This document shows positions 1 to 64,000 of a DNA stretch of 64,000 bases, piece by piece; the stretch's first letter is position 1; the number at the start of each line of letters is the position of its first letter. A program made the position numbers and the translations under genes. Source of the DNA: an uncultured Chloroflexia bacterium (GTDB lineage: Bacteria > Chloroflexota > Anaerolineae > CG2-30-64-16); the NCBI GenBank assembly GCA_963810095.1, contig CAWEMM010000007.1, positions 512,001 to 576,000 on the forward strand. The letters run 5' to 3'. The notes under the pieces were generated by a model that was not told where the DNA came from, ran no database searches, and saw only the letters and a list, made by a program, of their open reading frames with translations.

Positions 1-3000
1 CACGACAGGCAGCCGCGGCAAGTTGCGCCGTCTGCAGCGGCCACACGTGAACACCCGCCGTATCCGTCGTCGCAAACGAGCGCTCGTCCGGGGTGAAGAC
101 CGGCGCAGCCCAATTCGTGTGCTTAGGAAGCGCAACCCAGGCGGTCGCCGGGTCTTCGGCCGACAGGTCCCACAACCGCATCGCCTGGCCACCGATCGTC
201 GCGTCGTCCAGCGCGCCCGTCGTTGCGAGCCACCGCCCATCGGGGCTGAACGCGATCTGCCTGATCCAGGGATTCAGATTCCCAATGACCCGTGTGATCG
301 TCATCGGCCCGGTTTCTGTGACCCCCCAGAAGCGGATCACCCGGTCCTCACGCTCGGGGAACCGGGTCGCGAGCGTCTTGCTGTCGGGGCTGAACGCAAC
401 GGCGGCGACCGGCCGGGGCTCTTCCAGCCGGGGCACACGCAGGAGGCGCCCGTCCTCGGCCCTCAGGGTCTTCGCACTCAAGTCCCACACCCCCGCCGTG
501 CTATCAGACAGCCCGATTGCCAGCCAGCGGTCGTTGGGGCTTATTGCCAGCACCGGCGCGTCGACGTTCATGATCTCGCCGTCATGCTCGGGACCGGGCA
601 ATACCGCGTGCGAACCCGCAACGTCCGCCGCGGCCAGGTCCCACGCGTGCACCCGGTCCGCCGCTTTTGATACGGCGCCAGAGCTATCCACGGCCAGCAG
701 CCAACGTCCGTCCTGCGTGAACTGCAGGAAGCGAAGGTCCTCGACCCCGAGCGGCACGCTCGTAGCTGCGGCGCCGTCCTCGCTCACCCGCCAGAGACGC
801 GTGTCCTCCTGCACCAGGTCATAATCTTGCGCTTTCAGGTGGTCTGACGCGACGCCCGTCACGAGCCACCGGCCGTCCGCACTCAGCGCTCGCACCTCCG
901 CGTTCCCCAAACCTGGCAACTCGACCGTCCGGGAGATAGGCGAGCCGGTTGAGAGGTTCCACAGCGCCACCGCACCCCCTCCCGCGCGCGACGCGATCCT
1001 CGCGTAGTCGGGGCTGGCGGCGGTCACGCTGACGGGGGTGCTGCTGCCCGGCTGCAGCACCCCCGCGCCCCAGGGGCCGTCCTTGCTCAGGTCCCACACT
1101 CGTCCGCCCAGCGGGTTTTGGTAAGGCAGCGAAATCAGCCAGCGGCCATCAGGCGAGATGCCGGTGCGGCTCACCAGGTCGCCCGGTACAGGGAACGTGC
1201 GGCTTCCGCCGAAGGGCTGGGGCTCGTCCAGGTCCCAGAGCCGGCCCTGCCGGTAGACCGTGTTATTGTCTCCGCGATGGATCGCAAAGAACCAGCGGCC
1301 GTCGGCGCTCACCGCCGTCGATGCGAGCTCCGCGCTCGGGTCGTCCAGCCACTCGACGGAAGGCGCGTCTCCGTTCGGGGGCAGCCGGAGGACCGCGTAG
1401 TCCCAGCGCTGCTGCCCCTGCGTCCGCAACAGGATGGCCTGCCCCGAAGCGTTGATCGACAGGGCTTGTGCGCCGGGCAGTTCCAGCTCGAGCACGGCGG
1501 CCGAGTTTGCGGAGGATTCGCCGGGGTTGGGCACGCTCAGGTCCCACAGGCTCCAGCGCGCCGCCTGGGGGTCGGCCGGTGGTTCCTGCAGGGTGACCAG
1601 CCAGCGGCCGTCTGCGCTGAAGAGGCTCTGGATGACCGGCTGGCCGCTTTCGCCCAGCGACACGCCGCTGGCCATGGGATCGTTCGCCCGCAGGTCCCAC
1701 AGCCGGCCCGCGCCGTCTTTGGAATTCGTGACCAGCCAGCGGCCGTCGGGGCTGACGGGCCCGCTCAAGCCTGACGCCTGCTCCACCTGCCCGTCGCTCC
1801 CATCCAGCGCGACCGGCAATTTGGGCTGCCCGCGTTCGCCGCTCCGCAGCGACGCGAGGTCCCACAGCTGCACCGGTCCCGACTTAGCCGTTGCTGCCGT
1901 CACCAGCCAGCGGTTATCGCCGCCGACGTCGAGCAGCGTGCCCGTGAATGGAAGGGTTGCCGAGACCGCTTTGCCCGCCTCAACCCGCCAGAGATAGCGC
2001 TCGCCACCCTCGCCCGTAGTCGTGATCCAATCTGCTCCCAAAAAGACGGGGTCCGCCACCGCAAAGTGTGGGCTCAGCTCGAGCGAACTGCTGAATGGGT
2101 GTGTCGTGCGCATGTCCCACAGTCGCGTCACCTGCCGGTTATCGATGCTCGCCAGCCAGCGGCCATCGCGGCTGAATCCCAGGTTGCGGCCGGTTGGGCG
2201 GGCGGGCGCGGCGGCCGGGTCGGGCTGTGACAGGTCGAACACCCTACCGCTCGTGGCGAACCAGCGCTCGTCCGGGCTCACGGCCCCAAGCCCCACCATT
2301 GCGCTCTCCTCGTCTGCAGGCGCATCGGCATCTGTTCGGGGCTCAAAAGTGATCTTGCTGCCGGTGAGATCGGGCTGGCGGAGGTCCCAGACGGAGAAAA
2401 CGCCGCTCCCAAAGTTCTCGGTCACGAGCCAGCGCCCGGTCCGGCTGACCCGATCCACCTGCGCAAACTGGTTCCTGAGCAGCGAGTCCCGGCCATCGGA
2501 GATGGCCACCCCCCGCCCTCCCAGGCGCTCGACGGCCGACAACGCGGCTGCGACGGCCGCGGCAGGGGCGGGTTCACCCTCGCGCTCGGTCACGTTTAGC
2601 GCCTCGACGGCCAGCAGCGCACCGGACGGCGCATCGGTCTCGAAAACCGCCTTGGACTGGGCAGCCAGGCTGCCCGCCAGCGTCTGCCGCACTTCCCGCG
2701 CCTTGAGCGTCAGGTTGGTGTTTGCGGCGTCCAGGTTCTTGTTGCTGGCGGCCAGGTTCGTCCGCTCCGTCTCGAGGTTCTTGTTGGTGTCGTCCAGCTG
2801 CTTGTTGGTGGACGCCAGGCTGGCCTTCTGCTGTTCCAGGTCTTTGTTCGTCACGTCAAGCCGCTGGTTCGCGGTCACCAGCCCGTTGTTCGCGTTGCTG
2901 GCTTCAATCGCCTTGCCGCCCGCGAAGATCGCGAGGCCGGCCAGGACCACGAACACGACCGCTGCGGTGAGGATGCCGCGGCGCAGGGTTCGGCTTCTCT

Positions 3001-5423
3001 GCAGCACGCTCGCCTCGACAAAGGCAGTCTCGCGCTTGTTGAGCCAGGTGTCGGTCTTCGCCGGTGTCGCATTGGATCGGAAGGCCTGGCCCAGCGACCG
3101 GCCGAGGCCGCGGGCGCCGCGCTGGCGCTTATGTGCCGGCCACAGGATCAGCTCCACCTGGGGCAGCCGAGGGTCGTTGTCCCACAGCAGGCCCTTGCGT
3201 TCTTCGCCCTGCGCCGTTGCCCAGTCGGCCGCCTGCTGCGCCAGCCTGCGCTGCTGCTGCAAGGGCAGCTCGCTCTCCGCGGCCTGTTTCCACTGGAGCA
3301 GCTTGTCCCAGGCCACCACGAGCGCGTCGTGTGCAGGCTCATAGTAGCGCTCGCCGCGCGTCCCGTCAGGATTCTCGACCGTGCCGCTGACCAGCAGGCG
3401 CGCCTGGACGAGCTGAGCCAGCACCGCCTGGACCCGGGCATTCTCCTCGTCCGCGGGATACACCAGCTCGCTCTCGGCCACCCGCCGCCGCGTCAGCTCG
3501 CTCCCTTCCACGGCAACCATGCGCAGCATGAGGCGCTCCATGGTTCGCTGGCCGCGCGGGTCCTTCTCGAGCGACCTGTATTCCTCGGTCGCCCGGTTGC
3601 GTAGGGAACCGACGACGCCGCCCAACGCCTGGTAGTCCTCGGCCGTCAGCGACCGGTCATCCCCCCGGCGTTCGACGTACTTGACATACAACTCGCTGAG
3701 GGTGAAGGAGAGCAGGGGCAGCGCGCCCGGCGTCTGGATGACCTCCTTGATCAGGTCATCCACCATCTCGGACGGCTTGAAGTAGAGCACCGCGACCGAG
3801 GCCGGTCCCTCGATGGCCTGGCGCAGGTCTTCGATGTCCATGGGGGGCACGACATAACGCGCCGTACCCAGGGCCGGGTCGTGGAACAGGGGCGCTTCGG
3901 CAAACTGCGGCTCGAAGTCGGTGCGCAGCGAAATGACCACCCGCAGAACGTCGCCGTGCTGGCGCACGGCCTCGGCCAGCAGCGCGAGGAAGCGGTCGCG
4001 GGCCCGGCTGGGCTGCACGGTGCCGGCCCGACCGCCCGGGGCGGCGCCCGCGCGGTCGCCGCTGTCGCGAGAGGGTGACCAATTCCTCAAACTGGTCGAT
4101 TGTCAGCACCAGGCGCTTGCCGGCGTTCTCGGCCCGGCCCTTCCAATCGCCCACGAGCCCCGCCAGGGCATCGGGTGAGAAACCGCCCGCCGCGTCCACG
4201 TCGAACGAGGGCGCAGCAGCCCCGTCTCCCGCGGCTCCCCCGTCTGCCAGCCTGGTCCGCACCAACGTTTCCAGTGTGCTCACCGGACGGTCGGTGGGGC
4301 GCATGTGGGGCAGCACGACATAATCCGCGTCCTCTCGCAGCTTGGGCAGCAGGCCGGCTTTCACCAGCGACGATTTCCCGGTGCCCGACGCGCCCACGAC
4401 CGCGACGAACGGGTGCGCGGCCACGAGTGCGGTGAGTTCGGCGATCTCCTCTTCACGGCCAAAGAAGAGCTTGCGGTCCGCTTCGCTGTAGGATTCCAGC
4501 CCGCGGTATGGGTTGTTCTCCAGGTTGAGCGGCGGCGCGGGCTTCAGTTTGGCCGGGTCCGCGCCCGGCAGGAGGAAGATGAATTCGCCTTTGCGGTGCT
4601 TGTCGTTCAGCGGCCAGATTTGCGGCGTCTGCTCTGCGTTCGCCTGTTGCGATGCGGCCACTTCGACGGTGTCACGCAGGTACATCGCGAGCTCGCTTGC
4701 GGTCACCACGCCGTCGCCGCGTTGCCCCGCGGCTGCGAGATCGGCTGCACCCTCCAGCGCGGCGATAAGCGTTGCGGCGAACGGCGAATGCCGGCCCTTG
4801 AGCTCGGCCCGGGTCCCCACGGAGTTCGCCACGCTGCCCGTCAGCACGTCCAGTGCCCGCTGGTCGTATGACGCGGACGTGATAACCTGCCAGGCCGGCG
4901 ACTGGATGTAGCGTTCATAGCGCTCGCGGTAGAGCACTTTGGATGAGACCGGCCGGGCGTCGCGCGTCGCCGACCACCGGAACGCGCCCGCAAAGCAGCA
5001 GTCGAGGATGGCCAGCATGTGGCGGCAGGTCAGCGCGGAGAGCCATTTGTGGACGTCCGTCATCGGGAGGAAGGTGCTGCGGTCGTCGGGGCGTGCGTCC
5101 TGGGGCATCAGGTACCCTTGCGGCCCGTCGTCGCCGTCCAGTGCCACGCCGTGCCCGGCGAAGTAGACGAGCAGCCGGTCGTCTGGTCCGATGCGGGCGG
5201 GCAGATCGACGGTGAAGAGGCTGACCAGCCGGTCCTTAGTAACCGGCTCGCCCTCCGCCGTGCCGGTCAGGACGACGGCGTCGTCACAGTGGCCGTCGGC
5301 GCACAACCGGTCGGCGAGCTCCGCTGCGTCGCTGACCGCCGTCGTGAGACGCGGGATGCCGGAGCCGTAAGCGTCAATGCCAATGACGACCGCGAGCGAA
5401 TGGGCAAAGCTTGGGAAGGCCAT
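1..5423 (-). CDS. Caspase (peptidase C14)-STAND NTPase-TM-coiled coil-WD40-like repeat protein; +1 frameshift near 4065; 3' end outside window
   Basis: Starts MAFPSFAHSLAVVIGIDAY. Caspase motifs YFAGHG and ILDCCFAG; NPYRGL; Walker A GASGTGKS; Walker B LTIDQFEE. The next frame continues SLRTDF, PGALPLLSFTL, EPAHDALV, a TM helix and repeated SxDGRWL...WDL units, and appears open to base 1. Confidence 0.9.
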
Positions 5424-5801
5424 GCGATAAGTCCTGTGAGTTGGATGCGACGCCGTCGGCGCGAGAGGACAAACAACGCACAAGTTTACTTCAGGCTTGT
5501 CAATACCGACTGTTACGCGTCGTACCGTTGACCGCGTCCCCCGGGATCCCGCCGGTGCCGCTCTCTGACCGTGCCCTGCCTGCTAGACGGGCCAGATCAT
5601 TTCCGAATCGACGCTCGCCCCGCTGCGGCGGAAAACGAGGGCCGATATGGGAAACGGATTGAACGAATCCGACCGATTGTGGTTAGGTTATTTGACGCGC
5701 TTGCCCCGCGCTGGTACCATGCTCGCCGTACCCATGCGACACCCTGCACCGGCCCGCTCCCCCAAACTCCTGACCCAGCCGTCCGTCTCAGAGGCTCGCG
5801 C

Positions 5802-8687
5802 GTGACCGCCCGCCAACGTTGGCTGCTTGTCGCGCTGCTGCTGGCGACCCTTGCGCTGCGGCTGTATCGCCTGGACGCGCAAGACGTCTGGTGGGACGAG
5901 GCGCGCAATATCGACGTTGCGTCCCGCGCCCTGGCCCACATTGCCACGGCCGGCGAGCTGGACATCCACCCGCCCGTCTATTTCTACCTGTTGCACGTCT
6001 GGCTGGGCCTCGCGGGGCAGACTGCGTTTGCCATTCGCTTCCTGTCCACCGCGTTCGGCGTTGCGTTGGTCGCGCTGATGTTCGCGCTCGGCAGGCGTGT
6101 CGGCGGCTTCTGGGTGGGGTTCTTTGCCGCGCTGGGTGCGGCCTTCCTGCCGTTCCTGCTCGGCGAGGCGCAAGAGGCCCGCATGTACACGATGGTGCTC
6201 GCCTGGCTGGCGGCCGCGGGCATCGCGCTCTTGGCCGCCACGGACCAACCCGCGCCGCGTTTCTCCATCCGCTGGCTCGCGTTCTCGGCGTTCTCCGCGG
6301 CCGCGCTCCTCACACACTACTCCGCCGTGTTCGCACTGGTCGCGCTCTGGGCGTGGGCCTTCCTGTGGGCGTTCGGCAGCCGCGCGCTGCCGGGCCGATC
6401 GCGGCGGCGCCGGCTCGTGGCCGTGCTGATCGCCGGGGTGTTGACCGCGCTCTTCTGCCTGCCGGGCGTTCCCGTCGCGCTCCGCCAGATTCCCGGTTAC
6501 CGCAACACGAACCTGGTCGTCCCGTCGATCGCGTCCTACCTGGCCGACCTGGCCCGCGTCTACACCCTCGGCGAGTTCTTCACCGGCCCCGCGGCCCGGG
6601 TGCCGCTCATCGCCTTGGCCGCCCTGATCGCAGGCGGCGCGCTGCTGGGCGTGGCTCTGAGCTTGCGGGGGCAGGGACGCCGGCGCCGCAACCTCGTCTC
6701 TTCCGTCGCACGCGCACGATACGCGGGGCCCGTCGCGCTGGTTTTGCTCTGGGCCATCCTGCCTCTGGTCGCCTACTACGCCGCCATCGCCGACCGGGGC
6801 ACCTTCGCCACCCGTTATATCAGCGTCGCGCTGCCCGCCTGGCTGCTGCTCGCCGCGTTGGCCCTGCGTGGGTGGTCGCGTGTCCATCCTGCACTCGGAG
6901 TGGCCGCCGGCGTTGCCTTGGTCGTGATCCTTGCGCCGGGCCTGCGCACCGACCTGTTTGACGAAGCGCACTTCCGCGACAACACCCGCGGCATGATCGA
7001 GTGGCTGCGCAAGGAGACCGATCCTAACCGCGACATCATCCTCGTCGATCAGCGCTACCCGTTCGGCTTCTACTACGAACGGTGGAACAACCTGCACGTG
7101 GGGTCTCCGCCCGCCGAGCCGGCCGGCGAGACGCCCGCGCAGTACCTGTTTGTCGACCTAAACACGCTCGCAGGCCGGCTAACGGGTCTCGCCCGGGGAC
7201 GGTCGCGCATCTACACCGTCCGCTGGTGGGAGTCGGACACCGACCCGCGGGGAGGGGTGCCGTTCCTGCTGAGCAAGTTCGGGACCCGCCTGGGCGAGGT
7301 CCAGTTTCGGGGCTACACGGTCGACTGGTACGCGGTGGCGCCCGACGCGGAGATCGAGCTGACCGACGGGCTGCACGGTCCAAGCGCGGACTTCGGCGGG
7401 CAAGTCCGGCTGGAAGGGGTCGATTTCGGCGGCCGGGCGTCCGGCGCGACGAGCACTGTGGCAGAGACGCGCGCCACGGCGGCCGCGTCCGATGGCCACG
7501 TGTGGACGGTGGCGGGCTGGTCGCGGCTGCCGGGCGCCGGCGGTCAGGCCAAGGCGGCGCTGCAGTTGGAGGGCGAGGACGGCGTGGTGGTCGCGCGGGA
7601 CGACCGCTTGCTTCTCAACGACCGGCACGTGGCGCTGGGCGAGTGGAGCGAGGCCGAGCGGCCCGACACCGTGTTCACCCTGAAGCCTGCGCCGGCAACC
7701 CCGCCCGGCCGCTACACGCTCAAGCTCTCGGTCTACGATCCGCAAACCCTCCAGCCGCTGGCGGTTGTATCGGACGCGGCTGAAGGGGCCCACGTCGTCC
7801 TCGGGCAGGTTGAACTGACCCGGGCCGCCGCGCCCGCCGACCCAGCCGCCCTTCCGCTAGACCTGCGCAGCGGCGTCCGCTGGGGCGACGTGACCCTGCT
7901 TGGTCGCGGCCCGCTGCCCGCCGAGGTTCCGCCCGGGGGCGCGCTGCCGCTTGATCTGTACTGGCGCGGCGAGGCGGCGAATGCAGCCCCGCTGCAGTTC
8001 CGCCTCGAGCTCGCTCCGCTCACGGGCGCAGGTGCCCCGGTTGTGTTGGATGTTCCGGTGGGCGGTGCATATCCGAGCACGAAGTGGCAGGCCGGCGAAG
8101 TCGTCCGCCAGTCGCCCCAGCTGGTCTTGCCTCCGACGCTGGACGCGGGCGCCTATCGCCTCGTCGCGCGGCCGCTGTCTGGGGTGGCGGCTGTGCCCCC
8201 GCCCGAGGTCGAATTGGGCCAGGTCCAGGTTGTCGGCCGCAGCCATGACTTCACCGTGCCAGCCGCTTTGGACAACGTCTCGGACGCGGTGTTCGGCGCC
8301 CCCTCTGCCCCGCTCGGCCGGCTGCTCGGCTTCGACCGGCCGGTGCTTGCCGGCCGGTCGCTCGCGCTCGGCCTCTACTGGCAGGCCCTTGCCGCCGGTC
8401 CTACGCCGTATGCGGTCTCCGTCCAGGTGCTTAACGGCGACGGGGTCCTGGTCGCGCAGCGCGATCAGCAGCCCGGCGCGGGCGCCTTCCCCGCGAATAC
8501 CTGGGTCGCCGGCGAGGTCCTCGCCGACCGCTACGAGGTCGAGATTCCTGACGGCCTGCCGGCGGGGCGCTACACGGTCATCGTCAAGATGTACGACCCC
8601 GCGACGGGCAAGATCGTCCCCGTCACGCCCGATGGTGCCAGCGGCGCCCAGGAGTTCCTGCCCCTGGCGCACGTGGACATCCCGTAG
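5802..8687 (+). CDS. Glycosyltransferase family 39 / PMT-like multi-pass membrane protein with C-terminal Ig-like domains
   Basis: LRLYRLDAQDVWWDE, DIHPPVYFYLL and QEARMY motifs; many TM helices; GTG start at 5802 within ORF 5571..8687. Confidence 0.85.
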   Translation: MTARQRWLLVALLLATLALRLYRLDAQDVWWDEARNIDVASRALAHIATAGELDIHPPVYFYLLHVWLGLAGQTAFAIRFLSTAFGVALVALMFALGRRVGGFWVGFFAALGAAFLPFLLGEAQEARMYTMVLAWLAAAGIALLAATDQPAPRFSIRWLAFSAFSAAALLTHYSAVFALVALWAWAFLWAFGSRALPGRSRRRRLVAVLIAGVLTALFCLPGVPVALRQIPGYRNTNLVVPSIASYLADLARVYTLGEFFTGPAARVPLIALAALIAGGALLGVALSLRGQGRRRRNLVSSVARARYAGPVALVLLWAILPLVAYYAAIADRGTFATRYISVALPAWLLLAALALRGWSRVHPALGVAAGVALVVILAPGLRTDLFDEAHFRDNTRGMIEWLRKETDPNRDIILVDQRYPFGFYYERWNNLHVGSPPAEPAGETPAQYLFVDLNTLAGRLTGLARGRSRIYTVRWWESDTDPRGGVPFLLSKFGTRLGEVQFRGYTVDWYAVAPDAEIELTDGLHGPSADFGGQVRLEGVDFGGRASGATSTVAETRATAAASDGHVWTVAGWSRLPGAGGQAKAALQLEGEDGVVVARDDRLLLNDRHVALGEWSEAERPDTVFTLKPAPATPPGRYTLKLSVYDPQTLQPLAVVSDAAEGAHVVLGQVELTRAAAPADPAALPLDLRSGVRWGDVTLLGRGPLPAEVPPGGALPLDLYWRGEAANAAPLQFRLELAPLTGAGAPVVLDVPVGGAYPSTKWQAGEVVRQSPQLVLPPTLDAGAYRLVARPLSGVAAVPPPEVELGQVQVVGRSHDFTVPAALDNVSDAVFGAPSAPLGRLLGFDRPVLAGRSLALGLYWQALAAGPTPYAVSVQVLNGDGVLVAQRDQQPGAGAFPANTWVAGEVLADRYEVEIPDGLPAGRYTVIVKMYDPATGKIVPVTPDGASGAQEFLPLAHVDIP

Positions 8688-8812
8688 CGCCCCAGCGGCG
8701 CCCGGAAGGCCTCCGTCCCGTCCATCGCAGTCGCCGGCGCTCAGTGCGGCCGCGGGCCGCGCAGCGACGATGCCTGCACGGCGGCACAACCCTCGCCCTT
8801 CTGCTGCACGCC

Positions 8813-10114
8813 TCACCGGGGCTGCGCTGCCGGCCGAGCCGGCCCGGCCAGAAGTGGCACTCCGCCCGCAACTGCGCCGGCAATGACCACGCCACAAGCA
8901 ACGTTCAACATGGTGACGATCCCGACCCGGTCGGCCAGGGCAGTGGAGGTGATCATGCCGGCTAGCATGGCGATCGCCGCGGCCGCGCCCAATGCGCCGA
9001 ACACCCGCCCCCGGAATTCGTCGGGCACCTCGGATTGGATGAGAGCGTTGAAGCTGACGACCATCGCCGCGATCGGAATACCGACCAGCGCAAACAGCCC
9101 CAGCGCCAGGGGAATTGAGGAGGCGTTGAAGATGGCGAGGTCGATCAGGCCCCAGCCGAGCGCGCCGAGCACCACGAGCCGGCGCGCCTGCTGCGTCTTG
9201 CCGGCCGACGCCAGGATCATACCGCCAGCAATGCTGCCCAGCGCCTGCAGGGTCATCATCCAGCCGAACGTCAACGAAGTGCCTTCCAGCACGCTGCTGA
9301 CCCACGGCACGACGAGCACGTCGAGCAGTCCCTCGCCGATGCTGGTGATCGTCCACAGAATGAACAACGCGGATACGACCTGGTTGGCGCGCATCAGGCG
9401 CAGTCCGGCCAGCAGCTCCCTCCAGACCTTCAGCCACGGCTCCGCGTCCCCTCTTGCCTTTGACTCGTGCACGGGCGCCCCATAGACGGGAATGGCGCCG
9501 GGCTCGGGTGTTGGCAGTGGAAGGGGTGTGGGCGCCCGCGTTGCGGCGGGGGAGAGGCGCATGAGCGCGATGAGCGCGGCCGACACGACGAAGGAGAGCA
9601 CGTCGAAGACCACGACGCTCTGGAGCCCGAGCCGTGCCAGCATGAAGCCGCCTACGGCCGGTCCGGCCAGTCGCCCGATCTGCTCGCCGACGCTGTTCGC
9701 CGAGTTGGCGCGTACCAGTTCCTCTGTCGTGACGATGCGGGGCACCAGAGCGTTCTTGGCCGGGCCGAAGAACTGCGCCAGCGCTGCGTCACCGAGCGCG
9801 ACCAGGTAAACGATCCACATGTCGCCGGCCGAGTGCACGGCCAGGAGCGGCAGCAGCACCGCCGCTCGGCCCAGGTCCGCGGCGATCATGGTGCGGCGGC
9901 GGTCCCACCGGTCGACGAACACTCCCGCCACGCTGCCCAGAACGATCCGCGGCAGCGTCGACACGATCATCATCGAGCCACTGAGAAGGACCGACCCGGT
10001 CAGCGCGTAGACGTAGAAGGCCAGCGACGCATAAAGGACCCAGTCGCCGGCCATCGAAATGACTTGGCCGGTCCAGAGCAGACCGAAGTTGCGTTGGCGA
10101 AGGATCGCGACCAT
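8813..10114 (-). CDS. MFS transporter (DHA3/MFS_3-like)
   Basis: RNFGLLWTGQVIS, GVFVDRWDRRRTMI (MFS motif A), VPDEFRGRVFG; about 12 TM segments. Confidence 0.92.
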   Translation of the reverse strand: MVAILRQRNFGLLWTGQVISMAGDWVLYASLAFYVYALTGSVLLSGSMMIVSTLPRIVLGSVAGVFVDRWDRRRTMIAADLGRAAVLLPLLAVHSAGDMWIVYLVALGDAALAQFFGPAKNALVPRIVTTEELVRANSANSVGEQIGRLAGPAVGGFMLARLGLQSVVVFDVLSFVVSAALIALMRLSPAATRAPTPLPLPTPEPGAIPVYGAPVHESKARGDAEPWLKVWRELLAGLRLMRANQVVSALFILWTITSIGEGLLDVLVVPWVSSVLEGTSLTFGWMMTLQALGSIAGGMILASAGKTQQARRLVVLGALGWGLIDLAIFNASSIPLALGLFALVGIPIAAMVVSFNALIQSEVPDEFRGRVFGALGAAAAIAMLAGMITSTALADRVGIVTMLNVACGVVIAGAVAGGVPLLAGPARPAAQPR

Positions 10115-10325
10115 CGTGCTGCCTCGGGGGGACGGCGAAAGGGGCCCGCCCTACGGGGCGGGCCGGCAAAACATACTGCACGGCAATTATACCGGCATTT
10201 TGTGGCGCGGAGAATCGCCGCTTAGGCGCGGGGCCGGCCGCGGCAGCACCGCCGGCGATTTGCACATCGCTTTCGTTGAGTGCTATACATGCCCCATGGT
10301 TCCCGCGCCGCTGGAGGAGAGTGAC

Positions 10326-11363
10326 ATGCCCGATTCGATTCGAGTACCCTACGCCGCCCTCGTCGAAACCATCGACCTTGCCCTCGCTGCGGAAGGCGTG
10401 CCTGCGCACGTCCGCCGCGTCGAGGCCGAGCTGATGGCCGACGCCGACCTCATGGAAGTGCCCTCGCACGGAATTCGCATGCTGCCCGCGGTCATTCGGG
10501 CGATCCGCGCCGGCAGCCTCAACCCCGACCCGCAGCCCCGCATCCTGCGCGACAACCCCGCGGCTTGCCTGCTCGACGGCGACCTCGGCCCCGGGCGCTA
10601 CGTCTCAGCTTACGGAATGGACCTGGCGATGGAGCGGGCGCGACAGTTCGGCGTCGGCCTGTGTGTGGCCACCCGCGTCTCGCACTGGGGCCGCGGCCAC
10701 GCCTACGCGTATCAGGCCGCACGGGAAGGCATGATCGGCATCTGCACCACCAACGCGATCCCCAACATGCTGGGTTGGGAATCGAAGCGGCCCGTGCTGG
10801 CGAACAACCCGCTAGCGCTTTCCGCGCCCCGCGGCCCCGGCCTCGATCCGATCGTGCTTGATATAGCGATGAGCCAGGCCGCGGTGGGGAAGATCGGTAC
10901 GTATGCGCGCGAGGGCAAACCGGCGCCGGCGGGCTGGGGGCTGGATGCGCAGGGCCAGGCGACGAGCGACCCGGCCGCCATCCTCGCGTCGCGATTGATC
11001 CTGCCGATGGGCGAGCACAAGGGGGCCGGGCTGGGGCTGATGATGGAGATCCTGACGGGTGCGCTGGCTGGCGGCTTGCTCAGCCACGAGATTGCCGGCA
11101 GAGACGTCGCCTGGATCGACGCGGACACGAGCAAGTTCCTGCTCGCCATCGACGTGACGAAGTTCGTCCCGCTGGCGGTCTTTGCCGAGCGGGTGACGTC
11201 GCTCCTGGGGTTTGTCGAGGATGGGGTGGGCGAGGATTTCCTTTATCCCGGCGAGCGCGGCTGGCAGGCGCGCGATCGCAACCTCGTCGACGGCGTCCCC
11301 ATCCACCCAGAGATCGTCGCCCAACTCGCCGAGGTGGGCGTCACGCTGCCTCGGCCGTCCTGA
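10326..11363 (+). CDS. Ldh_2 family oxidoreductase (YiaK/malate-lactate dehydrogenase-like)
   Basis: ADLMEVPSHG, SHWGRG, LANNPL, LDIAMS, GEHKGAGL, YPGE; SD GGAG upstream of ATG 10326. Confidence 0.9.
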   Translation: MPDSIRVPYAALVETIDLALAAEGVPAHVRRVEAELMADADLMEVPSHGIRMLPAVIRAIRAGSLNPDPQPRILRDNPAACLLDGDLGPGRYVSAYGMDLAMERARQFGVGLCVATRVSHWGRGHAYAYQAAREGMIGICTTNAIPNMLGWESKRPVLANNPLALSAPRGPGLDPIVLDIAMSQAAVGKIGTYAREGKPAPAGWGLDAQGQATSDPAAILASRLILPMGEHKGAGLGLMMEILTGALAGGLLSHEIAGRDVAWIDADTSKFLLAIDVTKFVPLAVFAERVTSLLGFVEDGVGEDFLYPGERGWQARDRNLVDGVPIHPEIVAQLAEVGVTLPRPS

Positions 11364-12345
11364 CCTCCCGGCGGTAGTCCGCCAGGATCGCATCGATCAC
11401 GCGTGTCGTTCGAGCGCCGCTCTCGCCGGTGCTCGGACAGCGGCCGCTGCCGTTCAGTTCATCCACAATCGTCTGGATCAGCGGCTGGTGAACGTGCGCC
11501 GGGTGATCCACCTCGATCGTGCGGGTCCGTCCCCCGGCGGTCAATGTGATCGGTGAGGGGTCGAAGCACGCGAAGCGCAATGTCCCCTGGCTGCCCACGA
11601 GCTCGATGACGTCCTCCTCCGCGTGCGCGGCCGAGTTCCACACGCCCACCCCGAGCACGCCCTGGCCGAACTCCAGCGCCGCCACCACCGAGTCCTCGGC
11701 CGCGTACATGCCGGTCTGGTTCATCGCGATGCCTTTGGCCGCCCGCACCGGGCCAAGGAAGAAGTCGAGCAGGTCGAGCATGTGGCTGCCCATGTCGAGC
11801 AAGTGTCCCCCGCCCGATACCGCGGGCAGGAAGCGCCACGTGCGGGTCGCGGGGTCGGCCTCCTTCGGCACGGGCGTCCGCTGCAGCAGGATGCGGGCAA
11901 AGCGGACCTCGCCGATCGCACCCCCGGCCAGCAGGTCGCGCACCGCGAGGAACTTGGGCAGGCCGCGGCGGTAGTAGCCGACCCAGAGGGGCACGCCTGC
12001 CGTTCGGCATGCTGCAATCATCTCGTCGCATTCGGCCGCGCTCAGCGCCATCGGCTTCTCGACGTAGACCGGTTTGCGCGCCGCCGCGGCTGCGAGCACG
12101 TACTCCTTGTGCGACGACGGCGGGGTCGCGACATAGATTGCATCGACTTCGGGGTCCGCGATCAGTTGGCCCGCATCGGAGTACCAGCGCGGCACCCCGT
12201 GGCGCCGGGCGTAGTCCTCCGCCAGCGCTGCGTCGCGCCGCATGACCGCGACGAGCTCCGACCCGCGCGCCTTCTGGAAGCCCGGCCCGCTCTTCACCTC
12301 GGTGACGTCGCCACAGCCGATAATGCCCCAACGAATCGTATGCAT
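11341..12345 (-). CDS. Gfo/Idh/MocA family oxidoreductase
   Basis: WGIIGCG, VYVEKPMA, GGGHLLDMGSHMLD; overlaps the convergent Ldh_2 gene by 23 bp. Confidence 0.93.
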   Translation of the reverse strand: MHTIRWGIIGCGDVTEVKSGPGFQKARGSELVAVMRRDAALAEDYARRHGVPRWYSDAGQLIADPEVDAIYVATPPSSHKEYVLAAAAARKPVYVEKPMALSAAECDEMIAACRTAGVPLWVGYYRRGLPKFLAVRDLLAGGAIGEVRFARILLQRTPVPKEADPATRTWRFLPAVSGGGHLLDMGSHMLDLLDFFLGPVRAAKGIAMNQTGMYAAEDSVVAALEFGQGVLGVGVWNSAAHAEEDVIELVGSQGTLRFACFDPSPITLTAGGRTRTIEVDHPAHVHQPLIQTIVDELNGSGRCPSTGESGARTTRVIDAILADYRREVRTAEAA

Positions 12346-12562
12346 GATGCCCGCGTCCCTTTGTAGATGGATAGATGATCCCTTGGCGTGGCGACGATAG
12401 CATGAAGGTGTGGACGTGTCAACACGTCTGCCTTAGGCTGGAAACCTCAAAAGGCAACGGACCCCCGGGCCGCTGCCTCTTGACTGTTCTACCCCTCGCA
12501 GTGCCGGGGGCTGCCATGCTCGCTTCTCACGCACGGGCGGCTTAACACACGCATGGTTCCTG

Positions 12563-12734
12563 CCGACCCTGCCTCATCCCCCGTACAGTGACTTATGCGG
12601 GCGAACATGGACCTGCAGCGTTGCCTTTGGGGTTCCAAGGGGCGCAGCCCCTGGTCGGGGGCGCGGGGGCAAGATCGCCCCCGCCAAACCATCGTCAGGC
12701 ATCAGCGGATGATTTTCCTGTGTTAGTGCCCTAA
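12563..12734. repeat. Dispersed ~170-bp intergenic repeat (MITE-like), copy 1
   Basis: Colinear similarity to 34853-35024 with shared blocks atcccccgtac, gggcgaacat, gcgttgcctt, aaggggcgcagccc, ggggcgcggggg and aggcatcagc. Confidence 0.8.
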
Positions 12735-12775
12735 GTTCAACCACAGTGAATCTGTTGAACCATGACGCTCGACGC

Positions 12776-12878
12776 CCTTCGACTGCGGGCGCTCCTGTGG
12801 ACCGCCCTCCGCTCAGGGTGCTTCAAGCGCAGGCCCTGAGCGGAGGCGCCAGCGCAACTGGCGTGCCGCAGTCGAAGG
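12776..12878. repeat. REP-like nested inverted repeat
   Basis: ccttcgactgcgg (12776-12788) pairs with ccgcagtcgaagg (12866-12878); cctccgctcaggg (12806-12818) pairs with ccctgagcggagg (12834-12846). Confidence 0.7.
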
Positions 12879-12952
12879 ATGCGACCCGACAGAGTGAGCG
12901 TGCTTGTACCTAAACGCCCGCCGCCGAGAGACCTCGGAGCTGCGCGGCACAC

Positions 12953-12992
12953 AAAAAGACTGCACGGAGCCATCCCCGGCGTCCGTGCAGTC
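12953..12992 (-). terminator. Intrinsic terminator of the LysM/L,D-transpeptidase gene
   Basis: 11-bp stem gactgcacgga/tccgtgcagtc followed by T5 on the minus strand. Confidence 0.75.
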
Positions 12993-13019
12993 CTCCAATC
13001 GCGGGTAGGCCGCCGCGCC

Positions 13020-13868
13020 TCAGCGCTGAACCACCACCGGCATCCCGATATAAGCCGTCTCCCAGAGCTTCTTGGCGTTGGCATCGTCCAGCATGATGCA
13101 CCCGAACGTAATCTTCGTACCCACCAGCCCCGCCCACGTCTTGCGCCCGGTCTGCTTGTTGTACGGCAGGCCGTGGATGCCGTTCTCCGTGCTGCCCGCC
13201 CAGTAAATGCCGAGCCAATAAGGCATCCAGAAGTTCCAGGTCGAGCCGTATGCGTTGCGGATTTTCGACTGGACCTTGAACGTTCCCGCCATGGTCGGTG
13301 ACCCGTACCGGCCCGTCGAGCAGCGCCAATTCCCGATCAGCACGCCCCCCTTGTAGAGCCAGCAGTGCTGGGCCGATATGTCGGCCACGAACTTCGTGCC
13401 CGAGACCTTCGGCGCTGCCGGCCCGGTCGCTGCCGCCGTGCCGCCCGACGATTTGCCCGGGACGCGTAGCACCATCCCCACGTAGATCCGATCGGGGTTG
13501 CTGATGCCGTTGGTCGAGGCAAGCGCGGAGGCGGACACCCCCAGCCGCTGCGCGATCGAGCCCAGCGTGTCGCCGCTGCGGACCACGTACTTCGCGCCGC
13601 CCGCGCTTGCCGTGCCGCCCGACGAACTGGCCGCGCTGCTGCCACCCGGGATGACCAGCCGCTGGCCGATCTTGATCAGGTTCGGATTCGAAATCCCGTT
13701 CGCCCGCGCCAACGCCGCCGCGCTGACCCCATGGGCCGACGCGATCGAGTTGAGCGTCTCGCCTGCCCGGACGACGTGGGTGCCGCCCGAATCTGCATAG
13801 GCGTTGGCAGCCAGCAGCAGCAGTGCGAGCAATGTGAGCACGAAGGTCAGCGTGATTCGTTTGCGCAT
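13020..13868 (-). CDS. Secreted protein with two LysM domains and an L,D-transpeptidase (YkuD) domain
   Basis: Signal peptide; two LysM repeats (HVVRAGETLNSIA, YVVRSGDTLGSIA); NGIHG...TFGCI catalytic motif. Confidence 0.93.
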   Translation of the reverse strand: MRKRITLTFVLTLLALLLLAANAYADSGGTHVVRAGETLNSIASAHGVSAAALARANGISNPNLIKIGQRLVIPGGSSAASSSGGTASAGGAKYVVRSGDTLGSIAQRLGVSASALASTNGISNPDRIYVGMVLRVPGKSSGGTAAATGPAAPKVSGTKFVADISAQHCWLYKGGVLIGNWRCSTGRYGSPTMAGTFKVQSKIRNAYGSTWNFWMPYWLGIYWAGSTENGIHGLPYNKQTGRKTWAGLVGTKITFGCIMLDDANAKKLWETAYIGMPVVVQR

Positions 13869-14034
13869 GACGGAGTTCCTCCGGTCGCGATGTCAATTGG
13901 ACAAGTATATAATGCATCAAAACGCGTGAGATTGCAAGACCCAATTATGGCGACTTTGCGATCTCGGAGACGCGTGTGCCATGATCCTCTACGAAGTGCC
14001 GCCTTTCACGGAATCCTAACTCAAGAAAATAGTA

Positions 14035-14064
14035 TTGACAAATAGGCGGCCAGAGAGGTATAAT
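14035..14064 (+). promoter_or_regulatory. Consensus sigma70-type promoter
   Basis: TTGACA-N18-TATAAT upstream of the ATG at 14147. Confidence 0.8.
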
Positions 14065-14146
14065 TATCGTGCAAATGCTGTGCAACCGTCCCGCCAGCGA
14101 CCGTGCCGACAAATGCCCACCTGCCCCACCGGTATAGGAGGCAACC

Positions 14147-16762
14147 ATGTCTTTCGAGCGATTCCGCGCTTCCCTCTTGCGCTCAACCGTCGTGACACTC
14201 CTGGTTCTGACAGCACTCGCCACCGTGGCAGCGGCCGGTGTGCCTGCTTCTGATGGCAGCAACGCACCCGCTGCGAAGTCGAGCAACGGCTCTACGGCCC
14301 TGCCAACAGCGCAGGTCTACCCCGCAGCGTTGCCCGGCGCGCCAAACCCCTTCGTGACTGCCGACCACTCGCACAGCGATACCCCGGAGGCGTTTGCGCT
14401 CCCTGAAGGCGGCTTTAGCGTCACCGGCCCGCAGAAGATCGTGGTTCTCCGAGTGCGCTTCTCCGACTACTCGACCGCCACGCGCTACACGCAGGCCCAG
14501 GCGCAGAGCTTCTTCGACAACGACATCAACAAGATGTGGAGCAACATTTCGTACGGCAGCATCTCGATCGACGCCACCGTCACCGCGCTGCTGGATTTGC
14601 CCCACCCGCGTTCCAGCTACATCACCGATCACTCGGATGGCGATCTCTCCGAGGGCGGGCAGTTCATGGCGGTACTCAACGACGCAGTGGCCGCAGCACA
14701 CACGGCCGGCGTCGACTTTACGGGCGTCAAGGATGTGATGGTGGTGATGGGCGAGACCGACGCGTCCCAGTATCACCGGGGTCAGGCGACGACCTGCATG
14801 CTGGCCGTCGGCCCGAGCAGCAGCCTCGCCTCGGTGGGCTGCGCCATCTTCTCGGAGAACCCGGCCGATCCGGACGCGCGCGTCTGGGGGCGCTGGATGC
14901 ACGAAATGGGGCACGCTTTCCAGGCTGCCGGTGGGCCGGCCCATCCCTCCAACTACAACAACAGTTTCGAGCTGATGGATCGCCTTTACCCCGGGCACAG
15001 CGGCATGTTCTCCAAGCAAGCGGCTGGGGCGGGCGGCTTCCCGGGCTGGATCAGCCCCTCGGTCTACGATGAGGTTGGCACGGGCGTGGCCGGCACGAGC
15101 GACATCGTTTATGCTGAGGAGTATCAGCCTAGCGATCTGCCCGCGGGCGGCAAACGCGCCATCAAGTTCTACGCTTCTGCCAGCGTGTACTACATTATCA
15201 GCGTGCGCCAGCGCATGTATGGCGACGAGATCCGGCCGATCCCCGACGACCACGGCGTTCTGGTCGAGCGCGTCCAGCCGGGGGCCGACCCCTGGGTTAC
15301 TGTGATCGGGCCGGGCGGCGACGCCACGAGACTCTGGCAGCCAAACTCTACCATTTCGACGCCTGATGGGGTGTTCATTACGGTCATCAGCCAGCCCGAC
15401 CCTTCGAAGTGGGCCTACCTGATCAGCGTCCGCCGAGACGCCGTGCCCCGGCCCGACGTCATGATCCGCCCCTGGCTGTCGCCGCCGCTCAACACCTGGG
15501 AGACCACGGACATCTGGGTCGACAGCAGCTGCAACGGCTACGGCACCTTCATGTACGGCGCCTACATCCCGTCGGGCGACAGTACGGTGCTCGGTTATAG
15601 CAACGGTGATAGCCCGTGTGCCAACCATCAAAACCGTGTCTACGCCCGCATTCGCAACATCGGCAACACGCCGGCCGCCAACATCAAGGTCCATTTCCAG
15701 GTCACCGATCCGATGGGCGTGGGCATCAACGGGAGTACCTGGGTCGATATCGGCACAGCTGACTCGACAACCTTCGCGGGCCTTGCCTCGCTCGCGGCCG
15801 GCGCCTATACAGACGTGTACGTGCCTTGGGTGCCTGCCGTCGCTTTGACGCCCGAGCAGCTCGCTGCAGGGGTGTTCAACTTCCATACCTGCCTCCGCGT
15901 CCTCATGGACCCGGTGCCTGGCGAGACCATCGTGAGCAATCAGGACGGCGTCGACGAGCAGGAGAACATCGGCCAGTTCTTTGCGTCGCCTTCCGGGCCC
16001 GGCGCGCCCGACAGTGCGATCGACTACGAGGTACCCGTACGCAACGACGATACGAAACTGCCGAAGAGCTTCAACCTGGACTGGGAGAATGACCTGCCCA
16101 AGGGCTGGACGGTAGAGGTTAACAAGAACGACCCGACCGTTGAGATCCCTGCCGGGGGCCTCGCGCTGGTGCCGGTGCGCATTGTCCGGGCAGCTCCCGC
16201 GGCCGCGGGTGAGGTCTACAGCGTGACGCTGCGCGCCACCTATCTGCACCTGTTGCCCAGCGACCTGCCGGGGCTGGACCCGTTCAACAAACTGCCCGAC
16301 ATCCACGCCGAGTACAAGCCCTTGAGCGCAGCCACCCTCGGTGTCATCGTCGCCGACCCGACGAAGATCGATGTCAGGCCGCAGCGCGATCCAAACGGGG
16401 GCGTGTGTGTGGCCGGCTCGATTGCCCCGGTACCGCCCCGTCCGCCCACGGGCGAGCAGCGCACGCAGCTCCAGGTCGACATCCTGGGCGCCAAGCGTGA
16501 AATGATGGGCACCAAGCCGGCGTTCCCCGACGACGGGGGCAAATTCGAGGTTTGCTGGGCAGGCACGGAGATCCGCGACCTGAAGCAAGCGCGCTACGCC
16601 GCAGCCCTCTACCAAGGCCAAGCCGATCTGCCCAGCCGGACCGGTCCGGGGCGAGCCGTAGGCCTGACGCTGGTGGCGGCCCCGGGCACGTTCCAGCAAC
16701 CAGGCTATGCCGAAGCGCCAATCGACATCGTGAAGCTGTACTTGCCCGTCATCATGAAGTAG
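14147..16762 (+). CDS. Secreted zinc metalloprotease (M6/immune inhibitor A-like) with C-terminal beta domains and LYLPVIMK tail
   Basis: Signal peptide; KIVVLRVRFSD, NISYG, WMHEMGH (HExxH), FELMD; SD AGGAGG. Confidence 0.8.
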   Translation: MSFERFRASLLRSTVVTLLVLTALATVAAAGVPASDGSNAPAAKSSNGSTALPTAQVYPAALPGAPNPFVTADHSHSDTPEAFALPEGGFSVTGPQKIVVLRVRFSDYSTATRYTQAQAQSFFDNDINKMWSNISYGSISIDATVTALLDLPHPRSSYITDHSDGDLSEGGQFMAVLNDAVAAAHTAGVDFTGVKDVMVVMGETDASQYHRGQATTCMLAVGPSSSLASVGCAIFSENPADPDARVWGRWMHEMGHAFQAAGGPAHPSNYNNSFELMDRLYPGHSGMFSKQAAGAGGFPGWISPSVYDEVGTGVAGTSDIVYAEEYQPSDLPAGGKRAIKFYASASVYYIISVRQRMYGDEIRPIPDDHGVLVERVQPGADPWVTVIGPGGDATRLWQPNSTISTPDGVFITVISQPDPSKWAYLISVRRDAVPRPDVMIRPWLSPPLNTWETTDIWVDSSCNGYGTFMYGAYIPSGDSTVLGYSNGDSPCANHQNRVYARIRNIGNTPAANIKVHFQVTDPMGVGINGSTWVDIGTADSTTFAGLASLAAGAYTDVYVPWVPAVALTPEQLAAGVFNFHTCLRVLMDPVPGETIVSNQDGVDEQENIGQFFASPSGPGAPDSAIDYEVPVRNDDTKLPKSFNLDWENDLPKGWTVEVNKNDPTVEIPAGGLALVPVRIVRAAPAAAGEVYSVTLRATYLHLLPSDLPGLDPFNKLPDIHAEYKPLSAATLGVIVADPTKIDVRPQRDPNGGVCVAGSIAPVPPRPPTGEQRTQLQVDILGAKREMMGTKPAFPDDGGKFEVCWAGTEIRDLKQARYAAALYQGQADLPSRTGPGRAVGLTLVAAPGTFQQPGYAEAPIDIVKLYLPVIMK

Positions 16763-16815
16763 GCAGACGAGCGCGAGTACGGCGCCGTCTGAGCGCACAG
16801 CGCACACCACAAAAG

Positions 16816-16851
16816 GGGCCGCAGTCATGGAGTCAACCGTGACTGCGGCCC
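16816..16851 (+). terminator. Hairpin terminator candidate
   Basis: gggccgcagtca...tgactgcggccc stem downstream of the stop at 16762; weak U-tract. Confidence 0.55.
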
Positions 16852-17257
16852 TGCTCTTGCCGTGCTGGTGCCGTCCCCAGGTGGACACTCACTACGGCCT
16901 TGGCCTTCCGGCACCACAACTCCGACCGGCGCACCCGTCCGCTGCTGCGAGCGCGCGAGGCCCATGCCGCCGCGTATTCCGCTCGGTAACACCCCCCACT
17001 TTACACGCTGCTTCAATAGTGGTTTGCTCGTGCACACCCTTAGGCGCAGCGCACATCAGCATCTTCGCGCGAGCGACGAAAGGAGCAGACGTAGCCATGG
17101 CATTCATCCGAAGAATGCAGGCTATCCGTTTTTCACGGTGACGATGGGCTAGGCAGGCTCGTCACGAACCGGGTGTCGCGGCCAGGTCGGGCCGCGGCGA
17201 CATCGTGCTCCATGTGTCGGATTGGGGTCACGGAGCAGAGCTAGGGAGTTGCACCGT

Positions 17258-18238
<981 letters not shown>

Positions 18239-18370
18239 GCAAGCCGCCACCCGGCCCGCCGTCAAACGCGATGGCTCGCAATGGCGCGTTTGGGCGTATA
18301 ATGCTGCCCATACCATACGGACACGTTTGGCAGACCAGGTCCATCGCATCTAACTAAAAGGAGTTGCACC

Positions 18371-18487
18371 ATGGGAGATAAGGGCGGAAAGAAGGACAAA
18401 GAGAAGGCTCAGAAGCAGAAGACGAACAAGCAAGAGCAGGACACCCAGAAGAAGCAGCAACAGCAGCCTGTCAAGAAGCCTCAATAG
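18371..18487 (+). CDS. Small Lys/Gln-rich protein, 38 aa (MGDKGGKKDKEKAQKQKTNKQEQDTQKKQQQQPVKKPQ)
   Basis: SD AAGGAG 7 nt before the ATG; TATAAT near 18297; high GC at third codon positions; below the ORF-track size cutoff. Confidence 0.75.
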   Translation: MGDKGGKKDKEKAQKQKTNKQEQDTQKKQQQQPVKKPQ

Positions 18488-18629
18488 GCAGCCCGCAGTC
18501 GGGGGGCAACCTCTCCGCCCGGCGAACCTGGCGAAGGGTTGCCCCTACCCCCACATCAGCGCCCGAGCGCACCCTTGCCATCACACTGGAGCGTCCGCCG
18601 TTCAAGCGCTGCTTCCCCCACGCTCCAGG

Positions 18630-18992
18630 TTACATGCCCATCGGGGTCACCAGTTGGAAGTAGTTGCCGTCCGGATCTGCCAGGGTGGCAAGCCAGCCGT
18701 CGCCCATCTGGTAAGGCGCCCTGACAACCTCGGCGCCCTGCGCCTTGATCCTGTCAAAATCCTCTTGGACTTGCGAGGTCTCGAAGTTGAGCAGCACGCG
18801 GCCCGGGTCTTTGGCCCGCCCACCCATTTCAGAGTGGTCCAGGACGGAGAAGTAGGCCGGCCCCACTTGCCAGCCGTAAAACCCGTGCTCCGTATCGACC
18901 ATTTCCGCCGGCTTACCCAGCACCTTCTCGTAGAAAGCCACCATTACCTGCGGCTGCTTCGTTCCGATCATAACGGAATTGAGACTTAACAT
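18630..18992 (-). CDS. VOC/glyoxalase family protein
   Basis: MVAFYEKVLG, LNFETSQV, ATLADPDGNYFQL; SD AAAGGA. Confidence 0.92.
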   Translation of the reverse strand: MLSLNSVMIGTKQPQVMVAFYEKVLGKPAEMVDTEHGFYGWQVGPAYFSVLDHSEMGGRAKDPGRVLLNFETSQVQEDFDRIKAQGAEVVRAPYQMGDGWLATLADPDGNYFQLVTPMGM

Positions 18993-19224
18993 GCGGGAAT
19001 CCTTTCTGCCACCGGTCCGACCGGCCCCGTGCGCTTGCCCTGGCAGTTCTGACAGTTGCCAAATATTCTGACGACGCCTGGCGATCAGCGCACCTGGAAC
19101 TGATACCACGCAGGATCAAACAGATAAGTAGGAGAAGTTACACTTGGTAGGAAGTCACGAGGCTGAGAGCCCGGCGGCGCACCGGCAGACCTGAACCGAA
19201 TGCGAGAGGAGTCTGCGAAACGAG

Positions 19225-19257
19225 AGACCTTCGAGGTCTCGCAGACCTCGAAGGTCT
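19225..19257. repeat. REP-like palindrome
   Basis: agaccttcgaggtct-cgc-agacctcgaaggtct: perfect 15-bp inverted repeat whose arms are themselves near-palindromic. Confidence 0.75.
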
Positions 19258-19341
19258 GGTCATCTGCGCACGCACGGTTTGCCCCACCCACCCCACAGCG
19301 CGATAATCCGCCACACGATCGCGTACCAGGAGAGCAACAGC

Positions 19342-20436
19342 ATGAAGATCCTCGTCTGCGGTTCCGGCCCGTTGGGAAGCCTGTTTGCGTCGCGCCTGCG
19401 CCAGGGCGGGCACGATGTCTCGCTTCTTGCCCGGGGCTCGCGCCTCGAAGACCTCCGCAAGTGGGGCATCGTGACCCATGACGTGCGGACCGACGAATGG
19501 ACGACCGTTCGCGACGTCGCCTATATCGAGCGGCTGGCACCCGAGGACGCCTACGACCTCGCCCTCGTCGTCATGCGCAAGAACCAGGCGCTCGAGCTGC
19601 TGCCCACCCTGGCGGCCAACCCGAACATCCCGACGGTCCTCTTCCTGATGAACAACGCGGCCGGACCCGACGCCCTGGTGCAGGCCCTTGGCCGCGAGCG
19701 CGTGATGATCGGCTTTCCGTCCTCCGCCGGCTACCGGGACGAGTACGTCATGCACGTTTTGACCGGCTCGCTCGGCAACGAGGTCACCGTCCCGATTGGC
19801 GAGATCGACGGCCACGTCAGCGCACGGACCGACCTCGTCGCCGCAGCACTCGCCACGATGCCCGGCTTCAAGATCCAGGTGCGGCCCGACATGGACGCCT
19901 GGCTGAAGTATCACGTGGCGCTCCTGATGCCGTCACTTGCGGCCGCGTTCTACGGGAGCGGCATGGACCGCATCCGCATGACCCATACCCGCGACGCGCT
20001 CGTGCTGGCGGTGCGCGCGATCCGCGAGGGCTTCGCCGTCCTCCACGACCTCGGCTACCCCGTCACCCCTTCGGGCCTGCGGGTCTTCGCGTGGCTGCCC
20101 GAGCCGCTGCTGGTGGCGCTGCTCGGCCGGCGGCTGCGTGACCCGCTGATGGAGGTGGCGCTGGCCAAGCACGCGGGGGTCGCGCGCGATGAGATCAAGC
20201 ACCTCGCCGGCGAGTTCCTTGTTCTCACCCACCAGACCGGGGTGCTGACGCCCGCCATCGACCGGCTGGTGCCATACCTGGAGGATTCCGGAGCGTCTCT
20301 CATCCCCGAGGGCAGCGCGGAATTGCCGCTGGATTGGCGCGGCGTGTGGGCGGGCGCGGCTGCAGTCGCCGGCGCGGCGGCCGTCCTGGTCTTGCTCGGC
20401 GGTCTGCTCCGCAGCAGGCGGAGGAAGGGGGCGTAG
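19342..20436 (+). CDS. Ketopantoate reductase (ApbA/PanE) family protein with C-terminal TM anchor
   Basis: MKILVCGSGPLGS Rossmann motif, LFLMNN, WLKYH; hydrophobic C-terminus followed by RSRRRK. Confidence 0.85.
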   Translation: MKILVCGSGPLGSLFASRLRQGGHDVSLLARGSRLEDLRKWGIVTHDVRTDEWTTVRDVAYIERLAPEDAYDLALVVMRKNQALELLPTLAANPNIPTVLFLMNNAAGPDALVQALGRERVMIGFPSSAGYRDEYVMHVLTGSLGNEVTVPIGEIDGHVSARTDLVAAALATMPGFKIQVRPDMDAWLKYHVALLMPSLAAAFYGSGMDRIRMTHTRDALVLAVRAIREGFAVLHDLGYPVTPSGLRVFAWLPEPLLVALLGRRLRDPLMEVALAKHAGVARDEIKHLAGEFLVLTHQTGVLTPAIDRLVPYLEDSGASLIPEGSAELPLDWRGVWAGAAAVAGAAAVLVLLGGLLRSRRRKGA

Positions 20437-20666
20437 GCAGCGGGCGCCGGGACGGGCGAGTGTCATGGTGCTTGGCCGTGAGCACCATGTAGCGCATGCC
20501 GGCGTTCTGGGCTGTCGGCACCCCAGGGGAAACGGCGCGGCAAGCGCCGCGGGCCTCAGTACTTGTGGGCCGGCACGCGGGCCATGCGCGGAGAGGGATC
20601 AACCCGGTAAGAACGCCAAGAGCATCCAGCTGCGAATGCAATGCGGTTCCGTGCCACCTCGCGCCT

Positions 20667-21563
20667 CTAGGCCAGCTGCACCAGCATCGGAATGATTACA
20701 AACAGGTCGTACCCCGCGTGGATCAGCACCGAGCCCCAGATGCTGTCTGACTTAAGCATGACCCACGCATTCAGCAAGCCCAGCCCGAACACGATCGCCG
20801 CGAACAGCACCCGTTGCGCGTCGCTGACGTAGACGGCCATGAAGTGCGGCGACGCAAACACCAGCGCCGTCGCCACGATCGCGAGCGTTACGCCGAGGAC
20901 GGGCCGCAGTTTGCCGAGAAAGATGCCCCGGAACCACAGCTCCTCCATGAACGAGTTGGTGAAGATGAAGACAAGGATCCAGGGGAGCGCGGCGACGAGG
21001 GTCGACAGGGGCACGCCGGAGGCCGTCAGCCCTGCCGTCTTCGGCGCACCGGCCTGTAGCACCGCAATCGCGACGAAGATGGCTGCAAACGCGGCGAACA
21101 CGGCCAGCCCGATTTGGATGCCCCAGCGATTGCTCTTCCGGAGGAAGGCCGCGCCTAGGTCGCGGTCGACGAGCAGTGTCACCAGGAGCAGCGTGAGGAC
21201 CACCGGGATAGCCTGGGCGACCTTGTCGAACGCGAGCCGCTGCGCGCCGCTTGCCGGCGGGGGGAGCAGCCCAAGCACCGGCCCGCCGGCAACGGCCATG
21301 ACCGCGTTAGCGAGGGCGGCGCTAAAGAGCGCTAGCGCAATTGCCCGGAGCTGCGCAGCCTGGGGCTTGCGCAGGACGAGCGCCACCCCGCCAAACAGCA
21401 CGACGAGGCTCCACTTGTACAGGTCGCTCTTGTTGGTGGGGAACGCCGCAGTCCAGTTGTTGCCAAACAGGAAGATAGCAAACCCAGCGGCCACGAAGAG
21501 CACGAACACAAGCGGACGCTGACGGCGCCATACGTTTTGACGGGGCGATGCGACTGCGGCCAT
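20667..21563 (-). CDS. CPBP/Abi (CAAX-type) intramembrane glutamic endopeptidase
   Basis: MEELWFRG, FASPH and SIWGSVLIHAGYD motifs; multi-TM. Confidence 0.92.
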   Translation of the reverse strand: MAAVASPRQNVWRRQRPLVFVLFVAAGFAIFLFGNNWTAAFPTNKSDLYKWSLVVLFGGVALVLRKPQAAQLRAIALALFSAALANAVMAVAGGPVLGLLPPPASGAQRLAFDKVAQAIPVVLTLLLVTLLVDRDLGAAFLRKSNRWGIQIGLAVFAAFAAIFVAIAVLQAGAPKTAGLTASGVPLSTLVAALPWILVFIFTNSFMEELWFRGIFLGKLRPVLGVTLAIVATALVFASPHFMAVYVSDAQRVLFAAIVFGLGLLNAWVMLKSDSIWGSVLIHAGYDLFVIIPMLVQLA

Positions 21564-21827
21564 CCGGGCTCCTTCCATCCGGGCACCCGCCCGGCGACGC
21601 AGCCTGGGCGGGGCGCCGGGTAACCCGTTAGAAGAGGACACGCGCATTATACGGCTGTAAGGATGGCCGCGTCAACGGATAGTTGACGGCGGGTGCGCCC
21701 GGTTGCTTCATGAGTGCCCTGAGATCGGCCAGCCTACGAGCGCCCGCTCACACGGGGACTGCTGCCTGTTGCGGAATTGCTTCTCCGCCTTCCCACCGTC
21801 AAGCGTCTTCTCGCCGGGCGAGCGAGG

Positions 21828-23103
21828 TTACTCCGCCTCCAACTCCCCCGCGAGCGCGGCCAGGATCTCCCCACGCCCCACCAGCCCCACCAACCGGCCG
21901 GCTTCGTCCACCACCGGCAGCCGCTTCACCTTGTGCTGCAGCAGCAGTTGGAGCGCGTCCAGCAGCGGCGTGTCGGGTGTCACGGTAATCGGATGCGGCG
22001 TCATCACCTCGCCCGCGGTCCGCTTCTCCAGGTTCAGCTCGTCCTCGCCCGTGCGCCGCCGGGTCAGCGCGTGGAGCAGGCCCGTCCGCTCCGTCGCACC
22101 TGTGCGGCCGATCAGGTCGCCGTCCGTGATGATCCCCAACACCCGCCGCTCCCCATCTACCACCACGATCCGGCGTTCGGCGCTGCCCACCAGCAAGTCC
22201 ACGACCGTGCTGAGTGCGGCATCCACTCGAACCGCCGGCGCTTGGGCCACCATGACGTCTGCCACCCTCGCCGCGTTTCCGGGCCGAACGGTTGGTGCCG
22301 CGGGCTCGACCGCGGACGGTTGAGCGAGCCGCGCGCAGCACGTCGACCCGGCTGACCACGCCCACCAGCCGTCCACTTGCGTTGACGACCGGCAGCCGCT
22401 TGATGCCGCGCTTCGCCATCAGCCGGACGGCTTCGGCCACGGGCGCGTCCTCGGTGGTGGTCAGCACCGGGTGCACCATGACGTCCTCGACGGTCTGCCC
22501 GCTGGCCCGCAGCGCGTCCAGTTCCCGGCCCAGCTCCGCACGCGTCAGCGCCGACTGGACGCCGGCGTTCGGCAGCCCAAGCCGCGCCAGCAGGTCACCG
22601 TCCGTCAGGATGCCGACCACCCGGCCCTCTGCATCGACGACCGGCAGGGCTTTGTACGCCTTCCCGATCAACATTTCCACGGCTGCCGCGACCGGCGTCT
22701 CGGGCGCCACCGAGCGCACTTCACGGCTCATCAGATCGTGTATGGGGGCCGATGCCCGCAGCCGGCGCAGCTCCCGGTGGCCGTAGCTGACGACTTCGAC
22801 CGGGCGCACGGTGATGAGGCCCTCCGCTACCATCTCGACCAGCCGCGGCATGATCCGCTCGACCCGCGCCGGGTCGTCCACCCACTCGACCACGAGCGGC
22901 AGGTCGGACGAGAGGTCGACAATGCTGGCAGTGCGAATGCGGCTGTGGCTGCCGAAGCCTGCGACGCCGCGTGTGACCGTTGCGCCCGCGCAATCGGCCG
23001 CCTTCAACAGCTCGAGGATCGCCATATACAGCGGCTTGCCGGCCCACCGGTCGCTCTCCCCGATGTACACGGTGACCTGCGTGGCCGTCCCGACGATTTC
23101 CAT
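21828..23103 (-). CDS. DUF190 (PII-like) domain fused to four CBS domains; +1 frameshift near 22330
   Basis: VYIGESDRW...GATVTRGVAGFG...LSSDLPLVVEWVD, then four CBS repeats across ORFs 21799..23103 and 21828..22376. Confidence 0.88.
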
Positions 23104-23154
23104 CCGTCACCCCCTCTCGCTCGCAGCCCGTGCAAGCTTCAGCGCGCGTGCGAG

Positions 23155-23529
23155 CTACAGCGCGCGTGCGAGCGCCATGCCCCCAAATGCGGCGATCAGG
23201 CCGAGCCCGACGTTGCCGAGCAAGTACAGGGTGGCGGGCAACCAGCGGCCGGCCTGTGCCAGGGTCAGTGTCTCCACGGTGAATGACGAGAAGGTGGTGT
23301 ACCCGCCGAGCAGTCCCACGGCGATGAGGTAACGCCAATTGGGCGAGGGGGCGATCCGCTCCGTGACGAGCGCGATGAAGAAGCCGAGGGCGAAGCTCCC
23401 GCTAACGTTGATGATCAGCGTGCCATACGGGAAGCTGGCGCCCCAGCGGCTTGCGGTCCACAGTTGGAGCAGGTAACGCAGGTTCGCGCCTGCGAACCCA
23501 CCCGCACCGATCAGCAAAAACCTGAGCAT
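23155..23529 (-). CDS. crcB: Fluoride efflux channel Fluc/CrcB
   Basis: GGFAGANLRY, PYGTLIINVSGSF, GLLGGYTTFSSF. Confidence 0.97.
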   Translation of the reverse strand: MLRFLLIGAGGFAGANLRYLLQLWTASRWGASFPYGTLIINVSGSFALGFFIALVTERIAPSPNWRYLIAVGLLGGYTTFSSFTVETLTLAQAGRWLPATLYLLGNVGLGLIAAFGGMALARAL

Positions 23530-23702
23530 CGCCCCGTCCTCTTTCGGCCCGTGGGGCTCTAGCCGGGCCCCGAGCCGCCCATGCCGGCCGGCCTCTCCGA
23601 GCCCCTGACGTGGTTACGGCTGCACCCGCGCAGAAACCAGACGAGGGGCGTCCCGCGCCGTGTCCGGCTTCGGTGCGCCCCTCGCCCCCATCTTGGCCCG
23701 TG

Positions 23703-23939
23703 TTACTCGCGTGCCCAGCGGATGTCCATGTCGTCCCGGTCGCCCAGCGCCTTCCGCAGCAGCGCCACCAGCGCTGGGTCGAGCTTCTTCTCTTCGAACA
23801 TGTCGACAGTTGCCTGGTTGATGTAGTAGTCGGTGTCTTCCAGCGACTCCTCCTCGAGTTGGCTCATCAGCGTCTGCAGCTGGGTCTCGCTGATGCTGCC
23901 GTAGACCGCGCCGGTCGCTTCGTCGTAGATTTTGATCAT
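23703..23939 (-). CDS. Small acidic hypothetical protein (78 aa)
   Basis: MIKIYDEATG...LEEESLEDTDYYINQAT...DIRWARE; coding-like codon usage; purine-rich SD-like element upstream. Confidence 0.8.
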   Translation of the reverse strand: MIKIYDEATGAVYGSISETQLQTLMSQLEEESLEDTDYYINQATVDMFEEKKLDPALVALLRKALGDRDDMDIRWARE

Positions 23940-24121
23940 GGAGCCCCCTTGCGAGCGGTGATTGGTGGCATGCCGGCGGGCCGCAAACCCCCTGAGTCTG
24001 CCGGCCCGCAAAGTCCGGCATAGGTTTACCATAGCTTGGGCCACGACGCAAGCGCCCGCGCCGGGTTCCCCCGCCGCCACGGCGCACCGCCCGCAGGCGC
24101 AGCCCCGCAGGCGCACCGCCC

Positions 24122-27100
24122 CTACGGCTTCAGCACCTCCCAGGTCGCGCCCGCGTCCTTCGTCCGCACCAGCTCGGCGTGCTGCTCGCACACGAACGCC
24201 GGACCAGGGTCGTTCTTGTCACCCCGGCATGTTCCGGACCGGCGCACTGCCCACGCGGTGGGGAATGCTGCGAAGCTGTCTCCATCCCCCGCGCTGCCCG
24301 GCGCCGCGCGCATCGACTTCCCGCCCGGCCCTACCGCCTGGAGCGCCCCGCTCCCCGTATCGACCGCGAACCACACGCCATTCGCGGCCGCGGCCGTGGC
24401 GACCGGCGCGGCCGGCAGCTGCGGCAGTGCGGCCTCGCCCGCCGGCTGCCACGTCGCCCCGCCGTCGGACGTCGTGTAGAACTCCACCCGCGGCCGTCCG
24501 GCATCTGCGACCGTCACCGGAATGGCGCCCCGGCTCGCATCCTGGAAGCTGGGCAAGCCGTAGAGGTACACCCCCGCGCCCGGCGTCCCTCCCGGCAGCC
24601 CGGGCTGGGCCTGCCACGTCGAGCCGCCGTCGTGCGTCACATACAGCTCGTCTCCCGCGCTGCCGCCCGCCACCCAGCCCGTGGCCGGGCTGATGAAGCG
24701 AATTGGGCCGGCGACCGGGATGGCAAGGGGCGCCCAGTTCGCGCCGCCATCGTGCGTCGCGTAGAGCGCGGCCAGGCTGAAAGCGCTGCCCGACGTTAGC
24801 TGCACGCTCAGCCACCCGTTCGACCCGTCGATGAAGCTGAGCGACGCGCCGCCGAGCGCCGGGTCTGCCCACCCGTCCGGCGCCACGGCCACGGTGGACC
24901 ACGTCTGCCCGCCGTCGGCGGTGCGCGCCACCTCGAGCCCCGTCGCCGAGTCGTAAGCCAGCCACCCGTGCTGGGGATCGACGAACTGCGCGGCGCGTAC
25001 GCTGGCGCCCTCTGCAACTTGCGGCGTGATGTCCGCCCAGGTGTCGCCGCCGTCCGCCGACCAGAGCAGCCGGCCGTCGATGACGACCCAGCCCTGATCA
25101 GCCGTGACGAGGCTGGCGTCCAGAATGTCGGGCGTCGCAGGTCAGCGCGCCCGCTGCTGCCGCTGCCCCGGCAACGCGGCTGTGTGTGCCCGCCACGTCC
25201 CCATCCGCGATGTTGCTATCGATGTTCAGCCCGACGCTGCCCCACCACTCCGTGTGGGGCGGCGTGTACTGGAAAATCCGCTGGTGATTCGTCCAGAGCG
25301 TGTTGGGCACGCAACTGCCCGCGTTCCACACCGTGACGCTTGGATCATAGCGCGGCCAGTTCGCCGTCGCGGGCCACGCGTTGTCCGGCACGTTTGCGAT
25401 GGACGCCCAATCGGCGACATAGGAGGCGCATGACGCGCCGTAGCCTCCCGACCGCATGCCGAGCTCACGCAACCGGCCCGCCCAACCCGACATGAACGAA
25501 CTGACCGTATTCCGGCAGCCCGCGTCGCCGGGGAAGGGCGCCAGCGAGTAGTAGATCACGGTGCGGCCCGTGCCCAGCGCGGTGAGGCCCACGGCCCGCG
25601 CGGCGTTGACCGCCGCGTCCGCTTCTGACCGGCCCTGGGCGAACGCGGTGTTCGCGTCGCTGCTCATCCGCGCCAGGCCGCTCGTGTTGCACGGCGCCTG
25701 GGGCCCCACCCACGTCGGAATGAAGTTCCACCCCTGGTTGTGGACCGCCTGCACCCAGCCCGCCGTCAGGGTCTGTTGGTTCCAGTCGTTGCACGCCCGG
25801 CTGATCCCGCCGAGGTAGATGTTGGCCTCGTAGTACGGGCTGCTGTTCCACCACTCCTGCATCTCAGGGGCGAGCGGCAGCCGGCAGGTGTCGAAGGCCG
25901 GCTTGTTGCTCGTGACCACCCCGGAAGCCGTGCTCGCCTGTGTCCAGCTGAACTGGGCGACCGCCTCGCCGGTGTTCTCGTAGTATTCGATCCTGACGTC
26001 GTAATCGCCGGCGGCCAGCGTCCGCGACTGGCGGTATTCGGTGGCAGCCTGCACCCGCCACGCATCGATGAGCAGGCCGCCGTTGAGCCACACGCGCATG
26101 CCGTCGTCTGTGCGCGCGACGAAGGTGGTCGTGCCCGCGTCGAAGTGGAAGCGCCCGGTCCAGCGGGCCGAGAAGTTGTCGTTGCCGATTCCGTTGCCGG
26201 GGCCGTAGATACCCCAGTTATGGCTCAGAGGGGCAGCCTCGCACGTCACGTACGCCGGAGCGCCCGCCAGTTGCTGGTTGTTGAAGTACTCCGCCCGATA
26301 GGCCGGGCACGTGACCACGCTTTGGTCCCACCAGAGCGACACGTTCGCGTCGCCGAGGTTTTCGTAGTAGTCGAGCCTGAGGCTGTGGTTGCCTGCCGTC
26401 AAGTCGCGGTCGACAGTGTACTCGGTGCGCGCCTGGTCGCGCCACTGGTCGATCACAAGGACGCCGTCGAGCCACAAGCGCACCCCGTCGTCGCTTGCCA
26501 CGTGGAAGCGGTAGCGACCCTGTGGGAAGTAGAGGCTGCGGGTCCACCGCGCCGAGAAGTTGTTGTCGGGCACGCTGCCGCCCGGACCGCCCGCGCCCCA
26601 GTTGAAGTTCACGTTGACGTCATTGCGGCACAACACCGGCGCGCCTGCAAGGTCCCGGTTGTTCCAGTACTCGCCCTTCCAGTCGGTGATGGCCGGGCAC
26701 GCGCTGCCCGACAACTGGCTCCACGATAGCGCGACGTTCGCTTCGCCGGTATTTTCGAAGTATTCGACCTTGAGCGCATAGTTGCCGGCCGCAAGGGATA
26801 GGTCCTGCGTGTACTGGGTGCGGCTCTGGATGCGCCACTGGTCGATCACGAGCTGACCGTTGATCCACAGCCGCACGCCGTCGTCGCCGCTGAGGAAGAA
26901 GCGGTAGGTGCCGGCGTTGAAGGTCATCTCGCGGGTCCAGCGCGCCGAGAAGTAATCGTTGTTAACCCCGCCCCCGGGACCGCCCAGGCCCCAATCGAAA
27001 TTCACCGCCGCGTCGTCTCGGCACAGTACGGGCGCGCCCGCCAGGGTCGTATTGTTCCAGTACTCACCGCGCCAGTTCGTGATCGTGGGGCAGGCGGCCG

Positions 27101-27890
27101 CGTTGGCGGCGATGGCGACAGATGTGGTCCGGTCGTTACCCACCGCATCATCGCGCAGGTCCGGGTCGTCCGCCGTGAACTGGCTGCATGCGCCCCCGTA
27201 ACCCGCGTGCTCGCACAAGGTGACGCGGGTGCTTCCTCCGCTGAAGGAGCCGGCGAGCCGGATAGACGACGCGATGTCGTTGAAGCCGGTGGTTGTCAGG
27301 TTATCGACGTTCGTGGTGAAGCGCTGGCAAGCCCCGCCGTAGTTGGTGTGCTCGTACAGGTAGACGCCGTCGCCGATACACGCCGACGCGACGGGCGCGG
27401 GGTTGATGCAGATCGAAGACGCCCGGTCGTTGCCGATGGCATCGTTGCCGAAGTCCGGGTCATCGTACGCAAACTGGCTGGCGACCCCGGCGTAGTACGT
27501 GTGCTCGTAAAGCACTGCGGTGTAACGCCCCGCGTAGCTGCCGGTGAAGCGCAGCGACGAGGCTATGTCGTTGAAACCGATATCGTTGAAGTTGCCATAG
27601 CAGCCCGAGCCGACGAAGCGCACCCACCGGCCGCCATAGCCGGGATGCTCGTACAGGCATACCCCGTCGCCGGCCGAGCATTCGTCGGCAAGCGCGCCGA
27701 TCTGCCAGGCCCCCGCTTCGGACGTCTCCGCGACCGACAGGCCGCTCTGCGCCGGGGCTACCGTCTGAGCGTGGATGGCCGGCGCGGACCACACGCCGGC
27801 CAGGATGACGACTGCGAGCAAGAAGATCGACAGGAGGACGATTGCCGGCACGACTCGGGCGTCGGCGCCGGGGGCAGACTTACGTTCCAT
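24122..27890 (-). CDS. Secreted modular protein: 2 beta/gamma-crystallin-like, 3 PA14, DUF1906 (GH25-like) and BNR/YCF48-like propeller; +1 frameshift near 25140
   Basis: LYEHxxYGG / NDIASS repeats; three FSARWT...DDGxRxW repeats; FDTC...IYLGG; TxDGGxTW repeats in ORF 24122..24931. Confidence 0.85.
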
Positions 27891-28354
27891 AGTGGGTTCC
27901 TCCGCTGGCCGCTGCGACTGGCGTCGCAGGCGAAGAAAGCGCCGGACTGCGAGGCGGTCTAGACCCCGCGCCGGCCCCTGGGTGAGAATACGTGTCGCGG
28001 TGTGCCGGGTTGCATGTTGACGAAACGATCGCCGTTCGCTGCGCCGGGCCTGGGCGGCGGCGTTGGGGACAGCGGAGCGCCGGCCGCGTCAACTGCCGTC
28101 AGCATACACCCGCAGGATTGCCGTGTCTAGTAGTTTTGCCTGAGTGACGCCGTCAGTTCGTGGTTGGTTGCATCCAGCGGCGCGGAGGGTCAGTGGCGGC
28201 ACGCGACGCAAGCTCGTTTGCGACTGGTTTAGGCAGAAGTTCCCTGCAGACGGGCCGCTTACGCGTGCCGGCCGGCGGGTCAACCCGCCGGCCGGCACAG
28301 ATGCGTCCCGCTTCAGCCGGCGCCGCGTGGACGCGCGGCGCCGGCACACTGAGC

Positions 28355-31300
28355 CTACCGCCGAATGAGGGGTAGGAACACCGCCGGACCGACCGTGATC
28401 GTCTGTTCGCCGATAACCGTCGTGCCCATCTCGTTCGTAACCTCCACCCGCACGTGGTAGCGGCCGGGTTTGGCGTACGTGTGCCCTGCCTCGGGGTTGG
28501 GGTACGGATTGGTGAATCCGGTGCCGTCGCCGAAGTCCCAGCGATAGGACACGCCCTTGCCGCCGAACTCCGAGCTGATCGCGGCCTTGAACCGTGTCAG
28601 GCCACCCACCTGGTCTGTCGTCGCGGTGATAGTGACCGTGGGCTTGTCCCAGGCCCAACGCAGCGCAGTGCCCAGCAGATCTTCGCGCGTGCTAAAGCCG
28701 GTGTTGTCGTTTACGCCCTCCAGGCCGAAGCCGAAGACCATCGTCTTGCTCTTTGAGATCACGCCCGGCCGCTCCAGCGTCACGCGCTCATTCGTTGCCA
28801 GGGCCACGTAGCCGCTCCCCTTATCGTTGCCCCGGATGCCATACTGCAGCAGCGGCGTCGACTGCGCGCAGTAGTCCGCCGTGTCAGGATCGAAGCAGGC
28901 AGCCGCCAACTCGTCGATGTACGCCTGGTTGCCCGCGCCGTCGCCCCGGTCGCTGATGTCGAAGTTCATGTCCTGGTAGGGGCTCCGCGGCACGCCGGTC
29001 AGGAGCTGCGCGGTGGTGCTGAAGACGGTGTCCGCGTTGATACTGTCCTGCAGGCGTTTGGCGTTCAAGGTCGCGGAGAACAGGAAGGTCGGGTTGCTGG
29101 GCGCGCCCAGAACGCCCGATAGGTCCTGCCCGAAGGCCAGGATCGGCCCGCTTTCGTTCGCATACTCTGTGAGCGCGTCCTGGTCCAGCTGCGTCAGCGG
29201 CGTAGCCACGGTGAACGTGCCGTTCGGCTGGTAGTTGTCGCCCGTCTGCAAGATCACCGCGTCGTACTGCGCCAGGTAGTTGGCGTCGGGGATGGTCATC
29301 GGGTGGTTGAAGTTCGCGTCGGCATCCCAGACGTCATACGAGATGTTCAAGGCCTTGAGCGTCTCGGTGTAATAGTGCGTGTAATCCGTCAGGTCGAGCG
29401 TCTGGCTGGCGTCGTTGTCGATCAGCAGCACCTTGCCCACCTGCGCGTCCGGCGCGTAGCCGACCCGCACCCACACGGGGAAGTGCGCGTCGTGCGTCGG
29501 GCCGTCAAGCACCACAAAGCCCTGCTGGTCACCCGGGCCGCTGGTGGCCGTCGTATCCCACTTGACCACGACCTGCCCGGATGCACCGGGCGCCAGCGTC
29601 AACGTGGGCGGCGTAACCGTCACGCCTGCCAGCGTCGTGGTGCCCGTGAAGCCGCCCCGCGTGTCCAGCGTGCTCACCGCATAGGTCTCGCTGGCCGCGG
29701 CCACGCTGGTCACGGTCACCGTCATCGTGTCCGTCATGCCCATCGTCACCCGGCCAAAGCCGAGGCTGGGCGGGTCCAGGATGACGCCGGGGTCCATCGC
29801 GTGCGTCAAGTCAAGGCGGCCCGCGCCCATCTGCAAGGGCTGCGCCGGCTCGCCGTCCTCGGTATAGATGTCGAGGTACTTTGAGGTGCTCATCAGCGCG
29901 GACTTGATCCAGCGCGGGCGACCACGTCGGGAACTTCTGCTTCATCAGGATGCCCGCACCCGCCACATGGGGTGAGGCCATCGAGGTGCCCGATGCCTCG
30001 CCGTAACCCAGGTGCCGGGCTTCGCCCTCGACACCGGGCGCATAACCCTGGGCCAGGATGTTGACGCCTGGGGCCGTGATGTCGGGCTTGAGGCCGCTGC
30101 CCACCGAGGGCCCTCGGCTGGAGAAGTTGGCGATCACGTCTGGTTCGTTGCCCACCTGGAACGCGACCGTGCTGATCTGAAGCGTTGCGGTGCTGGGATT
30201 GGCGGCGTTCCAATCGAGCAGCGCCACGCCGGCCGTGTGGCCGATGAAGACGCCCGGGATGGTGACCTGCTCGCCTACTGCGCCCGGCCCCATTGCAATG
30301 AGCGAATCGCCGCCTGCCACGCTGTTGTACACGATGAACATCGTAGCGCCCGCCTTCTGCGCGTTCAGCGCCTTGACGCCGAATTCGCAGCTGCCGCGCA
30401 TGATCAGAGCGACCTTGCCGGCGAACGCGCCCGCGGGGAAGGCATTGCATCCCAATTCGTTCCCCGGGTCTACCACGCCTGCCGCGGCATACGGGTATGG
30501 GCCGATCACCTGCCCAAGCGGAATTGGGCCCCCGAAGGATGCCGCCTGGTATGGAATCTTCGTCAGGTTGCCGGGCACGGGCGCGGGTGCTGCAGCCTCG
30601 AGCACCCCGGCCGCATAGCTGCCACCGCTCTGGCTGGCCGCGACCACGATGTAGTCGGTCGAGGGATGGTCAGAGGTCGCCGCGCCGGGGCCCGCGTTGC
30701 CGGCAGACATGCTGACGAACACGTTCGCCGCGACTGCGTTCTGCAGGGCCGCGTCCAGTGCGTCGAACTGGCCGCCGAGCGAATACGGTCCACCGCCCCA
30801 GGAGTTGTTGATGACGTCCGCACCGTCGGCCACCGCATCTTCGAGCGCCTTGATGCCTTCCGCGTTATAGAAGGACTGGTTGCCCGTGATGCTGTTGTAA
30901 AACACCTTGTAGCTCATCACGTACGCCCTCGGCGCGACGCCCTCCAGCGTGACCGGCGGTGCGCCCAGGTAGCTCGCCGTGACCTTGTTGCCCGCCGCGG
31001 TCGAGCTGGTATGCGTGCCGTGCGAGATGCCGCTGGCGCCCGGCCAAGGTTGGGCGTCGTCGGGAGCCGGTGGGTCCCAGGTGCGGAAGTACGTGCGCGC
31101 GACGATGATCTTCCCGTTCGTGTTGCGCGTGTCGCCCTTGGGGAAGCCGGGCGGGTAGGTGTAGCCCGCGCCGCTGAACATCGGCGCGTCTTTGTGCACG
31201 CCCGAGTCGACGGACGCGAACTTCATGCCCTTGCCCGCGTTTGCCTCGCCGCCCAGTGCGGCCCAGGCCGCGGGAGCGTTGATAAGCGGGATGCTCTTGT

Positions 31301-31784
31301 AAAGGTCGGGCTGGTGCGCGTAGTCCTTCGACACGCGGCGCACATTGGGCAACTGGCGCAGCTGCCGCTCGAACGCCTCCACATTGGCGTTCGGTCCGGC
31401 GTCGACTGCCATGCCGTTTAGCAGGATCTGGTACGTCTCGGGGACTGCGGCGCCCCGTTCATTGAGGAATGTCGCAACTTGTGCGCTGGGGACGGCGGCT
31501 TGCAGGGCCGTCACGAACTGCGCTTGCTCCGCCTGCAGCCGCTGGATATAGGCTTGCGCAGAGGGCGAAGCGATGTCCAGCCTGCCGCCACCCGCGGCCG
31601 CCGCGGAAATGCCCTGCGCCTGCACGAGCGGCGGCGAGGTCAGCTCGACGATCAGCCGGTGGGAGTAGGCCGGCGTCTGCGCCGGCGGACCGTCGGTGAC
31701 AATGACTTGGGCAGATGCCGCGGCTGGCCAGGCCAGCGCAGCAACCAGGACCAACAGCAACCAGAGCGAACGACGTCGATTCAT
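28355..31784 (-). CDS. Secreted S8 subtilisin-like protease with PA and PKD domains and VFLPLIRR tail; +1 frameshift near 29912
   Basis: Catalytic triad motifs VDSG, HGTHTS and GTSMASPHVAG; RGSCEFGVKA (PA domain); YRWDFGDG (PKD); WSPA-WIKSALMST spans the frameshift. Confidence 0.92.
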
Positions 31785-32050
31785 CTCGGTACCATCCTCT
31801 CAATCCCGTATAGTGAACACTCGGGTACTTGCACGTGCGTAGACCCGCCTCCTTCCCGCGCACCGGCCCGCTCAGGGCGCAGGCCCAGGGTCGGAACTGC
31901 TAACATTGCCCGGCACGAGTCTCTTCGGGGGGTCTTGCTCATATGGAGTTACTGCATCAGTTGATCGTGGAGGAACACCTCCTTTCAATCGGAGCCACGG
32001 GAATCAGCGGCCATGCGATCAGTCGCCGCGGGACGCATCGGCGTTGGCTG

Positions 32051-32080
32051 ATTATAGGCCGTCCGCGTTTGTCATGTCAA
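32051..32080 (-). promoter_or_regulatory. Consensus sigma70-type promoter for the S8 protease
   Basis: Minus strand TTGACA-N18-TATAAT. Confidence 0.75.
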
Positions 32081-32220
32081 TATGTGAAAGTACCTGAACA
32101 AGATTTATATTGATGCTTCGAGATCATTGGCGGCATTCGGCGTGGTTGCACGTGGCGGAGTCCGTGCGCCCGGCGATGAAATGCGGGCGTTCACGTGCCA
32201 AACGGTACAATATTCTGCTA

Positions 32221-32249
32221 TTGACATTCGGGCACCTGCACGCGATAAT
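32221..32249 (+). promoter_or_regulatory. Sigma70-type promoter, divergent from the S8 promoter
   Basis: TTGACA-N17-GATAAT. Confidence 0.65.
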
Positions 32250-32288
32250 GTAAATAGACATTCGTTGTCGCTTCACAAGAAGGAATGC

Positions 32289-33269
32289 ATGGCGCCCACA
32301 ACCCGTCGACTTCGCAACTTCCGGCTCGCGCTCGCGTTCTTTGTCGCCGTGGCGGTGCTGCACGCGGCTCTGGCCGTCGACGCGCTTGCGCCCGGGGCCG
32401 CCCAGGTGCCTCCGCCTGCGGGGCGCGCCGGCTCCACGCCCCCGGCCCCGCGGCCGGTTCGCCCTGTGAGCGCGTTCGTGCAGGCAACGCCAGCAGCTCC
32501 GCTACGAGGCGGCCGGCCGGTGACCGAGCTCAAGCTGATCAAGGTGGTGCGCAATGAGGGCGGGGGGAGCGCTACTACTGCCGACTGGACGCTGGAGGCA
32601 ACCGGTGCGGTCGCAGACAACCCGACAAATGTCTCGGGCGTCTCGCCTGTCGACAGCATGGACCAGTGGCCCGAGTTCTTGCCCGACGTTTACACGCTCG
32701 CCGAGACATTCACGGGTAGCGACCCGGTAGTCGGCGGGAGTTACAGCGCCGGCGCCTGGAGCTGCGTCGACAACCAGACGGGTGAGCCGGTAGAAGTCAC
32801 GGCGTTGGGCGAGGTCTCGATCAATGCCGGCGACGACGTTACGTGTACGATCGTCAACACTTACACCCAGATCGCAACGCCGACCCCGTCGCCGACCTCC
32901 CCGGGACCCTGCCTGCCGTGTGTCATCCTCGGGCGGAAGCTATACGTCGCGCGCACAGGGCCCTATCAGGGCGAGCTTATCGGCCTGTCGGGTTGGCAGG
33001 TCACTGCCACGCTGGTGGGCGACGAAGCCGTGCAGGCGACGACGACCACCGATGGGCTCGGCCAGTACCGTTTTACTGCCGACGACCTCGCGGGCATGGC
33101 TTTTCCCGGCGCGACGATCCGGGTTTGCGAGGAGGATCGCCCCGGCTGGACGCACCTCACCCCATCCTGTGAGACCGTGAGTTTCCCGTATCCGCTGCCG
33201 CCGGGATACCCGGGCGCGGTAGCGCCCGATTTTATCAACGCTCAGCAGTCGCATCCTCCCGAGCACTGA
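32289..33269 (+). CDS. Secreted protein with pilin/SpaA prealbumin-like and SdrD B-like domains
   Basis: Signal peptide; LKLIKVVRN...YTLAE...GDDVTCTIVN; LSGWQVT...TTTDGLGQYRF...VCEEDRPGW. Confidence 0.7.
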   Translation: MAPTTRRLRNFRLALAFFVAVAVLHAALAVDALAPGAAQVPPPAGRAGSTPPAPRPVRPVSAFVQATPAAPLRGGRPVTELKLIKVVRNEGGGSATTADWTLEATGAVADNPTNVSGVSPVDSMDQWPEFLPDVYTLAETFTGSDPVVGGSYSAGAWSCVDNQTGEPVEVTALGEVSINAGDDVTCTIVNTYTQIATPTPSPTSPGPCLPCVILGRKLYVARTGPYQGELIGLSGWQVTATLVGDEAVQATTTTDGLGQYRFTADDLAGMAFPGATIRVCEEDRPGWTHLTPSCETVSFPYPLPPGYPGAVAPDFINAQQSHPPEH

Positions 33270-33320
33270 GCCCGCGCGGCATCCGGAGCGTCCGTCGCAG
33301 CCCCTGTGACGGAGCCCGCG

Positions 33321-33467
33321 TCAGGGGTGCGGCCGTCCCACCAGCCGCCTGATCTCTGCTGCCAGTCGCTCGAGCATCGCCGCGAGCCGCAGCATCTCGG
33401 CGGCCTGCTCGGGCGGGGGGATCTCCGTAGGCAACTTGCGCCGCGACTTCCGTTGTTTCGGCTCCAT
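33321..33467 (-). CDS. Putative small protein, 48 aa (MEPKQRKSRRKLPTEIPPPEQAAEMLRLAAMLERLAAEIRRLVGRPHP)
   Basis: SD GAGGA; upstream TTGACG-N17-TAGTAT at 33512-33540; amphipathic helix. Confidence 0.5.
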   Translation of the reverse strand: MEPKQRKSRRKLPTEIPPPEQAAEMLRLAAMLERLAAEIRRLVGRPHP

Positions 33468-33781
33468 GAGTCCTCAGCAGTGGGTGGATTAGAAAGGGTG
33501 TTCTAGTTCGAATACTACATCTGTTCTATGGATTCGTCAAGTCGCCGTCCAGTTCGATCTTTCACCGGTCCAGCCAAGTTGACCGCTTATTGCGTGTGGA
33601 AGGCGGAGGCAACTGAGATTCGACCGATTCGTATTCTCGCTCGCTTGACTAACTTCGTGCTAATGCTACTCTTGCACAAGACTTGCACCCTGCGCCTAGC
33701 GTCGCAACCTCGGGTGATTCGTGCCAGCGTTGACTTGTCCGGGCCGTGCCGTGCCCCGGGCGCACGCCAGGAGGCGATCAC

Positions 33782-34204
33782 GTGTCGACCGAGAGCAATA
33801 AGGAATCCGTCCGCCGCTGGTTCTCGCTGCTCAGCCGCGAGAACTGGGAAGAGGCCATTCGCAGCGAGTGGCCGCCCGCGCCAATCGTCGACTGGTTTGT
33901 CGACATGCACAGGCCGTTTCGCGCCGCCTTTCCCGACTTTGCGTTTCGCATCGTGGACATCGTCGCCGAGGGTGACAAAGTCGTCGTGTTGGGTAAGGCG
34001 AGTGGCACCCACACGGCCGAGTTCGCGGTGGGCGAACTGAAGGGAATCCCGCCGAGCGGCAAGAAGCTCGAGTGGGACGAAGCGCAAGGGTATCGCTTCG
34101 AGAACGGGCAGTTCGCCGCCGGCTGGCTCGTGGTCGACGGCGTAAGCAGGCTGCAGCAGTTGGGCGTGCTGCCCGAGCCGGAGATGCAGCCGGGTCCGGC
34201 ATAG
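33782..34204 (+). CDS. SnoaL-like ester cyclase
   Basis: STESNKESVRR, AAFPD, IVAEGDKVV, GTHT, GIPPSGK, LQQLG; SD AGGAGG, GTG start. Confidence 0.9.
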   Translation: MSTESNKESVRRWFSLLSRENWEEAIRSEWPPAPIVDWFVDMHRPFRAAFPDFAFRIVDIVAEGDKVVVLGKASGTHTAEFAVGELKGIPPSGKKLEWDEAQGYRFENGQFAAGWLVVDGVSRLQQLGVLPEPEMQPGPA

Positions 34205-34340
34205 GCGCCAGCCCAGGCGTGCGCGCTACCGGCCGCGCACGCCTGGCCCGACCCACGGGAGCCTGAGCGGAAGTTTCGTCGCCGCGGGCCGGCGCCGCGA
34301 TCTAGCGACGCGTCTAGACTGGACGATCGGAGGTTAAAAG

Positions 34341-34817
34341 ATGGACATCGCACCGGTTCTGATCTCGCAGTACCTTGCTTCGCTCGCGATGCTCGAGCAG
34401 GCGATTGCGAAATGCCCGCAGTCGCTCTGGGATGTACCGGGCGAGCGCAACCCCTTCTGGCAGGTCGCCTACCATGCCCTCTTCTTCACCCACCTTTACC
34501 TCGGCGACTCCGAGGAGAGCTTTGTGCCCTGGACCCAGCACCGGGAGGGACACGAGGATTTCGGCGTGCCTGAGAGCCCGCAGTCGTACGACAAAGGCGG
34601 GGTCATGGCCTACCTCGCGTTCTGCCGGCAGTACGTCGCTGAGCGCGTGCCCCAGCTAAAGCTCGAGGAGACGGCGAACTTCCACAACCGGCGCCGGACC
34701 GTGCTCGAGCTTCAGATCTACTCCATCCGGCACGTGATGCAGCACACAGGCGAGCTCATGCAGCGCTTGAGCGGGCTCGACGAGGAGATCGACTGGGTGG
34801 GCTCGGTGTACGCGTGA
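34341..34817 (+). CDS. DinB family protein
   Basis: FWQVAYHALFF and YSIRHVMQHTGEL metal-binding histidines. Confidence 0.88.
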   Translation: MDIAPVLISQYLASLAMLEQAIAKCPQSLWDVPGERNPFWQVAYHALFFTHLYLGDSEESFVPWTQHREGHEDFGVPESPQSYDKGGVMAYLAFCRQYVAERVPQLKLEETANFHNRRRTVLELQIYSIRHVMQHTGELMQRLSGLDEEIDWVGSVYA

Positions 34818-34852
34818 GCGGGCGCGCCCCGGCCGTTCGGGCGTCTAGCACT

Positions 34853-35024
34853 CCGGCCCCAGCCTAATCCCCCGTACGGCGACTTGGCCGGGCGAACATC
34901 CACCCACGGCGTTGCCTTGGGGGTTCTAAGGGGCGCAGCCCGTGGACCGGGGCGCGGGGGGCAAGAGCACCCCGCCAGCCAGTCACGAGGCATCAGCTGA
35001 CAATTTCCCTGTGGCTGTACTTAA
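34853..35024. repeat. Dispersed ~170-bp intergenic repeat (MITE-like), copy 2
   Basis: Same orientation and block order as 12563-12734. Confidence 0.8.
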
Positions 35025-35267
35025 TTGCCACACCCGCCTTCATACTAATGGGTGAGAGCACGTCCGTAGCAATTGCGCGGCCAATATCAGACCGTCCTCC
35101 GATTCGCAATTTCCCATTTCATCGTATAGTGCGGCTGCCGCTCGAAGACCCGCCGCGCCAAGCAATACACCCATTAGGAACCCCATCTGCCATCGAGGCC
35201 GGCGACCGTTTTCCGAACGCCTTTGACGCGGTTTGCATATGCGTCTCTGGAGCATTGGGAGGCCACC

Positions 35268-37431
35268 ATGTTGAGCAGACGGAGTTTCATCAAGGTTATT
35301 GTGTCTGCGGGTGCCGGCGCGTTTCTGGTCGGGCGGCTGCCTGCGGACCTGGTCCGAGCCGAGGCGCTTACCAGGCATTCCGCTTCGCGCCGCACGCTGC
35401 GGCTGGCCGCACCGGGGGCCGCGCTCCCCGGCGGCACGCTCGCACCCGGCGACATCCCGAAGTTCAGCACGCCGCTGCTGATCCCCCCCGTCATGCCCAA
35501 AGCCGGCATGATCAAGCTGCGGGGCGGCAAGAACGCCGACTACTATGAAATTTCGACGAGGCAGTTCCAGCAGCAGATCCTGCCCGCGGGTCTGCCGCCG
35601 ACGACCGTCTGGGGTTACGGCGCGATCGCGTCGGCCAGCGCCGGCGGCCTGCTGATCCACAATGCACCTTCTCTGACGATCGAGGCGCGGTGGAACACGC
35701 CCGTGCGAATCAAGTGGATCAACGACCTGGTCGACGCGCAGGGTGACTATCTGCCGCATTTGTTGACAGTGGATCCGACGCTGCACTGGGCCAACCCCGG
35801 AGGTGGGATGACGGGTCGCGACATCCGCCCGTCGTTCGAAGAAACGCCAGAGCCGTACACTGGCCCCGTGCCGCTTGTTCCGCACGTTCACGGCGCAGTC
35901 GGCGTCGGCGACGAAAGTGATGGTTATGCCGAGGCGTGGTATCTGCCTGCGGCCAGGAACATCCCCGAGGGTTACGCGACCGAGGGCACATGGTACAACT
36001 TCTTCGCGAAGAAGGCCCAAGCGCGGTACGGGGCGACTTGGGGCCCCGGATACGCGACCTTCGAGTACCCGAACGAGAACCGTGCGTCGACGGTCTGGTA
36101 CCATGACCACGCCCTGGGGATGACGCGGCTGAACGTGTACGCGGGACCCGCGGGGTTTTTCCTCATCCGCGGCGGTCCCTCGGGCGACGGTGCGGTGCGG
36201 GATGGCCGTTTCGCGCGCTGGCGGCCTGCCGTGCTGCCCGGCCCGGCGCCGAAGGAGCACGACAAGTTCCCGGCGCAGAAGCCCTACTTCGAGATTCCCA
36301 TCGCCATCCAGGACCGGGCGTTCAACGCCGACGGGTCGCTGTTTTACCCGTCTTCGCGCGACTTCTTCGATGCGGCGACCGAGGAGCTGCCCGGCTTCGT
36401 GCCCGACACCGACCTGTCGCCGTTCTGGAACCCCGAGTTCTTCGGCAACTGCATCATGGTGAACGGCAATACCTGGCCGTATCTCGACGTTCAGAAACGG
36501 CGCTACCGCTTCCGCGTGCTCAACGGCTGCCAATCCCGCTTCCTGATCCTGGACTTCAGCGCCATCCCCGGGGTGGAGGTGTGGCAGATTGGCAACGAGG
36601 GCGGCTTCCTGCCCGCGCCGGTGAACCTGACCGCCCAGCACCACAGTCAGCTTTTGATGGCATTGGCCGAGCGCGCCGACCTCATCGTCGACTTCACCAA
36701 GGTGCCGGAGGGGAACTACGTGCTGCGCAATGCCGGCCCGGATGAGCCGTTTGGCGGCGAGCCGCTAGATCCCGACGTCATTGCCGATCCGGCGTCGACC
36801 GGGATGATCATGCAGTTCCGGGTTAAGCCGGCGGTCGGGATCGACCGGACGACCCCGCCGCGGTACCTGGAGCTTCCCGCGACCGAGCCGCTGCCCGCGC
36901 CCACGCGGAACGCGCAAGCTGGCCCTGATGGAGATGATGTCCATGTACTGGGACGGGCCGGCCGAGGCGATGCTCGGCACGGTGGGTGACGACGGCGTAC
37001 CCGTGGCCCGCATGTGGATGGAGGAGGTCACCGAGAATCCGGAGCCCGGCGACACCGAAATCTGGGAGATGTATAACTTCACCGGCGATGCGCACCCCAT
37101 GCACGTGCACGAGGTGACCTTCGAGGTGCTGAACCGGGAGAAGCTGGTTCTCACGCCGGAAGGCGAGCCGGCCGTCCCTGTGGCGCTGACTGGCGAGGTG
37201 CGACAGCCGGAACCCTGGGAGCTGGGCGTCAAGGACACGGTCATCGCGTATCCGGGCGAAGTGACCCGCATCAAGGCGCAGTTCCTCCACGCGGGCCAGT
37301 ACGTCTGGCACTGTCACATCGTCGAGCACGAGGATAACGAGATGATGCGTCCCTACCGCATCGGTCCGGTCCAGGACGGCCAGCCTGGGCCGATGCCAAT
37401 GAAGTCGAGCACGAGCGTCACGGCACCCTGA
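35268..37431 (+). CDS. Tat-exported multicopper oxidase (bilirubin oxidase/CotA-like); +1 frameshift near 36909
   Basis: SRRSFIK Tat motif; copper ligands HVHG, WYHDH, HPMHVH and WHCHIVEHEDNEMM. Confidence 0.93.
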
Positions 37432-37437
37432 GGCCCT

Positions 37438-37479
37438 TGCCGCCCCCTCCCTTCGCTTGCGCGAGGGGAGGGGGCGGCA
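37438..37479. terminator. Long hairpin between convergent genes (REP-like or bidirectional terminator)
   Basis: tgccgccccctcccttcgc-ttgc-gcgaggggagggggcggca, 19-bp stem with one G-U pair. Confidence 0.65.
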
Positions 37480-37497
37480 GAGCATTGGCAGAACACC

Positions 37498-38220
37498 TCA
37501 GCTTACTTCGATCTCCTGCACCCACTTCACCCAGTCCCCGCCGCTCTGATGCGGCAGCGCAGCGCGCACGGGGAATCCGTGCGAGACCGGCAGCGCCTCG
37601 CCCTCCCACTCGTAGGCCAGGAAGTTGTCTGCCGCCTGCGCCACGGCCAGCGACAACGTGCTCGTGCGGCCGTCCACTCCCGCAAACACCACCTGCGTCG
37701 CCTCCTCGAGCGGGCCGGCCAACGCCAGGACGCTGGCGAGCGACGCGCCCGCGAGGTTCGAGTGGTCCATGAAGTAGCCCGGACAGACGATGTCGACGGC
37801 TGCGCTGACTCTCGGGAGACAGCGGAGTTCGTCATACGTCAGGCTCAACTCGTGCGCCACCTGGCCCTTGACTGCCAGCCGGTAGGTTGTCACATCTACC
37901 ACCCGGGGCTCCGCCGTGACGTGCAGCCCCGTCGAGGGCTCGACATTCGTGTAGCCAGGGTAGGGGATGGGCGTCGGTGGGATGACCTTGGCAAGGCCCC
38001 CGAGGCAAGCACTGCTGGGCGTCGCGGCGGCAGCCGCGGGCGCAGTGGTTGGCGTCGGCAGAGCGGGCGCCGCTGTCCCGCCGGCCGTGGCCTCGGCTGG
38101 TGCGGATCCCGCTGGCGGCAGCCGGGTGCACCCCGCTGCTAACAGTGCGAGCGCCTGCGCGGCGCCTAGCAGTGCGGTGCGGCGGCTGACTATCCGAACA
38201 GGGGGTTTGGGGCGGTTCAT
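37498..38220 (-). CDS. Molybdopterin-dependent oxidoreductase (sulfite oxidase/MsrP-like), Tat lipoprotein
   Basis: SRRTALL...LAAGC; Mo-ligand Cys in IVCPG; HGFPVR; WVKWV. Confidence 0.88.
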   Translation of the reverse strand: MNRPKPPVRIVSRRTALLGAAQALALLAAGCTRLPPAGSAPAEATAGGTAAPALPTPTTAPAAAAATPSSACLGGLAKVIPPTPIPYPGYTNVEPSTGLHVTAEPRVVDVTTYRLAVKGQVAHELSLTYDELRCLPRVSAAVDIVCPGYFMDHSNLAGASLASVLALAGPLEEATQVVFAGVDGRTSTLSLAVAQAADNFLAYEWEGEALPVSHGFPVRAALPHQSGGDWVKWVQEIEVS

Positions 38221-38422
38221 CGATCCCTCCAGGCGAACGTGCATGGGGGCTGGCTGGTGGCAGCATAGCGCAGCCGAATGCCCCTGTCAACTGCTCCAAG
38301 CAACGACTCTTGCCCCAGGCACACGGACGCGCGTCGCGCCGGAGCAACCGAGGGAGATCGCTTTTCGCCGAGGATGTCTTTTGCGCCCGCAATTGGCACG
38401 CCTGGCGGCCGGGTTGAGGGAG

Positions 38423-38451
38423 TTGCCATAAGGGGGAAGCAGGTGTAGTAT
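38423..38451 (+). promoter_or_regulatory. Promoter for a probably leaderless XRE regulator mRNA
   Basis: TTGCCA-N17-TAGTAT, ending 7 nt before the ATG at 38459. Confidence 0.6.
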
Positions 38452-38458
38452 ACCGAGC

Positions 38459-38830
38459 ATGGCTACAAAACGGAACCGAGGGAACATCATTCAGGACGAA
38501 GTGGGCGTCCGGCTGCGCGACGCCCGGCGAGCGGCGAAGCTTTCTCAGGATGAGGTGGGGCGGCGGCTCGGGCTTTCGCGGGCGGGCTACGGGCATCTGG
38601 AGGACGGCACGCGCTCGATGACCCTGGACGATCTCGTAAACCTGGCGCGGATCGTGGCGCAGTCTCCCGCGTACCTGCTCGGCCTGGAGGGCGACCTTAC
38701 GCCCGACGAGGACCGCCTGCTGACGGCCTACCGTTCGATCGACTCTGAACGGCAGCGCAGGCTGATTGTCGACCTGGCCGTTCTGGCCGCCCGGCCGGAA
38801 GGCGAACCCGAACCCGAACCCGAATCCTGA
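38459..38830 (+). CDS. XRE-family HTH transcriptional regulator
   Basis: GVRLRDARRAAKLSQDEVGRRLGLSRAGYGHLEDG; YLLG; LTPDEDRLLTAYR. Confidence 0.92.
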   Translation: MATKRNRGNIIQDEVGVRLRDARRAAKLSQDEVGRRLGLSRAGYGHLEDGTRSMTLDDLVNLARIVAQSPAYLLGLEGDLTPDEDRLLTAYRSIDSERQRRLIVDLAVLAARPEGEPEPEPES

Positions 38831-38884
38831 AACCTTGGACCGGCAAACGGGGCGCCGTCCGCCCCGTTTGCTGTGGCGCCCCGC

Positions 38885-39859
38885 TTAGTTGCCCGGCTTT
38901 GCGCAGCGGAATCCGACAATCGCGCTCACGAATGTCGGCATGATGGCCCCACGGTAAGCGGTCCGGGTGTCGTCGGCCGCGTTCGCGTTGGAGAAGCTGC
39001 CCCCACGCGCCACCTTGTTCACCCCGTCGTTGGGCCCCAACGGATCGGCGGGCGGCGAACTGCTGTAGTAGCTCGCGTTCCACCAGTCGCGCACCCATTC
39101 GTAGACGTTCCCTGCCATGTCCAGCACCTCGTAAGGGCTCGCGCCTGCGGGATAGCTGCCCACCGCGTTCGTGTCGCCCAGGCAGGAGCGGTGGGTGGCG
39201 CCGTCGTAGTAGTTCGCCAACGTGCAGTCTGGCCGGGCGTCGCCCCAGGGATAGGCGCGCGTATCGGCCGAGCCGCGTGCAGCCTTCTCCCACTCCGCCT
39301 CGGTCGGCAGCCGCTTTCCCTTCCATTGGCAGTAGGTGTTGGCCTGGTGCCAGGTTACGTTGATCACGGGGTAGTTGCCGTAGGCCGGGTTGCTGTAGTA
39401 CACGGGGCGGGTGGTCGACGTATTGTAGGCCGGCTTCGCGCAGACGCCCGCGGCCACGCACTTTGCATATTCCGCATTCGTCACCTCGGTGCGGTCTATG
39501 CGGAACGCGCTGAGTGTGACCGTGTGCAGCGGGAGCTCGGCGTTCGGGCAGGGATAGCCCCCATTGTGGGCCGGATCGCACCCCATCTGGAAGGGACCCG
39601 CGGGCACCAGGGCCGGCGGCGCAGGCGTCGGTGAAGGAGTGGGGGTCGCAGTCGGCGTGGGCGTTGGGGGCGCCGGCGTGACGGCGAACGATGTTTCCAG
39701 GCCCAGCAGGGGCAGGTAGATGGACGGGCCCCCGGTCGATCTCAATGTCGCCGGCGTCGAGCCCTGGCCCGCAACGGGCTGGGCCAGCGCGAACAGAACG
39801 CCTGCCGCAGCGGCGACCAGGGCGCCGGCCGCCAGCCATGTCGGATGCACACCTCTCAT
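38885..39859 (-). CDS. Secreted FGE-sulfatase (SUMF1/EgtB/PvdO) domain protein
   Basis: [47 protein letters not shown]; Pro/Thr linker. Confidence 0.93.
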
Positions 39860-40141
39860 GAAAATTCCTCTCTGCCTCGCGCACCCGGACAACTCGGTGG
39901 AGGCGACCCTGTGGGACCTCAGGATTATAAGGGCGCGGTCCGCGGCGCGTCAAGCAATCACTTGCATCAGCGTCCCTTTTCAGATCAGCGCCCTTATTCG
40001 GGGGTGGCTGAGCTATAATGGGGCAGTGGGTTGCGCGGATGCGCGCGGACCCGCTGCCAACCGCCTACCGGGACCGTCTCCTTCGTCGTAACGGAGACCA
40101 CCCCTGCAGGCCCCGCTCGCGGCTGTGGGAGGCTGCATCTC

Positions 40142-40939
40142 GTGACCCAAGCCCTGAGAACCACCGTGCTCGCGCTTCGGGGCGGCCTGCGCGCCGGCCT
40201 TGGGAACCTCTCGCCGCTCGTCGTGGCGTGGCTGCTTGCCCTGGCGGTGATGCCCGTCACCCAGTGGTCGGCGGGCCACCTGGGCCTCGTCGCGTGCGTG
40301 TTCCTCGGGGTGCTGCTCCAGGCGTCGCTCGTGGTGATGTTTCTCGCCCAGGCCGCCGGCGTTCGCCGGGCGACGGTCGTCTCGCTGACGGTCGTGGCCG
40401 CGGCGTGGGCGTTCGAGGTGTTGGGCTCGCACACGGGCGTGCCGTTCGGCGCGTACCACTACACGGCCGGGCTGCAGCCCCAGATACTTGGCGTGCCGCT
40501 GCTCGTCCCCCTGGCCTGGCTGATGATGCTGCCGCCGGCCTGGGCCGTCGCACAGCGGATCACAGGCCGCCGCTCCGGGCTGGCGTTTGTTGTGACAAGC
40601 AGCCTCGCGTTCTGCGCGTGGGACCTGTTCCTCGATCCCCAGATGGTGCTCTGGCGGCTGTGGACGTGGGACGGGCCCGGCGCGTACTTCGGCGTCCCGC
40701 TGCTCAACTTCGGCGGCTGGCTGCTGGTGTCAGCCCTCATCACAGTGATCGCCCGCCCCCCTGCCCTGCCAGGCAAGCCGCTCCTGGTCATTTACACCCT
40801 CACCTGGCTCATCGAGGTCGTCGGACAGGTGGTGTTCTGGCGGCTTTACGGTCCCGCGGCGTGGGGCTTCGCCGGCATGGGCCTGTTCGTATGGCTGGCG
40901 TGGAGAAGACCGCGCGCGCTCTCTGAGCGCATCCCTTGA
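40142..40939 (+). CDS. Carotenoid biosynthesis protein (CruF/DUF422 hydratase-like)
   Basis: EVLGSHTGVPFGAYHY, GVPLLVPLAW, WDLFLDP, GVPLLNFGGW. Confidence 0.88.
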   Translation: MTQALRTTVLALRGGLRAGLGNLSPLVVAWLLALAVMPVTQWSAGHLGLVACVFLGVLLQASLVVMFLAQAAGVRRATVVSLTVVAAAWAFEVLGSHTGVPFGAYHYTAGLQPQILGVPLLVPLAWLMMLPPAWAVAQRITGRRSGLAFVVTSSLAFCAWDLFLDPQMVLWRLWTWDGPGAYFGVPLLNFGGWLLVSALITVIARPPALPGKPLLVIYTLTWLIEVVGQVVFWRLYGPAAWGFAGMGLFVWLAWRRPRALSERIP

Positions 40940-40998
40940 ATCCTTGCGGGCTACTCCCCGAGGTGCGGCCCGCAAGGATAATCATATCCCGGCCGGCG

Positions 40999-42771
40999 TC
41001 ACCAGCGGCTGACGTCAAACAGGCTCTGGAGCACCTGCTTGCGTTCGGCGGGGGTGGCCCAGCGCAATTGGAAGTTCTTGTCGATGACCGTGACCAGCAG
41101 CTCCGTGTTGATCAGCTTGCCGTCGTAGATCGTGTGCCGGGCCACCAGGCCGGTGCGAGTCGGCCAGCTCCACGTCTGGTCGAAGTAGAGGTTGCCTAAC
41201 CCGTACAGGATGAGCCCGTTGTCGCGCAGCTCCAGGGCCTGCGGCGCGTGCGCCATTACGCCGGTGACCACATCCGCCCCCGCGTCACTCAGGCCGCGGA
41301 AGTCGATCTCGGCCTGGTCGTTCGGCACATTCACGTACTCGCCCTTGTAGTTTGTCTCGAGATGCTGCACCTCGGCAAACACGACGTCGACCTTCGGCTT
41401 AAGTTCGCGGATCTGGGCTTGCATTGTGGCCAGGTCGAACTTGGCCGACCCCGGCTTGTCGGGGCCGGCCCACGCCACCGGCGGCCCATACTGGTTCGCT
41501 GCAACGAAGGCGATACGGTTGCCGTTGTGTTCCAGCACGAGGGGCACCGCGGCTTCCTTCTCGTTCGCGCCGCCGCCGTAGACCGGGACGTTCTTGGCCT
41601 TGTACAGGGCCAGCGTGTCGATGATCGCCTTCCGGCCGAAGTCAAGCAGGTGGTTGCCGCTCAGCCCCACAGCGTCCACGCCTGACAGCGCCAGGTTCTC
41701 CCAGTACTCGGGTTTCGAGCAGAGCACCAGGAGATTCGGGCTGTCGTTCGCCACGCAACCTTCCGCGAACGGAATCTCGTTGCTGATCGTCGTGATGTCG
41801 GCTGCGGCCAGCTCGGGCCCCACTTTGCGTGCGAGAAAGCCGGGGTCGCCCGACTTCTCGATCGCGACGGCCGAGTTGCGGGCCATTGCCGTCACCCCGG
41901 TCATGGCCACGACGGTCAGCTTGGCGGGATCACGATTCGTGGCCGGGAGACTTTGTGTCGCGGCAATCGCTTCGCGGCCGCGGTCCGTGAGCGCGATGAA
42001 GGCGGCGCGTGCCGTGAGCGGCCACTCCTCGGCTTTGAACCGGTTGTCAGTGGGCGACTGACCGTCCAGCGCCAGCGCGGCCAGCCGAACGTCGAGCGCA
42101 TCGAACGCCACAATCCCGATCGACTCTTTGTCGCCCCACACCGCGCCGTCGAGCTCGCCGGCGGGCACGGGCCGGACGTTCGCGCCGGGCTCGCCGAGCA
42201 GCCGCGCCAGCAGGGGGACGGTATCCGCGGCCGCGTAGATCGTTCTGAAGCCGGCCGGCTTGCCCGACCCCTGCCACACCGTCTTCAGCTCGTCCAGGCG
42301 GATTTCGTCCTGCACGCTTGAAAGCCGGGTGACCGGGACGAAGACCCGCTCCCACGCCGGGTGAGCGCCTTCCCCGCCGGGGTTCACAAGCTGCAGGTCG
42401 GGCTGCTCCGTTACCTGCTCGGCAGCGATGCCTGCGCCGGCCAGGGCGGCCAGCACTGCCTCCAGCGCGCCCGCCGGCGCGTCGGGTGCAACGCCGAGGC
42501 GGAGCAACGGCGCCACGGTGGGCGCAGGCGTGTCGGTGGGTGCTGGTGTGCCGGTCGGCGCCCGCGTCTCTGTCGGTGCAGTGGTGGCAGTAGGTGCCAG
42601 GGTGGCTGCCGGTGACGGCGGGGGCGTCAGCGCCGGCTCGGTGGGAGCCGCGGGCTGGCTCGTCGCAAGGGCGAGGGTGGGTTGCGCGGGTGCAGGCATG
42701 CCGGTGCACGCCGCCAACAGGGCGACGACGAGTGCAAGCAGGCCGGCGAAGAGACAAACTCGCGATGCCAT
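40999..42771 (-). CDS. CapA (PGA_cap) family metallophosphoesterase-like lipoprotein
   Basis: Lipobox LAAC; Pro/Thr linker; SNEIPF, LSGNHLLDFG, GADVVTGVMAH, YGLGNLYFDQ. Confidence 0.9.
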   Translation of the reverse strand: MASRVCLFAGLLALVVALLAACTGMPAPAQPTLALATSQPAAPTEPALTPPPSPAATLAPTATTAPTETRAPTGTPAPTDTPAPTVAPLLRLGVAPDAPAGALEAVLAALAGAGIAAEQVTEQPDLQLVNPGGEGAHPAWERVFVPVTRLSSVQDEIRLDELKTVWQGSGKPAGFRTIYAAADTVPLLARLLGEPGANVRPVPAGELDGAVWGDKESIGIVAFDALDVRLAALALDGQSPTDNRFKAEEWPLTARAAFIALTDRGREAIAATQSLPATNRDPAKLTVVAMTGVTAMARNSAVAIEKSGDPGFLARKVGPELAAADITTISNEIPFAEGCVANDSPNLLVLCSKPEYWENLALSGVDAVGLSGNHLLDFGRKAIIDTLALYKAKNVPVYGGGANEKEAAVPLVLEHNGNRIAFVAANQYGPPVAWAGPDKPGSAKFDLATMQAQIRELKPKVDVVFAEVQHLETNYKGEYVNVPNDQAEIDFRGLSDAGADVVTGVMAHAPQALELRDNGLILYGLGNLYFDQTWSWPTRTGLVARHTIYDGKLINTELLVTVIDKNFQLRWATPAERKQVLQSLFDVSRW

Positions 42772-42860
42772 GGCGTGCGATTCCTCAACGGGTTGATGGG
42801 GTGCGAACTCTGAAACGAACGGCCGGGCCGCCGGCTCGCTTGACCGGCGGTCCGGGACGA

Positions 42861-43768
42861 TCAGTCCGGGGTTGGCGCGAGTGCCTCGCAGGTCCGCTCG
42901 AGCAGCCCGCGCAACTCCGTCAGTTCGTCTGCGCTCAGGCAGTCCCACGGCCGGTAGAAGTAGGCGTCGCGCGTCGCCAGTGCCTCCTCGCGCACGCCGC
43001 GGCCCTCATCCGTCACCACGTATCCCGCCGGGCTGCCTGTGACCCAGCCACGGTCGATCAACTCCTGGATGGCGGCTGCGTACGCCTCCCGCGAATAGCC
43101 GCGGAGTTCGCTCAGCCTCTCGCATACCTCGTCCAGCGTCGTCGCCGCGCCCTGCCAGAGCAGCCCCGACGCCTCCCACGCTTGCCCGCTCACGCCGTAC
43201 GCCTCGCGCACGGCCAGCCTCGCGTCGTCCCGGTAAGCAACGAGGTCGCTCAGATACTGGTCCAGGCGCTCCATGACCGGCGCATCGGGCCCGGGGTCGT
43301 AGTGCCGCTCGACGCGCAGGCACCACTTGCCGGGGGGCTCAGGCGCGGCCAGGCAGGCGTCCGACACTCGCTGCAGCAGGTGCGCGAGGCGGAGCAGGTC
43401 GGCGGCGGGCAGCGGCGCCAGGTCGTTCAAGGCAGCCCAAGCGGTCTGGATGAGATGCTCGACGCCCGCGTGCCCTTTCTCGGTCAGGCGGTAATCGCCC
43501 GCCGGGCCCGGCTCGAGCAGGCCAAGCCGCACACCCTTCGCCGAGCGCGGCATCCAGCTTGGCGGGCGCAACTTGCGCGCCGCGCACGTGCAGCAGGCGC
43601 GCCGATACGGGCTCGGGCTCGAAAATGCGGGCGGCCATCAGCCAGCCATACCATTCCCCCAGCGGGATGCCAAGCTCGGCGGCGGCCCGGTCGATCTTCG
43701 GGACCATAATGGGCCGTGAGCGAGTCCAGGGTCTTCCAGACCAGGGGCCACAATTCGAGGTCGTTCAT
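42861..43768 (-). CDS. Hypothetical protein with tandem winged-helix-like domains; two +1 frameshifts (near 43700 and 43542)
   Basis: Three frames join: MNDLELWPLVW...HYG / PKIDRAAAEL...DAAL / AKGVRLGLLE...YRLTEKG...ELIDRGWV...VTDEG; SD GGAGG. Confidence 0.7.
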
Positions 43769-43807
43769 GCGCACCCTCCATTGCGATGCGGTAGATCACG
43801 GGTGATA

Positions 43808-43849
43808 CATCACGTATGATGCATCATGCATGATGCATCATACGTGATG
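43808..43849. repeat. Perfect 42-bp palindrome built from 7-bp units
   Basis: catcacgtatgatgcatcatg|catgatgcatcatacgtgatg, no spacer. Confidence 0.95.
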
Positions 43850-43938
43850 CGAGCACCTGAGGACAGCATTATAGCGCGCGAGGGCCCCGCGGGGAAGGCG
43901 CCGGCCGGGCGCGCAGACCCGGCCGGCGGCATCGACGC

Positions 43939-44892
43939 TTAGCCTTCCAGCGGGGAGGCGGGCGGCGGCACGAGCGGCGCGGCCGGCGCCGTCATCTCCC
44001 GATAAGCGAGCGTCCAGGTGGCCGAGGTGAACGTGGTGATGATCGCACCCACGATAGCCGCCAGTACGACGCCCACCAGGCCCACGCCGCACAGCGGCAC
44101 GAGCAGCAGCGAGTTAGTGTTGTTTGCCGCGTTGCCGAACATCGCGGCCAGCGGCAGCATAATCGGCACCATAATGGCGAGCGTCACCGCGCCGACGATC
44201 AGACCCAGCACGAGGAATACGATCCAGAGCAGGACCGTCGGCCCCAAGTTGGTGCGCAGCACCCGCCAGCCTCGGCCGAATGCGTCGATCCAGCCCAGGT
44301 TTTCCAGCATCGCGGCCCGTTCAGCGTAAATCCGGATCTGGGCCAGCACGGCCGCCACGACGATCAGCAGGCAGACGGAGGGGCAGATGCAGGCCAACAG
44401 CCCGCCAATTACGGGGCCAACCGCGTTGTCGCCGCGTGCCCCCACCAGTGCGGCCCCCCCGGCCACGAGGAAGATGCCGATGACCATGACGATCGAGATG
44501 ACGATGATCGGCAGGACCGACAGCACCCCGATGCCGAACAGCGTCCAGAAGCGTCGCTGGCCGGCGGTCCAGGCTTCGCCCAGCGTCGTGCGGCCTTCCG
44601 CCTCAACCTGGGCCACGCCCACGATCAACCCGCCGCGCGCCATGACGGAGATCACGAACAGCGCGATGGCGACGATGATGCCCAGGCAGGCCAGCCCGAC
44701 GAGCAGGCCCTCTGCCGCGGGCACGTTGATGTTCGGGAGGTTCATGTTCTGCAAATCGCTGGAGGAGAAGCGGTACGAGCTGTTCGCGCCGCTGGTGCCC
44801 TGGCCCAGCGCTGCCAGGAATCCGAGGATCCAAAGCACCTTCCACCGCCAGGAAATCTGCCACGCCCGGCTGAGCGTCCTGCCAATGTCCAT
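43939..44892 (-). CDS. Multi-pass membrane protein of unknown function
   Basis: MDIGRTLSRAWQISWRWKVLWILG; about 6 TM helices; SD AGGAG. Confidence 0.85.
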   Translation of the reverse strand: MDIGRTLSRAWQISWRWKVLWILGFLAALGQGTSGANSSYRFSSSDLQNMNLPNINVPAAEGLLVGLACLGIIVAIALFVISVMARGGLIVGVAQVEAEGRTTLGEAWTAGQRRFWTLFGIGVLSVLPIIVISIVMVIGIFLVAGGAALVGARGDNAVGPVIGGLLACICPSVCLLIVVAAVLAQIRIYAERAAMLENLGWIDAFGRGWRVLRTNLGPTVLLWIVFLVLGLIVGAVTLAIMVPIMLPLAAMFGNAANNTNSLLLVPLCGVGLVGVVLAAIVGAIITTFTSATWTLAYREMTAPAAPLVPPPASPLEG

Positions 44893-45125
44893 GGTCATCT
44901 CCTTCCTTTGCTGGCGTCCGTCGACTAGCGAGAACTGGGTTTGCTCGTGGAGTTCTTCACGTATTGTACATCAGGCGGGATGCAACTGGCTAGCCATCAA
45001 GCTGACGCGTGGCCGATAAAATCGGCCGGTTGGCTTCGGGCACCCCGGGGCTGCACGGCCAGGCGCGGCCGCACGCCGGCGCTTTATCTGCACGAAATTC
45101 GCTCGTTTTTGGTCGTCATAGAGGA

Positions 45126-45154
45126 TTGTCAAATACCCTAATTCGTGCTATGAT
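45126..45154 (+). promoter_or_regulatory. Extended -10 sigma70-type promoter upstream of the giant gene
   Basis: TTGTCA-N17-TATGAT with TGn. Confidence 0.6.
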
Positions 45155-45570
45155 GCGCAATCAGGATTCGTCTGTTGGCTCAGCGACAGCAGGTCGCGGC
45201 TTTGCGACCGGTCGATGGTCCCGAACATGTTAAAATCGAGCAGTCTTTCATACCTCACAACTATCCGGCTGGCTGCCTCGCGGCCAGTGTCATGCGGCGC
45301 CCCACAGCTTCAGCCCCGGTCGGGGTTACCCGGTCTCGGCCCCGTTTCTTCTTGCGACCAAACCATCAAATGCTGGCCCCTCTTTACGGGTCCACCAACG
45401 CGTCGTCCACATCCTGAGCCAGCCCGCGCGGCTCGTGTTCTGAGGCGCGGAGGATACAGTCACGGTCGTCCGACAAACCAAGTAGCGCAGTCAGGTAACC
45501 TAAGAGCGGCGCCCCCATCGCGGCATCCATCGCGCACACCGCTCTACTGTAGTTTCCCTGGAGGCTGGCG

Positions 45571-48500
45571 ATGAAGCAGCATGTCCCCCCGCGGCGCCTG
45601 GCAAAGGCCGTCGCGTCTGTCCTGGCTATCGCTCTCTTGTTGGCCGCGCTGCTTGGCGTGGCTCTTTTTTCGTCTGCAAGCGGCGCGCCCTTTGTTGCAG
45701 CCAACACCCGCGCCCCATCCAACCCTCTCGCCGCACAGCCCGCCGCGGCCCTGTCCCGCGTTGCGTCGACGGTGTCCACCGGTCCGGCCCGCAGCGGCGT
45801 CTCTGATCCGGCAGCCGCCGTGCGGGGCGCTTGGGAACTGGCGCGCCAGTTGGGTGCGTATGACTTCGGCACCGACCTGGTCGAGACGGCGTTCCCCGCG
45901 CTGACGCTCTCCAACGCGGGCAACGGGCCGCAGAACACCGAGCTGCATCTTGAAGGCGCGGTCGACCTACCGGCCCGCCGGGTGCAGGTGCGCATGTGGC
46001 AAGGCACGGGCAACCTGCTGGCCGAACGCACGGCCAACGAGGCGCGGTTCGAGGACGGCACCGCGTACGTGCGTTCGCCGGGCGGCAGCTGGCAGGAGAT
46101 CGAAGACTTCTCTTCGACTTTCGCGCCCAACGCCGATCCGCTCGGCTTCCTGGCGGGCATCAAGAACGTGCGTGTGGGTTCGCACAGCGACTCGCCAGGG
46201 GGCAGCCAGGGCCTTCTGCCGGCCGGCATCGCGCACTATGCGTTTGACCTGGATGGGCCTGCCCTGGCAGCTCACATCCGCGACCAGCTCGAGCAGCAGC
46301 TGCGCGACCGGGGCGAGCTGCCGCTGGGCCTCAACCTCGACGTGTCGACCGAGTTTCGCGACGCGACCGGCGGCGGCGAGCTGTGGGTCGACAGCCGGGG
46401 GCTCCCCGTCCGGCTGGCCCTGCACCTGGCCTTCCCCGAGAAGCGCGACGGCTCGCATGCCGAGGCTGACGTGCGGACCGATTTCTCCGGCTTCCCCCAA
46501 GCCATGGCGGCCCGCCCCAGCTTTGCCAACAATCCCTTGGCTTGGGCCCGGGCGGCCCTCGAGGCCGAGGTTTCAGAGGTTACCGTGGCCCGGGCCGTGC
46601 AGACGGCCGGACCCGGCGGCGCGGTTGCTGCGGGGCTCGGTGCGATCGCTCTGCTGGTGCTCTGCCGCCGTTCCCGAAAGCTGTATACGGCGGTCGTGAT
46701 CTCGGTGATCGCCTCGATGATCCTGGTGCCGCTGATGCAGAGCGGGCAGGTGGCCGCGTTCTTCGAGCAGCACGGGGCCAACTCGGCCGCCGGCGGAAGC
46801 ACAGAGCGCGCAGGCCGCTGCCCGGGAAAAGCTGGCCGCATTGACGCCCGAGTGGGATCCACAGCAGGACCCGCTCGCCGTCCCCCGGCCCAGGACGCGC
46901 CGCCCGGCGGCAAGGCCGTGGTCACGCTGCCCGCGGAGGGCGACTCGCTGCTGGCGCCTGCTGAAGAGGTGCCGCCACCGGAATCGGCCTGCGACCAGGC
47001 CGACACCGAGGACCCGGACGCTGACGGCGTCACCAACTTCGACGAGTGCCAGTACCTCACCGACGAGGGTGATCCCGACAGCGACGACGACGGCCTGATG
47101 GATGGCGAGGAATTGAACCGGCTGGGCACCGACCCGAATTGGTGGGACACCGACTCGGACCAGATCACCGACACCCTGGAGGTCAAGGGCTTCTGGTACG
47201 AGGGGCAGCAATGGTATCTCAACCCCAAGAACCCGGACACCAACGACGACGGCCAGCTCGATTCGATGGAGTGCCTGGCCCTCACGGCGGGGCAGACCGT
47301 CGGGACAAACTGCGACACCGACCTGGACAAGATCCCCAACCCGTTTGACGTGGACAACGACAACGACGGCGTGCCCGACCGGGTTGATATCTCCCCCGGC
47401 ACCCGCCTGGACCGGGACGGCCTTGGCACACAGCAGGCGCCCTACGAGTCCGCGTTCAACGGCGACAGTCCCTTCCTGTTCTCGCTCGGCGACCTGCAGC
47501 CTGACTGGCCGGTGCTCGTCGACTTCCAGGTGCGGCCGACCATTGCCGAGCACCTGTCATACGCGATGAATGTGCTCGACTGGCCGTCGGAAGACCGGGA
47601 CGGGCAAATCCAGCACGGCAAGGATACGACGTTCGCCAACAGCGATAACCCCGACATCGCGAACCCCGACGATGCGGCGGGCAGCCACGGCGACCTGCGG
47701 CTGATCCCCCTGCTCGAGCTGACCATCCCGGGCACGCAGGCGCCGCTGAAGCTCGCCGATCAGAAAATGGTCGTCGAGATGCGGGGGGCTTTGTCGGCCA
47801 CCGTCACCCTGACCCCGCAGGCCGCCGACCCCAACAAGAGCGACCTCCTCTTCCACTTTGGGCAGACCGGCAGCCACGACGTCACGGTCTACCAGGGCGA
47901 CTGCCCGGGAAAGAAAGCGAACCCCGCGACCTTCGCGGCCATCGGCGACGGCGCCAAACCAAGCTACGCGAAGAAGCTGAACGACCTGGCGAACGGCGAC
48001 TATGCGCTCATCCTCTCGCAAGGCACGGCCACCGTCTGCGAGCCGATCCCGGATATGGTGACCGGCCCATACGGCTCGAGCGGGAAGATGATCGATAGGT
48101 CCGTGCTCGACCCGTACGGCATCACGCTCCAGGACAAGGATGACGGCTCGCTCCTCGCCTACTTACCGCTGAGCCTCGTGTCTGACGATACGGGCGGCGG
48201 CAAAGCGGCGTTCCAGACCCGCATGCTCTACTGGCCGGGCGCCACCAACGTGTGGCAGGAGGCGCAGCAGGTCAAGGTGGTCTGGATCCTCAACATGCTG
48301 ACCGACGACTGCGACTCGAACGGCTTCCCAACCTGGGAAGACTACCACAAGGCCAACCCGAACAAGTCGCGCGACGATTACGACGAGGCGCAGGCGCTGC
48401 ACTGCCAGACGCACCGGACCATGGACGAGATCAAGCCGGTGCAGACATACGACGAAAGCTGGTTCCTCACCGGCCTGAGCGTGCGCGAGGATCACGGCCT

Positions 48501-51500
48501 GGACGTGGCAGTCGCCTATCCCGACCCCCGCAACGCGACCTACAGCGACGATGCGCTGTGGGGGCTTTCGTGGGGGCTGGGCCAGCAGTTCTTGACGGGT
48601 CGCGACTGCGAGATCAACAACTCGCTGTACGACAATGCGGCCGACGACGAGACGTGCTTCCGCGATTCGCCCCGCGATTTGCCCGATATCTCGATCTTCA
48701 AGGCGGACAAGTTCGGCTACCCCGCGGGCAACTCGACTATTAGCGAACGCTTTGCCTACACCAGCACCGTCACGGGCAACTCCCGGTGGAACGTTCCGGC
48801 GAAGGCGTTGAATGTCGAGGATTATCGCTACGACCATGTGGACTACATGTCCTACCTCGCAGCGAACGTCACGCCGGTCATCGTCGCCAAGTATGACACG
48901 ACGGAGGTCCCCACGCTGTTGTTCGCGCGCGAGGAGCGCTACCGCATGGCGACCCTGGAAGGCGGCGCCCAGGCGAACAATGGGTTCAACATCAAGCTGG
49001 ACGAGAGTAACTACCCCGAGCGGACCGTCCGCGGCCTGAGCTGGGCACCGTACTATTATAAGGACGGCGAGTGGCAGGGGTTCGCCAGCGAAGACTACTG
49101 GGGTCCGCTGTCAGACGAGCTACACGTTCGCTTCTGGGCCGATTACCCAACGGCCACTTCCGACGAGATCGAGGGCCGGGTGGCCGTCGCCCGCTCCTAC
49201 TACATGGGGCTGATCACCGGCGCGGCCCAGTCCATCGACGTGACGCAGCCGCACCATGACGGTGAGTCCGATTCGGAGCTTGCGGGCGTGGCCAGTACCG
49301 CCTTCGCCACCGCCGCCGGCGCAGATGCCGCGCCAGCCGCCGTGGCAGCCGGATGGCCCTGGCTGAGCCGGGTGGCCGACGACATCATCATCCAGATCTG
49401 GAACGCCATTGGCGCGACCAAGACCATGGCCGTGCCCTACGGTCCAGGGATGTTTGTCGACGATCTCGGTAACATCTTCTGGAAGCCTTCGCTGGGCTAC
49501 AAGATCGTGGGTACGGGCCTGAACAAGGGCTACGGCATGGCGCTCGGCGCGTGGCAAGATTTGCTCTCCTCGCCGAAGGCCTACAAGGTGGCCGGCCTGG
49601 TGATCTTCTCGGTGGCGATTGTGACCGCGGCCGTATGCTTGATCGTGGGGCTGAGCCTCGACAAAGACACGCTGACCGTATTGATAGCGACCGTGGAGGT
49701 GGCCGGCCTGGCTCAACTCATCGTCGGGGCCGTTGCGGAGTTTTCCAAAGCGGTCTCGATGGCCGGCGGCTTCGGGAAGCTGGTGGCGAATAACCTCGTC
49801 AACACCGGCCTCACGCAGTTCGTCGGCACAGTCAAGGCCAACGCGTCGGGTGTGGTCACCGCCATCATCTCCGGGGTGATGGCGTGGGCGAGCTGGGGCA
49901 TCTCGTGGGCGATGGGCGGCTTGCAAGCGGGCAGCATGGCCTGGGACGAGACGCTGGCCGCGACGATTGCCTCCACTCTCGTCACCATCATCCTCTTCGT
50001 GATCTTCAACGCGCTCGGTCCGTTAGGGATGCTCATCAAGTCCCTGATCAGCCTGGTCGACGCACTGGTCGGGCTCATCTGCAGCACCTTCCTCACGGAT
50101 GAGCAGGAGCAAAGCGCGGCGGGCGATCTGCTGTGCGGCGGCATTACGGGGCTGATCAAGAAGCTCGTTCAGTGGCTCATCTACAGCGGGGCGGTCATCC
50201 CCGAGATGGACCCGGACGAGGACCAGGGCGAGCCGTGGTATCCCCGGCTAACATTCGGTGGCATGGACATCGACGTCGATCCGCCTGACAAAGGGATCAT
50301 CGTCGGCAGCAAGATGGGCGTCAGCATCGCGCTCACGAACACCATCGACATGGCCGACATCCCGCACAACCTCTGGGCGCAAGCCTACTATGACCAGTGG
50401 AATGACACCAACCTCAAGAAGTCAAACTTCCAGTACAAGTGGCAGGAGGCCGAGACCGATTTCCACAAGGACATGGAGCTGGGCGGGATCTCGCGCAAGT
50501 GGGAGACGAGCGGCGGGCGCCCCTTCCGCTACAAGACCACCCTCGGCACCGGCACCGTGCTCCCGCTGAATCGGGCCGGCATCAACCAGACCCTAAGCCC
50601 GCTCTACCTGTCGGAGGCGTACGCGGTGCCCGAGCAGGAGTGCTGGGGTCTCTTCCCCTTCGGGGGCTGCGGCATATCGACCGAGCGGGCGAGCTACCAC
50701 TACGATTTCGGCGGCAGCCTGATCTTCGACGTGCTGCCCAACAGCATCACCGACTTCTACCAATTGGCTCCCATCGGGGGCAGCTATCACCTGGCGTGGG
50801 GCAACGCGATCTCCTTCCCCGGCCTGTTCGACGCGGACGGCGACACCTTGCCTGCGACGACGGATCCCAACGACAGCCGGTGGGACACGGACTCTGACGG
50901 GCTGGGCGACCAGTTCGAGCGGACGACCGGCAGCGACCCGAACAAGCCAGACACGGATGGCGACGGGCTGACCGACCTGGAAGAGGCCCGGGCCGGCACC
51001 AACCCGCGGCTGAAGGACACCGACGGCGAAGGCTTGCAGGACGGCTACGAGGTCTACCACCAGGACCTGAGCGATCTGGACCAGGACGGCAACACGACCG
51101 AGTGGCTGGGCGGCTGGGAGTTCGTCTACGGCCGCGATGCCGACGGCGCCCCGCTGATCACGCGGGTTTATTCTGATCCCACCTCGGTGGACGCGGACGG
51201 CGACACCCTGACCGACAAGCAGGAGAACACGTTCGGCTACAACCCGGACGCGCCCTCGGTCCTCAATGTGCTGACGCTCCAATCAGAAGTCAGGGAGGCC
51301 GGGGCGAGCACGACCGACGGCTTTGTCAAGCCCGGCGACACGCTCAAGTACACCGCGACGGTGAAGAACGAGCTGGATCTCCGGCAGGCCGAGGGTGTGC
51401 TGGGCACGCTGGCGACGCCGCTGCTCGATGCCGCCAAGATTCCACAGCCCAAGGACTTCGTCCTCGACGCGCTCGAATCGGTGCAGCAGACGGGCGACCT

Positions 51501-54500
51501 CGTGGTCAAGGCGGGCGCGACCTCCGGCCCTTACAGCCTGACCCAGGTAGCCGGCGCCCTGATCACAGACTGGCGGACCGGCTCGGGCGGCACCTCGCTG
51601 TGGCTGCGCTTCGACGATCCCCAGGCCCTGTACCGGGACACCTCGGGCAGCCAGCCGGACCACGACGGCACGTGCAAGGGCGTTGGCTGTACGATCACCA
51701 CGGGGCGCTACGGCAGCGCGCTCCATCTCGACGGCAGCAGCTACGTCTTCTCGGCCGTGCCCGTCGCGGCCACCGAATATGCCGTCTCGTTCTGGTTCAA
51801 GGCCGACTCCACCTCCGACACCTACCAGGGCAAGCTGTTCACCGACGAGGACCCGAACACGCACCGGGAACGCGTCGACATCATGTACGACAAGCGGTCC
51901 GTCTGGGTCAGCCTCTATGGCTGCTCAAACGGGTCCTGCTGGAACGACAACATCTCCAGCCCCGCGTATGGGCTGGCTGCGCAAGAGTGGCATCACGTGG
52001 TGCACACGTACGGCGGCCTGGCGGGCAAGCAGAAGCTGTATATCGACGGCCGGCTCGTAAAGGAAGGGTTCTTCACCTCCACGGCCGCATCCACTTCGCG
52101 GACCAACATCGGCGGCACCCCCACGGCTGGCCTGTGGTTCGCGGGGTCCATCGACGACGTGCGGCTGTACGAGCGCGGGCTGACCGCCGACGAGGTCTGG
52201 GCGCTGTCCCGGCAGCCGGTCTTCCACATGGACTTCGAAAAGACCAGCGGCTGGGAAGACGTATCGAGCTTCCATGCCGGCGTTGCTCCTGTCGACAGCA
52301 GCCACACCCCGGTGCACGACACAGGGGGAATTCAGGGCAGTGCCGCGAAGCTCAACGGGGTCAGCTACCTGAACGTCTCGAACAACCTCGCGAGCACCCC
52401 GCAGCTCGATCTCAGCGGCGGCAAGTACACGATCGCAGCCTGGGTCTACCCCCAGAAAGGCTGCGGTTTCGACACTCAGCCGGGCGCAATCCAGTCCATC
52501 GTCAGTTCTAACGCGGAGATCAGCAAGCGATATCCCGACTTGACCCTCACGACAGACCCGGGACAGAGCAGCCTGGCCGCGATTGGGACAGGTTTTGGTA
52601 CGGGGAGCAGCTATCAGTATGCCGATGGGCCGTGGAGCGTGCCCTTCAACCAGTGGACACACGTGGTCATGACCTTTGATACCGATGTCTTCGGCGATCA
52701 GGGGTATGACAACGACGTCCAGGGCACGTGGCGGCTGTACACGAACGGCAAGGAAACCTGGCACAACACGGTCGAGACATCGGGCGCGAAACCGTACGCG
52801 ACGACCTATTTCCAGGTCGGTCAGATCGCGAGCGGGATGGCGCACTCGTTCTGCGGCAAGATCGACGAGCTGGTCATCTACAACCACGTGCTCGACGCTG
52901 ACACGATCGCGGCCTTGACCAGCGACGGCGCATCGGCCTTGCATCTGCAGCTCGACGAGGCGCCGGGTTCGGCGTCGTTCCACGATGACAGCGCCGCGCA
53001 GCGCGAGCTCGGCTGTGCCGGGTCCGGCTGCCCGGGCACGGGGCTGGCGGGCCGGGTGAACCAGGCAGCACAGTTCAGCGCCTTTGAGAATGTGGGCAAC
53101 GCCCTGACGCTGGGGAACAGCGCGGTCAACCGGTTGACCAACAACTACAGCGTGGCCGGATGGATCAAGCCGAGCAGCCTCGCCAGCCGGCAGCACATCC
53201 TGGCGACAGGCAAATGCAGCAGCACGGGCGCCGGCTGGAGCTTCGGCCTCTACCTCAACGACCTCCGCTGGGAGAGCTTTGGGGCGCAAAGCCACATCCT
53301 CAGCCTGTCGGGCGCCGGAGGAGGGGGCGCGCAACTCCAGGCCAACCGCTGGTATCACGTGGCCCTGGTGGCGGATGCGGCCAACAAGCTCACCTTCTAC
53401 ATCGACGGGCAGGCGAAGGGCCAGGTCCAGGGGTTCGCTGCAACGGCTGACACGGCCAACCGGCTGGTGGTGGGCGGGTGTGACACCGGCACGAGCATCG
53501 TGGAAGGGCTCGACGGCATGCTCGACGACCTGTGGGTGTACGGCACGGCACTGACTGCCGAGCAGGTCAAGGCCCTGTTCGACGCCGCGCCCGTCATGCA
53601 GCTCCATCTGGAAGAGGCGAACGGCGCGACAACCTTCAAGGACGACGGCTGGCCTGGTAGCGTGGCGACCTGCCCCACCGGCCATTGCCCCACGATGGGC
53701 GAAGGGGTCAAGGGGCAGATGGGCCTGGCGGCAGGCTTCATCAACCCGGCCCAAATCAATGTGCCCTACAACGCGGGGCTGAACACGCCGAAGTTCACCA
53801 TCGGAGGGTGGCTCCGGCCGGACGCGTTCCCACCCGACGCCGCCCCCGGCAAGCGATTGCTGATGGCGAAGGGCCTCGTCGGCCAGGAAGAGTGGAAGTT
53901 GTGGCTGAACACGACCCAGTCGGTAAACATCTACCGCTCGTGCAGCAACAGCTCCATCGAGTTCCCTAGCGAGGCGACCCTGCTCCCAGAGCAGTGGAAC
54001 TACGTGTTGGTGACGTACGACGGCGCCATGCTGCGCTTCTACATCAACGGGAGCGAGAGCGGCGCCCACGCCTTCACGAAGGCGTGCACCGACAGTGGAC
54101 AGGGCGTGCGGCTGAGCAGCTCGTCGGGTGGCTTCAGCGGCCGCATGGACGAGATGGTCGTGTACAACCGGGCGCTCACGCCGAACGAGATCCTCACGCT
54201 CTACAACTACCAGTCAGGTTGGATCGAAGACCGGAATAGCCAGACGATCGTGGTAGACAACGAGGCTCCCACCGTCTCGGTGGTGATCACGGACGGTGTG
54301 CACCTGCCCGACGGCTGGCCCGTGGTCGTGGCGCTCGACGCCCAGGACGCCTCATCGGGCATCCAGTCGGTCGACTTGCTCGTCTCTAAGGGGGGCGGCG
54401 CGTACACGCCCGTCCATGCCCAGCAGTGTGCGGACCCCGCCCAAGGCCCGGCCTGGTGCGCCACTTTCACGCCTTCGGGCGAGGCTCAATACTCGCTCTC

Positions 54501-57500
54501 GGCAAAGGCGACCGATCGCGTCGGCCGCACAGCCGACGCTACGAAGAAGTTGGTTCTGGTCGACGCGACCGCTCCGTCGCTGAACCTGGCGCTCACCGAG
54601 GGCCAGTTGGTCAGCGCGACCCGCAGCGCGACAGATCCGCCCATGTGGCTGATCCATCTGAGCGGCACGGTCAGCGACGCCCCGGTGGTCAGGGGTACTG
54701 AGAGCGGCATCCCCCGCGAAGGGTTGCGCGTCACGCTGGTCGACGCGGAGGGCGAGGCCCTGGGCGAGGCCGGCCAGATTGCGACGATTGCGGGCGACTC
54801 TGCGGCAGGCTCAGACACGGCTTGGTCGCTGGACTACGCGGTGCCCGACGCCGAGCCGGACGGCTGCTACACGGTCAAGGCCGAGGTGGTCGACAACATC
54901 ACGGCCATCCCCGGCTTGCCCGAACAGCAGAAGGCGCTACATACGACGGCCAAGAGCAAGGGCATCGTGATCGATTCCCGGCCCCCACAGGTGGTGCTCG
55001 ACCAGTCCTCGCTCGCTCATGGCATGCTGGGCGCTGGCGTGACGAGCCTCGGCGGCGAAACGACCAAGCGGCCGGTGCCGGTTGAAGTCGACATGACGAC
55101 AACCGCGGGCGCGGACCTCACGGGCGTCAAGCTGACGTGCCGGCACGGCAACGCCGGAAGCTGGTACACCGTCTTCGAGATGTTGCCCGGCCAGTTGGCC
55201 CCCGGCTCAGGCGCAGGCTGGGATGGCGAAATCCACAAGCTCTCGACCTGCACCCTCGACCTGACCACGACGGCCACAAAGGGCGGCGTGGCCGGCACCA
55301 TCAAGGTGTGCGGCGAAGCGCTCGACCTGAATCCTGACTGGACGGGCGACTTCTCGGCCGCGCTGAGCATTACGTTCGTGGTCAATTCGACGCGCTGCTT
55401 GGCCCGGGGTTGCACCGCCGACCAGGCGGTGTCGGGCACGCAGAAGGTGGAGGTTGCGTTCACACCGATTTTGCAAGGCTCGGCGTGGCTGAACGAGGCC
55501 CCGCTGGCCGGCGAGACGCTCCACATGCCGTTCGACGATACGCCGAACGCGGATGGCTCGATGCTGGTGCGCGACGTGTCGGGCATGGGGCACACGATGG
55601 CGGTGGATGGCACGACGGCGCCGAGCCCTGGCCAGGCGGGACAACTGGGCAGCGCCTTCTCCTTCGACGGTGTGGACGACTACGTCAGCATCCCCGACAG
55701 CGACGATGTCGATTTCGCGGCGAGCCAGGACTTCGCAGTGATGGCGTGGATCAAGCCCGCCGCGCAGCAGCTCTGGACCGCGACCACGGACAACGACGTG
55801 ATCGAAAAGTGGTCCGGCGCTACCGCCTACCCCTACGTGGTCCGCTACGTCAACTCGACCGGGGGCGCCAACGCCGGCAAGATCAGCGCGGCCCGCTATG
55901 ATCGCTCGACCAGCACGGTCCTGACCTCGGCCAGCGCCATCAATGACGGCAAGTTCCACCACGTCGCGTTCGTCCGGAACGGTGGGATGGTGAGCCTGTA
56001 TGTCGACGGGGTCCTGTCGGCCGGGCCGGTGCAGGACAAGGTGGCTAGCACGACGACGAACAGCTCGCCATTGTACATCGGCCGGCGCGGCGCCGGCGAC
56101 ATGCCGAACTACTTCACCGGCCAGGTCGACGACCTGCGCATCTTCAAGCAGGGCCTCACGGCCGACGACGTGAAGACGATCTACACGGGCAGCGCCGCGC
56201 AGCTTGTGATGGCGTTCGAGGAACCGTTGGCGGTCGGCGGCGACAAGGTGAGCGATGGCTCGGGCTGGGGCCGCGACGGCACGCTCAACACCGGCAGCGG
56301 CGACACGGCGAACAAGACCATGCCCGGCCAGGTAGGCAACTACGCGCTCAAGCTGGATGGTGTGAACGACGGTGTTGCCATCGACAACTTCGGCGTCTTC
56401 ACGACCACCACGGTCTCGGCCTGGGTCTATCGCACCGGGGCCACGACTGGCCGCGAGACGATCGTCTCCTACAAGGAAGACGCAAACTGCGGGCTCGTCC
56501 TGGCGCTGGAGAGCCAGTCGCCGATCTTCTATGTGCATGCCAAAGGCACCTGGTACCACATCCACGATACCACGGGCGAGGTGCCACTGAACGAGTGGGT
56601 GCATTTCGCGGTCGTGCAGACCCCCGACCACATGCTTATCTTCCGCAACGGAAAACAGGTCGCAAGCGGGTATTGGGCGACCATCCCAACCGCGATGGAC
56701 CAGTGCGCCGGCCGCACCGGCATCGGCGTGCGCAGCTCGCTCGACCAGCACTGGTTCCCCGGCGCCGTCGACGACGTGCGCTTCTACGGCCGGGTGCTGA
56801 GCGCAAACGAGATCGCCGACCTCTACAATGCGGGCTGGCACACCACCACGCTGAGCGCCGGCGGCGCGACCGTCGACAGCGCCACCTGGAGCATGAAGGT
56901 CCCGACGACGACGCTTGGGTTCGAAGGCACCTATCGTCTGGACCTGCGCGGGACAGACTCCAACGGTCACACCCAGGCCGTCAGCGAGCCCAGGCACCTG
57001 TGGCAGGGTGAGATCGACAACCTGGCGCCGCGGGTGACCCTGTGCAAGGCGCTCGTGAGCGGTACGACCTACCGCTACGTCGCGGAGGCGCAGGACTACA
57101 ACCTGGTCGAACAGGGCTTCGCCGCTCCGTGCGCGATCTCTTCACGGACAAACTACCAATCGCCGTGGCTGCTCAGCACGATCCCCACGGGTGACGCCAA
57201 GCTGAACAAGCTTCGGGCCGACTGTTCGCTCAGCGCGGCGGTGGTGGAGAAAGCGACCGCCTGCGACAGCGCCGGCAACTGCACGACGGCCGGCGTGACG
57301 AGCGGCGGCGCATGCACGAGCATCCTGGCGAGCCCCGCGGCGATGGCAGCCGGCGTGCCCGACTCCGTCACCCCGACGACGCCGGTGCTCGGCATCGTGC
57401 CAACCGTGCTGACGACGACGCACTACTCGGGCCTCGGCGAGGTTGTCGTGACCGGATACCTGACGGGCACGGCGAACCTGGATGCGATCGAGGTGACTGT

Positions 57501-60500
57501 CGACGGCACGACCGGGAAGGCGAGGCTGACCGGGCCCGACACGCAGTGGCCCTTCACGACCACGTGGAGCTACCGCTGGCAGCCGCAGGCGGGCCCTCCT
57601 GACGGCGCTCAATTCGAGACGACCGCAAATGCCGTCGTCCACCGGGGTCCGCGGATTCCGGCGGTCGAGACGTTCCTGACGGTCGACGTGCTGCCGCCGG
57701 CGGAGGTCGAGGTGGCGCTGACCGCGAACGGTGCGCCGGTCGAGCCCGGCGCGGTCTTGCGCACAGCCTCGCCGCAACTGCGGCTGGCCTGGGACGCGAG
57801 CCGCGACGGCAGCGGCGTGGCAGGCTACACGACCCGCTGGGTGACCACGTCGGCGCTGAGCCGCACGGTGGAGACCCGGGCGGCCGGCGCCGGCGGTCCT
57901 TACGAGGATCGCTATCAAGCCGGCGACGCGCAGACTGTTGCCGTCGAGTTGATCAGTCGTGACCTGCTCGGCAACGAGCGCTCGCAACCCTTCGGCGCAG
58001 TCGTCGTCGACGGGCCGCTGACGCCCGACCTGGTTCAGCTGCCGGCCGATCCCGGCGTCCCCCCTGATCCCGAGTGGATGGAGACCGGCTGCACGCTGCT
58101 CACGACCGACGGACGGGCCGCACGCATCAGTGGCGCAGGCGCATACCCGATCCAGGCCCTGTACGGAAGCTGGGACCAGGCGGCGCTGCGCCTGACGTGG
58201 GCGGGCGCGGACTGGAGTTCGGACGGCGATCTGTTCGTCTATCTCGACACGGGCGCGGGCGGCACCCGCGACCTGTTCACCCCATACCCGGTGCCCGAGA
58301 AGGCGAGCCAGTTCCTGCTGCCTTCGAGCCTGGACGCCGATACGCTGGTGTGGGTGCAGGACAACTTGAAGGCCAGCCTGCTCAAGTGGCAAGGGGGCGG
58401 GTGGCAGCCCGCCGGTGAGCTGACCGCGTCGCAATACCGCTTCGACCCGGTGAGCCGCGACGGCGAGACGGACCTATACCTGCCGTTCAAGCTGTTGGGC
58501 GCCCGCGCGGGTGATCCCATTCGTGTCCTTGCTCTTGCCGCCGAAGAACCCGTCTCGGGCGCCGGGCTGCAAATCTGGGCGACCGCGCCGCACACCAACC
58601 CTGCAAACAGCGCGCGCTCGAACCAGCGGGCCGCGCTCGGCTGCGCTGCTGGCAAGTCGGGGCGTGACGATCCCGTTGCTGCACTACTATGATTGGGCGG
58701 CCACGGGCGACGGGGTCTGCCCGAACGGCACGAACGCCGAGCGAAATACCAACGTCCAGCTCGAAAACTCGGTGTCCTCCGACCCAGTCGGCGCTGCCGT
58801 GTCCGGGCTCGATCTCCCGCTGCTCTGGGACGCGGCCGGCGCGGCGGCCGGCGGTCTGACGGCCGCATCCGGCGCCGCAGGACTGGACCTCGGCCCCGAC
58901 AGCTTCGTGATGGACTTTCTCAACCCCGAGCACCCGCCCCTGGCGAATGGCAGCACGGTGGTCTACACCGTGCGGGTGGCCAACAAGGGCACCAGTGCGC
59001 TCGAAGGCGCCTGGCTGGCGCTGAGCGGCCTCGGGGCCGTACGTCTCCTCGAGGAGCGAGTGGAACTGGGTAATATCCCCGCAGGCGAAGAACGCACGGT
59101 AACCTTCAGCGGCGTGACAGACCTGAGCCTGTCCGAACGGCCTGTGGCCGCGGCCCTTGCGCAACTCTACGCGGCCGGCTACCGGCCCGAGAACCCCGCC
59201 CTTGACTGGTTCCTCGTGGCACACCGCGTCGACAGCGGTGCCCCCGAGAGCTTTGGGCTCGACCTGGGAGCGCGTATCGTCGGCGCCGACTTCGGCCAAC
59301 TGAGCGGCTATGCGTTCGACGAGTCGAGCGTAGCGGCCGTGAAGATGGAAATACGGTCGCCCCAGGATGAACTCTGGTCGGTCACCTGCCCATTGCGCCG
59401 CCAGGAGGCCGGTCGTTGGACCTGCCAGTGGGACGCGACGGGGACGCCGCAGGGCGCGCCTCTGCCCGACGGCGAGGAACTCACCGTGCGCTTCCAGGTC
59501 AAGGATCGCCTGGGCCAGGTGAGCGGGTGGGGCCAGGCCCACACGGTCCGGGTGGACGCCCGGGCGCCCAAGCTCACACTGCCCGATCAACCGGCGACCG
59601 TACAGGCGGGCCGGCTCCGCCTCTCGGGGGCGGTGGAGGATGCCGCGGGCGTGGCGCGGGTGTGGGTGTGTGTGGACGGGAAGTGCCGGGACGTGGACCT
59701 CGTGGGTGGGCTCAAGAGCCGTACACATTGGTCCTTCAGCCCGGGCATCGGGGCTTCCGACTACCTGACGCACACGGTGACGCTGCAGGCGGAGGACGCC
59801 CTCGGAAATCGGACGGCCGAGCCGCAGACGTTCCAGATCGTCCTCGACAACGTCCGGCCGCGGGTCACCGTCGACCAGGCCGGCGCGCAGCTTGTGCTCG
59901 GTGCGACGGAGACCGTGCTCACGGGAACATCGACCGATGGCAGCCCGTTCGTCCGGACGTGGGTGCGAGTGCAGGAGCCGGACGGGAACATCGTCTTACG
60001 CAGCGTGTCGCAGGAGGGCGGACCACTGGAAGTTCGACCTCGCGGGCGAGCGCCCGGGTCGCTACGTGCTGTCGGTCGTAACGAAAGATGCGGTCGGCAA
60101 CATGACGCGGACCGGCGAGTACGCGGTCGACGTGAGGTGTACGGATGCGGCGTTCGGCGTCGGCAAGATCACGGTGACCGCCGTGGAAGGCATGACCCTT
60201 ACGCAGACGATTGCCGCGACTCTGACGAACAGCGGACCCGACCCGCTGCCCGCGGGCATTCCCGTCGGCTTCTACGACGCGAATGGCCGGCTCGCCGGGC
60301 TGGGCACGAGCATGGCGCTGGCCGCGGGCGGCCAAGAGACGCTATCGGTCACGCCGTGGACGGTGCCGGCTGCCGGCCGTTATGAGTTGATCGTGGTGCC
60401 GGCCGACCCGGACCTCGGCACGCCCGTGCCGGTCGCCTTCTGTACCACCCCGGGCGCGGAGCGGGCGCTCGTCTGGGCCGGCCCGCTGCCCGAGATGCTG

Positions 60501-60614
60501 CCGGTGTACGTGCCGCTGATCCTGTTCGGCGCCGCGGGGCCAGGTCCCACCGAAGAGCCCGAAAGCAAAGGCGAGGAGAGCGCGCCGGGGGACCGCGACA
60601 ACACGATCCAGTAG
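45571..60614 (+). CDS. Giant (~5,010 aa after correction) surface protein: N-terminal lipoprotein-carrier-like region, TM hairpin, DxDxDG Ca-binding repeats, hydrophobic helical region, 6 LamG-like domains, Ig-like domains; frameshifts near 58640 and 60021 plus a compensated pair at about 46792-46886
   Basis: ORFs 45571..58692, 58511..60385 and 59892..60614 join by single-base shifts; repeated WxHV...LYxDG...FxGxIDD(V/L) LamG motifs; DTDGDGLTD repeats; VYVPLILF near the end. Confidence 0.88.
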
Positions 60615-60657
60615 TGCGTGGGGCGGGTGATGACCCGCCCCTGAGGTGAACGCGTAA

Positions 60658-60689
60658 GCACGGGGCAGTCACCTGGACTGCCCCGTGCC
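60658..60689. terminator. Hairpin between convergent genes
   Basis: gcacggggcagtc...gactgccccgtgc, 13-bp stem. Confidence 0.6.
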
Positions 60690-60727
60690 CATCATCGCAA
60701 CGTGAGGTGAGGGAGCCTCTGCCGCCG

Positions 60728-61942
60728 CTATGCGGGGCTGACCGCGTCCTTCCCCGCCAGGCGCATCGCCACCCCGTACAGGACGAGCAGCAGTACGATC
60801 AGAAGCACGAGGAACGGGGGGATGACCTCGAGCGAGGTCCGCCGCGCCAGGAGGCCGGCGAGCGACGGGATAATGGCCGTGCTCAGCCCCGCCGCGGCAA
60901 TTTGCATGCCGATGGTGTTAGCCGCATAGCGCGCGCCAACTCGCGCGGCCGTGCCCGACACCAGGGCCGGGAAGATCGGTGCAATGGCAAAGCCGGCGAT
61001 CACCACGGCCAGCAGGCTGGCGACCGCCACCGGGTTCCACCAAAGCAGCGCCGCACCCGTGAGTGCAGCAAGCAGGCTCCCGCGGATCAGTGCGTTCAGC
61101 CCCACCCGCTTGGTCCACACCCCGGCCACGATGCGCCCAATGGTGAACATCGCCCAGTAGCTGCCAGCCCACAGACCCGCCATTTCCGGCGCAATCCCGC
61201 GGGACTCGGTCAGCAGCGTGTAGCTCCAAAGGCCGAGCGTGACTTCCATGCCCGTGTAGAGGAAGAACAGCAGCAGGCTGATCCACACTGCCGGCCGGCG
61301 CAAGGTCTCCGCGAAGGACGTTTTGTAGTCGGTGAGGCGAGCGGGTTCGCCGGCCGTCCGAGCTGCCCCGCCATCCTCCCACATCTTGAGCGTGAAGGCG
61401 AATGCGGACGCCAGCAAGATCTGCGCAGTCCCGACCAACGCGTAGCCGGCCCGCCAGGTGTGCGCGTACTTCAGGCCCAGCGTCATGATGATCGGCCCAA
61501 GCATGACGCCGATGCCGTAGCTGGCGTGCAGCCACTGCATCAGCCCCTCACTGAAGTGCGCGGCCACATAAGTGTTGAGACCCGCGTCGATTGCGCCGGC
61601 CCCCAGCCCGGAGAGCACCGCCAGCCCGACCATCCAGCCCCACGCGGGCGCCAGCGCATAGCCAATGAGCGCGGAGCCGGTTGCCGCGCAGCTCAGGGCC
61701 AGCACCCGGCCCACTCCGAGCCAGCGGATCAGGCGGCCACTGGAGAAGCTGGAGGTGAGGTAGCCGGCCGTCCCGGCAACGAGCATGATCCCCAGTGAGT
61801 CGAGCGGCCGGAAGAATGATGCCCGGATGGAGGGCCAGGCCACGCCCAGCAGGCCGTCGGGCAGGCCGAGCGAGATGAACGCGATGTACGCCAGGACGAT
61901 CAGTGCAAGGCGCGGGCGGTTGCGGATGAGAGCGGCGTGCAT
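60728..61942 (-). CDS. MFS transporter
   Basis: AFISLGLPDGLLGVAWPSI, GLGAGAIDAGLN, WLHASYGIG, APIFP. Confidence 0.92.
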   Translation of the reverse strand: MHAALIRNRPRLALIVLAYIAFISLGLPDGLLGVAWPSIRASFFRPLDSLGIMLVAGTAGYLTSSFSSGRLIRWLGVGRVLALSCAATGSALIGYALAPAWGWMVGLAVLSGLGAGAIDAGLNTYVAAHFSEGLMQWLHASYGIGVMLGPIIMTLGLKYAHTWRAGYALVGTAQILLASAFAFTLKMWEDGGAARTAGEPARLTDYKTSFAETLRRPAVWISLLLFFLYTGMEVTLGLWSYTLLTESRGIAPEMAGLWAGSYWAMFTIGRIVAGVWTKRVGLNALIRGSLLAALTGAALLWWNPVAVASLLAVVIAGFAIAPIFPALVSGTAARVGARYAANTIGMQIAAAGLSTAIIPSLAGLLARRTSLEVIPPFLVLLIVLLLVLYGVAMRLAGKDAVSPA

Positions 61943-61943
61943 G

Positions 61944-62420
61944 CTACTCGTCCCCCCCGCCTTGCGGCGCGCTGCCGGCCGGTTCGATACCGCGCGGTTC
62001 GATACCGCCGCGCACCGAGAAGCGCTCGTAGACGTCAGGGCCAACGCGGATCAGGCGCCGGGTCTGCATGTCGATCGGGCACCAGAGCGAGCGGGCGCGG
62101 GCCAGCACCCTCTGGTCGCTCACCCGCACGATCTCGACGAAGCGCTCGAAGATGTGGCGCTCGGCCCCGCCCACCCAAGTACGGCCGACGACCTCGTCGC
62201 CAAGGCGCGCCGAGTCCAGGTACTCGATCTCATGGCGCTTGACGAGCCAGCCGATCTTCGCCTTTTGCGCCTCGGTGGCGCGGGCAAACCACGCGGCCGT
62301 CGAGATCTCCTGGACCCAGCGCACGTAGACGACGTTGTTGACGTGCTGAAAAAAGTCGATATCTTCCGGATGGATGGGAATCGGTTGCTCGAAGCGCTCC
62401 GCTTCAGGTTCGGCTGGCAT
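61944..62420 (-). CDS. Acyl-CoA thioesterase (4HBT/FcbC-like hotdog fold)
   Basis: DIDFFQHVNNVVYVRW, HEIEYL; a 15-bp tandem duplication near the 3' end encodes GIEPRGIEP. Confidence 0.92.
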   Translation of the reverse strand: MPAEPEAERFEQPIPIHPEDIDFFQHVNNVVYVRWVQEISTAAWFARATEAQKAKIGWLVKRHEIEYLDSARLGDEVVGRTWVGGAERHIFERFVEIVRVSDQRVLARARSLWCPIDMQTRRLIRVGPDVYERFSVRGGIEPRGIEPAGSAPQGGGDE

Positions 62421-62543
62421 GACTCGGCTTTCCTCAAAATGATGGCGCGCCCGAGGGCGCGCTGCAGCCGCGATTATCGCACCATCTCTCGGACGCGTCA
62501 ACGAATACGGGGTGCGCTCGCCTAGATTCCGTCAAAAGGGGTA

Positions 62544-62572
62544 TTGACACGGCGGCGCAGCGGCGCGATAGT
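62544..62572 (+). promoter_or_regulatory. Sigma70-type promoter of the putative ncRNA
   Basis: TTGACA-N17-GATAGT; the predicted start site near 62579 coincides with the 5' strand of the first helix. Confidence 0.65.
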
Positions 62573-62578
62573 GGAGTC

Positions 62579-62916
62579 GCCACTGGAGGAATGTCCGCAC
62601 ACTTTGGACGAGGGTCCACAGGTACCGAAAGGTCAGTGCGAGAGTTCCATCAGAGAAAGGAGGCAAAACGCAACTGAAAGGCAAGCAAAGTTTAGGTTGT
62701 CCAACAGTGGCGAGAGAGCCCCGAGAATCTGAACGGCATGTTCCGGCTTGGCACTTCCTGTAATCTGGAAGCTCGCAGGCAGCCCGATAGGTCAGAAGTG
62801 TTAGCGGGGCTGCCAGGGTGCGATAAAGACGCAAGCACGCGGAAGGAACCAGAACGGGTGCTTGGGGCCTCTCAGTAACTCAAAGCCGCCGGTCGAGCCC
62901 GACCGGCGGCTTTTTT
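62579..62916 (+). ncRNA. Putative ~335-nt structured non-coding RNA, unclassified
   Basis: No credible ORF; purine-rich loops; two closed multi-helix domains (62577-62713 and 62714-62873); GAAA tetraloops; own promoter and terminator. Confidence 0.7.
62882..62916 (+). terminator. Intrinsic terminator
   Basis: aaagccgccggtcg-agcc-cgaccggcggc followed by T6. Confidence 0.9.
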
Positions 62917-63126
62917 GTGCCCCGGCGCCCCCATCTCTCACCCCGCACCCGCCCCCACCCCCTGCGCAATCTGTGCCAAATTCCTCCGCGCGAAACTCTG
63001 TGAACAGGAGTATAATCGCGCGCGGCGGACTAGCCGATGGGCGACAGCACTCGTAAGTGAGTGCTGGGCCGGCTTAGCGCTCTGTCTCTGAGAGCGGGCC
63101 GGCGCACGCGAAAGGAGACTGTAGAA

Positions 63127-63561
63127 ATGAGACGCGTTCGGCTCTTCCTCGTCGTCGCCATTGCCATCTCCATCTTTCTGCTTGCGGTGCCTGCGTATGC
63201 GACCCCGGCACAAACAGCCGGGGGCTCGGGGTGTGCCCAATTCTATACGGTCCAGTGCGGCGACACGCTGTACAAGATCGCAGTCCGCTTCGGCACCAAC
63301 ACTTGGGCGCTGGCGCGGCTCAATGGGATCAGCAATCCTAACGTGATCTATGCGGGGCAGACGATCTGTGTCAAGGCGGCTGCACCTATCCCGCCTCCGC
63401 CGTCTCAGGGCGGCTTCTGGTACACGGTGAAGTGCGGCGACATGCTGCGCGTCATCGCAGCCCACTACGGCTGGGGCACCTGGTATCTCGCGGGGGTGAA
63501 CGGCATCGCGAACCCGGATGTGATCTATGTGGGGCAGCGGCTGTGGATACCCTACCATTGA
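63127..63561 (+). CDS. Secreted protein with two LysM domains
   Basis: Signal peptide; YTVQCGDTLYKIA and YTVKCGDMLRVIA; SD AAGGAG; TATAAT at 63011-63016. Confidence 0.93.
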   Translation: MRRVRLFLVVAIAISIFLLAVPAYATPAQTAGGSGCAQFYTVQCGDTLYKIAVRFGTNTWALARLNGISNPNVIYAGQTICVKAAAPIPPPPSQGGFWYTVKCGDMLRVIAAHYGWGTWYLAGVNGIANPDVIYVGQRLWIPYH

Positions 63562-63682
63562 GTTTGACATAAGTGGGATCTCGACCGGGCTCTCGGCGCG
63601 ACGCGGGAGCCCGGTCTTCATTTTGGTACCGTTAACAGAATCGAGGGCATCGACGTCGATGCCCTCGGCCTATTCACTTCCT

Positions 63683-64000
63683 CTACTGTGCCAGGTCAGG
63701 GGCCGGACGACTCGTCGGCCTCGTGATTGGCTTGCTCACATCCACCCGGTTGGGCGGGTCGAACAGCACCTTGACCCCCTCGAGCGGTCCCGCCATGTCC
63801 CACCGTTGGGCTAGTTCCCAGCTGATATCGGCCACCCAGCCGCGCTTCCGCAGGTTCTCACGGTGCTTGGCCTCGGCGCAGTCCACCACCATCAGTGGTC
63901 CGATGATCTCGCCGTCAGGGTGCTGCAGCCACACCTTCTTTCCGATGTACTTCGGCTCGAGCAGAGCCACAGCGTCCACGCACTCCGGGCATTCCGGAAC
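63683..64000 (-). CDS. Hypothetical protein, possibly RlpA-like double-psi beta-barrel; 5' end outside window
   Basis: VALL...IGKKVWL...GPLMVVDC...VADISWELA pattern; frame appears open to the window edge. Confidence 0.55.
   Translation of the reverse strand, partial: VPECPECVDAVALLEPKYIGKKVWLQHPDGEIIGPLMVVDCAEAKHRENLRKRGWVADISWELAQRWDMAGPLEGVKVLFDPPNRVDVSKPITRPTSRPAPDLAQ

Follow-up and report, generated by a model that had tools for sequence, protein, structure and literature searches.

The DNA analysed here, a window of 64,000 nucleotides from an uncultured Chloroflexia bacterium, contains the gene of a structured RNA that represents a new class, no described family matching it in Rfam 15 or in text searches of the literature; what is new is the class and not the mechanism. 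The window RNA is a diverged extra copy (paralogue) of a family distributed across an entire order of the Anaerolineae. Our preferred reading, to which we give about an even chance, is that it is an independently transcribed, stable RNA of this non-Rfam family which binds protein in trans through an invariant, irregular helix.

Bacteria have few conserved structured RNAs in the size range of a few hundred nucleotides, and RNase P, SRP, 6S, tmRNA, OLE and raiA RNAs have each opened up basic biology. The present family bears marks of this kind, with its presence in 36 of 37 genomes, near-consensus promoter, strong covariation, invariant core and occurrence in environmental RNA libraries. The lineage from which it comes is poorly studied and largely uncultured, yet common in sediments and sludge.

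The RNA gene in the window

The features of the gene are collected in Table 1. Its sigma-70-type promoter, TTGACA-17-GATAGT, scores 10/12 in a promoter scan that returns three promoter-like sites in 62000-64000 against a shuffle mean of 0.5, and transcription would start near 62577-62580. The terminator at 62882-62916, read directly from the sequence as AAAGCCGCCGGUCG-AGCC-CGACCGGCGGCUUUUUU, forms a 14-bp hairpin in the predicted fold, although a simple terminator scan lists just part of it (62895-62912). The RNA would thus measure around 300 nt up to the terminator hairpin and around 335 nt including it. Folding of 62570-62916 gives a minimum free energy of -145.3 kcal/mol (z = -4.45), with none of 100 shuffled sequences as stable. 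With a promoter and terminator of its own and this unusually stable fold, the locus agrees with the original prediction of a stand-alone RNA gene. That prediction had also seen no credible open reading frame here, and rightly so: the frames between promoter and terminator span only 46-100 amino acids and either start 5' of the transcription start or sit within helices, and none is retained in the homologues, the differences in their alignments being indels and paired changes.

Table 1. Features of the RNA gene, in coordinates of the window
Feature	Position	Strand	Details
Sigma-70-type promoter	62544..62572	+	-35 TTGACA 62544-49, 17-nt spacer, -10 GATAGT 62567-72
Helix P1 enclosing variable 5' domain A	62577..62713	+	P1 62577-85 with 62705-13; domain A 62586-62704
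Conserved domain B, from P2 at its base up to a three-way junction	62714..62873	+	Covariance models, 41-row alignment
Closing helix P2	62714-25 with 62861-73		Base of domain B
A.G mismatch			Domain B, between P2 and P2b
P2b	62727-31 with 62855-59		Domain B
Purine-rich internal loop, then P2c			Domain B, above P2b
ttccg/cggaa	62741-45 with 62840-44		Domain B, above P2c
P3, gcttg/caagc	62746-50 with 62832-36		Domain B
Three-way junction			Domain B; hairpin P4 (62754-71) and arm P5 (62773-62823, variable) branch from it
cttcc/ggaag	62754-58 with 62767-71		Domain B
ggcagccc/gggctgcc	62778-85 with 62807-14		Domain B
A-rich joiner	62824-31		Domain B
Tail and intrinsic terminator	62874..62916	+	8-nt tail agtaactc from 62874, hairpin 62882-62913, U run to 62916

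An order-wide family

Plain BLAST among relatives reached only five of 60 other genomes, mostly through a 33-nt core, so that covariance models were needed. Two of these, R1 and R2, match 36 of the 37 genomes of the window's family, which is the whole order within the Anaerolineae; the sole genome of the order to lack a match is 63% complete. There is usually one copy per genome. The window itself scores 150.1 bits with R1, which is not an independent value since that model was built partly from the window, 110.5 bits with R2, which includes the window as one of its 37 rows, and 86.4 bits with R3, which excludes it. Beyond the order, R2 detects weaker, promoter-bearing relatives in four other families of the class and R3 adds just one further genome, while 141 of the 151 sampled genomes of the class gave no match at the model sensitivities used. 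An R2 match in genome G174 was discarded as false, being apparently coding sequence and lacking a promoter. A pattern scan of the genome contigs produced 96 stretches and, among the 80 listed as loci, 16 were confirmed by R1, 15 of them in genomes already known to carry the RNA; the remaining listed loci are chance matches, as the information content of the pattern predicts.

Covariation in the family is strong. In the 41-row alignment the 31 pairs considered are 95.0% paired and 19 of them show double changes, a result equalled in none of 500 shuffles, and slid controls are only 33-55% paired. This alignment keeps one spurious antisense row (L017:1511-1689), which was removed for the tree and the conservation count described below. 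Compensatory base changes are seen in P1, P2, P2b, P3 and P4. A comparison of homologues had been proposed as a test of the original prediction, and both the order-wide homologues and their paired changes are as expected of a conserved RNA. In a sister genome, an 80-nt mini-copy (L049:17485-17564) retains only the P2/P2b rod, complete with a compensatory CCUC/GAGG change.

The promoter is conserved along with the RNA. Of 34 family members examined, 32 have the arrangement TTGACA-17-TAnnnT upstream, and the other two differ in having a spacer of 16 nt in one and 18 nt in the other; the arrangement is also found before the distant relatives. The family promoter is near-consensus and is accompanied by a conserved upstream CCTTAAWATT box in the position of an UP element. 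In the source genome (G000) this box stands before TTGAC only at the typical copy of the RNA, described below, and at one weaker TTTAATATT site on contig 12, which rules out the CTTAATATT upstream box as a general promoter element of that genome; a first, stricter pattern for the box plus TTGAC gave no matches there at all. The window shares with the family the promoter-proximal P1, the rod CCCCGAG ... GGUUGCUUGGGG, P3, the junction with P4 and P5, and the terminator.

Structure and conservation of the two domains

The original prediction described two domains, and that layout is right, but the domains prove to be unequal partners. The conserved core of the family consists of domain B by itself and covers about 62704-62873, while domain A is variable. 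All of the helices predicted earlier are indeed present at their positions, and P1, P2, gcttg/caagc and the inner CC/GG of cttcc/ggaag show compensatory changes, whereas ttccg/cggaa and ggcagccc/gggctgcc, though evident in the sequence and in the single-sequence fold, lie outside the set of pairs entered in the count. The 5' and 3' ends of the window RNA do not pair together; each instead pairs with the internal strand 62705-62725.

Two blocks of domain B are near-invariant, CCCCGAG (62719-25) and GGTTGCTTGGGG (62856-67), the latter with one change in the window. In 39 rows, conservation reaches at least 92% at around 33 positions, and base-paired segments that include non-canonical pairs make up the longest conserved stretches. 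The loop of P4 is a GNRA tetraloop in 23 of the 39 rows. Reading of the alignments by eye, with no formal count, revealed no conserved single-stranded stretch of at least 7 nt that might serve as a seed, nor was a pseudoknot found, short of a systematic search.

Domain A is a lineage-variable, expandable insert, which many relatives have only in short form or lack. Between the end of the -10 element and the start of domain B, 11 rows have 32-49 nt and 23 rows have 126-144 nt. The closing helix P1 varies at positions 4-7 with its pairing retained across 34 rows, as assessed with a custom script. The window's domain A contains a ggaat/gttcc helix, a gtcc/ggac hairpin and GAAA-capped arms, and a fold of three sequences finds its internal helices to be shared only with two paralogues in genome G001. 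It had been suggested that a loop-loop pair, acactt (62599-604) with aagtgt (62796-801), links the two domains. The complementary segments do exist in the window, but inspection of the alignment by eye did not reveal the pair in the two full-length paralogues, and the suggestion is unsupported.

Comparison with known RNA classes

The RNA had originally been described as of no recognisable class, and comparison with Rfam 15 upholds this: at gathering thresholds there are no matches in the whole window or in seven loci of typical copies, and at E<=10 there are only terminator-type or trivial matches, those below threshold over the terminator being terminator-type. The exclusion of RNase P, SRP, 6S and tmRNA was likewise well founded, since each has its gene at another place in the genome. 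For RNase P RNA (RF00010/RF00011), the sole match in the region is one of 10.3 bits on the terminator hairpin, while a gene spanning the full model (64 bits) lies at contig 8:34093-34605. Neither a match to SRP RNA (RF00169/RF01854) nor the helix-8 motifs of that RNA were seen in the window RNA, and the SRP RNA gene is at contig 7:118355-118618 (175 bits). ARAGORN finds no tmRNA (RF00023) in 60000-64000, the genome's own being at contig 13:160209-160620 (175.1 bits). For 6S RNA (RF00013) there is nothing at the locus even at E<=10 and the family consensus has a three-way junction; the genome has a canonical 6S gene, scoring 85.4 bits, at contig 11:25113-25310.

Bacterial Y RNA (YrlA) is a poor fit, the ends of the RNA being unpaired with each other and TROVE giving no match in the source genome. 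The same applies to sponges of the CsrB/RsmZ type: CsrA has no match in that genome, and GGA-rich stretches, judged by eye, occur only in the long forms of domain A and are absent from the short forms. Since CsrA, Ro/TROVE and Hfq were all sought in the source genome (88.5% complete) and not found, the best-known protein partners of bacterial small RNAs appear to be missing.

A 2017 survey reportedly contains 224 motifs. Literature searches found no description of an RNA such as this one, supplementary motif lists, which may hold motifs outside Rfam, being beyond their coverage; words beginning 'Chloroflex', 'Anaerolinea' or 'Caldilinea' are absent from the main text of both PMC11109978 and PMC8632094. 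The raiA motif RNA (RF03072), to which there is no Rfam match, offers a useful comparison. According to its description (PMC10861870), it too is a stand-alone RNA, about 200 nt long, that has numerous covarying helices and is stably inherited within clades, and both RNAs have a variable sub-domain, which in raiA is either a small hairpin or a larger multi-stem structure. The same source gives raiA as abundant and not known to have a biochemical function, with six to eight helices (P1-P8), two pseudoknots and 51 conserved positions, and states that the Anaerolineae have few, if any, raiA genes (PMC10861870). The present RNA, in contrast, is a rod with one three-way junction, and it matches raiA in neither sequence nor structure.

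The window copy and the typical copies

The typical copy in the source genome lies at contig 6, 1,373,468-1,373,659. Typical copies carry a conserved YRUUUAA tail after domain B and the upstream box, and the window copy has neither. Its R2 score (110 bits) is the lowest of the full-length copies in family f1 apart from the G001 paralogues, most typical copies scoring 120-165, and it could be a decaying copy. In a tree of domain B, the window and the G001 paralogues form one clade within the order, apart from the typical copies of the window's own genus; at 180 columns and with no support values, the tree is too weak to tell old duplication from transfer.

Gene neighbourhoods differ among the copies. 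The typical ones are convergent with a DUF4015 gene, in three other families the RNA is convergent with a phosphoribosyltransferase (Pribosyltran) gene, and the G001 paralogues adjoin genes for a GNAT protein, a multihaem cytochrome and an amidohydrolase. No conserved neighbouring gene for an RNA-binding protein was found.

The surroundings of the typical copies are of interest in another respect, for the main copy of the family is, by its predicted signals, usually a neighbour of oriC. DnaA boxes (TTATCCACA, at most one mismatch) number from one to six within 800 nt upstream at 24 of the 31 typical loci, where about 0.17 would be expected by chance according to our own arithmetic. The order of box, spacer, CTACTAC, AT-rich stretch and then RNA promoter is seen at 22 of 36 loci. 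On contig 6 of the source genome the cumulative GC-skew minimum falls at 1.38 Mb, and this, with the DnaA boxes and TAG trios upstream, places its typical copy beside oriC. In genome G002, AT skew changes sign exactly at the RNA locus, and GC skew there passes from mostly negative to mostly positive.

Possible functions

Under our preferred reading, the RNA would function in trans as a component of a ribonucleoprotein, serving as a protein-binding scaffold or as a sequestering RNA. Recognition would take place at the lowermost, sequence-invariant but imperfectly paired helix of domain B, CCCCGAG-A-AAUCG over CGGUU-G-CUUGGGG, with its G.U pairs, A.G mismatch and adjacent tandem-purine internal loop; the mini-copy in the sister genome keeps exactly this putative site. 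The three-way junction and the mostly GNRA-capped hairpin would fix the shape, and domain A would be a tolerated expansion. In the S-domain of SRP RNA, a long helix, purine-rich internal loops and a junction with a GNRA-capped hairpin make up a layout that serves protein binding. The overall layout of domain B resembles that of the S-domain of the large bacterial SRP RNA (RF01854). Conservation of the helix can alternatively be read as that of a tertiary or catalytic core.

Among the alternatives, the one that survives best, though we consider it rather unlikely, is that the ancestral gene was part of the origin, with the RNA or its transcription tuning initiation, and that the window holds a dispersed paralogue acting in trans. 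The excess of DnaA boxes at typical loci and the skew changes in both genomes speak for it, as does the arrangement at 22 of the 36 loci, which follows the box, spacer, TAG trio and AT-rich order of the unwinding module, DnaA-box/DnaA-trio (3'-GAT-5'), described in PMC8287927. In addition, the strong promoter abuts the unwinding region and reads outward. Promoters flanking origins are known from E. coli (gidA and mioC) and Caulobacter (hemE Ps). They resemble the present case in being strong, beside the unwinding region and directed away from it, but they drive protein genes and not, as in the present case, a conserved structured RNA, one that is retained also at sites away from any origin. 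Indeed, seven of the 31 typical loci, both sets of paralogues and all five loci in distant families are without a nearby box cluster; the structure is kept at these, which indicates that the RNA does not need oriC in cis. The adjacency may simply be inherited synteny, or a highly expressed gene may have been sited at the point of greatest gene dosage, and a second cluster of five DnaA boxes adjoins dnaA at 1.751 Mb. There is a similarly small chance that the ancestral gene is built into oriC, with DnaA boxes and TAG trios followed by the AT-rich stretch, the UP-like box, the consensus promoter and the RNA itself, and that the folded RNA regulates initiation in trans, perhaps with its invariant helix bound to DnaA or to a different initiation factor. 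Were this so, transcription at the origin would be coupled to origin firing and the window copy would be an extra source of regulator, independent of the origin. A place beside a DnaA-box/DnaA-trio origin is in any case unusual for an RNA gene and offers a way to test whether a structured RNA is connected with the initiation of replication.

It seems improbable that this is an additional RNA polymerase-binding RNA, specific to the lineage, in the manner of 6S RNA or Ms1. Some bacteria do carry two 6S RNAs. Domain B, at 170-200 nt, is close to 6S RNA in length, and the two have in common a long, irregular, rod-like helix, a strong promoter and occurrence in almost every member of the clade. Set against this are the canonical 6S gene elsewhere in the source genome, the failure of RF00013 to match the locus, and an apex that is a three-way junction in place of the large central bubble and terminal hairpin of 6S RNA. 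We view with comparable doubt the idea of a trans-acting small RNA that regulates mRNAs by base pairing. It would account for the independent promoter and terminator and for the conserved unpaired UUUAA tail and A/G-rich joiners, but the conserved nucleotides lie mostly within helices with no long single-stranded seed apparent, exact 10-12-nt words of the core recur elsewhere in the genome only at scattered and apparently unrelated sites, Hfq is among the proteins not found, and a multi-helix RNA of 190-330 nt exceeds the size of typical seed-based small RNAs.

Less probable again is that the RNA is a ribozyme or senses a ligand in trans. The complex fold, with its junction, frequent GNRA loops and many highly conserved positions, would be in keeping with either, but there is no likeness to any Rfam ribozyme or riboswitch and conservation centres on one helix, not on junctions or pockets. 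Finally, the LysM gene downstream (63127-63561; LysM 107.8 bits) shares a strand with the RNA and the terminator sits between them, as a terminator-based regulatory leader would require, yet such a role is very improbable indeed, given around 210 nt between terminator and start codon, the lack of a LysM neighbour at any other examined copy and a downstream gene that is convergent in most loci. With neighbours that are unrelated or convergent across paralogues and orthologues, and no coherent set of same-strand downstream genes such as a riboswitch or cis-leader would have, the RNA is not a cis-leader, just as the original prediction held in respect of LysM.

Occurrence in RNA libraries

All four RNA libraries examined, from four studies, yielded one contig each of 235-267 nt, at least 99% identical and within 62589-62869; neither strand nor ends nor level can be read from such contigs, and contaminating DNA may be their source. 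A further 18 runs had small shares of matching words, which carry no evidential weight. The same four runs gave no contig on the neighbouring thioesterase or LysM genes, where absence of cover is uninformative. A contig from a relative ends at the equivalent of 62875 and continues in adapter-like letters, a lone and weak indication that the 3' end lies just after P2.

Gene boundaries and relationship to known RNA classes

The RNA gene at 62544-62916 has the boundaries that the original prediction gave it. Its promoter matches at 10 of 12 positions, with a 17-nt gap between the -35 and -10 elements (Table), where shuffles of the promoter-bearing stretch contain a mean of 0.5 promoter-like sites, and the strong terminator claimed at its end is a G+C-rich 14-bp hairpin followed by six T's. 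The ORFs between the two are, as had been stated, not credible: they are short, either begin upstream of the likely transcription start or are contained within helices, and none is kept in the aligned relatives. The minimum free energy of the RNA strand 62570-62916 is -145.3 kcal/mol, 4.45 standard deviations below that of dinucleotide shuffles, none of 100 of which was as stable. The helices originally listed are all present in the sequence at the positions given for them; the loop-loop pair proposed along with them is not supported, as it could not be found in two paralogues in the related genome G001 when these are aligned with the window.

At gathering thresholds none of the 4227 families of Rfam 15 matches anywhere in the window, and ARAGORN found neither tRNA nor tmRNA at the RNA region. 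At E<=10 over 62400-63150 there are seven weak matches, four on the terminator hairpin and the other three trivial. An RNase P identity was rejected, the match to that family, on the terminator hairpin, scoring 10.3 bits where the cut-off is 100. The window belongs to genome G000 (6.13 Mb in 16 contigs, 88.5% complete), which encodes its RNase P RNA elsewhere, as it does 6S, SRP and tmRNA. That RNase P RNA, of 513 nt, itself scores below the Rfam cut-off despite covering model positions 1-367, and appears to carry large insertions. Text searches of the literature gave no description of such an RNA, and the main text of two genome-wide ncRNA surveys does not mention Chloroflexi. Because no Rfam family matches and no published description was found, we rate the family as a new RNA class, as judged by Rfam 15 and these text searches; the predicted lack of a recognisable class thus stands. 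In kind, raiA RNA comes nearest to it.

The region 61500-64000 has 22 listed public runs, among them nine RNA libraries that hold a small share of its words. Four of these libraries, from four studies, were examined, and each contains one contig of 235-267 nt, at least 99% identical to the window and wholly inside the RNA (Table). Contigs of relatives also cover the conserved core, with a depth of 71.6 in one case. Such contigs speak for presence in RNA libraries, and not for strand, ends or level.

Table. Positions of features of the RNA gene and of related loci
Feature	Position	Detail
-35 element	window 62544-62549	TTGACA
-10 element	window 62567-62572	GATAGT
Terminator	window 62882-62916
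RNA-library contig, run X7	window 62589-62823
RNA-library contig, run X10	window 62597-62863
RNA-library contig, run X13	window 62616-62869
RNA-library contig, run X15	window 62596-62830
C-rich tract	window 62920-62966
Perfect TATAAT	window 63011-63016	no good -35
98-aa ORF	window 63683-63979 (-)	convergent with LysM gene; no Pfam match
Main copy, G000	contig 6:1373468-1373659
DnaA boxes, box-spacer-CTACTACTAC module, AT-rich stretch	G000 contig 6:1373700-1374250 (L047:2700-3250)	also upstream in loci L017-L048
RNase P RNA, G000	contig 8:34093-34605 (L001)	64 bits across whole model
6S RNA, G000	contig 11	85.4 bits
Large SRP RNA, G000	contig 7:118355-118618	175 bits
tmRNA, G000	contig 13	175.1 bits
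Mini-copy, G001	L049:17485-17564 (contig 25)	80 nt; P2/P2b rod only, short cap
Family fragment, G012	contig 6:252216-252264	49 nt

Distribution of the family

In BLAST searches of 60 related genomes, only G001 gave the whole RNA, in two copies 69-75% identical, and four further genomes gave a 33-57-nt core. Alignment of the window with six BLAST relatives revealed a common layout, in which a TTGACA/TATAGT promoter is followed by a 5' GCCAC... strand, a variable stretch, ...GUGGCGAG-AGAGCCCCGAGAAAUCGAACGG, a middle part, ...GACGGUUGCUUGGGGCCUCU and the terminator. R1, a covariance model of the 3' domain built partly from the window, matches 36 of the 37 genomes of the window's taxonomic family, including all 16 of high quality; the sole miss is a 63%-complete genome. 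The later model R2, which includes a window row, gives the same outcome, and the window's order comprises the same 37 genomes. By both models one copy per genome is usual; two were found in G000 and in the related genome G012, and four, one a mini-copy, in G001.

Beyond the order, successive covariance models were run on 150 other genomes sampled from the class, giving real-looking relatives in six genomes from four families. In each, TTGACA-17-TAnnnT stands immediately upstream and the closing helix of the core, P2, shows compensatory changes, such as GCUCC/GGAGC for GCCCC/GGGGC; some lack the 5' domain altogether. One more match was rejected as coding sequence. Separately, nine search-pattern matches (L060, L062, L075, L091, L113, L116, L122, L128 and L131) fall on a single chromosome, Candidatus Poribacteria contig OZ251998.1, and each spans 144 nt, which suggests a dispersed repeat containing both search words by chance. 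None is matched by R1.

Conserved structure

The core is a long irregular rod ending in a three-way junction. At the base lies P2, of about 13 bp with a bulge, followed upwards by an A.G mismatch, P2b (AAUCG/CGGUU), a purine-rich internal loop (AAC/AGA or AGAC/AGAC), P2c, another short helix and P3. The junction bears P4, a CCNG-loop-CNGG hairpin whose loop is GNRA in 23 of 39 rows, and P5, an arm that varies; an A-rich strand joins back. The near-invariant letters, CCCCGAG and GGUUGCUUGGGG, are the two strands of P2/P2b, and the G001 mini-copy retains that rod with a compensatory CCUC/GAGG change.

Over 31 modelled pairs and 41 aligned rows, in an alignment fitted to the model and so favouring the structure, 95.0% are paired, with both-side changes in 19. 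None of 500 column shuffles equalled any of the five measures. When partners were slid by 1-3 columns, 33-55% remained paired and the covariation score, 0.229 in register, fell to 0.017-0.064. RNAalifold, run independently on an earlier alignment, agrees (26 pairs, 12 compensatory).

In helix P1, the 5' end GCCAnnnG pairs with CnnnUGGY, positions 4-7 covarying across 34 rows. Since the latter strand immediately precedes P2, P1 stacks end-on to P2 and encloses the variable domain A. Measured from the -10 end to the start of domain B, the conserved 3' core, this domain is either short (11 rows, 32-49 nt) or long (23 rows, 126-144 nt). That of the window is long, and in a comparison of three sequences its predicted internal helices are common to the two G001 paralogues.

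Typical copies and the probable replication origin

In 22 of 36 loci examined, a conserved stretch, TTAYCCACA-TATCCCCAGNCC-CTACTACTAC, lies upstream of the typical copy, which is the main copy in each genome, with AT-rich sequence between this stretch and the RNA promoter. The sequence TTATCCACA is the DnaA-box consensus. With up to one mismatch, 24 of 31 typical loci have one to six DnaA boxes within 800 nt upstream, and 20 have at least two; about 0.17 per locus is expected by chance. CTA repeats there are the complement of the DnaA-trio, 3'-GAT-5'. In PMC8287927 the origin unwinding module consists of a DnaA box and a DnaA-trio, and the 10-13-bp spacing seen here agrees. On G000 contig 6 (1.92 Mb) cumulative GC skew is V-shaped and lowest at 1.38 Mb; locally its sign changes at 1.376-1.378 Mb, and the RNA occupies 1.3735-1.3737 Mb. 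In twenty 20-kb samples covering 483 kb around the RNA of the related genome G002, AT skew turns from positive to negative exactly at the RNA, where GC skew turns from mostly negative (8/10 samples) to mostly positive (7/10). The G000 dnaA gene, with its own cluster of five boxes, is 378 kb from the RNA.

Because DnaA boxes, the trio-like module and the skew switches all lie at or near the RNA, the main copy usually flanks oriC, from which it is transcribed away; the stretch upstream is a probable chromosomal origin. No DnaA boxes were found near seven typical loci, the paralogues or the distant-family loci. The typical copies share a CCTTAAWATT box, whose distance from the -35 downstream of it is about 13 nt in most genera but about 40 nt in the window's genus. 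This box is retained with the RNA in those seven loci and is therefore part of the promoter, at the UP-element position, rather than of the origin. That the RNA itself has an origin-linked role seems unlikely.

Possible function

We consider the chances about even that this is a stable RNA whose invariant rod, an imperfect double helix, is a protein-binding site, and which would thus be a scaffold or sequestering RNA; that estimate takes in the well-supported identity part. Such an RNA would fit the overall pattern: conservation concentrated in the imperfect helix, the only part kept by the mini-copy; no long single-stranded seed seen; a promoter that looks made for high expression; and a gene that is nearly always single-copy. 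Searches of G000, at 88.5% completeness, for the customary partner proteins CsrA, Ro and Hfq found none of them. A 6S-like RNA, with RNA polymerase as the binding partner, is improbable, and so, to the same degree, is a base-pairing sRNA, against which the failure to see a seed also counts. A ribozyme or sensor is less probable still.

The window copy and its neighbours

The RNA in the window is a paralogue of the typical copies, which have a TATACT -10, and between P2 and the terminator a YRUUUAA tail. This tail and the CCTTAAWATT box are missing from the window RNA and its counterparts on G001 contig 25, and in a rough tree these copies cluster together. Their R2 scores, 110 bits for the window and 112 and 101 bits for the G001 copies, are lower than those of most typical copies, which range from 120 to 165 bits; four typical copies score 76-91 bits.

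The window copy lies between a divergent thioesterase gene and the LysM gene, the G001 paralogues near genes for a GNAT acetyltransferase, a multihaem cytochrome and an amidohydrolase, and typical copies beside a convergent DUF4015 glycosyl-hydrolase gene; in three other families the neighbour is a convergent phosphoribosyltransferase gene (about 195 aa). Since neighbours differ between copies, a cis-leader role is ruled out, and the reading as LysM leader, already discounted in the original prediction, is highly improbable.

In L152, L153 and L154 (Anaerolineae families f15, f49 and f35) an ORF of about 135 aa precedes the phosphoribosyltransferase gene; L153 also has a tRNA gene immediately before the promoter of the RNA. 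Between the window terminator and the LysM start (62917-63126), where Rfam gives no match and the promoter scan did not report the TATAAT, that element is followed by some 100 nt of G+C-rich 5' leader containing inverted repeats.
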